NCBI RefSeq assembly: GCF_006345805.1
Contig: NC_043005.1
Location: forward strand, 64,790,001-64,854,000
Direction of reading: 5' to 3'
Length of the DNA: 64,000 bases
From: Octopus sinensis
Taxonomy: Eukaryota
Position numbers and translations under genes: made by a program. The notes beneath the pieces were generated by a model, which was not told the origin of the DNA, ran no database searches, and was given only the letters and a program-made list of their open reading frames with translations. Positions 1 through 64,000 of the stretch are shown piece by piece (position 1 is the stretch's first letter; every line of letters begins with the position of its first letter).

Positions 1-569
1 TTGTGAATTAAATTGGTAGACAGTAAACGAAGAAACCCATTGCATGCGTGTGTGTGTGTGTGTGTGTGTGTGCGCGTGTGTGTGTGTGTGTGTCTGTGTG
101 TGTGTCTGTGTGTCTGTGTGTCTGTGTGTCTGTGTATTTCTGCAATTCTTTGATTTGACACAGTAGAGGGTTTTGTGCAGATATCACCAAGCATTTGCAT
201 ATTATTCGTAAATGCTAGTTGTGACATGTTTAGAACTTGCCCAATAAATAGAAGAAATGTGACATAAAGAGATTTAGTTTTAGTTTAAGCAAAATTTTAA
301 AGCCAATTATTTATCAAGAGAAAGTTCAGGTCATGTATGGGATTTCACACAAATGTGTTGGTATTTAAGTTAGATGTTTTCCAAAGCAGCACTGTCTACA
401 TCGACTAGTTTCACATGAATGATAAAATATTAATAAGTTGTTGTCAAATGGAATGTTTTCATCTTTTAAAAGCAGAGCCACATGTGACAGGTTTTCCATT
501 ATGAATTTTAACAGCTATAATGTTAATATTTTAATGTATGTAAGCTATGAATGTATCAATGCCTTAGTT

Positions 570-3065
570 CGTAGCTTCCCAAAGTGGGCAATATTGCCCA
601 CCAGTGGGCAATTTCAACTAACAGGTGGGTAATGGGTGAATTTCTAGAAAATGGTGGGTAATTTGAGATTTTGGTGGGTGATGTGAACATTTTGTGGGTG
701 ACAATTTTTTTTTTTTTTTACATAATTGTATGAAGTCCTGCATGCAGAATACAAATTCGCAAAAATTTTCTGAAAACTCCGAAAAATAAGAGTTATGAGG
801 GGTTATATGTAGTGCATAATTCTACAGCTTCATATCAAAACACAAGTGCTATTTTCAGGATGCTAACACGAAATGACACCTTTGAAATTGTGTTTCTTTT
901 CAAAAAGAAAACAACTTTTTAAAAACATTTTTCTGAAAAAAGTTGAATGAACTTTAATTCTTGAAATGCTGGCAGCCAAACAAACTAGACCTGTATTTGC
1001 TCCAGTAAAGACGTGCCATCTGATTCTGCTCTGTTGACTTCTTCTTCTCTTTGGGAATACCATACCGCCTTTCTGACACTGTTCATAGAAATTCATTTTC
1101 ACATTTTCACTTTACTGATGCCTCCAGTCAAGGAAATTTATCAACAGTAGGTGCAGGAGTGGCTGTGTGGTAAGTAGCTTGTTTACCAACCACATGGTTC
1201 TGGGATCAGTCCCACTGCGGGGCACCTTGGGCAAGTGTCTTCTACTATAGCCTCGGGCCAACCAAAGCCTTGTGAGTGGATTTGGTAGATGGAAACTGAA
1301 AGAAGCCCATCATATATATGTATATATATATATGCATGTGTGTCTTTGTGTGTCTGTGTTTGTCCCCCTAGCATTGCTTGACAACTGATGCTGGTGTGTT
1401 TATGTCTCTGTTACTTAGCAGTTCGGCAAAAGAGACCGATAGAATAAGTACTGGGCTAACAAAAGAATAAGTCCCGGGGTCAAGTTGCTTGATTAAAGGC
1501 GGTGCTCCAGCATGGCCACAGTCAAATGACTGAAACAAGTAAAAGGGAGAGTAAAGAGAGTACAGTAGGGATTATTTATCATTTGGATTTATTTCCTCTC
1601 CTCAGAACTGTCAGTTACCAAAGTGCCTTCTTTACCATCAAACATAGACCAGCAAAGTAATGAAACCTTCACACTTGAAGTATCACTTTGATGCAAAGCA
1701 TTCTGAGTAGAAGGAAAAGCCATTATCATACTTTTTGCAACGGAGTGCCTCTTTCAAAAGAAAACACAAACATTCAGCACACTACTTCAGAAAACTAGTA
1801 AGCAGGAGAATGATGGGTTGATTGCATCGTACAACATTGCATGGCTTGTTGCTAAGTCTGGGAAGTCTCACACAATTGACTTCGACCATGTTGAAGGGGT
1901 TTTGTCAACCATTATGCACGAAAAACCTGATGATATTGAGAAATCATGTTGTTACTAAGTGGACGATCTTCTGATCCCACAACACGATTTCTCGATGCAT
2001 CAATGAAATGGCCAACGATGTCAAATATCAGCTCATTAAATACTTTCCAGCGTTCTGGATTTTCTATACAAGTGGATGAGTCAACTGTTGTGGACAATCA
2101 CTGTTTGATGTTGTATATATTTGGCATTTCAGCAAAGACCTTTGACCTTGTGAGGAAATGCTGTTCACAGAGAAATTTCTGCTAGATTCAAAAGGTGCAA
2201 CTATTTTTCACTCACTCAAGTCTTTCCTTTTTGAACATAATATCCTACTCAGTAATATTCTTGCCTGTGCATCTGATGGAGCTCCTTTGATGATAGGAAG
2301 ATACAGAGGTTTTTTGTCTCTCCTAAAGCATGAAATTTACCACCAGATACTAACTGTTCATTGCTTGGTACACTGGCAGCAATTAGTGGCAAAAAATATG
2401 TAGGACAGATTGAATGATGCACTACAATTAGTTATCAAGACTGTGAACAAATTGAAGTCCAGTCCCTTGTCAGAGTGAATTTTCTGTCAACTCTGTCTAA
2501 GAAATGATGAGGAATATACTAAACTCTTATACCATACCAAAGTGCAGAGGCTGTCAAAAGGAAACTGTGTTTTATACTTTGTTGAACTGTTTCATATAAT
2601 CATATCTTTCTTTGAAGATACTCTGCTATCCACTTCATTGATGGCTGCAAAGTACGATATCTCTTTTCATAAAATTAAGTGATTTGAATAAGTTATTGCA
2701 AGGAAACAGAATAACTCTCAATTGTAAATCGCTTATCACAAGCTTCATTTCGAAATTGGTGCTGTATAAGACTAACATTTCAAAATATCAATTCCATCAA
2801 TTTCCACACCTTGATTCTTTGAAAGATGAATTGACTGATGAGGATTTAACAACATATTATAACTATTTATAATCATTGTATGACAACATGGTGGAGCGAT
2901 TTCAAAATGTTATTGCATTGAATATTTCCAAACTGGTATAGTAAGCGATTTGAAATTGATGCAGTCGATTGTGTCAGGTTTTTTTATACAGGTGGGCAAT
3001 GGAGCATTTTTTGGTTGACAGGTGAGTGATATTGCAATTTGGCACGAAAAGTTTGGGAAACACTG
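570..3065 (+). mobile_element. hAT/Buster DNA transposon fossil (degraded transposase) with nested insertions
   Basis: Termini cgtagcttcccaaag (570) and reverse complement cagtgtttcccaaac (ends 3065). 8-bp TSD ccttagtt (562-569) / ccttaatt (3066-3073) with the central TA typical of Buster. Fragmented transposase motifs MKPSHLKYHF..KH, ASYNIAWLVAKSGKSHTI, IQVDES, SDGAP, HCLVH. Confidence 0.9.
1148..1560 (+). mobile_element. tRNA-derived SINE, family A (octopus OR-like)
   Basis: Head ggagtggctgtgtggtaag (A box) ... ggttctgggatcagtccc (B-box-like), central (TA)/(TG) tract, tail gtcaaatgactgaaacaagtaaaag; many copies in the window. Confidence 0.85.
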
Positions 3066-3639
3066 CCTTAATTTATGTGATCGTATATGAAGTAAAAGAG
3101 TATGTATAATTTATTAAGTTCATAGGCACGGAGCCCAAACATACTGAGAGCCAGTGAAAATATCAGCTTATTAATATTCTCTCTAAGGAAGCAGCAAATT
3201 TAAAATCAGATTCAAAACTAGATTAACAGAGAACTTTTCAATAGACCATGTTGCTATGATATATGTGTAGACAAAAAAATGATTTCATTGTCGTCGTCGT
3301 CATCATCATCATCAACCTTTATCGTCTGTTTTCCATGCTGGCATGGATTGGACAGTTTGACCAGAGCTGGCAAGTTAGGGAGCTGCACCAGGTTCCAGCC
3401 TGATTTGGCTTAGTTTCTGCAGCTAGGTGCCCTTCCTAACACCATTCACTTTACAGTGTGTGCTGGGTTCTTTGAATGTGCTACTGGCATGAGTGCTTTT
3501 ATATGGCACCAGTATTAGTGCTTTTTATGTGGCACCAGCACAAGACTCTTACAGGCCAATCCTCTTCATCAGGGGATGTAGCCTATAATTACAATGATAA
3601 ATTATAGAAAAAGGAATCTTCTACTTATTCTAAGTATAC

Positions 3640-4050
3640 ATAGGCGTAGGAGTGGCTGTGTGGTAAGCAGCTTGTTTACGAACCACATAGTTCCGAGTTC
3701 AGTCCCACTGTGGGGCACCTAGGGCAAGTGTCTTCTACTATAGCCTCAGGTCAACCAAAGCCTTGTGAGTGGATTTGGTAGACGGAAACTGAAAGAAGCC
3801 CTTCATATATATGTATATATATATGTGTGTGTGTGTATATGTTTGTGTGTCTGTGTTTGACCCCCAACATTGCTTGACAACCGATGGTGGTGTGTTTACC
3901 TCACTGTAACTTAGCAGTTTGGCAAAAGCAACCGATAGAATAAGTACTAGGCTTACAAAGAATGAGTCCTGGGGTCGATTTGCTCGACTAAAGGTGGTGC
4001 TCCAGCATGGCCACAGTCAAATGACTGAAACAAGTAAAAGAGTAAAGAGT
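3640..4050 (+). mobile_element. SINE family A
   Basis: Full-length homolog of 1148-1560. Confidence 0.85.
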
Positions 4051-4223
4051 ATACTAGTGATGTCAGATGTATCTCAAGCAACTGATTCACAAAATAATTT
4101 CCTCGGGCTATGAAAGAATAGTCAAGAGATTGAGATGAAATCCTCTGTTTTATCAATGTGGGATTCAATAATCACCACATAAGCATATATCAACAGTAAA
4201 TAATTCCAAGTGTATTTCATTAC

Positions 4224-4425
4224 CTCATTATTTCTGTAATCAAATATGTCATAATTCTTTTTCTTCATCGTTTCTATAATCGTCTTGTTTTTCACCAAAA
4301 CAGACTCTATGCCATCAATTTTGATATCTTTCATAAGAAGAAATACGTTTATTGTGTCAATAGTCTCTTGGATCTTTTCAAGTCTCTTGCAAAAAGCATC
4401 AAATTTCCAAAATATGCAGTGTTCA
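4224..4425 (-). CDS. DNAH5: Axonemal dynein heavy chain (DNAH5/DNAH8-like) exon, most 3' exon seen in the window
   Basis: Acceptor ttccttacag and donor GAG|gtaatg, phase 2 to 0. Encodes (S)EHCIFWKFDAFCKRLEKIQETIDTINVFLLMKDIKIDGIESVLVKNKTIIETMKKKNYDIFDYRNNE, matching the DNAH5-type SEMYIFGKF...IKKKEYNFLDQR segment from memory. DNAH5 vs DNAH8 not resolved. Confidence 0.92.
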
Positions 4426-4461
4426 CTGTAAGGAAATAATGTAAGAAATATCAGGAAGGCA

Positions 4462-4513
<52 letters not shown>

Positions 4514-5734
4514 TGATCGCTCATGCACAGATGGCTGATTTAAACAAACATTCTATAACTATTAGTCATCTTTCAAACGTCTAGACAAGCAAACAGCTAT
4601 GATATTGACAGGCAATATTTAGTCAATGAAAAGACAAAAACATTATCAACAGTATCAAAAGGAAAACAAAGGCTTATATAAACAGAACCTAGGAGCACTA
4701 GTCCTGTCTGATAGGACACACATTCTGGAAACTTTAAATATTCAAATATCTGTTTTCAACTCAAACAATAACATATTTACTTGGTGTCCCTACATGAACA
4801 AATACATACTAGCAAACTTAAAACCTCAATCCATACCACGTGTTATATTTCTTATCTCTTTCATTCCTTTATTCTTATTGAAACCTCCCCTACTTTTCTT
4901 TATTTTTTCTTTTATTTTTTTCCCCTCTTTTTGTTTCAATGCTCCTCTTTAGTACCTTTTTGGCATCATCTAAAACATCCTAATAACCTTTATATCTGTG
5001 ATCTTGAACAAGCATGTCTTTGCTCAGCCACTATCACTGACTCTATACTGCCATACATTCTGAATTCAGATCTCACTGAGGTTTACCTTGCCTTTCATCC
5101 TTTTTGGGATCAATAAAATAAAGTATCGGTTATGTAGTGGGTTGATGGTATTAACTAACACTTCCTTTCAAATGTGATGGTTTTTTATCTAAATCAGAAA
5201 CACTGATAATGCAGTAAGTTGGTAGAATTCTTATAACATCAGAAAAAGTACTCTGCAACATTTCGTTCAGCTCTGTTTTCAAATCCTGTTGAGATCAACA
5301 TTGTCTTTCATCTCTCTGGGGTTCATGAAATAACGTTCGTCAAGTACTGGGGTTGATTTGACTAACACCCTTCCCACAAATTTCTTGCTCTATCCTCATG
5401 TTAGAAACAATTATTATTTTGCATTATTTACATTATTTTTTTCTGGATTCTGTTTGAGTCAAACGTATTTGCTTTGATTATGCAGTTTTTGAATTTCTAA
5501 ACTTGTTTAATGCATGGAAAGTTCTAATTTTATTGTTCTACTTTTATCCTTCTTAAAATTTTCTATTGTACCTGAAGAAAGGAATTGATCAAAATCCAAC
5601 AACAAGAATCCATCCATCTGTTCATCCATCCTTCCTATATGCATCATATATATTTGAAAGACTAGTTATAAATTAGAAGTCACATTCAATCAATGGCCTC
5701 AAAATTAGACATTTAAATTACTATTATATATTAG

Positions 5735-6060
5735 ATTGTGAAGGCACATGGCTTAGTGGTTAGGGTATTCCACTCACGATTATAAGATCATGAGTTCAAT
5801 TCCCAGTGATGCATTGTGTCCTTGAGCAAGACACTTTATTTCACATTGCTCCAGCCCACTCAGCTGACAAAAATGAGTTGTACCTGTATTTCAAAGGGCC
5901 AGTTTTGTTACACTATGTCACACTGAATCTCCCTGAGAACTACATTAAGGGTACACCTGTCTGCAGAGTGCTCAGCCACTTGCACATTAATTTCATGAGC
6001 AAGCTGTTCTGTTGACTGTATCAGCTGGGATCCTCATCGTTGTAACCGACAGAGTGCTCG
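5735..6060 (+). mobile_element. tRNA-derived SINE, family D
   Basis: Head ggcacatggcttagtggttaggg...gagttcaattccc followed by ccttgagcaagacacttt; relatives at ~49480-49680 and ~60650-60930. Confidence 0.7.
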
Positions 6061-6334
6061 GACTATACATAAGATTCCTGGCCCAGGTGGTTTGTTGTGA
6101 CTTCTTGAACAAAGCACTTCATCTGACATTGTTCTGTGATAACTTCAGCATCTGACATATAGTGGAACACCATGCAACATCTGACACCATGTGGAACAGC
6201 ATGCAATCCGTTCAGGTAATATTGATTTAATGGAAGGAGTGAGCTAATGTACATTACAACCATTCCCTAGAAATAAGTCATTTGTGCAGGTTGTTCATCA
6301 AGAAATTGCAGAATTGTCTTCCTTGGACTACCAT

Positions 6335-6740
6335 CATTATCATCATCATCATTTAAGATCCGCTTTCCATGCTAGCATGGGTTGGACGATTTGACTGAGG
6401 TCTGGTGAACCAGACTCCAATCTGACCTGGCAGAGTTTCTACAGCTGGATGCCCTTCCTAACGCCAACCACTCCGAGAGTGTAGTGAGTGCTTTTACATG
6501 CCACCAGCACGAGGGCCAGTTTGGTGGTGCTGGCAATGGCCATGCCCAAATGGTGCTTTTTATGTGCCACCTGCACAGGAGCCAGTCCAGCAGCACTGGC
6601 GACGATTTCACTCGAATGTTTCACGTGCCACCAGCACAAGTGCTAGTATGGCGATGCGGTAATGATCATGCTCGAATGGTGTGTTTAACGTGCCATCGGC
6701 ACGAAGGCCAGCTTGTTGCTCTGGCAGCGATCTCATCATA
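6335..6740 (-). mobile_element. SINE family B ((GAT)n tail, internal GTGCCA..GGCAC tandem units)
   Basis: (cat)n-ttaacgtccgctttccatgctagcatgggttggacg...ggatgcccttcctaacgccaacc. Other copies at 3290-3560, 25998-26345, 33668-34000, 47065-47450, 62235-62455 (minus) and 16790-17075, 39690-40026 (plus). Confidence 0.82.
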
Positions 6741-6919
6741 TATTAGATTTAAATGATTCATTGCTGATAGCACTATGTTTCGTTTCACGTGAACTTTTTA
6801 ACTGAGTGAAAACTTTGGGGTGGTTGTTAGAATTTATAGTTTAAAATGCAGGAACTATTTGACGGCAGGTGTATTCTAAATTATGCTGTAGTATTGCAAA
6901 TTGTCTCAGTTTTTCATGT

Positions 6920-7210
6920 CAAAATTGATTAGAAAACCAAAATAAGTTAATGTATCTAATGATTGCAGATGAATTTCATTGATTTGGATTGCATCTTCAC
7001 AGTTGCTTTCCATACCACATTCACAGGGAATATCAAGTCTCTTGATAGCAGATAATCCACTTTTAGAATCTGCTAATGAATCAATGATCTCTCCATGTCT
7101 TAGATTAGAGACCAATTTCCCACCAATCTTCAATGTGCCCTCAAAATCAGCTTGGGTTACTGTCATGACTTGTTGAAGAAATACATTGAACGGGGGCTAA
7201 TTGCAGTAGC
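6920..7210 (-). mobile_element. RTE-clade LINE reverse transcriptase fragment
   Basis: Translations FNVFLQQVMT, KIGGKLVSNLR, CGMESN, TLTYFG resemble RTE RT domains 5-7 with a decayed YADD. Confidence 0.7.
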
Positions 7211-7989
7211 AACAACACGATAAAGGTAAATAAAATCTGGAAAAACAAAAACATTATTATGATCCACAAACTAATGTTAATGAAGATGAGAAGATGCAAG
7301 TTCATGCTTCTTGGGTATACATATGCATATGTGTGCAAAGGGCGGCAAGCTGGCAGAGACTTTGCTTTTCATCCTTTCGGGGTTGATAAATTAAGTACCA
7401 GTTACGCACTGGGGTCGATGTAATCGACTTAATCCATTTGTCTGTCCTTGTTTGCCCCCTCTATGTTTAGCCCCTTGTGGATAATAAAGAAACAAATATG
7501 CATATGTGTGCAAGTATATATGTATGCATATTAGCATACAGTCAGGTCTATATCATTGACCTGTTTGATAATTTCCCACCCTTCTTACACTCTTATCACT
7601 CACCCCTCCATCTCACCTTTTCTCATCACACAACCATTTATCACTCATTTGCTTATTACCCTTAGTACTGTTACCCATGTTTCTTTCACCAATGCCTTTA
7701 ACCTTCCTGCCTCCTACATCCACTCTCTTATTGCTTATTTCTCAACACTTACTCCTCGTCCCAATCTCACTGTACTATGCCACTGGTATGACTAAGGACA
7801 GGAGTGGATCTTTTCTACCCAGCATACATTGCCTCCAGTGTAACTGAGGATGCCACTGCAAATATTTGACACTTTCACCAACACTAATTTGGCTTGTTCA
7901 CTGATAAAGGACCCACATACTTTTTCTTTACCTACTGTCACTCCCATTTCTTTGTCTCTTTTGGCTCATAAGGAAGCCTTTGAATAGGT

Positions 7990-8730
7990 GACAACACTGA
8001 TTAACTGTGCCAACTATTCATCGACACATGTGTGACATTGGAAAAGTCAGCAAATTGGGTCATTAGGTTCCTCATAAACTTTCCGAGTCTAATCACATGC
8101 AGAGAATGAATGTGTGCTTTTCTTTACCATCATGTCTCACTGGTGACGAGAAATGGGTTCTCTATAAAAATGTCAAACGCCAAATACAGTAAGGAAAGGA
8201 GAAATACCAGCACCCCAAGCTAAGGAAGATCTTCACCCATTTAAGGTGTTGTTATCTGTTTGGTGGGATATGAAAGCTTTAGTCCACTTTGAACTTTTAA
8301 ACCCAAACCAAATGATGACAAAAGAGATCTAGTGTGAGCAGCTTGAGTGGCATAAGTTAGCGCTAGAAGAAAAATGACCATCTTTGGTTTCAAGACAAAA
8401 GGTGTTCTTCCATCAGGATAATGCTTGGCCACATACAGTGAGGATGACATTCCAAAAACTGGAGCAGTTTGAATGAGAACCGATACCCCACCCACCATAT
8501 TTGCCAGACAATACTTATCATTTATTCCACAGTCTTCAAAATTATTTGGACGGAAAAAATATGAATTCTGTAGACATTTTAGGAGAGGAGTCTTGCAAGA
8601 CTACCAGACAGGTTGAAGAGCATTGTAGAAAAGAAAGGAGAGTATGTTTTAGATTAAAAAAGAACCTTGTTTATCTTAATTTTCAAAAATAAAAGAAGCA
8701 TAAAAAAACGTATTATTTATGAGATGACCC
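7990..8730 (+). mobile_element. Mariner (DD34D) transposase relic
   Basis: Motifs TGDEKWVLY, LHPFKVLLSVWWD, FHQDNA.PH, PHPPY.PD, YHLFHSLQNYL, interrupted by stops and frameshifts. Confidence 0.88.
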
Positions 8731-9740
8731 TACATATATATATATATGTATATTATCAGAATTTCTGAAATTAGAAATTATTATTAATATTGATTATATA
8801 CTTGTATGATAGATAGGTTTCGGTCTAGTAGCCTACAGGCTTCTGGCACATTTTGTATTTTGGTAATATTCTCAGAATTTAAAATCAAAACACACTTTAG
8901 ACTATTCTCATTTCCTAGCTTCCTAAGCTTCAACCAGAGACCATATGAATACATGTGTAGGTGTGTATATATATGTTGCTTTAGAAAAGAAAGCAGGTCC
9001 CAATACTTTTATATATACATCTCCTTTTCCATGCCTGCATGGGTCAGATGGAGTTTATACGAAGCAGTTTTTATATGGTTCGATGTCCATCCTGTTGCTA
9101 GTCCGCACAAGTTTCCAAGTAAGGTAATATTTCCTTATGACATGACTATTGGAAATGCAAGACACTGCTTATAAGACAGTGACGTTTATTCACAGCTATC
9201 ATGCAATGCCAAGACAAGGAAACACACACAAACATATCATCGTCATTCAATGGCCATTTTCCATACTATATACATACATAATACATACATGTATACATAT
9301 ATACGAATGTTGTGCTATGACCCCCCTTCAGGCATGAATGACCATGGGTTGCATCTAGAAAGACTGAAACCCTTTTTTTTTCAAGTAAAGTGAAGTCTTT
9401 ACTTTCCTGATGAGGTCATAATATGATTGAACTACGTCAATAGAATTATCCCATATTAACTGAAATAATATAATACTTGCCATTGACTAACATTTTTCTT
9501 TTTTTGCTTATTACCTATTTATTTCTAATTACCCTTGTAATACCCTCTTCATTAATTATGTTAACAGCTTTTATCCTTCATGCAAATTGTGTCCCTGTAG
9601 TGCTGAAGCAGAAAGTAAGTATACTAGGACCCTGTTTTCTTCTCTAAACAAATAACACTAAGTTTTTTTATCAGATAAAATTTTACATAGCATAAAGAAT
9701 TTGAAACAGCAAACAACAGAATAAATGATAGAGAAATTAC

Positions 9741-9860
9741 CTGAATTCAAATTGTCTTTTAGAAGGTTGATATTTGAGATATTCTTTTGTTTTACAGAAT
9801 TCTTCATGGTACTTTTCATTCAGTTTCATGCAATCTTGCAGCATTGGTATTACCACATCT
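9741..9860 (-). CDS. DNAH5: Axonemal dynein heavy chain exon
   Basis: Acceptor ttctcaattgcag and donor CAG|gtaatt, phase 2 to 2. Encodes (K)DVVIPMLQDCMKLNEKYHEEFCKTKEYLKYQPSKRQFEF(S), similar to DNAH5 QDVV...KTKQKL...KQFDFS. Phases fit both neighbouring exons. Confidence 0.92.
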
Positions 9861-11059
9861 CTGCAATTGAGAATAAAAAAAAAGTGAAAAATTTAGTTTT
9901 ATAACACACCACGGTATTAACGTTACCATTTTTCGGTGATCTTATTTTTGTGTGCTTTACATTTAACATATTTATATAAACATAAATTTGGAAAGACCTT
10001 TGCTGTTGTAATTGTCTCAGAAAAGAAATCCTCCTAATAGATAGCTATATTTAGTCATTGCTGCTTAGTGTTTTCAATTTACTAATTTCAGCTTGACAAA
10101 GCTTTGCACATGCCAGTAAATTTATTTTCTGTTATTCACATACAAGACTAGCAGTTCCCAGTGGGCTATGCATGACAGTCTCAATGATTTTAACTAATGA
10201 AGTATAACTATATGAAAATGTGTTTCATAATCTGATGATACCATTAATAGTTTAGCTTGGTGTGTTTTCACACACATTATCTATAAGAAGTATTTCTCTT
10301 CTGAGATAGCTATTGCAGCAAAGGTCTTTGCATGTGTGAATATACATGAACAAGTTAAATATAAATGTACCCAGATTTGCAATAATAATGTTTGATGGAG
10401 AGTTGCATAGAAGATAGAGGGGAGAAAAGAATGAAACAGATGGAGTGAAAGAGAAGAATGAGAAAATAGCAAATAAGAAAGAAAGCATTTCTTACTTAGA
10501 AAATACTGTCAAAGATAAAGAAACATGCTAAGATTAAGTTTATATTTAAAATAATATAGCCATCAGCAAGAATAACAATAATGGCAGTGGTAATGACAAT
10601 AATAACAATATAAGTTAAACTACAACAGCAACAACAACGGCACTTTAAATATGATTTGCAGCAACAACACTTCTACTACAAACATCATAAAAGTGAACTC
10701 TTTTACAAATGTTATTCAACAATGTTATACAACAAAGGTGGACAGAACATTATCATTGACCGTGAGTCCTCTAAAGAAAATAGACAGTGGTAAAACCAAG
10801 CTTTCATGGCATCCTGCCAAGAGATAGAGAAAAGATTAGAAAGAGCCTCATCTACAGATGCATAGATAAAAGACAGTGGACAATTTGACCCCAACACATG
10901 TGAAGAAATGTTTGAAGGCTCTCTGTAGTTTAATATGGCATATAAGATGAGAAAAGCAGCATAACACAGTGGTAGTCCTATGCTTCAATGAAGAGGGAGA
11001 TAAGAAAATAACCACAAATATGTGTTCCTTTAATGAATACTTATTTTTTTATTTATTTA

Positions 11060-11360
11060 TGCACCCTTTTCAAGCCTAGCCAGGCTCATGGGCCCAGTTT
11101 TCTGGTTTCTATGGCATATGTGTTCCCTCCAGCTGGACGGGACGCCAGTCCATCGCAGTGTTACTCAAGAAACAGAAAGAAAGAGTGAGAGAAAGTTAGA
11201 GCGAAAGAGTACAACAGGGGTCGCCACCACCCCCTGCCAGAGCCTTGTAGAGCTTTAGGTGTTTTTGCTCAATAAACACACACAACGCCCGGTTTGGGAA
11301 TCGAAACTGCGATCCTCCGACCATGAGTCTGCTGCCCTAACCAATGGGCATTGCGCCTCC
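11060..11360 (-). mobile_element. tRNA-derived SINE, further family
   Basis: Minus-strand head ggaggcgcaatgcccattggttagggcagcagactcatggtcggaggatcgcagtttcgattccc with A and B boxes, followed by non-tRNA body. Confidence 0.7.
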
Positions 11361-12715
11361 ACAAATGAATAATTATTAATACAAATACTAAGATTATGAG
11401 AATGACTCCCTCCCAGGAGTAATGATCAGTGATTGAAATAGAGGTGGGGATGCTGCTCATACCTGAAAAGTTTCATAAGATTCCTAACCTCATCTACATG
11501 AGGAACAGGAAGCCCATGAGAGTTGTGGTAGAAGGCAGAAAGGCTTGCTGTTACTAATGTGGTAGTACCAACCATCAGGAAGATTTTTACCCTCAGACAA
11601 AGAAACTAAAAACCTGTTTGCTGCCAACATGACATCTACACTAATGACAACAGCATCAACACTAAAAGTGACAGTAAGAGCAGCATTTAGGGCAGTAGCA
11701 GTCACAGCAGAAGAAACTTAAACCATTGCCAGCTTACTGAAGGGGCTTACTGTCACTACCCTCAAAAGAAAACTCTTTACAAAGTTGTCTTCCTCTCCAA
11801 ACCAACATTGACACAAGTGATAAAAAACATATGTAACAATCAGCCTTCATCAGCTTCCTCCAATTTATCAGCAAAGGATGAGGAAGAGGAGAGGTGAGTC
11901 AAAATATGATGGTCATTAGCCCTTTAGCATTCCAACTAATCTATCAAATTTGATGTTTATAGATCCACATTATTTTGAATTACTCATGCATTGTCTTGTA
12001 ACTTTGAGCTTTCAATGATGTGAATATTTATTTTTAGAATGACATTGTAGTGTAGGGTCTTCCTTCAATAAGTAGATAAGAATTTTCCTGCAGACATATA
12101 AGTGCAGAGAATTTTCAATAAGCACACTTTGAGGGTCTCCTTCATCTGTGCACCAAATAGAATGCAAGTTTTAGTAAATAAGCCAAACACATAAGCAACT
12201 TGCTCGTGCAGAGGTAATGCCTCATGCACACTAAAAAAGTGGGGTGAATAGCTGCCACTTGAATGCTGACATTGGAGGACAGCGACTAGACAGGATGAAT
12301 CTGATGAACTTAAGAGTCAGCTTTGTTTTGTTTCATCCATGAGTTCCATTCTAGCTTTTCATAACATTACTGAGGTCCAAGCTACACTGTTCCATTCAAT
12401 TATGTCCAATGATTGTTAATTTACATTTCTACCGTTGGATGGTTCTTCAACAAGAAACTTGTTTGAAAATCATGAATTGACTGTTATGAGACAAAGTTTA
12501 TAATACTGTATAAAGAATATACACATTTTCTTGCCTAATATATGAATGCCTGTTGTTTTCTTACTTATGAAAACATCACACAACTAAACAGACGTATATA
12601 TATAAGTACACATATATGCATGTACATACATATGTGAATACATATGTATATTGCCTATGTTATTTTTATGTTTGGATTTCCTATGTAATACTGTATTCAA
12701 ATAAATTCAAATTAT

Positions 12716-12722
12716 AGTAGTG

Positions 12723-12780
<58 letters not shown>

Positions 12781-12918
12781 CAGCAGCAGCAGTGGATATA
12801 GTTGTAGGAGTAACAACATTGATAGTAGTAGTAGTAGTAGTAGTAGTAGCAGCTGTTGTGGATATAGTTGCACAAGTAACAACATTGATGATAGTGATGA
12901 TAGTAGTAGTAGTAGTAG
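12716..12918. repeat. Compound (TAG)n microsatellite with an internal duplicated spacer
   Basis: (tag)n blocks separated twice by gtggatatagttg.a..agtaacaacattgat; starts 18 bp from the dynein exon donor. Confidence 0.95.
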
Positions 12919-12935
12919 AATGAGAAAGCACATAC

Positions 12936-13117
12936 TTTTGCCGATCCCATATTTTGTATTCATCCTCCAACAAGTAAGCCTTGCATGTCGATATCAACTG
13001 GTTAGTTATTTTAACAAACAATGATGTCATCCTTTCAGAGGTATTGAAATATTGGGAATTACAGTAAATCATCTGTATTGCATTCATAAGACTGGATATG
13101 TGGTCGGCAATTCTATT
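12936..13117 (-). CDS. DNAH5: Axonemal dynein heavy chain exon
   Basis: Acceptor ctttcattccag and donor AAAA|gtatgt, phase 0 to 2. Encodes NRIADHISSLMNAIQMIYCNSQYFNTSERMTSLFVKITNQLISTCKAYLLEDEYKIWDRQ; the YxNTSExxTSLFVKxTNQ motif is typical of DNAH5/8. Confidence 0.95.
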
Positions 13118-13420
13118 CTGGAATGAAAGAAATATTATTAGAAAAAAGAATAGCAGACAAGCTAGATGGGACACCTGATGACACACAGGTATTTCTTTAT
13201 CACATCTAACTTCAATAGGCAAAAATAATCTAACTCACATCCACAGGTTTACAATTCAGTGCATTAGTCATAAATGTGTCAAATAAATCACCCAGCCCAA
13301 CTTCTGTAACTATGATAACAAATAATTGAACAAAGTGGCCAATGAAATGAGAAATCTGTCGCAAAACACTATATATACCCTTAGGCAATCACAAGAATAT
13401 ATATCAGTTTATATAGATAA

Positions 13421-13809
13421 CTAGCAGTATCACCTGGCGTTGCTCGGGTTTGTTTCGACCCTTTAGAATTGGAATTTTTGAAAAGTAAAATTTTGCATTA
13501 TGTAGCTTGTTATTCTCTTTAAGTGAACATTTTTCTGGTTGAAATACACCGAAAAATGGCGACACAGCAGTCAAAAAATCGTAAAAAGTAGGGATTTTCA
13601 TAGAAAAAAAGCACCTTTTTGATGTAAATAATTTTTGGTGTTAACATTGTCTGATTTGAATTTTTCCTTCTATGGATGGAAGAGCAAGCCTTCTTCTATC
13701 ATACTCTCAATTTTGGTCAACTTGTGCCACAGGGTCACTGAGTAGATAGTGTTAGTTGAAGGCTACCAAACCTGCCATACACAGACAACTTCAGCTTTAT
13801 ATATATAGA
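13421..13809 (-). mobile_element. Non-autonomous Helitron (~389 bp)
   Basis: On the minus strand it begins TCTATATATATAAAG and ends with a GC-rich subterminal hairpin-like CCCGAGCAACGCCAGG followed by CTAG. Inserted between A and T with no TSD. Confidence 0.8.
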
Positions 13810-14360
13810 TGTGAAACTGGATAGCTGTAGCTGTTATAGCATTAGAAATGACGATAATAGTAATGTCTAATAGAGGTACTACAGGGCTACACATTTTGGG
13901 AAAAAAGTGTTCAGTTAGTATTAACCCAGTGTAATGATGTCTAAATTGGGCAAAAGACCTTAAATTTGTAGAAAGAAGTAAAATCAATTAAATTATTTCC
14001 TGTACTTGGTTTGTTGAAGGACAAAAGGCAAAGTTGAACTGGGTATGATTTGAATACCAAATTTATCGGGGTATAACTGAATGTACCATTAGACATTCTG
14101 TTTGAAACTTTACCATTTTAACCATCAGCTTCCTTTAATATTGTTATTGTTGTTGTTCATGATGATGATAGTGATGATAATAAAATTGTAATAATAATAA
14201 TAATAATAATAATCCTTTCTACAATAGGCACAAGGCCTGAAATTTAGGGGAGAGAGCTAGTATAGTACATTAACCCCAGCATTCGACTTATACTTATTTC
14301 ATCAACCCTGAAAGGATTAAAGGCAAAGTCAACCTTTAATGTCTCTGCCAGTTTGCTGCT

Positions 14361-14393
<33 letters not shown>

Positions 14394-14586
14394 TGATAAT
14401 CATGATGATTTCAAATTTTGAAATAAAGTTAGTGATTTTGAGAGGAGAGAGTTAGTCAATACTATGATCCCCTGCCACCAGTACTTGATTGACCTTGGGG
14501 GAATGTAAAGCAAACTTAATGCCAGCAGGATTTGAAATCAAAACAAAGAGGTAGAATAAATACCTCAAAGCAGTTTTGTAGCACCC

Positions 14587-14623
<37 letters not shown>

Positions 14624-15132
14624 ATAATAATAAAAATAATAATAAGAGAGCTGGCAGAGTTGTTAACAAGCCAGGCAAAATGCTTTGTGACATTTCTTCT
14701 GGCTGAACATTTTGAGTTCAAATTCTGCCAAGGTTAACTTTGCCTTTCATTCTTTGGGGGGGGGGTTGATAAAATGAGTAACAGCTGAGCAGTGGAGTGG
14801 ATGTAATTGATTAGCTCTCTCCGCTAAAACTTCAGGCCTTGGACTTATTGCAGAAAGAATTATTATTATTATTATTTCTCTTTATCATGAGGACAGAAAC
14901 AGGTGTGCTGTTGTTGAGGAGATGCCTGGCTACCCAGTCAGTGAGAAGAGCAAGGGAAAGTGTGGGAAACAGCAAGAGTGCAAGAGAGAGCAGGGGAGAC
15001 ATGGTGGTGAAGTGCCAGAGTATACTTACAAGTAACAAGGATAAGACAAATTTGGGATTGTAGAGTAAGGAAGAAAGAGATAAATATTGGCAATTACTAG
15101 GGTATGCCTTTAGGTACAGAGATCATAATATA

Positions 15133-16328
15133 CAGGGGTTGGACAAAATAATGGAAACACCTAGCATCACAGCATCATGATTTGGAAGTATCTATAAAGC
15201 TGTCAAAAGTTTGTTCATTTTTATGTTTTTTTTTATTTATTATTAGTGTTGCTTAATATGTTTTGCTAAAATTGCTGTTTCTTTTCAGATACCGTTAGAA
15301 AAAGGTAATTAAAATTCATTACAATGACAGATCTATCAGACTTTCAAAGAGGTCAAACTGTTGGTGCTTGTATGGCAAAATATTTGGTGTAGCAAGAAGT
15401 ACTGTCTCGAAAATAATGGCAGCCTTTGAGAAAGGGGGAAAAAACCTCCTTGGCGAAACAAAACTTCAGAAGAAAACCAAAACCTTCAGATAAGGACTAT
15501 TGGACTCTTACGCAAATTGTTAGAAAGGATCACAAAAGTACAGCTCCCAAAATTACTGCAGAGCTTAATGACCACCTTGAGAACCCAATTTCCAAAAAAA
15601 CTGTTCAACGGTGGCTGCACAAAGCTACTTTCAAAAACAAATGTGGCAAAGCATTAAGAGTGGAGTAAAATCCTATAGAATTGGTCCCTAGCACAGTGAA
15701 AGAACGTTATTCACTTGGGCTTGTCATTCTTCACCTTATTCCAACCACTGGCCAAGTATACGTGTGGAGACAGCCAAAAGAAGCATTTAACCCAGACTGC
15801 CTTCTTCCAACTGTTAAACATGGAGGAGGATCTGCAATGATCTGGGGGGTCTATATCTTGGAAATCTGCCAGCCCAATGGTTTCCCATCATGGCAGAATT
15901 AATAGTCAGGACTATTTAAACATTTAATCTGATCAAATTCATCCTATGGTTGCGGAAATGTTTCTGGAGGGAAACGCAATCTTTCAGGATGATAATGCAC
16001 CAATTGACACAGCTAAAGTTGTTACTGAATGGCATGAGGAACATTCTAGTGAAGTCGGACATCTTATCTAGTCACCACAGTCCCCAGATCTCAATATTAT
16101 TGAACATTTATAGTGCATTTTAGAAAAACAAGTAAGGAGTCGATATCCTCCACCATCATCACTATGAGAACTGGAGACTGTTTTAGCTGAAGAATGGACA
16201 AAAATTCCTTTGGAAACAATTCAAACTTTGCACAAGTTCAAACCATATTTTAATATGTGGTAGGACCATATATTAAAATTAATTTGTTTAAAATTTTAAG
16301 GTGTTTCCATTATTTTGTCCAACCCCTG
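15133..16328 (+). mobile_element. Tc1-family DNA transposon, internally deleted and defective
   Basis: Perfect 30-bp TIRs caggggttggacaaaataatggaaacacct with TA TSDs. Transposase relic from ATG ~15325 (DLSDFQRGQ, TVKHGGGS.MIWG, FQDDNAP, PQSPDLNIIEHL). Confidence 0.95.
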
Positions 16329-17902
16329 TATGTATATGACAAGCTTCTTTCAGTTTCCATTAACTACGTCCACTCACAAGGCTTTGGTTAGCCTGAGACT
16401 ATAGTAGAAAACACTTTCCCAAGGTGCCATACAGTGGAACTGAACTCTGAACCATGTGGTCGAAAAGCAAGTTCCTTACCACACAACCATGCCTGTACCT
16501 TATTGAAACTATTACTACCATCCATCATCTATCAGGAACAGAGACATAATCATTCTTCCTACATTTTTTTATGTTTTGACAATTGAACATTTACAGTGAA
16601 GTTGGACATCAGGTGGTTGTGTCTGTATCATTGTAGGAGACATAATTAATTTAGGTAATCTGAAATCATATTTTCCACTCCTCATCACCACAGGAACTTT
16701 CAGGAATTTTTTTCAAATGGAAATTTGTTCACTGCATTAAGTATGTCTGTACTCAAGTACACATTATTGAAACAAAATGCCATATCAGAAGCATTGGTTT
16801 GGGTGTTCGTCTTACATAAAAAGCATTGGCTTGTATGCTGGTACTGCTACTATGTAAAAAACACTGGTGATGGTGCCACATAAAAAGCATCCAGTACATT
16901 CTGTGGAATGGCTGGCATTAGGAAGGGCATCCAGCTGCAGAAACCAAATCAAAACAGACAATGGAATCTGGTGGGATGCCTGGCCTGGCCTTGCCAGTAC
17001 CTGTCAAGCCATCTAACCCATGCCACCATGGAAAATGGATGTTAAACGTTAATGACGATGATGTTGAATGATGAAGAGTATAAAAGTCGGCTGTAAGAAA
17101 CAAGTCAAAAAGAAAGTAACACACTTTACAAAGGAGCATACTTTACTTGAGATATTTGTTAGCATCAAGTTTCTAACACTCCTTTGTTACGCTCATTGTC
17201 AGAAATATTGGAAACCTGTAACTAACTGTATTATTATTTACTAATTGTTTCAAAATATATAAGTATACACCCTGTCTATCAAGTTTGTGACCACTCATCT
17301 ACTCTTATTAAAAATTATCTCTCCACATTTTCAATACTATATTCAACATACGGCTTTATTATCTTTTTCTCTTTCAGCTTTTTCCTCTCTTAAGCTCGCA
17401 GTTTCTTTTTTTTTTTTTTGCATCTTATTTTCCCTTTTCTAGATTTTTGCTTTCATTTTGGCTTATTCCACAATACCTATTTATTTTTACAACCTTTTTC
17501 CCCTCCTCCGTTTCCTTCTAATTTACTCTCATCAGTTTTTAAATTAATCCTTTCTCATATCCGTTACATTATGTTTGTAATACTCTACATTCTTTGTTAT
17601 TACTTTTTCCTCTCTTTTTCAAATACCGCATGAAAATTAATCTCTGTGTGTGTGTGAACATGTTTATAGAGACACAACATTTGCCTGTATGTGGTATGTT
17701 GAAATGTTCAATTAAACAGTATAAGAAGTTTATATAACAAAAATTTCATGACATAATTGAATAAATAAATAGTGAAGAAGTCCGTCATATGCATGCAATG
17801 AAACCATAATTGAATACTGGAAATTCAGATTTCTAATTAAAATTAGTCTAACGGAGCAAGAAAGTAAATACATTTCTGTAAATACACTTCAAAACAACTT
17901 AC

Positions 17903-18004
17903 AGGATTAGTTGCAGAGATTATCGGATCAAGAAATTTATCCAAAATATGAAGATATTTCACATTATCTCTCGCTTCATTAGCAACATCGGTAATACGGC
18001 CACT
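17903..18004 (-). CDS. DNAH5: Axonemal dynein heavy chain exon (not in the ORF track)
   Basis: Acceptor ctatttcag and donor CCT|gtaagt, phase 0 to 0. Encodes SGRITDVANEARDNVKYLHILDKFLDPIISATNP, containing the conserved ITDxxNEAxDNVKYL motif. Confidence 0.95.
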
Positions 18005-18317
18005 CTGAAATAGATATATAAATACAAAAGAATATACTCACACACACACACACACATGTACATATAAATGCGTATGCACTTTCACATATCATAGATAGAT
18101 ATAGATGTGTGTGTGGGTGGGTGTAAGTGAGCATATGTGTAATTTTTTTGTAAATGCAGTGTAGTAAATCGGAAAATTCTTTTGATTCATAGAATTTTGT
18201 ATACTTTGGAACTTTTCCCTTTCCTACATTAAAACAACAATTTCCTGAATTTTCCAGCAAATACATTTACAGATATTTGTACTCAAGCATATAAACACAC
18301 TGAATATATGAATGTAA

Positions 18318-18320
18318 ATA

Positions 18321-18351
<31 letters not shown>

Positions 18352-18368
18352 CTGTATATGTATATACA

Positions 18369-18402
<34 letters not shown>

Positions 18403-18497
18403 CAAATATGTGTATATATATATATATGTGTGTGTGTATATATATATATAAATATGTGTATATATATATATGTATGTATATGTATATATGTATGTAT
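18318..18497. repeat. Compound (TA)n/(TG)n microsatellite
   Basis: Direct inspection; source of spurious YI-repeat ORFs. Confidence 0.95.
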
Positions 18498-18977
18498 GTC
18501 ACCACATATACTTACACAAAAGTAGATACAAAAATGAAATATCAGAGTGGGCTATGTATGTGCGGAGATGTGCATTTGTTTTTGTATGTGGATGTGTATC
18601 TATATGAATAAATATTTGACAGTTGAATTCATATGTGTGTGAGAAAAGGGAGACGTACATATGACACTGACACGTTGTCTAGGCATATAATTTAAACATA
18701 TCTTCACCATATACACAGATTTACAAAAAAAAACCGCATAAGTGTACATATGTATGCATAAAATAGTTGCCAAAAAGTATTTTTAAGCATTACATGTATC
18801 AAAGTGAATTCCAAGATGGAAACAAACAAATCATGCAAAATAGGTTTGAAATATAATATCAACAGCACAGAGAAAGTTTACTTGGAACCAGTGATAGCAT
18901 TTCACGCTTGTTTTATTAAGTCAATTTTTGTCATAATATTGAAACTGCCTGTTTGAGGCAGACACTTTCTCTCTCTC

Positions 18978-19014
<37 letters not shown>

Positions 19015-20569
19015 TTGCTTCTTTTTTTCTTCCATGTGCATGAAGCCTTAAAGCAATAACAAAATAGTATTCTTTGAAGTTCTGTGTTACTACTGATTGC
19101 CGAAAGCAAAATTCTTACGAAATCTTGAAATTTATCAAGATGGAAAAATTACATTGCAAAAAAAAAAAAAAAACAGAAAAAAAAGAAAAATATCAAATAC
19201 GCAAGAAAATGTCAAAGTTGTAATTATTTTGATGTGTATCAATCAGTTGATGCTGAATAATTCTCAACTTGGAATGATTTGCAAATGGGGAAATCTAATT
19301 AATGACACTAAGAAAGGGAAGAGGACAGCAAAATGGTTGAATAGATAATGCTCAAACCTAGTGGCTCCCAAAGTGGGTGGTATTGCTCTCCTGCAGGCAG
19401 TGGAAAGATTCAGAGGAGCATTGAAGTAAAGTGGGGCAATAATAGGGTGACCAAAAGGATAGGGGCAGGGGGTGAGGGATGTTATCTCCCCCACCCCAAA
19501 AATACATACACATACCAAACCACCTATATGTACATATATACACTAAGCACACAGGCATAGGTACATGACTACATGCATATACAGACAAATATAGACAAAG
19601 CATAAATATATACAAATGCATATATATGTATATGTATTTTGGGGTGGTGATTTTCAGGATAAAAATTGTTAAAAAAAAGCTTCTACTCATGTAAAATTTG
19701 CACCCAAAAGTTTTCAGAATTGCCGATATGGCCAGGAGGTAAAGGTTTTCAATTTAGTTGTATTTAGCACAATTTCACTTACTTATGATGAGATTTTATC
19801 AAATTTTCATAAGATAGGAGTAATTTCTGTTTAACAGGTATCACATTGAAAGCTATTAAATTACAGAGTGTTTGTGTTGTTTATAATAAAGTTTATTTTA
19901 CATTTCTTGCCCATGAGATTATGCCTGATCTTTGACATACATCTCTATGTCTTCTCAAATCACGATGACAGGAAAAGTTGTTGATAAGAATTATCAACAA
20001 AAATAAAGCTGATAAATATGCACAAGTGTTGCAAAATTAAGTTTAATTACCAATAAACATCATCTTGGATGACACTTTACACAACCAACAGAGGAAGGTG
20101 ACTGATGAAACTGATTATGTAAACAGAATTCTGACTGGTCAAAACTGTCTTCTTGTCTCAAGCTCTGATTTTCTGCCTATTCTTGTTAGAACCTTTGATA
20201 CGGAGTATCAAAGCTTTAATTCCTTTCACACATAAAATTTCAAGCCAACTTAAAAATCTGTCATTACCATTTTAGCCGGGAGACCAAACTGACAGTTTGG
20301 TAACCCTCTAAAATAAACATTAAAAATCGAAAGGAGAAAATAAACAGCTTTGCAAGTTTAACTCAGTGTTTATTGAACAAGAGAGGTGTGAAATTTAAGA
20401 AGTGACTTGTTAGAATATACACGTCTGTGAGGAGACATAAACAAGAATAGCAAAAACCTACTATACCAAAAGAACTGGTAATACATACATTACAAGTATT
20501 CTATGAAGAGAACATAAGATTGCTGTATAATTCAACATGAATGTGAAACGGCATTAAACATCGTACAAG

Positions 20570-22600
20570 ATAAATGAAGGTCTTGCAAATTTTGCCTGCA
20601 AGTTAAAGGTTGGCATGAGGAAGATGGTACAAACTGCCTGTTTTTTCACCCAAGATTCCGCCAAAACTACAGGGGCCTTAAGGAGAAATACTTCCCTGAG
20701 GAAAGGCACCAATCACTTCCATAGAAAAAAACATACAAATGCAGTGCATCTTCAGATTTTATATACAAGGCTGCAGCTGAGCAAGTCTTTTTTGCGCATG
20801 GTGCAAAAGGTTGTGCAGCAGCTGACCTGGCTACATCAAGCACAGACAAGAAACCTTGCCCACCACTGTGCAAGACCACCACAATCAAGAGACACAGGAT
20901 GGCTTTCCCTAATGCCTGCACAGCTGTCATGCAAATATTTTTCTAAATAGTAGAGGCCTGTTGCATCATGACAACAAAAGCAAAATATTTTTCCTAAGAG
21001 GCCCTGCAGCATGCAATCAAGCCCTATGCATAGCACTCATAGAAACTCATCTGGGCCCTGATATAGAGGATGCAGAAGTACATGTACTAAAATATACCAT
21101 TCTGCAAACAGACAGAAGAGAATGGAGACATGGTGGAGTTACTGTATACATCCATGAAGATCTCACACCCCAGATCTTCCTGTCATACTCAAATTCTGTA
21201 TGTGACACTCTAATCGTATACATAAGACAGCACAATATAGTCATATGCAATACATATCACCCACCTGATGCTCCAAAACACATAAGCAAGTTTGAAGATT
21301 GCCTCACAAGAATTAAAGAAATCCTCATGAAACTGGAAGACCATGTGAACATATTTCTTGTGGGTGATTTCAACTTCCCCAATGTCAAATGGCCTGAAGG
21401 CCTCATGATCTCAGAAATGACTCATTGCAAACAAGCACAGGTGGAGTCCCTGTGCAACATCACCAATGCCCTATTCATGGGGCAAGTTGTACTCAGACCA
21501 ACTAGGGAGATTAACATTTTGTATCTCTGCTTCACAAACAATATGGACATCGTTCATGATGTGAAAGTGATGCCAACATTAGTTTCAGATCACAACATAA
21601 TAGAGCTGTCTATGTATGGACCAAATGTAGCCAGAGACACACAGCCTAAAGGAAGCAGCCAAAATCTTTCCAATCTGAATTTCCTTAAAGCAAACTGGAA
21701 ATCGATACAAAAAGAGATCCTCAACAGAACTGGCCAAAATGTCCCTTCACACCAGACATTGGCATGAAACTAGAATATTTCATGTCTGTTATGCAAACCA
21801 CATGTCAGAAATATGTCCCAGAGCACAAGGCCAACAGAAAAGGAACAAGATTCCAATGGAAAGGAAGATCCTCATGAGATGACGGACAAAGGTCACTTCA
21901 ACCAACAATTCAAAAAGTAGTGAAAGGTCCTGCCTAAAAAACAACACTGATAGAGATTAAAAAAGCATGCAACAATCCTATGTGAGGGAGAGAGCAGACA
22001 AAGAAGCCTGGGTTATAAAAAACATTAAGTCAAATCCAAAAACCTTTTTTCATTATGCTAAAAAACAGCCTCAGTACACTGCAAAATAGGACCCCTCTTC
22101 AAAAAGGATGGCTCCCTCACAGATAGTCCAACCAGGATCAGTGAGGTACTAAATGACCAGTTCAAAAGAGTATTTACCACCCCATTGGAACACAGACAAG
22201 TGAATGAACCAGTGGATTTCTTTGCTGCCTCTCCTATAATCAGCGAGGCAGTTATGATGGATTACATCGACATTAGCGAAGAAGATATACTACTGGCCAT
22301 AGATGAGGTAGATGCAAACTCAACTGCTGGTCCTGATGGTTTCCCAGCAATCCTTCTCAAATCGTGTAAGCATGTCTTGGCGAAACCTCTACAGATTCTC
22401 TTCCTGAGCTTTCTTGCAAATCACAGGCTGCCAAGCAAACTGAAGGAGGGGATAATATAGCCAATCCATAAAGGAGGAAGCAGAGCAGACCCAAAAACTA
22501 TAGGCCTATCTCTCTGACTTCACACATCAGCAAAGTCATGGAACGGATAGTCAGAGGGAAACTAATTGCATTCCTTGAAGAAAACAACTTACCAAGTAAT
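20570..22600 (+). mobile_element. CR1-like LINE fragment (ORF1 remnant, AP endonuclease, start of RT)
   Basis: ORF 20961-21767 has IETHL, GGVTVYI, GDFNFP.V.W, PTRE.NILYLCFTN, SDHN. Downstream: AGPDGFPAILLKSC, YRPISLTSH.SKVMERIV. Truncated at ~22600. Confidence 0.88.
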
Positions 22601-22759
22601 ATTTGAAAATTTATATCTTTTCCACTACCCACTTCCCAATCCACCCTCCAGACCAATTTAAGCCATTTTGTTTTTTCGCACTACACACCTAAAAATGTAT
22701 TTTAGAAACAAATACTGTCAACATGATCTAGTTAAGGTTAAAGGTGCAACATTTCTTAT

Positions 22760-22990
22760 TTCTTTATTGCCCACAGGGGTCTAAACATAGAGGGGACAAA
22801 CAAGGACAGACAAATGGATTAAATCGATTACATCAACCCAGTGTGTAACTGGTACTTAATTTATCAACCTCAAAAGGATGAAAGGCAAAGTCGACCTTGG
22901 CGGAATTTGAACTCAGAATGTAATGGCAGACGAAATACCGCTAAGCATTTCACCCAGTGTGCTAACATTTCTGCCAGCTCACCGCCTTTC
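22760..22990 (-). mobile_element. tRNA-derived SINE, family C (octopus OK-like)
   Basis: Minus-strand head aggcggtgagctggcagaaa...gttctgagttcaaattcc. Other copies at 7335-7495 (+), 14215-14850 cluster, 28035-28245, 37045-37230, 39340-39545, 40900-41120. Confidence 0.8.
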
Positions 22991-23052
22991 TTATGTTATG
23001 AAATGTTCTTATGTAATAAGAAACATTTCTTATGTAATGAGAAACTATGTTA

Positions 23053-23160
23053 CAACACCTGAAGAGATGCTTCTGCACTGTAGGATGCACCATCATGCAT
23101 TGTATAGTTTCCCACCCATGAGAGGTCAATGCAGGATGTGTCGAAACGATCGTTGAGATA
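23053..23160 (+). ncRNA. Degenerate type I hammerhead ribozyme
   Basis: CUGAAGA-GAUGC...GUGUC-GAAA-CGAUCG-UU: core intact, palindromic stem III ACGAUCGU, stem I mismatched. Confidence 0.55.
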
Positions 23161-25997
23161 AATAAAGTTTTCAGTATACTCTATCTTCTATATCCATTGT
23201 TTTCTACTATATTCAATGTACACTGAAGAATTCCTAATGTAGATCCAGTGATGATTGTTCAATTACTGTGGATGACACTAGATAGCCATAAACAGTGAAC
23301 GTGCTTTGTCAGCATATTACTAGGGACATATCCAACATGCAAAGTTTAATTTTAACTTTATATGTGTGTGTGAGTGTACATTTGTTTTTATGTTAATATA
23401 TGTATATAAAAATGTTTTAATCAAGCTGAACAATTACTCAATACTTTATAGAGTACATAGTTATAAACTTTTACAGAGACTGCGAAATTTCAGCTTGCTT
23501 ACTTTGATCAGGCTATGATACACTTATGCAATTTTAGACTTTATGTAATCTTAGGCAAGTTGTATTTTAGAGATCGATTGAACTAATTGAATGATAATTA
23601 GGTATGGAGTAGGTAAACCAAGGAAGTAGTCATGTTGGATAGGAACAAAGGAGGATAGGAAGAAAGTATGTGTTTGTAGGATGTGGCTTGAGAGAAAGTT
23701 ATGGTTGTAAGATTTATTTTAGTTTGCTGTAGGAAATTTTGTCAAATTCATGTCATAACATTTAGCTTTTGTTGTGATCTGGGGATCAGAAAATAATGTT
23801 TGTAGAGAAATCAGTAGATCACACACTATAGGTAAGACTGTCCAAGAAGGTAATAACAGGGAGTATGGAGACAGAAGAATCAGCAGCCATGGTTAAAAAT
23901 AGTAAGAGCATGAAGAGGCAGCAATAGATGGATACAGACATGAAGTGGAGGAGGACAATGAAAAGAATGATGAATGGATGTAAATTGGGAATAGCTTGGG
24001 GGGGGGGGAAGAAGTGGTGTCAGACAATTCAGGAATGGTAATATGATACAATTTGTATAAATAGGAATAATGATATGCACATGAGGTGCAGGGTGTGGAG
24101 AATGAATGAGAGACAGATAAAACAATGGTCAGTGAACAATGATAAAAATTCTGATAAATAAGACTGTTGTGATTTTCATTTTGCAAAAATTCTTCCTGAT
24201 GAAATGACTTCTACAACACATCCAGCTAAATTGATTATGCATTTTTTTATTAACTATGTATTGTGTAATAATTATGTAGTTGATAACATCTTCACCTGAA
24301 TAACAGAAACAGCTGAAGAGCAAAACAAATAAAATGTTTGAAACTTCATTGAGATCAAATGTTTTCTCTCCTTTTAAGTATACACCCCACCACACACACA
24401 CACACACACACACACACAAATATATATATATATATACACACATGTATGTATATTCATATGTATGTATGTTTGTATGTATGTATGTAAAGTTAATCCAAAC
24501 CTGAAAACACAAAGAGAAAAACACAACAACGTGAGGATGTGGAATAAGTATATTATTATTGGACGCTCAGGAAAGAAGGAAAGATGGAGGGTTTAACGTT
24601 TCAAGTGGAACTCTTTGTTAGAAACATAGGAAAAGGAAAGATCCAAAGAAGGGAAGACGGAGGGAAAAAAAATCGCCAATGGTACACACGCGGTCACATT
24701 TTGAATGTAATGTAATGTAATGTAATGTATGTATGTATGTATGTATGTATAGGCATGGCTGTGGGGTTAAGAAGTGTGCTTCTCAATTATGTGTTTTCAG
24801 GTTCAGTCCCACAGCACAGTGCCTAGGATGTCTTATTGTGGACCCAGGATAACCTATGACTTGTGAGTGAAGTTTGTAAATGAAAACTAAAAAAAGCCAG
24901 TCTTGTGTGAGTGAATGTGTGTGTGTGTGTGTGTGTGCACACACGCATATGCATGTCTGTTTGTGTTTATTCAATGAAAGATGCTTGCTTCATGCTTTTA
25001 AGGACTACACATATATGCATGTGTATATGTGTGTAATGAGCCTTCTGCCTAGTTTTTAACTTTCTTACTAAAATTCCATGTTTAAAACCACAACTTAATT
25101 ATTTTTCTTTAAAAGGCAGCTAATATAAATTAACTGTATCACTATAAAAGGCATCATCATTTAAATGGACATGGTTTGACCAATCAACATTAGCTGATAT
25201 GTAACCAATAAAGTGGTATACTTGAAAGGAAGAGAGTTGTGTGAAATTCTGACCAAATTGTTTTACAAAAGGTTCTAGAAGCTTTGTTGAAAGTTATAAA
25301 AAGCTGGAATATTGAACTTCATGACAGAACAACCTCAAGCACTACACAGTACTCTTGTCACTCAGTTTCATGATGTGTTCTCACTTTTTCAATTTGTTCT
25401 GCAAATAACATCTATGAACAATTAATATATAATTAACTAAACAGGTTGACAGAGTTTGAAAATACTCTGATATTAATGAGCTAAAAAAATTAAATAATAA
25501 AGAATTGAATAATAATTACAAAGTGTTATCATCGTGTAACTCTTGTCAGCTCTGATCAAACAAACCTATTGTCTGTAGGTAATTTGTAAAACAACTGGGT
25601 ATAAACAACAGGAGTTGTAGGGACTATATTATACCCTGTAATGTTTTAAATAATGCATTATATTTTGGCAGTTTGGGTATGGTGCAATCCCTGTCAATGT
25701 GCAGTCTTTTCCTGCATGTTTGTAGATTCTTATGGTGAGCACACTATAGACACTATAGACACTATGGATTTAGTATAACTATTGCTGTTTGTCTGCGAGT
25801 GTATCTGATGATGTAGCCACAACACAGTGATTAGTTCTATAATGTTGTTGCTGCATTTGTAAGCATGTGCTTGTTTGTGTTTGTCTGCACATGGAATAAC
25901 AGTTATCATTAAACAGCTTCATACTCAAATTCTAAAATATTCTAAATGTTTCTGAGAGTGATTAAACATGTGGCAAGGATTGAGTGGGTTGAAGTTT

Positions 25998-26345
25998 ACT
26001 CATCATCATCATCATCATAATAATAATTTAACGTCCGTTTTCCATGCTAGCATGGGCTGGATGGTTCGACTGGGGTCTGCGAAGCCAGGAGGCTGCACCA
26101 GGCTCCAGTCTGATCTGGCAGTGTTTCTACAGCTTTATGCCTTTCCTAATGCCAATCACTCCATGAGTATAGTGGGTGCTTTTTAGGTGCCACTGGCACA
26201 GGGGCCAGAGCAGGCTGGCAACAGCCATGATTAGTTGGTGCTTTTTACTTGCCAGCAGCATGGAAGCCAGTCAAGTCTGTTCTGGAAATTGGCCACGTTC
26301 GGATGGTGCTTTTTACATGCCAGCAGCACGGGGGATCACAACTAC
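25998..26345 (-). mobile_element. SINE family B
   Basis: Homolog of 6335-6740. Confidence 0.8.
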
Positions 26346-26681
26346 AATTTCCACTTGATTTTCATTTTGACATTGATGTACTTGACTCAATAGGTCTCCT
26401 CAAGCACAGCATGTCACCCTATGACCAAGGTACCTTTGAATGGACAGGGGCTGGTTATGCAAAACTGGTGTAGGATACAGCCATGAACTCACTATATTTG
26501 CTAGGATGAAATCTACTAGCTAGCATGTCTTTTGTTTGAATAATTTGTATTTCATTAGGTTAGGTGGTCTGTGAGTGTGATATATATGAAGCCAGTGATA
26601 ATGCAATGTATATTATTTTGTACTTTATAATTTGTTATTTAATTGTATATATTGTTTATATAACATATTTATGTACATTAC

Positions 26682-26775
26682 CAATTCAATCCACTTTTTA
26701 ATCAGTTTAGATTTGGCTGCTTGTAGAATAGTCATAACTGACTTCGCTTCCTTACTTTTCAACTGTTCCAGAACA
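26682..26775 (-). CDS. DNAH5: Axonemal dynein heavy chain exon (not in the ORF track)
   Basis: Acceptor tttaatttcag and donor TTG|gtaatg, phase 2 to 0. Encodes (N)VLEQLKSKEAKSVMTILQAAKSKLIKKWIEL, similar to [28 protein letters not shown]. Confidence 0.93.
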
Positions 26776-27050
26776 CTGAAATTAAAAATTAAGCAGTTAA
26801 ACAGCTGTCAGAAGAATCCAGCCATAATAATACCTCTGTTATATACATTCCTGATACACTTTCTTATGTTGCTAATGTCATTGGGAGAAGTATAGATATA
26901 TCATGTTCTTCACCATAAATCTGTAGCCTTTGAGAATATGTAAAAATGCATTATTCATATGTAAGTAACATACAGATATAAAAGGCTGAGTTTATATGAT
27001 GTTTCAGTGCTGCATGTTTGTATAGTGGAGAGGTGCAGCTTAAGGTTTAA

Positions 27051-27271
27051 CCCTTTCATTACCAAACCGGCTGAAACCGGCTCTGGCTCTGTAGTACAAA
27101 TATCTTGTTTTCAAAAGTTCTGAACTAAAATCTTCCACCAAACCTTAGTTACAATTTATGTTCCTAACACTAGCTTAATGATAACTAAGTTATTTTACTA
27201 AATTCTTTGTTATATTTAAAGTAATTGAAAGAAACACAGAGCATCTCAAAATAAATACAGTAACGAAAGGG
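27051..27271 (+). mobile_element. piggyBac-like MITE, family 1 (~221 bp)
   Basis: TTAA TSDs (27047-50, 27272-75) and CCCTTTC.TTAC TIRs; homologous to copies at 36541 and 37239. Confidence 0.85.
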
Positions 27272-27592
27272 TTAAACAGAGTCATTGTAGTAAAGTTTCT
27301 AAACTTAACTCCTGCTATGAGTGTAACTTGGGAAATCATTCTAAGAAATCAATATAGCTGATCACTCATTGATGGATGCACGTAATTAGTAATGTATTCA
27401 TTGGAAGATACACCAAATTAATAAAAATTTACAATCTGTTTTGCACACAATAGATAAATGAAATGTGGATGAGATATGGTTGTGGATGTAAAAGAGACTA
27501 TTTTCTCTAGGTATATTTCTTCTTGAATTATACTTTGTCAGTACATTAATTAAAAACAAAAGTAATCATAGAAAACATCATCAAACTCATAC

Positions 27593-27758
27593 TTATTGAA
27601 TTTAAACATTCTACTTTTCCAATAAATCAGCTCAGCCTGGGGTCCAACATCATTCTCCTCTCGCCGTAGTTGCTCACTCTCAGCCAGCACTGTCTCTATC
27701 ATTGTGGACCATCCGTTTAATACGTTTTCTAATTTAAATACCAAGTCTCGATTTCCAG
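27593..27758 (-). CDS. DNAH5: Axonemal dynein heavy chain exon (start of DHC_N1 domain)
   Basis: Acceptor cttcttttacag and donor AATAA|gtatga, phase 1 to 2. Encodes GNRDLVFKLENVLNGWSTMIETVLAESEQLRREENDVGPQAELIYWKSRMFKFN, matching VLAE...[20 protein letters not shown]. Confidence 0.94.
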
Positions 27759-27985
27759 CTGTAAAAGAAGTAGGAAATAAATTCAAAGAAAATGTTCATT
27801 CTGACAGACAACAAATTTATCCTCAACAATTTTAGCATCTAAGAAGCTAGTGGGACTTCACTAAATGATGATTTATATTGCTTTTACAAACCCAAGGAGT
27901 TAAATTATTGCATTTCGGTTGCTGGGGACGTTTTAGAATTATTGAAATTAGTTCTCTTAATTGTATTAATATCATAGTTATTTAA

Positions 27986-28396
27986 CCCTTTAGCATTCAG
28001 GTTATTTTATCAAATGTAATGCTTATTTATTTATGTTTCTTTATTACCCACAAGGGGATAAACATAAAGGGGACAAACAAGAATAGACAAAGGGATGAAG
28101 TCGATTACATCGACCCCAGTGCATAACTGGTACTTAATCTATCGACCCTGAAAGGATGAAAGGCAAAGTCGACCTCAGTGGAATTTGAACTCAGAACGTA
28201 CCAGCAGACGAAATACGGCTACGCATTTCGCCCAGCATGCTAATTAATCTTGTATCACTTTGTAGCTTTGAAATTTTGAAGATGTAATCGTCGTTTAGTT
28301 TTAGAATGACATTACAGGGTAGGTGTGAGAGGCTGGATCTCACATAAAACAGGTAGTATACATGGCCCAAATATGACCTGTTTAAATGCCAAAGGG
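27986..28396 (+). mobile_element. piggyBac-like MITE, family 2, interrupted by a SINE
   Basis: ttaa-ccctttagcatt left end and aatgccaaaggg-ttat right end. A SINE occupies ~28035-28245. A partial relative is at ~11918-12060. Confidence 0.65.
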
Positions 28397-28575
28397 TTAT
28401 AGTATGTGGACATAGGCATGATTGAGTGGTCAACTTCACAATCATGAGGTTTCAGACTTAATCCTTCTGTGTGGTATCTCAGGTAAAGGTATCTACTATA
28501 GTTTTATGTCAACCCAGGTCTTGTGAGAGAATTTGGGCTGACAGAAACTGTATATAAGCTTGTCAGATGGACAGT

Positions 28576-29263
28576 ACTTATTCAAATGTGCAGCACACAA
28601 TTATTCAAAGGTCCAGCACACAGTTATTCAAGGATCCTACGCACAGTTATTCAAAGGTCCAGCACACAGTTTTTCAAAGGTCCAGCACACAGTTATTCAA
28701 AGGTCCAGCACACAGTTTTTCAAAGGTCCAGCACACAGTTATTCAAATGTCCAGCACACAGTTATTCAAAGGTCCAGCACACACTTATTCAAGGATCCTA
28801 TGCACAGTTATTCAAAGGTCCAGCACACAGTTATTCAAAGGTCCAGCACACAGTTTTTCAAAGGTCCAGCACACAGTTATTCAAAGGTCCAGCACACAGT
28901 TATTCAAAGGTTCAGCACACAGGTATTCAAAGGTCCAGCACACAGTTATTCAAAGGTCCAGCACACAGTTATTCAAAGGTTCAGCACACAGTTATTCAAA
29001 GGTCCAGCACACAGTTATTCAAAGGTCCAGCACACAGTTATTCAAAGGTCCAGCACACAGTTATTCAAAGGTCCAGCACACAGTTATTCAAAGGTCCAGC
29101 ACACAGTTATTCAAAGGTCCAGCACACAGTTATTAAAAAGTCCAGCACACAGTTATTCAAAGGTCCAGCACACAGTTATTAAAAGGTCCAGCACACAGTT
29201 ATTCAAAGGTCCAGCACACAGTTATTCAAAGATCAAGCACACAGTTATTCAAATATCCAACAC
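28576..29263. repeat. 23-bp minisatellite, ~30 copies (unit AGTTATTCAAAGGTCCAGCACAC)
   Basis: Direct head-to-tail units without spacers; variant units recur at multiples of 23 bp. Explains the three overlapping plus-strand ORFs. Confidence 0.97.
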
Positions 29264-30750
29264 TGTCATGTTGATTCTACCTAAGAAGTACATTGTGGGA
29301 TACTAAGCCATCTTCATACACTATGTAGGTTGTCCAGTTGATCAAACTGTATGCTCATACATTAAAATTAATGCAAGTGTTAATCATTTAAACTATTGCT
29401 AAATATATATCTGACATTGTGATAGTAAATTTTCAGCATACAAAGTCTATAAGGTGGGTTTTTTTTCCCTTTTGTAATGTGGGGTTCTTTTTTGTGAATG
29501 TTACAATCTCAAAATATTATCTTCTATAATATATAAATTTCTTATGTAAATTTATATAAATTTCTTATATAAATTTATATAAATATAAATTTATAGCAAG
29601 AAATATAGAACCTTCTGGTATATACCCAGAAGGTTTGATATTTCTTCCCAAAACAGAAACATTGCTACTTTTAAAATTTTATTAAATTGACTGTTGTAGA
29701 TGCAGACACAACTCTTCTTCGAATATTGTGCTGTTGTTTTCTCTTTATATGTCTCTGCTCTTTGCCTAATTATGTGTATTGTCTCTGTAAATGCCATGGC
29801 TAAGAATGTACCACCTTAACTAGGTGAAAAGATGACAGATAAGGAAAAATCAATGTAGACAAGAACAAAGTAAGTAGATACTTAGATATAACCAGAGAAA
29901 ATAAGAACCGGAAAAGAAATCAATAAAACAAAGAAATTATTGGAGACTTTAAATACTAAATGCCCCCCCCTACCAACATGGAACCTTAGCATCTAAAATT
30001 TGCATATATTTCAATGTTTTGAGTTGAATTATTCTGGGAGGTTTATTTAATTAAATAAGATGCAAAATGGCTAATTACACTGTGGCTTCCCATTAACTCC
30101 CTTCAATCAAGGAATCTTTGCATTCTGCATTTCCAGGTAAAATACTCCCACCCCAAATAGTATTCTCCAATGTGTGGTTTTGATAATAATTTTCCCTGCA
30201 GACTAAAGTATGTAGAATAGTACAGTTAAGAATGTAAGGTAATTTATAGTATAAAACTATATTACAACAAGAGCACTCAGAGAGTGCAAACCTCTGCCAA
30301 TGCAACAGCAATGTCCTCTCAACGATTAACCAGAGACGATTTTTAAAATGAGAATATATGAACTAAAATCCTTCATTGAATATCATGAGACCTTTTGGTT
30401 TTCTCTTCTCTTAAATTCCAGTCTTCCTTTAGTAATCCTGTTGCTTTAGATCAATGTATAGAATTATGTATATATGTAAATATACTGTAAAGTGTTAAAA
30501 CGTTCGTATAATCTCCTAATATAACAAGTGTAGACTTTTTCTATATTTGTGTGTGTGTGTGTATATATATCTATATATATATATATATGATAGAGCTGGT
30601 GTGAATGGTGAAGGTAGAGGAAATAAATGGCAAATAGAGCATTGCATGAATGATAAAGGAAGAAGTGATAGATGAATAACAAAAGAAGGAGTGAAAAAGC
30701 CAATAAACAGTGTTTGAAGTGTGAGTGTATGTGTGTGTAAAAGAGAGGTA

Positions 30751-30781
<31 letters not shown>

Positions 30782-31008
30782 ACAATGGAAATGGGATGGA
30801 AATTTTCAACGCTGAAAATGTGTGAGCATATGTGAGTATGTGTGCGCATGTACAAGACAACTATGTGAAACTTTACATGTACATGTAAAATAACGAAAAT
30901 ATAGAAAAATAATCCAGAATCCTTGTCTGGTATCTGATCGATCCCAAAATCTAATCAGTTCATGCCAAACATCCTCGAAAGTTTCATCTGAACATTTATT
31001 TAGCACAC

Positions 31009-31040
<32 letters not shown>

Positions 31041-31484
31041 GAAAAAGAGAACACCTATGCTGAACTATTGTGAAATCTTCAGTTACTTTATCCAGATTAC
31101 AAGTTCAGGTTTATATTTGTAATTATTGGGGCCCTGGGATATGTGACACACTGCCTAAATACCAATCTTAAGAAATTAGGTTTCTCAAAACCAGAAAGGA
31201 GAAAGCTAATTCGAAGATTACAGATCTAATCCATCACTAGAACTGTAAAAATCTATAAAACTTTTCAGAAGTTTATCATTTAAATATATATGAGCATGTT
31301 TAGATATACAAGTATATGCATGAGGATAAATACATAGAACATAAAAATCTGCACATACATACAAACAAAAATATCCTGTTGTTGATGTTGAAATTCCAAT
31401 GAAGGAACCTTGGATCTAAGAAACCAATTCTTTCTCTATTACCAATAAATTTTGAAATAAACTGAATAATGACATGCATACATG

Positions 31485-31600
31485 CATGTGTACATGATAC
31501 ATACATACATGCATGCATGCTACATACATACATACATACATACATATATACATACATTCATACATACATACATACATACATACATACATACATACATACA
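31485..31600. repeat. (CATA)n/(CATG)n microsatellite
   Basis: Direct inspection. Confidence 0.92.
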
Positions 31601-31911
31601 TTCACACACAATGAGCATCTTTCAGTTTCTGTCTAAATCCCCTCACAAAGCTTTGGATTGTTCAGAGCTATAGTAGAAGACACTTGCCCAAGATGCTACA
31701 GAGTGGGACTGAACCTGAAACCACATGGCTTGGATCTAAGTCTCTTAAACAGACCACCATGCTTGTGCTTACAAAAGAATATAAAATATACTTCATGAAG
31801 GTGAGAACATTTGGTGGAAAATTATAAGATTTTAGGATAGGCAAAGAGAGAAATTATGTTCTCTATTTCTGAATTATTACACAACCCATTATTGAAACAT
31901 ATATACAGTAC

Positions 31912-32107
31912 CTGCAACATTACAATCAAGTGGAAAGGAGACGTCTTTCAATAGTTCTTTGGTTTCTGTAAATGATAGAATTAACCGTTGTTCAAGAGTG
32001 ATGACAGCTCGTGACAAGCTATTGGCATAAACTTTCAACTGCATTTGTTCCAAGATATTTTCATCTTTAATTCTTGACTTGTTGCCAGGATAGAGTGTAG
32101 TTAAAGA
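31912..32107 (-). CDS. DNAH5: Axonemal dynein heavy chain exon, most 5' exon confidently placed
   Basis: Acceptor tattctttgcag and donor GCAG|gtactg, phase 0 to 1, which fits the next exon. Encodes SLTTLYPGNKSRIKDENILEQMQLKVYANSLSRAVITLEQRLILSFTETKELLKDVSFPLDCNVA, weakly similar to the DNAH5 segment preceding DHC_N1. Confidence 0.8.
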
Positions 32108-32344
32108 CTGCAAAGAATAAAGTTTTCAGAGAAAATAACAGAACTGCAAAACGGGTCATTGTTAAATGCAAAAGAATTTAAGCTATTTCCCATCACCTGT
32201 TTCCAAATAATGGTCCTTATCATAATCTCTAATATGAACCCAATAATTTATTGAAGTTACCATCATAGTGATTAATACATCAATTATCACTGCAAACAAA
32301 TATTTAATACATTCAATGTCAATGCTATCAGTTTTCAGTATATC

Positions 32345-32757
32345 TATAATCTTTTATTCTTTTATTTGTTTCAGTCATCTGACTGTGGTCATGCTGGGGT
32401 GCCGCCTTTAGTTGAACAAATCAACCCCAGGACCTATTCTTTGTAAACCTAGTACTTATTCTATCGGTCTCTTTTGCTGAACGGTTAAGTTACAGGGAGA
32501 TAAACACACCAGCATCGGTTGTCAGGCAATGGTGATGGGACAAACACACACACACACAAACATACATACATATACATATAGAGAGAGATATATACGAGGA
32601 GCTTCTTTCAATTTCTGTCTACCAAATCCACTCACAAGGCTTTGGTCGGCTTGAGGCTATAGTAGAAAACACTTGTCAAATGTGCCACACAGTGGGACTG
32701 AACCCAGAACCATTGGTTGGTAAGCAACCTACCAACTACACAGCCACTCTTACACCT
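32345..32757 (-). mobile_element. SINE family A
   Basis: Reverse-complement homolog of 1148-1560. Confidence 0.85.
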
Positions 32758-32769
32758 ATATCTATAATC

Positions 32770-32800
<31 letters not shown>

Positions 32801-33519
32801 CATGAAGAAAAAACTGTGCTCATGACACTTTTCAGAGCTTCCAAGGCTAATTGGAAGAAGAGAGGAAGAAATCTTCAAAGCAGTGAACTCAATGAAGTGC
32901 TTGTAAAAGAGTGGACTCCACTATAAGCACCAGAAGATGAGATTACAGTTGAATGCAGTGAATGTTTTTGTTGGTAATGTTTTTCTCAAGCTCTCATTAA
33001 AGTCATAACATAGGTGTTAACCATGAGTGGTTGACTACTTTACACACACACACAAGCTATAGAGAAATATAACAGGAAACATCCCTTTAAATTGCGTTTT
33101 TTCTTTTCTTAGCCATATTACACACACTTGGCCTGATATCCTTTGAACATATGAACAAATTCTCACCTGTTGGATAGAGTGAAACACCTATGCAAAAACT
33201 TGAATTTTACTATATGGTTAATGATACACATGATCTCAATACTTATGAACTCTCACTAGCAGTAAAGGAGCATCAAGATCCAGCAGCATTAGTCATCATT
33301 GAAGAATTAGATTTTAAATATGCTATCCAAATCCAAATCTGTCGATTTCTAAGTTTATCACAATTGAAAAGCTCTCAGTCCTGTAAGTTTGGAAACACAA
33401 TAGAAGACCTGATGAGAGACTGACTTGGTGGGAGGAGTAATTAGACAATTGCATTCACATTCACTGCCTGTCTGAAAAAAATTATAATTTCCTTCAGTTC
33501 GGTTCAAGAGAAATAATGC

Positions 33520-34262
33520 TAGGCACAGGAGTGGCTGTGTGGTAAGTAGCTTGCTTACCAACCACATGGTCATGATTTCAGTCCCACTGCATGGCACCTT
33601 GGTCTTCTACTATAGCCTCGGGCCAACCAAAGCCTTGTGAGTGGATTTGGTAGATGGAAACTGGAAGAAGCTCATTGTATATCATCATCATCATCATCAT
33701 CATTTAGCGTCCGCTTTCCATGCTAGCATGGGTTGGACGGTTCAACTGGGGTCTGGGAAGCCTGAAGGCTGCACCAGGCCCAGTCTGATCTGGCAGTGTT
33801 TCTACGGCTGGATGCCCTTCCTAACGCCAACCACTCTGTGAGTGTAGTGGGTGCTTTTTACGTGCCATCCGCACAGGTGCCAGACGGGGCTGGCAAACGG
33901 CCACGGATGGATGGTGCTTTTTACGTGCCACCGGTACGGGGGCCAGGCAAGGCTGGCAACAGTCGCGATCGGATGGTGCTTTTTACGTGCCACCGGCGTA
34001 TATATATATATATTTGTGTATATATATATGTATATATGTGTATGTATATGTGTGTGTGTCAGTGTTTGTCCCCACCAACATCACTTGACAACTGATGCTG
34101 GTGTGTTTACGTCCCCGCAACTTAGCAGTTCGGCAAAAGAGACCGATAGAATAAGTACTAGGCTTACAAAGAATAAGCTCTGGGGTCAATTTGTTCGACT
34201 AAAGGTGGTACTCCAGCATGGCTGCAGTCAAATGACTGAAACAAGTAAAAGAGAGAAAAAAG
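33520..34262 (+). mobile_element. SINE family A interrupted by a family B SINE (33668-34000)
   Basis: Family A head 33520-33668 and tail 34040-34262, with a (CAT)n-tailed element between them. Confidence 0.8.
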
Positions 34263-34439
34263 AGTAAGTCATTGAGTAAGAATGTTAGCAGTATTGCTGT
34301 TGATATATTGTCTAGGATGCTATTGTAGCCTGAAGTTAATCTTGTTGAACAGCCAACTCCAACTTGAAGAACAAGAAAGAAACAAAAACAAAGATATTGC
34401 TTTTGTTGCAGTGGAAAACATTCTCTTGATTCCTACCAT

Positions 34440-34842
34440 TACAGGCTGTGTGGTAAGTAGCTTGCCTACCAACCACATAGTTCCGGGTTCAGTCCCACTG
34501 CGTGGCACTTTGGGCAAGTGTCTTATACTATAGCCTCGGGTCAACCATGGCCTTGAGAGTGGATTTGATGGACAGAGGCTGGGGTGGGGGCCCGTCATAT
34601 GTATGTATATATATATGTATGTATGTGTATATGTTTGTGTTTGTCCCCTCAACATCGCTTGACAACCAATGCTGGTGTGTTTATGTCCCCGTAACTTAGT
34701 AGTTCGGCATAAGAGGCCAATAGAATAAGTACTAGGCTTACAAAAAATAAGTCCTGGGGTTGATTTGCTTGACTAAAGGTGGTGCTCCAGCATGGCCACA
34801 GTCAAATGACTGAAACAAGTAAAAGAGTAAAATGAGTAAAGA
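34440..34842 (+). mobile_element. SINE family A
   Basis: Homolog of 1148-1560. Confidence 0.82.
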
Positions 34843-34949
34843 GAACTGGTCACATATCACTAGTATGTTTGACACAGAAGCATACACAAAGGGCTGGAAG
34901 CCAGAAAACTCACAAAGTTGGCAGCGGAAAACCATTGGGTGAAACCAGA

Positions 34950-35610
34950 TCCCTTGCAGACTACGACCATAATTTAGAATATAAATTATTCAACCTCCAG
35001 GGAAATTGTTCAACAGGCAAATTCATTATTAGCAATAGTAGACATTAATGACAATCATGCTAAGACAAGAGTTGACACCAGAGCAACTATGTCGCTGATT
35101 AATCACATCACATTTGAAACCTGTGAATTGAACCTGATGAGCCAAAACCTAAACCATCACGTTACGTAGTGTTTGTGGACTGAAGTCTGTTGCCTGAAAT
35201 TATGTGTGGTAACCTGAAGAACTCTTGCCTCTATCAATGCATCAAAATCAGAATATGATAGTTAATATCTGTTCACCATCATATTCAGACTTGAATTTAC
35301 TCAATACTTACAATAATCTTTATCATCACAACTAAAAAGTTAAAGCATGGTTTTGCTACTGCTAATTGTTAGCAATGGTGAGCCATATTTTGCCAGTTCA
35401 GATTTTACCAAATTCCCACTGTGGAATGGTATGAGGTACCATCTTGTAAGGCTCCAGTATTAGGTGTCAAATGGTTGGACTGAATGCTCAGTTGGACTTG
35501 TGAAATATAGAGTACAGAAAATGTCCAGGAGAATGTTAATAACTGTTCTGATTTCTTTTCACATGCTGCACAATACTCCTTACTATTATGAGAATTGCTT
35601 CTGCAATATT
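34950..35610 (+). mobile_element. Gypsy/Ty3 LTR retrotransposon pol relic (protease and integrase fragments)
   Basis: VDINDNHAKTRVDTRATMSLI resembles an aspartic protease DTGA motif. IVSNGEPYFASSDF and SNGWTECSVGLVK...HNTP resemble the integrase core. Confidence 0.65.
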
Positions 35611-36540
35611 ACCGGTGGTTCAACATTTGTACACCAATCTAACTGTATAAACTTCACACAAATTGGTGTATAATATAGATTATATATTAACAGCAATAGC
35701 ACTAACATTCTTATCAGCACTCAATTATTTCTCAAGCTGAAGGAAATTATAATTTTCTTCAGCCAGAATGTGAATGTGAATGCAATCATCTACTTATTTC
35801 TCATACTAAGTCTCTGTCTCCACTCACAGAACTGAAAGAGATTTACAATTGTGATAAACTTAGGAACTGACTCTCACTTTATAACTGTCAGAAATCCATG
35901 GCCACCCTAACAACTAACACAAAATGTCTTCTCATTATCCTTCTCAGATGCATGCCCAGAGCAAGCCAGTTTATTCAGACCTTAAATCCTCTATGTTAGG
36001 TATGCTCTACTGTAGTTTTCTTAAATCTCAAGTTTCTTGTGATTAGTTAGCCACATAATAGTAAAAGCTGACTTTGTGTCTCTCATAGTTCAACTATCAG
36101 GAGGATGAGTTATTCTATGCCATTAGAACCATAAGTTTCCTCATTGTGTGCCTGAATCAACAGCACCCAAGGAGGTCTACGATGAATCAGAACCTTGTGG
36201 TGTAGAGCTAAAATTGCCTACAAACACAGCACCTCCAGTTCCCCACCACTTTGTCCTTTTTCAGCAGATACTGCTTGTATTTGGTGAATTACCTTATAAA
36301 AGAACAACCTGACCGAATATCAATGTACTCTATGTCACTATTTCTGTCATGATGATCCAGTCAAACAAAACATCCAGTTTAGTTTATACAAACAGACAAT
36401 CATTCCTCTTTAATATTTTATATAAACAACAAACGGAAAAAAGAATTATTGGAATTTTTAGAAAGTTCCTGACCTTTTCTTTATTATTCTTCATACTGAA
36501 TAGAGATACTGAGAGAAAGAATAATCCCTAGCTACCTTAA

Positions 36541-36760
36541 CCCTTTTGTTACTGTATTTATTTTGAGATGCTCTATGTTTCTTTCAATTATTTTAAATAT
36601 AACAAAGAATTTAGTAAAATAACTTAATTGTCATTAAGCTAGTGTTAAGAATATAAATTGTGACTAAGGTTTGCTGGAAGATTTTAATTCAAAACTTATG
36701 AAACAAAACATTTGTACTACAGAGCCAGAGACAGTTTTAGCGAGGTTAGTAATGAAAGGG
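36541..36760 (-). mobile_element. piggyBac-like MITE, family 1
   Basis: TTAA TSDs (36537-40, 36761-64); reverse-complement homolog of 27051-27271. Confidence 0.85.
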
Positions 36761-37238
36761 TTAAAAAGGTCAGAAGGGCAGTCTGCATTATTTTTTTTGT
36801 CTCTGTTTCAAATTGTAATGTTCCATTCCATGAACCAATATAACAGTTCTAAACTGATGTGATGTAATCTGTGAATTTACATAAAGGAACTAGTTAAGCT
36901 ACACCAAAAGATTTTCCATGAGTGGGCACAAAACATGGTATTTTGAACAAATGGTTAGATAAAAGCACTGAACCAAGAAATTTGGCATGGTGTTTTCATG
37001 TATGAGAGAAACACACTATAACAACAACAGCAGCAACACTTTCTAATATAGGCACAAGGCCTGAAATTCTAGGGGAGAGGCTAGTCAATTACATTGACCG
37101 CAGTGTTCAATTGGTACTTATTTTATCGATCCAGAAACGATGAAAGGCAAAGTTGGCCTCACAGAATTTGAACCCAGAATGTAAAGACAGATGAAATGCC
37201 ATTAGCATGCTAATGATTCAGCCAGTTTGTTGCTTTAA

Positions 37239-37461
37239 CCCTTTCATTATTAACCTGGCTAAAACTTGCTGTGGCTCTATAGTACAAATGTCTTGTTTTC
37301 AAAAGTTCTGAATTAAAATCTTCCACGAAACCTTAGTCACAATTTAGATTATTAACACTAGCTTAATGGTAACTAAGTTATTTTACTAACTTCTTTGTTA
37401 TATATTTAAAGTAATTGAAAGAAACACAGAGCATCTCAAATTAAATACAGTAGTGAAAGGG
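37239..37461 (+). mobile_element. piggyBac-like MITE, family 1
   Basis: TTAA TSDs (37235-38, 37462-65); same orientation as 27051-27271. Confidence 0.85.
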
Positions 37462-38949
37462 TTAAACATAATAACAGTAATAACAATTCAATCTTTCCTT
37501 TGTTGACCACAAGGGCTCAAAGAGATATGAAACAAAACAAACTTTTGCTAGGGCTTACACAGAAAGACATGATATCGTAAAGTATAATGTTTTGCTAAAG
37601 GTGATGTCTTGTTAAACCTACTTTGAGCATTTTTCCATATTGTAGCAGAGGATCATACGTTAAAAAAATGTACATACAAGCAAAATAACAAAAACAAAAA
37701 AAAAAAAAAAAAACAAAAATGAACTCCTAGTTGAGAGAGTCCTTCAAGGGCTACTTTTGGAAACCCCACAAAACCACAGCCACCCTAACAACTAACACAA
37801 AATGCCTTCTCCTCATTATCCTTCTCAGATGCATTCCCAGAGCAAGCCAGTTTATTCTGGCCTTAATTACCACTCTCACTGACCTTCCAACAAGTTTGTT
37901 GAGATACCCTCTCCACCCTAATTTTCTTTTTCACATGAAACTTGAAATGTTGGTGAGGGCTTGTGTTTCTTTGATGTGTGTATTGGGGCACAAATGTTTA
38001 GTCAGATGCAATTTCAGTCTGTTTCTAAGCTACATCTTCTTCAGTTTTAGAGATACAGCAGAGAGTGCCATAAATTATAATTTCTCTCAATATGACCAGG
38101 AGAGAAAATTTAAGCTACTTCCATTTTTTCATAAGCAGGGGTACATATTTTTTCTCTTTACTCTCTCCTAGATTATTTCCAGCGGAAAAGAAATGTTACT
38201 AGGTATTAAAAATTTCTCCCTTCTACATTTTTTCTTGTGCTTGAGATACATCCAGAAATTTTATCTCTTCATATTATTTTCTTCCTTCATTTTGCACCAA
38301 AGGAAGGTTTTTTTTCTCATAGCTGCTTTTTGAATGGACCACAGAATTTGGAATTGTATAAGAGTTTCTACTATTACAGTCACTGTTATTGCTGCCATCA
38401 TCCAAATTTCTTATTTGAGTATTTTGGACACACTTGTTGCAATAAATTGTTCACTAGATTGCTAATTTTCTTCTTCCTTTTGTACATTTACTTCTGTGTC
38501 TTTTGATTCTGTGATATTTTTGCAGCCATTATAATGTCTTGCTGCCTGGAAAAATTATATGTGGTTGCCATTTTTCGATGTGAAAATATAATGCATGCAA
38601 ATACAGATTTAAAAGCCTTTGCAACAAACCATTTTTACTTTCTATTATTTGCCCTATGGGAGGAGGTGGGCTGGCTGAATCATTAATATGCCGGACAAGA
38701 TGCTTCACGGCATTTTATCCGGCTTCACATTCTGGGATCAAATTTTGCCAAGAGTGACTTTGCTTTCATCCTTTCAGGATTGATAAAATAATTACCATTT
38801 GAGCACTGGTACTTATTCTATCGATGTTATCAAACTAGCCACCTTCTTCAAAATTCCAGATAGAGAGAATTATCTACCCAGGTTATCAAAGGCAGCCATC
38901 TTGCACTCTTTAGCATTTACAACAGCCATATCCAACCCAAATATTTTAC

Positions 38950-38989
38950 CTGCTTTATGTTCAAAGCAGTCACATCTGCCCTTTCACAC
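38950..38989 (-). CDS. Candidate upstream dynein micro-exon
   Basis: Donor AAGCAG|gtaaaa, with acceptor gtgtag (or ttttag, start 38994). Encodes (R)CERADVTALNIKQ, resembling DNAH5 RTDPSKAITPDNIHQ, which also ends at an exon boundary as I recall. The exon that should link it to 32107 was not found. Confidence 0.3.
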
Positions 38990-39339
38990 CTACACTAAAA
39001 TGTTATACTAAAAGTTAATGATATCATTGAAATGAAAAAGCTATGAGATAATGCATGACGTTAATTCAAAGCAATGTGAATAAATAAGATTTATATTCGA
39101 CAGAGTAACATGAATGCTAAAAGATAAAGTGATTATAGCTCTTGTTAGAAATACTCCAAAGAAAATTTTATATGATAATGCTTGAAATAAAATGTTTTGA
39201 AAGGAAATTAAAAAGGATGCCATAATATTATAAGAGTCAATGCCAACAACGACAGCAACAATAACAATAATAATTATTCCTGTTTAATAATAGACTCCTC
39301 TCTCTCCCTCCCTTTCTCTCTCTCTCTCTGGGTAACCTA

Positions 39340-39545
39340 TTTCTTTACTACCCACAAGGGGCTAAACACAGAGAGGACAAACAAGGACAGACAAACGGAT
39401 TAGGTCGATTATATCGACCCCAGTGCATAACTGGTACTTAATTTATTGACCCTGAAAGGATGAAAGCAAATTTGAACTCAGAACGTGGCAGCAGACGAAA
39501 TACTGCTAAGCATTTCAACCGGCGTGCTAATGTTTCTGCCAGATC
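39340..39545 (-). mobile_element. SINE family C
   Basis: Homolog of 22760-22990. Confidence 0.8.
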
Positions 39546-39996
39546 GCTACCCTTCTCCATGGTTACCTCTCTGGGTAACCATGGATCTCCTCAACAGCAA
39601 GACATCTGTTTCTGCCTCTGTCACACTCTAATCTTTCATCATCTGACACAAAATCACCTCCTCCAGTGCCCCTTCCTCTCTCAAAGACTCTTTGTCTTGC
39701 AAAGTCACTTGATGACCCTACCAGTGCAGGTGCCACGAAAAAGCACCCAGTACACACTGTAAAGGGGTTGGCATTTAAAGGGGCATCCAGCTGTAAAACC
39801 TATGCCAAAACTGACCTCACCTCTTTGAGTGCCACATAAAAAGCACCCAGCTCACTCTATGGAGTAGATGGTGTTAGAAAGGGCATCCAGCTGTAAAAAC
39901 CATTCCAAAGCAGACTCAAAAGCATGACACAGGCTCCTACCTGACCAGCTCCTATCAAAGTGTTCAACCATTGCCAGCATGGAAAGAGGACATTAA

Positions 39997-40028
<32 letters not shown>

Positions 40029-40449
40029 TGTTGGTTGGTTAGCTGGTTGTTTGCTAGGTTGACTTTTCCAGTCAGAGGGAGGGGAGAGAGTTAAAGAGAA
40101 ATACAACAGAAAACGGTGAGTACACATAATTAACTTTGGCAGCAGGTACTGATTAATGGAATGCTATACACAGTGAGAGAGAAAGAATCGTAGAGACAGA
40201 GGAGGAGGGAAAGGAGAGGGAGTGAAGAAAAGAGTAGTTATGAGAGGAGATGTAGAGATGAGAAATATTTGCTTGATTTTATTTTTAGGAAATAAAGTTT
40301 TTTTTCTTTTGAAAATTAGCATTTATTTCATCATTGCATACAAGCATCAAGAAATTTGATAAAAGTTAAATAATTATTGTATGTATGCCATATTTTCTAA
40401 TAATAACTATAATGGCAAAAGTGCAGTATCAAGGTTATTCATCATATGA

Positions 40450-40646
40450 TACTCTTTTACTCTTTTACTTGTTTCAGTCATTTGACTGTGACCATGCTGG
40501 AGCACCGCCTTTAGTCGAGCAAATCAACCCCAGGACTTATTCTTTGTAAGCCTAGTACTTATTCTATCGGTCTCTTTTGCCGAACCGCTGAGTTACGGGG
40601 ACGTAAACATACCAGCATCGGTTGTCAAGTGATGTTGGGGGGACAA

Positions 40647-40686
<40 letters not shown>

Positions 40687-40870
40687 TATATATATATATA
40701 TATAAAACGGGTTTCTTTCAGTTTCTATCTACCAAATTCACCCACAAGGCTTTGGTCAGCCTGAGGCTATAGTAGAAGACACTTACTCAAGGTGCCACGC
40801 AGTGGGACTGAACCCAGAACCATGTGGTTAGTAAGCAACCTACTTACCACACAGCCACTCCTACGCCTAG
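40450..40870 (-). mobile_element. SINE family A
   Basis: Reverse-complement homolog of 1148-1560. Confidence 0.85.
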
Positions 40871-41369
40871 GTAACATTCTAAAAATAACAACAACAACAA
40901 TAATCCTTTCTGCTAAACACATAAGGCCTGAAATATGGTGTTGTAGGGACTAACTGATTACATCAACCCCAGTACTTCTCTGGTACTTAATTTATTGGCA
41001 CCAAAAGATGACAGGCAAAGTCGACCTTGAAAGAATTTGAACTCAGAATGTGAAGGCAGATGAAATACCGCTAAACATTTTGCCCAGCATGCTAATGATT
41101 TTGCCAGCTCGCCACCTTAATAATAATAATGATGATTTCTTTTATTGGCCACAAGGGCCCAAGACATGAAGGACAATATTGAAGGATGAGTTACAGCACA
41201 AAAAAAAAAATTACAAAAACTACTAAAAGATGTGGGGTTAATAATATCAATCTAGGGGAGATGCTACCACATTAAAGAATATTATAGAGAATATATAATA
41301 GAAAGTAGAGAAATAAATAATAAATAAATAAATAATAAATAAATAAATAATTAAATAAATAAATAAACA

Positions 41370-43920
41370 GAATTCCCAGTAATGGAGCAATCCACTTAGA
41401 GTAGTCTGAGGTAAATCCCACACAAAAATCCCAGATTGCTCTGCTATCTCCAAGGCATGGGAAAGTGCCCTCTCCTAGTTTCTTTCCTCCTGCTTAGAAA
41501 AGCATCTTCAGAGTAGATCCATTCAGTCTCACCAGTCTTGCCACTTTCGACCACCTTTTGATAAACACACTAGAAGGCAGCATCTCCTTCTCTACCCTCA
41601 CCTTCCTCTTCAAATGATATTTGAAGAAATTGATGATAGGAATGTGCCTGTCTTCAAACCTTTCAGGCGGATCCACTACACAGCCTCTTTTGCCACAGCT
41701 GCTAAGCAGAGAAAGATCTGCCTTCTTTCTCTACTAAAGGAAGGTGGTGTGTCAATCCTCACTATACACTCTGTAGACAGCTGAGTTTGTCTTACACATG
41801 ACAACAGCTGTTCTACTCAATCCCATGACACTCTAATGCACGGACACTGAATTGTTGCGTGCAGGATGGTTTCATCCCCTTGCAGGCATCATGAGCAGGT
41901 TCAACTGTTGGTAATTCCATGCCCGAAGACCTTATCTCAAATGAGCAATGCCCCTCTGTAGCACTGCTACAGAGTTTCAGAAATTGTCCATGATCATCAA
42001 GCTCCTCTGGAAGAAACTACTCAGACTGTTCTCGTCGATGCCTAGATTCGATCCTAGGCCATCATCACTCATACCATCAACTAGCCCCCTATAGAATTCT
42101 TGGGTTGTTTTCCGGCTAATGGGTTTTGGCAGCTGGTACAGTGCAGTGAGCACCTGGCAACATTCTAGACACCAAACACCCAACCTTACTCTACATTTAA
42201 CTCATGACTGCAGCTCTGTCAATGAGATGAGCCGTGGAAAGACATGTCGCATGAAGCCATTCAATTTGACAAACAAGCAAATGCCACTATATATTGTGGT
42301 GATCCAGCCTCTGAAGATGGAACCAAAATTGACAGCTTTTAGGACAGATACCAGATAGCAATAGTCCACCCTGTCAAAATCTTTGGACTGGTTCAAATTG
42401 ACCAGTGCCCACCACCAACCCATTTATTCCTGAAATTGTCGGAGATAGATCTACCGGGAATTACACAGGTTTGTGCATCCTTAACCATACTACCGACAAC
42501 AAGCATCAGCCTCTTGGTGAGCACCTTAGCTAAAAATCTTTAACTCAGTGTTGAGTAGAGTTATGGGCCTCAAGTTTTCAATCACATCCTCCTTATTTGG
42601 ATCTTTTCTCAGCAATGTCACCACTCCCTGACTCACACAACAGGGAATGCTTCCAGTCTGTTGCCAGGAGCAGTAGACAGCTGCTAAAACTGGCACAAAC
42701 ATGTCTGGCATGTGGGCATATAGTTTATCAGGCAGACCATCCAGTCCTGGTGATTTGCGCCCCACACAGTGGCCCAGTACATCTTCCACTTTCTCCACTG
42801 AAATCAGCTTCTCGCAGCACTCAGTATCCTTGTCCGATAGATGTAGCATACCCTCAAGGTAAGCCCCAAAGCCCACAGTGTCAAGAATGCCACTCCTCGA
42901 AAAGAGGTTGGCAAAATGCTGCCAAAACACTGCACTCGTCTGTTTGGAATTGGAGCGCATATGACCACTGCAGTCCATCACAGAGCAAATATTAGATTTG
43001 TTTCCATGCTGTGTCTCTACTACTTGGGCCCAACCAACAGCTTTTGAGCTTTCAAGTTTCAAGATATGCACACTAGCTTGGACAATACAGCCTTCATGTT
43101 TTACACCAAAGTAAAGGTTGAGTACCATTCTTGCCACTTGCACATCATTTGCAATCCCACTTTTATGTGCCTCTTCTAAGTTACTAACTAGTTTATTTTC
43201 TATTTTGTTGTTTTCTAAAGCAATCTCCATGCTAAAAATAACTGAGACCCACCACCTGTTGCAGATGATGGCTTCCGTAAATTCCTGTTTAAATTGTCAA
43301 CTAATCTGGTCCCTGAAATCTTTCCTCGCCAGGAAGGACATGTTCATCTTGCAGTAACTAGGTCCTAGTTTGATTGTTTTTCCTAGGTTGACTGTTAAGG
43401 TCCCAAATTTGTGATCTGAATAGCCAATGACCTGAAAATGTAGACAACTTATACTCTGTCTATCTGCAAGCCTAATAAAAACCCTATCTAGGTATGACCA
43501 GGATGACCCACTGTGATTTGATCGAGTCCACACTGGTGTATTTGGGTGATTGAGGTTATGCAGTTGGAAATGCCTGAAGTTAGCAAGGCTTTTGCACTGC
43601 ACTCCCCTATCCACTGCTTCTACATAATCTTTGCTTGTGTCTAAGATCCCATACCAGTTGCCCACTAACACTAATGACTAAGATGTCCCTAGGAAATTCT
43701 CTAGACATCTAAAGAAATCTGGCCGTCCAGCTCCTTTTGGGGCATAGACTGTCACAAGTCTGAAAGCTACTCTGTTGCCTTCTTCGCTGCTTGTGTCCAG
43801 GCCTTTCCAAAATAGAAACATGATGCCATTTGATCCAGGCCAACCAGAGGAAGTATAAACCTTGTAAATAATGGTAACTGTAATTGTCAACATCAACACT
43901 TTAACCACCTGTGGAACAAC
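41370..43920 (-). mobile_element. L1/Tx1-clade LINE, degraded and internally deleted
   Basis: Endonuclease fragments (FRLVTVYAP, SYLDRVF, YSDHK, GPSYCKMN.SFL) and RT fragments (KSPGLDGLP, RPITLLNTELKIF, LVNLNQSKDFDRVD) in successive minus-strand ORFs. Confidence 0.88.
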
Positions 43921-44479
43921 CATATACTTATTTGATATCTGAATTTGTTTATGTCCAAGTACAAATTATATAGATTTTTTCAATGCAGATAATAATGAAA
44001 TAAGATAGTGCTCATCTTGATAAGATGTTATGGGTTTGAACAAGGAGAGTAGATATATATTTAAGATAATTTACACTTTACAGCATATCTATTCAAGTTT
44101 AATTATACCTTTAGCTATCTTTATGGGCGATTTACCTCTATTCAGGAAAATTATCAAACATAGAGTGATTAGTTCTGGGAATATTATCTGACTAGAATTT
44201 CCTGGTGCAAGAGAGTAGAAAGATTTCAAAATAAATTAGATAATTAGTCGACATTTCTCAATATAAATCAATATAGGCTCGTTTCATATATCAATACCTT
44301 CTGCAATCATTAAAATAACTTTCATAACATTCAAGAAAAGATGAGATTGTACAGCACACTGGTCCGGTTAATTTAACTATCATATCTAAATATCTAATCA
44401 GCTACTTCTACAATGCAATTATTTCTGAAATGTGCTAAGTTAATCCTTTCATGAAGCTAAAAGTGTCTGTGAACAAACA

Positions 44480-44720
44480 TAGTGTACCAGACACGGTGCT
44501 CCAGATGCAGCATCTGTTACATCAGTAGTACAGTCTGATTGTTCACATACAGCTGAAGGAGCAACAAACTCCCAACACATCTTCCATCCAGAAACACTTA
44601 ACCAAATACAACACCACCACCAAAGAGATAAACACATCCATACTGGTCTCAGAGAGGAATACAGAATATCTTTCTGCCAAGGAATCCTTACTGATCCATA
44701 GACTTAATCTGAAAACCAAA
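44480..44720 (+). mobile_element. Penelope-like GIY-YIG C-terminal relic
   Basis: Translation SSIQKHL...ILVSERNTEYLSAKESLLIHRLN resembles the PLE endonuclease C-terminus. Confidence 0.45.
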
Positions 44721-45129
44721 TGTTGATTGGAGTTGGGACAGTGGCTCCTATAAATGTATTACCTGATGCTCCCTACATCCTGCAACCATGACCAACAAGA
44801 ACATCACAACAATGGTGATTAGCACTATTTCTTACCAGCACCTTGTTCTCCACCACCACTACCACCTTGCCAGTGACTACTACAAGAACATACATCACCA
44901 ATGCCATCACTCTCTGCTACCACGACACTTAGCACCATTACCAACAATGCCCATGTAGACAACATCATCACCGACTACTACTACTATTACTACTACTACT
45001 ACTACTACTATACTACTACTAAATCATTCACCACCATTACCAACCTACAGTCAGTGTTCCATCACCATTCCTAATGCGACCTCTATGGCACCAACAACAC
45101 CAACATTTGGGGAGCTACTACTACTATAA

Positions 45130-45492
45130 CATGCGCCAGACTAAAATGGGGACACTGCACATCCAGTTATCCAAAATGCTAGGATCTATGTAAACATACA
45201 TTTCTTTGACTGTATTCTTCAGAAGATAGATCTTTGCACTTGAAATATTAAGTTTTTTTAACTTTTTGCTTTGTTAGAAGCTTCCCTATTCCTCATTTCA
45301 TTTATTATTCTACTTCTCACCTTGTTTCTCTCCTTGTCTTTTCTGTGTTCCTTTCTGTAGAAGAGCGTAGGCTCAAAACGTAAAAGACTTTTTCCATTCC
45401 AGAGCGTTATACTAATACATCTGTTTTTGTACACCCACCACCTGTCTTCGTCTTTTGGGTTTTTTTTTCGTAAACTCTCCCTATATATATAT
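45130..45492 (+). mobile_element. Penelope-like relic with decayed hammerhead, ending at (TA)n
   Basis: QTKMGT RT-like fragment; ctgtagaagagcgtaggctcaaaac is a decayed CTGANGA-GAGC/GCTC-GAAAC motif at ~45356-45390. Confidence 0.5.
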
Positions 45493-45720
45493 AGGCATGG
45501 TTGTGTGGTAAGAAGATAGGTGCAGGTGTGGCTATTTGGTAAGAAACTTGCTTCCCAACCACATGGTTCTGGTTAAGTCCCACTGTGTGGTACCTTGGGC
45601 AAGTATCTTATACTATAGCCTTTGGCCAACCAAAGCCTTGTAAGTGGATTTGGTAGACAGAATTGAAAGAAGCCCATCGTATATACATAAATACATACAC
45701 AGACAGACAGTCAGACAGAC

Positions 45721-45791
<71 letters not shown>

Positions 45792-45802
45792 CTGGTAGAT
45801 AA

Positions 45803-45899
<97 letters not shown>

Positions 45900-46150
45900 C
45901 TGATAGATAAATAGATATAGATATGTATATATTTATGTATGTGTGTGTGTGTGTGTGTGTGTTTGTCTCCTCACCATCGCTTGACAAGAAATACTGGTGC
46001 ATTTATGTTCTCATAACTTAGCAGCTTGGCCAAAGAGACTGATAGGCTTACAAAGAATAAATTCTGGGGTTGATTTCTCTGACTAAAACTCTTTTTAGTC
46101 ATATATTGATTTATATATTCAAATGACTGAAACAAGTTTAAGAATAAAAG
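45493..46150 (+). mobile_element. SINE family A with expanded internal (GATA)n
   Basis: Family A head and tail with ~45 GATA units at 45718-45900. Confidence 0.8.
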
Positions 46151-46207
<57 letters not shown>

Positions 46208-46722
46208 CAAAACAGGACATTTTTCAGTATTATTTATTTTCACCTTGTTTTGTTATAGAATAACTCTGCAAATAACATTTCCATAATTCTCAATTTTGAT
46301 ATGTATTTTGACTAACAAATAGCAACAACTGTGGATACATATTGATTATAATAATGGAATATGCAGATGTGCTTCAAGAAAAAAACGGATTTATCCTGTC
46401 TATCTATTTATATATCTATCTATCAATCTATATATATATTTACATATAGTTGAAGAATGGATGTAACCATTGTAACCATGATATTCTATGGTTCTCAAGA
46501 GCTGGCCTTCTAATACCTGTACTAGCTAGTAAAATGTACAATAGTACCATATAATTTATAACTTATATCCAAGTGGAGACACGTAAAATAATTTATTATA
46601 TACTAAAATTATTATTTCCCCCTGATGTTGGCTACAAAATGACCATAATCTTATGGATATCAATTGTTGAAATAAATATATGACTTATTTCATATTCTTC
46701 CTTTCTCTCTCTCTCTCTCTCT

Positions 46723-46766
<44 letters not shown>

Positions 46767-46768
46767 GA

Positions 46769-46799
<31 letters not shown>

Positions 46800-46831
46800 A
46801 TCAAAATAAGCAACAGGATATCAAGTAGTGA

Positions 46832-46905
46832 TGCATTACGACCATTTCAAGCGGCTTTAATAGAACAATTACATCAATTTAAATGCAGTGCCATCATCAG
46901 CTGCA
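46832..46905 (-). ncRNA. Degenerate type I hammerhead ribozyme
   Basis: UGCAG-CUGAUGA-UGGC...GCCGCUU-GAAA-UGGUCG-UA-AUGCA; core intact, stems II and III damaged. Confidence 0.5.
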
Positions 46906-47064
46906 CAAATAAATAGAATTTTAACTAGTTGGACACACTAATATAATTTTTCTCAAATCCTTTAACAGAGCAAGAAGATGGAAGAAATTTGAGCTTGGAG
47001 CTGTGCGGATACTGGACTGACTTGGTGCTTCAACTTAAATACCTAATTTAACTGAATCTCATTT

Positions 47065-47450
47065 CATCATCATCATCATCATCATCATTGTTTAACGTCC
47101 GCTTTCCATGCTGGCATGGGTTGGACGATTTTGACTAAGGGCTGGCGAACCAGATGGCTGCACCAGGCTCCAATCTTGATCTGGCAGATTTTCTACAGCT
47201 GGATGCCCTTCCTAATGCCAACCACTCCGAGAGTGTAGTGGGTGCTTTTTACGTGCCACCGGCTTGGAAGCCAGTCAGGCGGTACTGGCAACAACCTTGC
47301 TCTAATCATTTTACACATGCCACTGGCACAAGTGCCAGTAAGGCGACACTGGTAACAATCACGTTCGGATGGTACTCTTGGCACCCTACTAGCACGGGCT
47401 AAAGTGCCAGTAAGGCAACGCTGGTAATGATCACACTCGAATGGTGCCTC
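47065..47450 (-). mobile_element. SINE family B
   Basis: Homolog of 6335-6740. Confidence 0.8.
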
Positions 47451-48936
47451 ATCCATGGATGGAATTTATTAATATTTTAATGTATTGCTACATGTATTTC
47501 CACAAATCACATGTTTTTTGCCACCATAGTCTGCATTCCTGGGATGATTGCAATACAATCAGGTATATCCATCGATATCAGATGGGACTTTGTTCATGCA
47601 TTCATTTCTTCGGGTGATATGGCAATAAAGTTGAAAGTACCGAATGTTCATCTGAAAGATGTTTATCAATTTGCACCAGTCAAAAGGTTTGTTGGGAGAA
47701 TGTTGGTGGTCCTGTGTGTATTCGGATTAATAGTGAGTGTAAATATCTACAATAAGAGGGAGATAGGATTGTTATGATGGTTTTCAATATCTAGATTGTG
47801 CAGTTGTTTTCTGTTGATAGTGAAGAGGAGAAGGTGAAGAAAAGAGAGAAAGAAATGGTAATGATAAAGGATAGGGAGGACTGTGTGGTAAGGTCTGATG
47901 TTGCCAGTTCAAAGTTCTCTATGTAAACAAAATTTGCTTCACTGCTCTACAACATCTGAATTTATAGAGCAAGCGCCTGCTGTGGCCTAAGGCCAAACCA
48001 ATGACCTACGTTCCCCATCCTGACATGTGCACATGTAAATATTAAAACAAGTCAAGCCAATATGATTGCATTTGGAACATCCAGTTCAATGTTCCAAATA
48101 ATTGCAATGGGGAAAAATATGTAGGAACTAATAATATAAACTTATGTTTATTGTAATTTCTCCATCTGCTCTGTGTATTATAACCAGTAAAATTATAAAA
48201 TATAGTAGTTGCTTAACTGGAAGCAGATAGGATTCTGATGGGCAACATGGAGATCTAAACTTAACAGCAGCAGTTGTACAGTTATTTGTACGCATAAGAT
48301 ATTATACACACACACACACACTCTCACTTACTCACACACATACATAAAAACTACAGATCCAATCCATCACTGTAACTGTAAAAATCTGTAAAACTTTCCA
48401 GAAGTTTGTCATTTCAGAATATATGAGCATGTCTAGATATGCAACTATATGCATTAAAATGCATATATAAGACATACAAATCTGCACATATACATACACA
48501 CACAAAAATATTTTGTTGATGTTGGCGAAATTCTAATGAAGGAGACTTGGATGTATGTTAGAAACCAGCTCTTTCTCTATTGGCAAGAAATCTTGAAATA
48601 AAAATGAATAATGACAAACATGCATGCATGCATGTATGCCTATATGCATGCATGCATACATACATACACACACACACTCACATGCATATTTAATGTTGAA
48701 ACATAAGTGAGTGGCAAGATGCTGATATTTCTTAAATCAGCAATCTGATTTTATTTCTGTTTACAAATTTATATATTGGACACACTGGCTAGATAGAGGT
48801 CTGAATAGGAAGGTTCAGTTAATAGACCGATGATTAGGTGAGTTAAGTCTAGAAAGAAATATTTCACTAAAACTGATAAAGGCAAGAAAATTATCAAATT
48901 AAAAAGTGGTTGGTTGTCATAATGTGAGTATATGTA

Positions 48937-48992
<56 letters not shown>

Positions 48993-50589
48993 GCCTTAGC
49001 AGGGCAACATGCAAGACAGAGGAAGTTAAGAAAACTGTGCCAGGCTGGCTGACTTCGGTGATGGCTGAGTCAGTTTATCTCTCTAGGAGTGATCTTCAGC
49101 AATAGCTTCCTAAGGAAAGGATACAAAATCAAAGTCACCGAGAAATCACTAAGAAGTGCTGATTTGTCAGTTATAATCAACAGAAAAACGTCAACTTAAT
49201 TTTCTGTTAGAAGGAGGTCACTGACCCCAGACTATCTATTTTTGGAGCTTAGATTTAACAGTTTTAGTTGTTGCTATTAATAAGATTAATGGTCAGTAGA
49301 ATAACATTTAAAAGATGTGTAGTAGTTAGACAAGGCCAAATTGAATGGAATCAAAGACTTTCACATATAAATGTATGTGTATATATTTGAATTTGTATGA
49401 ACAAGAGATAGATAAACAGGTATAGAAAGGAGGCAGTGGCAAAATATTCTATGATGTGTGTTGTGTGTGTGTGTGTGAAGACAAGTGGCTTAGTAGTTAT
49501 GGTATTGTGCTGGTGATCGCAAGATCACAGTTTCTATTTCCAGGCCAGTGTTGCCTTCTGTTCTTGTGTTAAAAACTTCATTTCACATTGCTCCAGTTCA
49601 CTCAGCTGTAGAAATGGGTAACACTGTGATGGACAAGTGTTGGCTTGTCTCCCTGCCCAGCTAGCTGGGTGGCATTGTTCAATGTGACTATATATATATA
49701 TCTATCTATCTCTATGTATTTGGTCATGGATGGATTGTCAATCCAGATCACAGATGGATCACCAAGATATCATATATCTGAAAAAGAAGCACTCTCTAAG
49801 GCATAGAGCAGTAATGTATTAATACACCTCATAATGATAACAGCACGGATGGCAGTCCCAGCAACACCAGTGGCAATAACATCTCCAGCCCCAAAGCCAA
49901 CTGAAGATGTACCAGTAATATGAACACAACCAATACCCAAGCCTGGAAGTATATCAGGTCAAGCAATTACTGTACAACCACAGGTCCTCTTTCAGTATTC
50001 CATAAAGACAATTTATCACATCCGTGGCCAGCCATGGGAGGTGCCTTAAAGATAAAGGGACCCCATATGATATCAAGTGGTTGGGACCCTACGTTAATGG
50101 GAGCGAACACCAAGTGAGTAGTGATACTCAAAGACTCCCTGAAACCTGAATCACTGAACACTGGCCAAAAAATTTACATTCTTTGCATCTATTTCAAATG
50201 CTACCTGCTGCAAGAATGGGATTCCCCATTCTTCAATTAGACCAGGAAGGGTCCTTACTATCTAAAAGCAGCCCAAGTGAAAAATCTCCTGTTCTCCCCA
50301 CCACTTTTGATCCACAAGAACTGGTCTAAGGGAGAAAACTTGTCCTCACTGACCCCGAACTATTTATTTTTGGTGACTTACTGACCAAATGACCGAAACA
50401 GATTCCTGCCTCCCAGAGGTGAAGAGTTACATTTGTCTTTAGCTTTAGAGTCTGATAAGACGTTCACGGGGTTAATCCTTTTGTGGATCTGCTCTATGCT
50501 TTAGAAGGTGCTTCTTATTTGCATATATGATACATTGACAATATATGTATGTTGATAGATATATTAATTTAAGCCTGAAACATTTTCAT

Positions 50590-51287
50590 GTACGCAGTTG
50601 ACCAAAGTTTTAATTCATTTTCTTTTTTCTGCTAGCCTGTTATGTAGTGTGCTTTTCTCGGAGAATTCATGGTGGTAATAACGTCTTTTGACGCCTATTT
50701 TTCAGTGCGTGGTGAGGCACAAGCCAAGCCCTTGTTATAATTATGTATATAATTATAAAATATTTATAAAATTTACCTGTCAGGTTATATTTCCACGCTG
50801 ACCACTTGGTAAAAATCATTAATGATTTTACCCTTTATTATTATTACAATTGATATTTGAAAAAATATTTACTCCTTGATCAAAACTGTATTCACTGCAG
50901 ACTTGATCTTTAACTCACTGCACATGGCTATAAGAGAAAGATGTGTATTCTACTTAGCAGCATATCTCTGCGAGTCTCAATAGATACAAGCTAAGCAAAG
51001 ATGCAGCTTGCTTACATATCTGTGGCCACTCGTGTATTTATGCCTGGGTATACTGATGCTGATGAAGGCAATAGGACATGTTTTTATTATTTTAAGCCCA
51101 AAACACAATCATGTATGCGGTTGACCAAAGTTTTAATTCATTTTCTTTCTTCTGCTAGCCTATTATGTAGTGTGTTTTTCTCAGAGAATTTATGGTGTTA
51201 ATAGTGTCTTTTGACATCTATTTTTCAGTACATGGTGAGGCACAAGCCAAGCCCTTGTTATAACTATGTATATAATTATAAAATATC

Positions 51288-51290
<3 letters not shown>
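50590..51290 (+). repeat. ~170-bp direct repeat pair (period ~523 bp) carrying hammerhead remnants
   Basis: gttgaccaaagttttaattcattttc...ggtgaggcacaagccaagcccttgttataa occurs at 50597 and 51120; each copy is preceded by parts of a hammerhead. Confidence 0.85.
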
Positions 51291-51328
<38 letters not shown>

Positions 51329-51587
51329 GCAACCAAACATATATATATATATATATACAAAATAACAAAATGGAGAAATATATCGAAATCAAATATCAAT
51401 TACCAGATAATACTCAATCACATACTTTATTAAACCACCACATAAGAAACTATAAGGTTAAACATAATAATGTAGGGTAAAACAGTGTACATGAAGGCGT
51501 GTACATAAAATAGTAATGTTATACAATAAGTAGAATACGTATAATAGAAAATAAATATAAGTACACATAAATATAAATATAGACTAT

Positions 51588-51714
51588 ATCTTACAGCTGT
51601 TTCAGCCATGTAGATAAGCATGTCTCATTTAACTTATATTAGCCATTTATGGTAGATCAATATGTAGTTATAAATGAGACATTTACAAAAACATCCTAAG
51701 GCCTCTTCGGAGAT
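51588..51714 (-). ncRNA. Type I hammerhead ribozyme with U4-to-C change
   Basis: AUCU-CCGAAGA-GGCC...GGCU-GAAA-CAGCUG-UA-AGAU: palindromic stem III ACAGCUGU and a perfect 12-bp AUGUCUCAUUUA/UAAAUGAGACAU helix inside stem II. Confidence 0.72.
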
Positions 51715-53384
51715 TACAAATAAGATTACATACATACTTATATAGGTGTGGGTACATACCCATAATAAAACATATACATATACATATGAGTGCATATACT
51801 CATACTCCTATACATATAAATATACATATACATAATGATATAAATAATAAAAATTAATAAACACATATGCTCCACATTCAATGTTACAGTTTTTCAACTT
51901 AATGTTGTGATAATTACAATGTAGAAAAACATACACATATTAATACCTAAATGCAGATATAGAGAGTCAAGATTACATTCTATTAGTTCTTATTAATTTC
52001 CAAAATGTCATTAATGCTAGCATCATTATCATTGTCGTTACCACTAATGCTACCAATATCATCATTCATATTATTATTAATAACACTAATACTAGAGAAA
52101 CAATACATAAATTCCATTATTAGCAATATAGTCACAATAGTATTACAATACCATGCAAAGTGTTAGATATCCGCATATACATACGAAATATGAAGTACCA
52201 GCATTCTGTTTATACAACATTAAGATCCACAGGTGCACATATGTAAGTCCGATTTTAAGTTTATAATTTTCCTTGTGACATAAATACACTATTATTATAC
52301 ACTATTATATATATAATTGTAGAAGTCATTTGCTCAAGATGTCACATAGAGGGACTGAACCCAAAGCCATATGGTTACAAAGCAAGCTTCCTAACCACAC
52401 AGCATACACAGCTATTGCTGTACCTTGGTTAAACTTTCTAAATTTATTCTTTATTTATTCTCAGTTTAATTATTCATGATTTTCTATCATATTCTTTTAA
52501 ATTAAAAGTCTCAATTATCGTAGTTAAGATTGACTATTAGAAGAATACTATCAAGAATTCCAAAAATACTTTAAAATTAACTTTAAGATTTTGTTATATT
52601 TCGGAATGGTCATTTTGCCAGTTTAGCCAATGAAAACACATGCACTATATATTTGGTGTTATTTTGCTTCAGTGTTATTTGTTTTTTACATTAATCTTAA
52701 TCTTATTTCGGCCAGAGTTCTTTCGTCACACTCCTGTGACCGCATCAGTGGTCCTTTGTTTTCTTCTTTCTTATTTGTGTCTCTCCTTACTAACCGTCAG
52801 CCATTTTGTATTTCTATTGTATGTCTTCATTTGCGCATGCTTATATCTCTACGTGCGTCTGTGTTTATTTAGTGTGTGTATGTGGGGGGGATGCCTGTAA
52901 TATTTGTATCTTCTGTTTATATACGTTCATGTAATTTGTATTTTGTTTTTGTTGTTGTTGTTTTTGTTTATTCTTATTTTGTTCATGTGTTTACATCCAC
53001 TTATTATTATCATTACATATGCTTGTATGTATGTATGTATGTTTAACAACAATACTAGTAATAATAATAAGATTGTTGTATTGAAATATCAAGGACTGAG
53101 TTTCGTGGTGCCAAGTTCAAATACAACCAGTTATCAGAAGACAGTGTCATTCTGCCATCAGCAAACTGAGTACTGATTGCATACAATGGATTATCAGATT
53201 AGCAAGTATTAAAATATTAATGTTTACTCAAAATCTTTAGAGAGTAAAGAAAATATTTATTTCATTGTGATGTAATTTATTTCAGTGGATAACTTTAAAG
53301 TACATACAAGTTGAAACTTTTGTTCATTTGTTATTATGTCCATTTTTTCATGCACTCATGGATTAGATGAATATATTATTTATA

Positions 53385-53645
53385 TATAAACAAGCACACA
53401 GACAGACACACAGACACTCAAACAGACAGACACACAGAAACACACACAGACACAGACAGACAGACACAGACACTGACAGACAGACGCAGACGCTGACAGA
53501 TGGAGACAGACACTGACAGGCAGACAGACACACACACAGACAGACACTGACAGACAGACACACAGACACACTCAGACACAGAGAGACAGACAGGCACATA
53601 GACAGACACACACAGATATACAGACACACAGACAGACAGACACAT
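53385..53645. repeat. Degenerate (CAGA)n/(CA)n microsatellite
   Basis: Direct inspection. Confidence 0.9.
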
Positions 53646-53903
53646 GTACATATTTCTATGTACTCAATTCACTCACAAGGCTTAGGGTTGAATGTGAAAC
53701 TATGGAGTTGGGAAGTTAACTTCTTAACCACACAGACACACCTACCCCTACTAAAAGTACTAGGAATCAAATCCAAGGTGTGTGGGTGAAAGCCAGTAAT
53801 CTTAACCAACAAGACCAAACTGAAGATGGAAAAAAATAAACCAAAAGAATTTGGTTAGAGATGGCAGAAAATAGTGTACATGTTTTCTGAGCACACCAGA
53901 GGG

Positions 53904-53964
<61 letters not shown>

Positions 53965-53970
53965 GTGTGT

Positions 53971-54014
<44 letters not shown>

Positions 54015-54367
54015 GTATATATATGATTGAAAAATAGGTTAAATCTTTATAAGAATTTATCAAGTAGTTAGCATGAAAAACCTCATAAGAGAAAAATCCA
54101 TCAATTATTCCACTTAAATATATTTACTTATATTAAGGGCATTACTATACATAAATGCCCATGCTAGGAGGGACTCTTAAAGTCAAAACTACCATAATAA
54201 ATAAACATATGTGTATATATATGTGTAGTTTTCAATTTTACCGTTTTTGAAATCAGTGTATGAGTGCAACAGATTTCTTATAGGCCGACAATTGAATCGA
54301 GTTTAACCCTAGGCACAGTGAGAGCCACTGGTGAGATTTAATGCACAACATTAGTATATCCATTACA

Positions 54368-54457
54368 ACCAACCTTACCAATCGGTTTCACATCAAGGGT
54401 TCAATGGGATGTTAGATAACAGCCTGATTATATAACCCTGCTCTCTTCAGAGTTGGC
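54368..54457 (-). ncRNA. Type I hammerhead ribozyme, core intact, stem II weakened
   Basis: GCCAACU-CUGAAGA-GAGCAGGGUU...AACCCUUGAUGU-GAAA-CCGAUUGG-UA-AGGUUGGU; stem I pairs with one bulge. Confidence 0.7.
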
Positions 54458-54524
54458 AGCTATGGAAGAAAATATGGTGACTGTTCTAATGGATTGTTAA
54501 ACGAAGTATAATATCTTATCTTTT

Positions 54525-54920
54525 GTCTTTTATTCCTTGTTTCAGTCACCAGACTGTGGCCATGCTGGGGCACCACTTCGAAGAATTTTAACTGAATGAA
54601 TCATTAACCCCAGTACTTACATTTTTAAGCCTGGTACTTATTTTATCGGTTCTTTTACTGAACTACTAAGTTACAGGAACATAAACACATCAACACCAGT
54701 CATCAAGTTGTCAAGTAGGGGTGAGAGGTGAACAAACACAGACAAACACACACACATACACATATATATGACGGGCTTCTTTCAGTTTCCACTCACAAGG
54801 CTTTGGTCAACCTGAGGCTATAGTAGAAGACATTTGCCCAAGGTACCATGGCGTAGGATTGAACCTGGATCTATGTGGTTGAGAAGCTAAAGTCTTAACA
54901 CACAGCTACACTTACACCTA
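54525..54920 (-). mobile_element. SINE family A
   Basis: Reverse-complement homolog of 1148-1560. Confidence 0.78.
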
Positions 54921-54948
54921 TATATGTGCATGCGCATGTGTGTGTGTA

Positions 54949-54999
<51 letters not shown>

Positions 55000-55142
55000 G
55001 TGTGTGTGTATATATATATATATAATATATATATATATATAATTCAGGGTGAATACTTGATAATTGTAAGCAACTGTATATATTTGGTGGTGTAGGTGGT
55101 AGAGTATATTAATCAAAATAAAAACATGATGCCAAGGATTCA

Positions 55143-55220
55143 GCGGTACATATGTTTCGGGCTTTTATTAGACGGATTTATAACAATGCATAATGTGTGT
55201 CTATGGCCTTCTTCAGCCAC
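55143..55220 (-). ncRNA. Minimal type I hammerhead ribozyme, near intact
   Basis: GUGG-CUGAAGA-AGGC...GCCC-GAAA-CAUAUG-UA-CCGC: core intact, palindromic stem III ACAUAUGU, 4-bp stem I, extra UAGAC/GUCUA pairing in stem II. Confidence 0.75.
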
Positions 55221-55580
55221 GCACAATTACTACTTCAAGGACATGTATTACATCATAGATTCTACGTTGGGGATGCAAAACCTCACAGTCACGTACGACA
55301 GAGTGGGGCACCAGCACAAAAACGAAGCGTCCATCCCGTCTTTCACTCAATGTAGAATGAGGAAGTTTGGATGTTGAGGTAATATAAATAAATAAATAAT
55401 TAAATACATAAATAAATAAATATATAAGTATATAAATACACACAGACGTGAAAAAACCTGGTAATATAAATAAATAGATATAAAGATAAAGAAATGAGAA
55501 TTAAGGATGAAAGATAAAAAAATATTAAAAAATAAAAAAATAGAAATATAGAAATATAAACACACACACACACAAACACA

Positions 55581-55940
55581 CTCACATGACTGGCCTATGC
55601 ACACTACCTGTCTATCAAATTCCACCAGCACGGAATTGGTCAGCTAAATCTATGATAGAAGATGCTGGTACAGCAAGATCAAACCAGGATGGTAGTGAAG
55701 TAAACTACTTAACTATATAGCTATGCTTCATAGAGAAAGGTATACACTGTACAATATTGCATTTTCTCATTGCCTTTCTCTTTTATTGTGGTTGTTTTAT
55801 TCTACATTTGGAAATCACAGTAACTTCTGAGATGCCAGCAAACATTTCAAGCACACCAATGTAAAAAGATATGCATATACAATATATATATATATATGTA
55901 TATATATGAATACACACACACACATGTATATATGTATATA

Positions 55941-55986
<46 letters not shown>

Positions 55987-56284
55987 GTATGCATATCTTT
56001 GTACATTGGTGTGCTTCAAATGTTTGCTGGCATCTCAGAAGTTACTGTGATTTCCAAATGTAGAATAAAACAACCACAATAAAAGAGAAAGGCAATGAGA
56101 AAATGCAATATTGTACAGTGCATACCTTTCTCTATGAAGCATAGCTATATAGTTAAGTAGTTTACTTCAATACCATCCTGGTTTGATCTTGCTGTACCAG
56201 CATCTTCTATCATAGATTTAGCTGACCAATTCTGTGCTGGTGGAATTTGATAGATAGATAGTGTGCATAGGCCAGTCATGTGAG
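55581..56284. repeat. Long inverted repeat (two ~303-bp arms) around a (TA)/(CA)/(TG) microsatellite
   Basis: 55581-55883 is the reverse complement of 55982-56284, with about 8 mismatches counted by eye. Confidence 0.95.
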
Positions 56285-57154
56285 TGTGTTTCTGTGTGTG
56301 TGTGTGTGTGTATGTGTGTGTGTATAAGAGAGAACGTGCGAGTGAGTAAGTGTGTATGCATGCGTATGTGAGAGTGCCTTAGAGAGAAAGTATATGTGAG
56401 AGTGTGTGTGTGTGAGGGAGAGTGTGTGTGTGTATGAGAGAGAGAGTGTGTATATGTGTATAAGAGAGAAAGTGTGTGTGAGAGTATGTATGGGAGTGTG
56501 TGTGTGGGAGAGAGAGAGGAAGCAAATGTGTGGGCGTGCATGCGTGTGCATGTGTGTGTGTATGTATAAAAAAGAGAGTGTGTGTGTGATAGTGTGTGTG
56601 CATGTGTGCACGAGAATGATGTATATCAACAAGTAAAATAAAATCAACAAAAAACAAAGATAAACAGTTATTACACACTAAGGTACATGAGATATTTCAT
56701 TTGAACTCAAGTTAAATACACATTCCCTTGACTCTCATTCTGTCAACAATGCAATGAACCATCACTTTAGCTGTTAAAAAACAATAACTATTGATGCTAT
56801 GGTTCACCAAATCTAATATAAAATTAAAATAAATAACAATTCAATCAGTTATAATTGTATATCTGTTACATAAATACAATGCTCTCACATAGAATAGATG
56901 CAGCAATGTAAATGAGAAGCTTCCTATAAGACATTTTATAATATTTTTATTTGCAAAAAGTTTACGTGTAGCTATGGATATATAGGTATAGCATTTGCTT
57001 TGCAATTTGTGATGCAGTTCCAGGTTTAGTTCTAATGTGCAGCACCTTGTTGAGTGTTTTCTAACATAGATATGTGTTGACCAACAACATTTAAGAGGAA
57101 TTAGATAGATGGAAACTATATGAAGGCCCATTATATATATATATATATATATAT

Positions 57155-58980
57155 AGGGGTAAAATAAGAAAAATCAACGAAAATGCATATTGTAGATATA
57201 AAAAGGCTATTTATGACAGGTAGTGACAAATATATACATTTAGAGTATTACTAGTCAAAAAGGTCATTATTATTGATGATTATAAGAAGTTAATAATAAT
57301 AATAATAATAATAAGGTAAGCTACTGAAAGGAACCAACTGGTTTTCGCTTTAGCTATTCATCGTTTGAACAACACTGGTTAGTAAACGGTGTCAGGTCTT
57401 ATAGTTCTCGAGAAAAGAGATTATTTGTAAGGGAGATAAGTAGTTCTGGATCATATGTATAAGGGAGGTAAGTAGTTCAGGAATTAGAAATGTGAGTGAT
57501 GTAGAAAGTGTATAGGGTTTAGTGGTTTAAATTAAAGAGTTAGTGGAGTTCTGTATTGAGGTGTGTGTTCACATTTAGTTGGGGGAGAAATTTGTTGATG
57601 AAAAATGACTCTTTATTCAACCTTTGTTGCATTGTGGTATTCTGTGAGCATTGGTAAAAGGGAAATATTTGGAAATTAGGATTAAGATTCCTGGCACATC
57701 TTTCTATGAGTTCACTCACCTTTAACTGTCTATATTGTGGGTGGCGGATTTGCTCTTTGTGAATGGTGATTCTTTGATGGAGCGAGATTCCTGTTTGTCC
57801 AATATAGAGTTTACCGCATCCTATGCATGTCATGACATAGATTACATTTGCCAAGGCGCAGGTGAAATTTGATTTGATCTTAAATATTTCTCCTTGTTTG
57901 AATTGGAATTCTGAACCCTCCAGAAGGTGGGGGCATGCTCCACATTTGGAACGTCCACATTTTGTCACTTTTGGCTCAGTAGTTAGTGGGTAAAGTCTAG
58001 CGCTGGTTAGTATTTTTTTCAGTGACTTCGGTTGCTTTTTGCTTTTTATAATTTTATATGAGCTTAAAATTTCGTTCATTGTTTTGTCTGCTGTGAGGAT
58101 GGGGAGGTTTTGGGGGATGATGTTGAAGGCTTCGTTATTTCTGGGGTTATGTGTGGAGATGTACGGGAGTATTTTTAAGTCTTGTTTAAGTATTACGGCT
58201 AGTTTTCCTTAATTTTTGTATATCTATTCCCTTAGCTCTTTTGATGCCTTCATTTACTTATGAGATTGGGTAGTGTCTTTTAGTTCGTGTAGATCTAATT
58301 TCAAGGAGTCTATGTTCACGAGTGTATGTATCGGAAACTATGGTGCAGATTCTTTTTGCTATGTTAAAGAGTATGTTGATTTTTATGTGTTTGGGGTGGC
58401 AGGAGTTAAATAATAGGTATTGTTTAGAGTTTGTGGGTTTATAAAAGATGTCTGTTTCTATGTGGTTGTTAACTATTCTAATTAAGATGTCTAGAAAAGG
58501 TAGTTGCTTACTGTTGTGTTCCATAGTAAATTGTATATTGCTGTGTATGTTGTTGAGCATTATTTTAAAATCAAGGAGTTGATCCATGCTATCTTGCCAA
58601 AGTATGAAGCAATCATCTAAATAACTCTTCCAGTTTTCCTTTAAGTAGTAATTGAAAGAGGCGCCATATTTTTCTAGTGATGATTGGTATAACTTAAGTT
58701 CGTGGTAACCCATTACGGGGTTTGCAATAACTGGAGCAGCTCTGGTCCCCATTGCAATTCCGCATTTCTATCGATAGTAATTAGTGTCGAACAAGAAATG
58801 TTTGTTCAACAGGACGAATTTCAGTGCTTCAATTATAAAATTGTGGTTAATTCGTCCTGGGATCTCTTCTGGGTGCTTTTCTAGCCAAAATGTGATTGCT
58901 TCTATACCATAGTCGTGTGGGATATTAGTGTGTAGATTCAATACATTGAAACACACCAGTAGAGTTCCGTCTTGGAAATT
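57155..58980 (-). mobile_element. Penelope-like element (RT plus GIY-YIG endonuclease), 5'-truncated and frameshifted
   Basis: RT motifs LHTNIPHD, MGTRAAPVIAN, YLDDCF, LPFLDI, YKPT..KQYL.F.SCHP. Endonuclease NVIYVMTC..CGKLYIGQT. Flanked by (TA)n at both ends. Confidence 0.93.
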
Positions 58981-59019
58981 GTATATATATATATATATAT
59001 ATATAGGAAATTGTAGCTG

Positions 59020-59845
59020 TGATACCAGTGCCGGTGGCACGTAAGAGAACTATTTGAACGTGGCCGTTGCCAGCGCCGCCCCGACTGGCCTCCGTGCCGG
59101 TGGCACGTAAAAAGCACCATCCAATTGTGGCCGTTGCCAGCCTCGTCTGACCCCCATGCCGGTGGCACGTAAAAAGCACCATCCGAACGTGACCGTTTGC
59201 CAGCCTCGTCTGGCACCTGTGCAGGTGGCACGTAAAAAGCACCCACTGCGCTCAGGAGTGGTTGGCATTAGGAAGGGCATCCAGCAGTAGAAACACTGCC
59301 AGATGAGACTGGGCCTGGCGCAGCCTTCTGGCTTCCCAGACCCCAGTTGAACCGTCCAACCCATGCTAGCATAGAAAACGGACGTTAAACGATGATGATG
59401 ATGATGATATATCATCTTCAATGCAAGTGAAATTGAAATCAAAATCAAATTCGATGACTGGCATCCGTATAGTGGAGAACTGAGAGCACCATCCGAGCAC
59501 TGATCGTTGCCAGAGCAGCTAACTGACTTCCATGCCAGTGGCACGTAAAAAGCACCATTCGAGCGTGATTGTTACCAGCGTCACTTTACTGGCATTTGTG
59601 CCAGTGGCATGTGAAAAAACATTCGAGCGACGTTGCTGCCAGTGCCACTGGACTGGCTCCTGTGCAGGTGGCACGTAAAAGCACCCACTACACACTTGGA
59701 GTGGTTGGTGTTAGAAAGGGCATCTAGCTGTAGAAACCCTGCCAGATCAGATTGAAGCCTGGTGCAGCCATCTGGTTCGCCAGTCCTCAGTCAAATCATC
59801 CAACCCATGCTACCATGGAAAGCGGATGTTAAACGATGATTATGA
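59020..59845 (+). mobile_element. Two tandem SINE family B copies at the truncated 5' end of the Penelope element
   Basis: Each ends in catgct..catggaaagcggacgttaaacgatgatg; several ~58-bp internal units containing gtgccggtggcacgtaaaaagcacc. Confidence 0.82.
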
Positions 59846-60476
59846 TATATATATATATATATGTATTATATATATATATATATATATACAAACTTTTTAC
59901 TCTTTCATTTTCTCTCTTTCTCTCTCTTATTCTTTCACCTCCTCTTCTCCCACTATTCTATTCTATTACTCTGTCACTCTCTCTCCCTCACTCCCCCTCC
60001 CTTGCTCACGTGGAGCCCACATGACCATCGGCCACCTTTCTTTCTTCTCCTAACTTGTGTTTCTTTTTCTCTCCATTGTAGCTGGAACAAGGAAGACATG
60101 TTCTTGTCTGTCTCCTGTCCAAGCTTAATTTACACGTTCGCCACCACAACCTCATTTAGGCTTAGCGGCCCTTCCTGTTTGTTTTCACTGTCCTGTTTGT
60201 GTTACCAATTTTGACCCTCCATTTGCTTTGTGGGAGTAACTGTTTTATTGAAAGCATATATTGTTGTTAAATTCTCAAAATACAGGAGTAGAAAAACAGC
60301 CAACAACTGATGAAGGGTCGTTCTTTATGTTGTTTGTTTTGTTTTCCATTTGTGTCTATATTTGTTCGAGAAAATAGTTCATATTCCATGTACTCATACT
60401 CCGTATTTTTTTGTTGTACACGTTTCGTGACGTTCTCTGCCCACATACGCATATATATATACATATATATACATAT

Positions 60477-60531
<55 letters not shown>

Positions 60532-61139
60532 TGTATGTACATATACATATGTATATATGCATATATATATTTATTATTTATATTGTTATATGATTGAACG
60601 CCATGCATACTGTTCCCACTAAGTTTATATATATATACGCACACACACGTGAAGGCATATGGCTTAGTGGTTTGGGTGTGGCAATTATGATTGTGAGATC
60701 GTTGGTTGGATTCTAAGACCAGGCGTTGGGTTGTGTTCTTGAGCAAATTACTTCATTTCACATTGTTCTGCAATCACTTTGACATCTGACATGTGGCACT
60801 CAATGCACCTGTGCAGGTAATGTCGATCTGATGGAGGGAGTGAGCTTATGTCCACGCAAACATTTGATCGTTATAAACAAATCATCTGTGAGTTTGTTTG
60901 GTAAGAAATTGTCGATCCCTCATATGTCATCTAACAACAGGAGAGTTCATTGTTATTATATATATGTACATCAAACGACACACCAATGATCAGGTGCTGA
61001 GGTTTCGAGTTATCTTGACTGATTTCAGCTTTCTCAAAAAACTCTAGTGATCCGAAGCCATATGGATGGACAGATTTCGAAACCTTCTCAGCCTGAGCTA
61101 CTTTGGTAGCTAACAACATCTTCAGCCATCATGGAGTAC

Positions 61140-61480
61140 CACCTTGAAGGGATGGAGTTGAATAAATCGACCCCACGACTTATAGTTTAAAGCCTAGTAC
61201 CGAGTCTATTAGTCTCTTTTGCTGAACTGCTAAGTTATGGGGATGAAACACACCAACAACAATTGTCAAGCAGTAGGAGGGGACAAACACAGACCCCTCC
61301 ACACACACATACAATATATACGACAGGCTTCTTTCAGTTTCCATCTCCCTGATCCACTCACAAGGCTTTGGCCAGCCTGAGGCTATAGTAGAAGACACTT
61401 GCCCTTGGTGACACACACTAGGACTGAACCCAGAACCATGTGCTTGGGAAGCAAGCTTCTTACCATACAACTACACCTAT
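61140..61480 (-). mobile_element. SINE family A
   Basis: Reverse-complement homolog of 1148-1560. Confidence 0.78.
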
Positions 61481-62463
61481 ATGTGTGCGCGCGTGTGTGT
61501 GTGTGTGTGTGTGACTTTTAAGTTATCACTACAGAGCATGGTCGTAATTTATAGTGTTGGCTCTAAATTCTATAGAATATGTGTTGAGATAACTTAAAAG
61601 TGATTAAATCGCTCTGTTAACACAAAGAGATAGGACACAGCATTGATTTATAAACTATTAATACACCTAGTTGTATTACATGGTTGTAAAATGAAATATG
61701 GCATCACTACACTACCAGGAATAAATAATATATACGTATGTATATAAATATGTGTATATGTGTATGTGTGTGTGTACGTATGTGTGTATGTATGTATGTG
61801 TGTTTGTATGTATGTATGCATGTATGTGTGCGCATATGTATGTATGTGTGTGTGTATGTATGTACGTATGTATCTATGAATGAGTGAATGAATGAGAATA
61901 AGGAAAATGAAAGTGAAAATAAATCAAAATTTTGCTAAGTTTTAATTTGCAGAATATTGTCCTCTCTGATTCTTAACACCTAGAAATTCCAAGAAATTTT
62001 CACCACTTCAATATGGCTGTTCCATAGGAACTGATGATACTACTGCTTTTAATCCCCTGGGGGCGCCTCCTCTAGCTCATTGTCGATACAATCTGCACCC
62101 AATATATATTGTAAGCAGAGGAGTGAACCCCTACCATTTTCCAGCAGACAACGGGATCCCCAGACCGGCCAGTTTTGAAATATTTCAGCGAAGGACACCT
62201 GTCCACCAGAGATAGCAGTAATCCACTACAACTTGCAATCATCATCGTTATTTGGCAGCCACTATCAATGCTGGCATGGGTTGGACGGTTTGATCAGGGC
62301 TGGTAAGCTGAGGGGCTATGCCAGATTCCTGTCTGATTTGGCATGGTTTTTATGGCTGGATGCCCTTCCTAACGTCAACCACTACAAGAGTGTAGTGGGT
62401 GCTTTTATGTACCACTGGCAAGGATACCAGCTGCATGACACCAATATCTGCCACACCTCACCT

Positions 62464-62547
62464 ATGATTTTAGTGGCAAACAGTCACACACACACACTAT
62501 TCTTTTACATACATACGTATGTACATATGTACATACGTATGTAAAAG

Positions 62548-62583
<36 letters not shown>

Positions 62584-62603
62584 CTGTTTGCCACTGAAAT
62601 CAT
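62464..62603. repeat. Palindrome with a zero-spacer centre at 62526/62527
   Basis: atgattttagtggcaaacagtc(ac)n tattcttttacatac...gtacat|atgtac...gtatgtaaaagaata (tg)n gactgtttgccactgaaatcat. Confidence 0.9.
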
Positions 62604-62605
62604 TC

Positions 62606-62681
62606 ATGTGGCATATATAATGTCCTTATGAAAGATAAAAAACATGCTAAGATAGTGTTGTTGAGTCTAGCTGTGTGTGTG

Positions 62682-62759
<78 letters not shown>

Positions 62760-62774
62760 CATACATACATACAA

Positions 62775-62810
<36 letters not shown>

Positions 62811-62898
62811 TATATATACACACACACAGCTAGATTCAACAACACTATCTTGGCATGTCTTTTATCTTTCATAAGGATATTACATATATCCAAATATG
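62606..62898. repeat. Inverted repeat (~70-80 bp arms) around a (TA)n/(CATA)n microsatellite
   Basis: aatgtccttatgaaagataaaaaacatgctaagatagtgttgttgagtctagctgtgtg vs cacacagctagattcaacaacactatcttggcatgtcttttatctttcataaggatatt, about 4 mismatches. Confidence 0.92.
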
Positions 62899-63197
62899 TT
62901 ATGTGACATTCACTCCATCTAGTCTTCTGTAACAATAAATATTTTTTTGATGTATTTTTTTAATGTATTCATTTTTCGTACCAAGAACAGTAATATGCAA
63001 TTGAGTGAATAATAATTGAATTAATTTCTCATTTTCCTACTATGTTATTTACATGTTAATATTACTGTTCGAAACAATTGTATGCATGGATTAAATTCTT
63101 TCTAAACTTTTAACATCTTTTCTTCTCCATCTTTGATTGTTTGTTGAACTTCTAAAGGATTTGTGGTCTATAAAAGCTCATAACACACCTTCTATCC

Positions 63198-63334
<137 letters not shown>

Positions 63335-63337
<3 letters not shown>

Positions 63338-64000
63338 ATTAATCAATATAGAGTGGCAAAAAATTTTGTAGAATTTTTTTGCCACCAGCGGCCTAGTGGG
63401 AAAAAAATTAATTAGTCATAGACCATTTATAAGTTCAACATCACAATCAAGGAACGGCCATAATAGGCCATTCACCCACTAGAAATAACAGCCAAAGCTT
63501 CAACCGCAAAATAACATCAATTCCGCAAACCAGGAGAAAATTAAAAAAACATTTACCCTGTAATTTCTTATACGATGCACCGTTTCATCTATTGTTTAAT
63601 GGTAAACTAACCTGATTAAATTAAATCAAGCCAATCTTCCATAGGCCCTTAGATTCGTCAGTAAGAAATAGCCAGATCGGAACAGATATTTTCACGAGGC
63701 ACTTCTGTCCCTGCCTCGGCAATATCTGACCTAAAATTTTCAAATCATCGCACTCACGCCAAATTTATCGGCAGCAAATAAATATAAGCCGCCGATTCCA
63801 TTACGGAATTAACCAGAAAATTCATAATTAATCAATATAGAGTGGCAAAAAATTTTGTAGAATTTTTTTTTTTTTTTTGCCACCAGCGGCCTAGTGGGAA
63901 AAAAATTAAATAGTCATAGACCATTTATAAGTTCAACATCACAATCAAGGAACGGCCATAATAGGCCATTCACCCACTAGAAATAACAGCCAAAGCTTCA
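63335..64000 (-). mobile_element. Tandem-repeat retrozyme-like element (unit ~489-498 bp) running off the window end
   Basis: 63335-63823 is repeated from 63824 with only a poly-T length change (T7 vs T16) and about one substitution. The unit contains an intact hammerhead ribozyme and multiple hairpins, and begins at a (TA)n tract. Confidence 0.8.
63563..63669 (-). ncRNA. Type I hammerhead ribozyme, fully intact
   Basis: Minus strand: AUUUCUUA-CUGACGA-AUCUA-[insert]-UAGAU-GAAA-CGGUGCAUCG-UA-UAAGAAAU. Perfect 8-bp stem I, 5-bp stem II, stem III with UGCA loop, canonical core, GUA cleavage triplet (cut between 63571 and 63570). Confidence 0.92.

What the first reader, a model, noticed from the sequence alone, without database searches (positions are those of the whole stretch)
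63335..64000. Candidate cephalopod retrozyme: young ~490-nt tandem repeat with an intact hammerhead ribozyme in the unit
Seen: 63335-63823 is repeated head-to-tail from 63824 to the window edge, nearly identically (T7 vs T16, about one substitution), so amplification is recent. The unit holds a complete hammerhead on the minus strand (63563-63669), has no ORF, and is rich in self-complementary segments: GTGGCAAAAAATT/AATTTTTTTGCCAC, CTAGTGGG/CCCACTAG, GGCC-ATAATA-GGCC, CAGATATT/AATATCTG enclosing CGAGGCA/TGCCTCG, ATCGGC/GCCGAT, ATTCC/GGAAT. Known: non-LTR retrozymes of cnidarians, trematodes, bivalves and amphibians are non-coding tandem repeats of a few hundred nt with one type I hammerhead per unit, processed into monomeric circular RNAs. 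Inference: a minus-strand transcript would self-cleave at successive hammerheads into ~489-498 nt monomers that can circularise. I am not aware of such an element described in octopus, but I cannot search.
Basis: partly seen in the sequence, partly recalled or inferred. Interest (0 to 1): 0.93.

Follow-up and report, generated by a model that had tools for sequence, protein, structure and literature searches.

The report
Candidate hammerhead retrozyme repeat, atypical ribozyme
A 489-base non-coding repeat at the window edge carries a complete, non-random hammerhead ribozyme core and looks like a "retrozyme", a known kind of ribozyme-bearing mobile element, but only 1.36 units are visible and self-cleavage, copy number and host species could not be checked.

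Summary
63335-63823 (489 nt) repeats head-to-tail from 63824 to the window edge, differing by T7/T16 and one substitution.

The minus strand 63669->63563 has a full type I hammerhead core: 8-bp helix I, CUGACGA, helix II, GAAA, helix III, cleavage after GUA. It is the only such motif in 64 kb. None of 4000 dinucleotide shuffles matched it in all three helices, an estimated ~1e-5 per window.

Features not used in the search also fit:
- The 68-nt helix II folds into one long hairpin (z -5.1).
- Helix III plus its UGCA loop is a 12-nt palindrome, the dimer-forming hallmark of metazoan and Penelope hammerheads.
- The unit is non-coding, 36% G+C and strongly self-paired.
- Its end abuts a (TA)n microsatellite. 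A decayed Penelope-like element 4.4 kb away also sits in (TA)n.

Caveats:
- No Rfam hammerhead model matches, even at E<=10.
- The conserved G10.1-C11.1 pair is A-U.
- Unit 2's ribozyme lies beyond the window.
- No second copy could be fetched, so there is no covariation evidence.
- The octopus attribution could not be verified.

Most likely this is a non-LTR retrozyme, or the closely related terminal repeat of a Penelope-like element. That makes it a new member of a known kind, of moderate interest.

The parts
63335..63823 (-). Repeat unit 1 (489 nt), complete and non-coding. The candidate retrozyme monomer; the sense strand is the minus strand.
   Evidence: for the repeat. G+C is 36.4%. Minus-strand RNA MFE is -145.7 kcal/mol with z -5.0, against -104.6 for the plus strand. 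No protein similarity in any frame.
63824..64000 (-). Repeat unit 2, cut by the window edge (177 nt visible). It has T16 instead of T7 and one substitution. Its hammerhead would lie beyond the window.
63563..63669 (-). Type I hammerhead motif (107 nt). Predicted cleavage is on the minus-strand RNA between A17 (63571) and U1.1 (63570).
   Evidence: for the motif. for the shuffles. The hammerhead fold is -26.7 kcal/mol against an MFE of -28.8. No Rfam hammerhead hit.
63655..63661 (-). Core box CUGACGA (C3-A9).
   Evidence: direct reading.
63587..63654 (-). Helix II: a 5-bp closing stem AUCUA/UAGAU (A10.1-U11.1) that carries a long imperfect hairpin arm, 68 nt in all.
   Evidence: The arm alone folds at -21.9 kcal/mol, z -5.1, with 0 of 1000 shuffles as stable. 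The same arm appears.
63572..63586 (-). GAAA box (63586-63583) and helix III ACGG-UGCA-UCGU. This is a 12-nt quasi-palindrome that can form an extended intermolecular helix III (double hammerhead).
   Evidence: The monomer hairpin is -0.2 kcal/mol; the self-duplex of 12 bp is -17.5 kcal/mol.
63353..63385 (-). 12-13-bp A/U-rich hairpin GTGGCAAAAAA...TTTTTTTGCCAC near the array end. One arm holds the variable T-run (T7 vs T16).
63191..63334 (.). (TCTA)n then (TA)n microsatellite, directly abutting the end of the array. Putative insertion target.
57156..58981 (-). Context, not part of the repeat. A 5'-truncated, frameshifted Penelope-like element (RT with YLDD, CX4CxxC linker, GIY-YIG endonuclease) with (TA)n on both sides. 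It represents the class of putative autonomous partner.
   Evidence: PF01541, E 2e-6; 263 PLE homologues, best 59% identity.

Best explanation
The 489-nt unit is a monomer of a non-LTR retrozyme, a non-coding, non-autonomous retroelement of the Penelope-like-element (PLE) sphere.

Inferred mechanism:
1. The minus strand of the tandem array is transcribed.
2. In multimeric transcripts each unit forms a type I hammerhead from an 8-bp helix I, the CUGACGA/GAAA core and a long helix II arm.
3. The monomeric helix III is weak, but its sequence is palindromic. Two neighbouring hammerheads therefore probably pair into a double hammerhead and cleave after GUA (63571|63570).
4. Cleavage releases monomers of about 489-498 nt with 5'-OH and 2',3'-cyclic phosphate ends.
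5. These monomers are ligated into highly base-paired circular RNA.
6. The circle is copied by a PLE reverse transcriptase into tandem cDNA.
7. The cDNA is inserted at a (TA)n microsatellite nicked by the PLE GIY-YIG endonuclease.

What is shown here: the repeat, the motif and its improbability, the folds, the lack of coding capacity, the (TA)n junction, and the PLE fragment in (TA)n. Inferred only: transcription, cleavage, circularisation and mobilisation.
For: - Head-to-tail repeat, nearly identical.
- Complete hammerhead core with type I topology, unique in the 64 kb. 0 of 4000 shuffles match all three helices, about 1e-5 expected per window.
- Features outside the search descriptor also fit. 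The helix II insert is itself a very stable hairpin (z -5.1). Helix III plus its loop is a perfect 12-nt quasi-palindrome; Cervera & de la Pena 2014 (PMC4209133) list this as a hallmark of metazoan and PLE hammerheads.
- The hammerhead fold lies only 2.1 kcal/mol above the MFE.
- The unit is non-coding, 36.4% G+C, and strongly structured on the hammerhead strand (z -5.0). These match the published description of low G+C and highly self-paired units (PMC7229834). The published consensus length range is 51-972 bp (bioRxiv 10.64898/2026.07.22.740005).
- Only one polarity carries a ribozyme.
- A PLE fragment with the CX4CxxC linker lies 4.4 kb away with (TA)n on both sides. The array also ends at (TA)n. 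The (TA)n bias of PLEs and its proposed link to the CX2-5CxxC linker are described in PMC8557442.
Against: - No Rfam hammerhead model matches, even at E<=10 on 146 nt.
- The 10.1-11.1 pair is A-U. G-C there is described as the most conserved pair after 15.1-16.1 (PMC3088659; PMC4209133).
- Helix II (68 nt) and helix I (8 bp uninterrupted) differ from the canonical 4-bp and 6-bp metazoan architecture, and no loop-loop tertiary contact can be recognised.
- Only 1.36 units are visible, so a second hammerhead is not shown.
- There is no other copy in the window or in any searchable collection. There is therefore no conservation or covariation evidence and no proof of mobility.
- The unit shares no sequence with the nearby PLE fragment.
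- Related PLE contigs showed no hammerhead.
Confidence: 0.55

Rival explanations
1. The repeat is the pseudo-LTR (terminal partial tandem) of a Penelope-like element whose ORF lies beyond the right edge, on the minus strand. Unit 2 would be the 3' non-coding end of a full copy. Unit 1 would be a 5'-truncated second copy. The hammerhead would be the PLE's own pLTR ribozyme.
For: - PLEs typically insert as partial tandems that form pLTRs, and these carry type I hammerheads (PMC4209133; PMC8557442).
- PLEs are present in this genome and target (TA)n.
- The array's minus-strand 3' end abuts (TA)n.
- Retrozymes and pLTRs are reported to be phylogenetically intertwined.
Against: - No frame of the unit resembles a PLE protein C-terminus.
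- The unit has no similarity to the 3' region of the PLE fragment in the window.
- Helix III here is 4 bp with a tetraloop, unlike the 'minimal' PLE hammerheads.
- Nothing beyond 64000 can be seen, so this is undecided rather than contradicted.
Confidence: 0.2
2. It is a relic: a satellite-like or locally duplicated sequence descended from a hammerhead-bearing element, whose ribozyme no longer cleaves. Causes would be the A10.1-U11.1 pair, an expanded helix II and loss of tertiary contacts. No circular RNA is made.
For: - It deviates from the conserved G10.1-C11.1 pair.
- All Rfam models miss it.
- The nearby PLE is old and broken.
- Monomer derivatives and short arrays are common.
Against: - All 11 strictly conserved core positions, the A15.1-U16.1 pair and H17 are intact.
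- All three helices are perfect, with the A-U at 10.1-11.1 still a pair.
- The two units differ by <1%, which points to recent duplication.
- Mussel retrozyme hammerheads also lack the archetypal loop contacts, yet they cleave and give abundant circles.
Confidence: 0.17
3. The hammerhead-like motif is a chance match inside an ordinary local tandem duplication next to a microsatellite (replication slippage or an assembly artefact), with no ribozyme ancestry.
For: - Simple hammerhead descriptors do hit by chance in large genomes (PMC3088659). At about 1e-5 per 64 kb, roughly one such match could occur in a multi-gigabase genome.
- No homologues were found.
- There is no Rfam support.
Against: - For chance to explain it, the motif must coincide with a few-hundred-nt tandem repeat. 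The expected number inside one 489-nt unit is about 1e-7, scaled.
- The features not selected for (a structured helix II arm at z -5.1, a palindromic helix III and loop, the (TA)n junction, a PLE nearby) all point the same way.
- The two copies differ by a T-run length and a substitution, which argues against a simple assembly duplication.
Confidence: 0.08

Closest known systems
Metazoan non-LTR retrozymes (Cervera & de la Pena 2020, PMC7229834): coral, mussel and axolotl tandem repeats with type I hammerheads, expressed as circular RNAs
   Same: - Head-to-tail non-coding repeat of a few hundred nt.
- Low G+C.
- One type I hammerhead on one strand.
- Highly self-paired RNA.
- Coexists with PLEs.
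- Like the mussel ribozymes, it lacks the archetypal loop 1-loop 2 contacts.
- The palindromic loop 3 suggests dimeric cleavage, as in newt and axolotl.
   Different: - The unit (489 nt) is longer than the 170-400 nt typical of invertebrates, though inside the 51-972 bp range.
- Helix II is 68 nt instead of about 4 bp plus a loop.
- Helix I is 8 bp uninterrupted.
- The 10.1-11.1 pair is A-U.
- Rfam does not detect it.
- Array length, copy number and expression are unknown.
Hammerheads in the pseudo-LTRs of Penelope-like elements (Cervera & de la Pena 2014, PMC4209133; Craig et al. 2021, PMC8557442)
   Same: - Type I topology.
- A helix II larger than usual.
- Palindromic helix III and loop 3.
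- Tandem arrangement.
- A (TA)n microsatellite at the insertion site.
- A C-terminal-EN PLE with the CX4CxxC linker lies in the same window.
   Different: - No RT/EN ORF lies between or next to the visible units.
- Helix III is 4 bp rather than absent or 1 bp.
- There is no bulged nucleotide between A9 and 10.1.
- The G10.1-C11.1 pair typical of PLE hammerheads is absent.
- There is no sequence similarity to the PLE fragment in the window.
Rfam Hammerhead_1 (RF00163) hits annotated in cephalopod genomes (235 in Architeuthis dux, PMC6962438)
   Same: Type I hammerhead motifs in a (possibly) cephalopod genome.
   Different: This motif does not reach any Rfam hammerhead model, even at E<=10. It would not be among such automated counts.

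Membership tests
Hammerhead ribozyme (type I) | Conserved core C3 U4 G5 A6 N7 G8 A9 and G12 A13 A14 | tested here: met
   CUGACGA at 63661-63655 and GAA(A) at 63586-63583 on the minus strand.
Hammerhead ribozyme (type I) | A15.1-U16.1 pair and a cleavage-site triplet ending in H17 (not G) | tested here: met
   A 63583 pairs with U 63572. The triplet is GUA, with A17 at 63571.
Hammerhead ribozyme (type I) | Three helices around the core, with helix I open-ended (type I) | tested here: met
   Helix I is 8 bp, helix II is 5 bp plus an arm, helix III is 4 bp plus the UGCA loop. 0 of 4000 shuffles are as good.
Hammerhead ribozyme (type I) | Highly conserved G10.1-C11.1 pair at the base of helix II | tested here: not met
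   It is A-U here. It remains a Watson-Crick pair. Natural active exceptions such as U-U exist (PMC3088659), so this is a deviation and not an exclusion.
Hammerhead ribozyme (type I) | Match to a curated covariance model (Rfam hammerhead families) | tested here: not met
   No hammerhead family matches at the gathering score or at E<=10, even on 146 nt. The 68-nt helix II insert is the likely cause, but I could not test that.
Hammerhead ribozyme (type I) | Tertiary contact between helix I and helix II (loop-loop or pseudoknot) | tested here: inconclusive
   Internal loops exist after 8 bp of helix I and 5 bp of helix II, but no recognisable conserved contact. Mussel retrozyme hammerheads also lack the archetypal contacts.
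Hammerhead ribozyme (type I) | Self-cleavage; conservation and covariation among homologues | not testable with these tools
   No homologous copy was obtainable. This needs a bench assay.
Non-LTR retrozyme | Head-to-tail tandem repeat (dimer or more) of a short unit | tested here: inconclusive
   1.36 units are visible, with a seamless junction at 63823/63824. The rest lies beyond the window.
Non-LTR retrozyme | A type I hammerhead in every unit | tested here: inconclusive
   Present in unit 1. The expected position in unit 2 (about 64061-64167) is outside the window.
Non-LTR retrozyme | Non-coding, low G+C (<45-50%), no LTR/PBS/PPT | tested here: met
   The longest frame is 60 aa, with no protein similarity. 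G+C is 36.4%. PBS and PPT were not specifically searched for.
Non-LTR retrozyme | Highly self-paired RNA of the hammerhead polarity | tested here: met
   Minus strand -145.7 kcal/mol with z -5.0. As a circle, -139.1 kcal/mol with 58% of bases paired, against -99.2 and 47% for the plus strand.
Non-LTR retrozyme | Coexistence with autonomous Penelope-like elements in the genome | tested here: met
   A PLE fragment lies at 57156-58981. It is decayed, so an active partner is not shown.
Non-LTR retrozyme | Multi-copy, dispersed arrays; expression as monomeric linear and circular RNA | not testable with these tools
   The source genome and transcriptome are not in any searchable collection.
Penelope-like element pLTR | Direct repeats flanking an RT + GIY-YIG ORF | tested here: inconclusive
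   There is no ORF between the two visible units and no PLE-like coding remnant in the unit. An ORF beyond 64000 cannot be excluded.

The most novel reading that the evidence does not exclude
This is an active retrozyme family of a mollusc, possibly a cephalopod. Its hammerhead is a variant that current covariance models do not detect: an A-U at 10.1-11.1, a ~70-nt structured helix II arm, and a palindromic helix III that forces cleavage as a double hammerhead. It would produce ~0.5-kb circular RNAs mobilised by Neptune-type PLEs into (TA)n microsatellites. If so, retrozymes and genomic hammerheads are systematically under-counted in such genomes.
Probability: 0.3. Interest if true: 0.55.

Novelty: new member of a known kind. 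Interest (0 to 1): 0.4.

Why it matters
If confirmed, this would extend ribozyme-derived circular RNAs (non-LTR retrozymes) to another animal lineage.

It would also supply a hammerhead with a very long helix II and a non-canonical 10.1-11.1 pair, which Rfam-based annotation misses. That is a warning that genome-wide hammerhead and retrozyme counts are lower bounds.

The shared (TA)n insertion context with a CX4CxxC-type Penelope-like element gives a concrete, testable link between a retrozyme and its presumed autonomous partner.

It would not change the current picture of what retrozymes are.

Tried and rejected
1. Rfam. I searched the whole window at gathering score, then 701 nt and 146 nt at E<=10. 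No hammerhead or other ribozyme family matched. The weak hits (psbM 3'UTR, FtrA, U5 and others) are A/U-hairpin noise.
2. Extending the locus. Exact look-ups of two window ORFs in the assembly index found nothing on record.
3. Fetching other copies of the unit.
   - A six-frame pseudo-protein of the unit against 5.8 billion proteins gave no hit.
   - DNA patterns spanning the ribozyme found nothing in metagenome contigs, viral contigs or prokaryotic genome contigs.
4. Hammerheads in relatives of the window's PLE. Two metagenome contigs (L001, L002) and an Argonauta hians locus (L003) had no hammerhead and no similarity to the unit.
5. Identifying the species. The PLE protein's best hit is 59% identity and unnamed; the named hits are molluscs at <=48%. 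The dynein DHC_N1 exon's best hit is 68%. The species appears to be absent from the collections.
6. A hammerhead at the 3' end of the PLE fragment in the window: none.
7. tRNA/SINE origin of the unit: no tRNA-like gene in 59-64 kb.
8. A ribozyme on the plus strand of the unit: none.

Full report
**Observation.** The stretch 63335-63823 (489 nt) is repeated head-to-tail from 63824 to the end of the window. Over the 177 visible bases of the second copy, the only differences are a T-run (T7 vs T16) and one substitution (T63412 vs A). Only 1.36 units are inside the window, which is why TRF does not list the repeat. No other copy, even a diverged one, exists elsewhere in the 64 kb. The left end of the array directly abuts a (TCTA)n-(TA)n microsatellite at 63191-63334.

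**The hammerhead.** The minus strand from 63669 to 63563 reads as follows:
- AUUUCUUA (helix I)
- CUGACGA
- AUCUA...UAGAU (helix II, 68 nt)
- GAAA
- ACGG-UGCA-UCGU (helix III)
- A17, then the cleavage site
- UAAGAAAU (helix I)

All strictly conserved core positions, the A15.1-U16.1 pair and a non-G at position 17 are present, in type I topology. My own descriptor scan finds this as the only hit in the window on either strand, even at relaxed thresholds.

In 4000 dinucleotide-preserving shuffles of the window, none had all three helices as long as observed. Two had 17 or more helix base pairs in total. The product of the marginal tail frequencies gives about 1e-5 expected per 64 kb. That is about one chance match in a multi-gigabase genome, but about 1e-7 inside a given 489-nt repeat unit.

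**Independent features.** Three properties that were not part of the search point the same way.
- The 68-nt helix II is not a random spacer. It folds into one long imperfect hairpin at -21.9 kcal/mol, z -5.1, with 0 of 1000 shuffles as stable. The same hairpin appears in the folds of the motif and of the whole unit.
- Helix III plus its UGCA loop is a 12-nt quasi-palindrome. The monomeric hairpin is marginal (-0.2 kcal/mol), whereas two copies can form a 12-bp duplex (-17.5 kcal/mol). A short helix III with a palindromic loop is the published hallmark of metazoan type I and Penelope-element hammerheads. Such hammerheads cleave as dimers in multimeric transcripts and stay silent in the monomer (PMC4209133; PMC7229834).
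- The hammerhead secondary structure is within 2.1 kcal/mol of the MFE of the 107-nt segment.

**The unit as a whole.**
- It has no coding capacity. The longest stop-to-stop frame in the circularised unit is 60 aa. A concatenation of all frames found no protein at E<=0.001.
- Its G+C content is 36.4%.
- The RNA of hammerhead polarity folds much better than its complement: -145.7 vs -104.6 kcal/mol linear, and -139.1 vs -99.2 as circles. The z-score is -5.0, and 58% of bases are paired.
- No ribozyme is detectable on the plus strand.

**Context.** On the same (minus) strand, 4.4 kb away, lies a 5'-truncated and frameshifted Penelope-like element at about 58981->57156. It has an RT (YLDD), a linker with an invariant CX4CxxC motif, and a GIY-YIG endonuclease (Pfam PF01541, E 2e-6). 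It has 263 homologues. The best reaches 59% identity on unnamed metagenome contigs, and the named ones are from Argonauta hians (48%), Mytilus and Saccostrea.

This fragment has (TA)n on both sides, so it sits inside a (TA)n microsatellite. Craig et al. report a microsatellite insertion bias for PLEs, with (TA)n the preferred target of Naiads. They note that the CX2-5CxxC linker was proposed to mediate this bias in Neptune-type elements (PMC8557442). The hammerhead array ends at the same kind of site.

The unit shares no sequence with this PLE fragment. The fragment has no hammerhead of its own.

**What speaks against an active, canonical ribozyme.**
- No Rfam hammerhead family matches, at the gathering score or at E<=10 on as little as 146 nt.
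- The base pair 10.1-11.1 is A-U. G-C there is described as the most conserved pair after 15.1-16.1 (PMC3088659; PMC4209133), although active natural exceptions exist.
- Helix I (8 bp uninterrupted) and helix II (68 nt) differ from the canonical 6-bp and 4-bp metazoan design.
- No loop-loop contact can be recognised. The mussel retrozyme hammerheads also lack these contacts, and they cleave more slowly.

**What could not be done.** The source genome appears to be absent from every searchable collection.
- Exact look-ups of window ORFs failed.
- The unit's frames found nothing.
- Ribozyme-spanning DNA patterns found nothing in metagenome, viral or prokaryotic genome contigs.
- A dynein DHC_N1 exon in the window finds nothing above 68% identity.

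As a result there is no second copy of the hammerhead region, no covariation test, no copy number and no extension past 64000. The 'octopus' attribution cannot be verified; a mollusc is plausible. Loci carrying the closest PLE relatives (L001-L003) hold neither hammerheads nor similarity to the unit.

**Interpretation.**
- Most likely (0.55) this is a non-LTR retrozyme. The minus-strand transcript of the array would self-cleave, probably through double hammerheads, into ~489-498-nt monomers that circularise and serve as templates for a PLE reverse transcriptase. Integration would occur at (TA)n. Only the sequence features are shown; every step of the life cycle is inferred from the published behaviour of such elements (PMC7229834).
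- The main rival (0.2) is that the two units are the terminal partial tandem (pLTR) of a PLE lying beyond the window edge. A recent preprint argues that retrozymes derive from pLTRs, so the two readings are close relatives.
- An inactive relic gets 0.17.
- Pure chance or artefact gets 0.08.

**Novelty and interest.** Retrozymes are well described in cnidarians, bivalves, amphibians and many other animals, and their unit lengths span 51-972 bp. The held literature contains no cephalopod retrozyme. However, 235 Rfam Hammerhead_1 hits were reported in the giant squid genome (PMC6962438).

This is therefore a new member of a known kind. The twist is a hammerhead variant that escapes standard models. 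Interest is moderate (0.4): a credible, cheaply testable candidate, but not a new principle.

Noticed in passing
window 57156-58981 (-): A decayed, 5'-truncated Penelope-like element. The RT (YLDD) and the GIY-YIG endonuclease are in different frames, and the conserved CX4CxxC linker is KCGRSKCGAC. It has (TA)n on both sides (57134-57155 and 58982-59005). The best relatives reach only 59% identity.
   Followed up: yes
window ~12900-13100 (-), within ORF 12707-13222: An exon-like stretch encoding a dynein heavy chain N-terminal region (hits carry PF08385, DHC_N1; best 68% identity). The window probably lies within or next to a large dynein heavy chain gene on the minus strand.
   Followed up: partly
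window 28578-29253: A 23-nt minisatellite with 29.4 copies at 92% match. It is open in all three forward frames and so produces three overlapping ORFs of 189-248 aa. This is almost certainly not coding.
   Followed up: no
window 20961-21767 (+) and 42526-43671 (-): LINE-type retrotransposon fragments. The first is an endonuclease-reverse transcriptase domain (PF14529, E 5.5e-8). The second is a pair of ORFs that look like a LINE endonuclease/RT N-terminus, but they have no Pfam hit.
   Followed up: partly
window 59043-59703, 33850-33997, and an inverted partner at 62314-62420: A ~63-nt repeated module containing GGTGGCACGTAAAAAGCACC. It occurs in short tandem runs and dispersed or inverted copies, including 59663-59769 vs 62314-62420 at 79% complementarity. 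It looks like a SINE or other short interspersed repeat, but was not identified.
   Followed up: no
window 60425-62830 and 63191-63334: The 4 kb between the PLE fragment and the hammerhead repeat is dense in microsatellites: (TA)n, (TG)n, (GTAT)n, (TACA)n and (TCTA)n. Long (TA)-rich quasi-inverted repeats are present, for example 62613-62726 vs 62774-62887.
   Followed up: no
L001 (ERZ23490197 scaffold_3534) and L002 (ERZ23499376 scaffold_9080): The closest relatives of the window's PLE protein sit on short contigs labelled as metagenome assemblies. Some other PLE homologues are annotated as bacterial proteins, for example Candidatus Thiodiazotropha MAGs and a Solemya gill symbiont. This is probably host (mollusc) DNA binned into symbiont genomes.
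   Followed up: no
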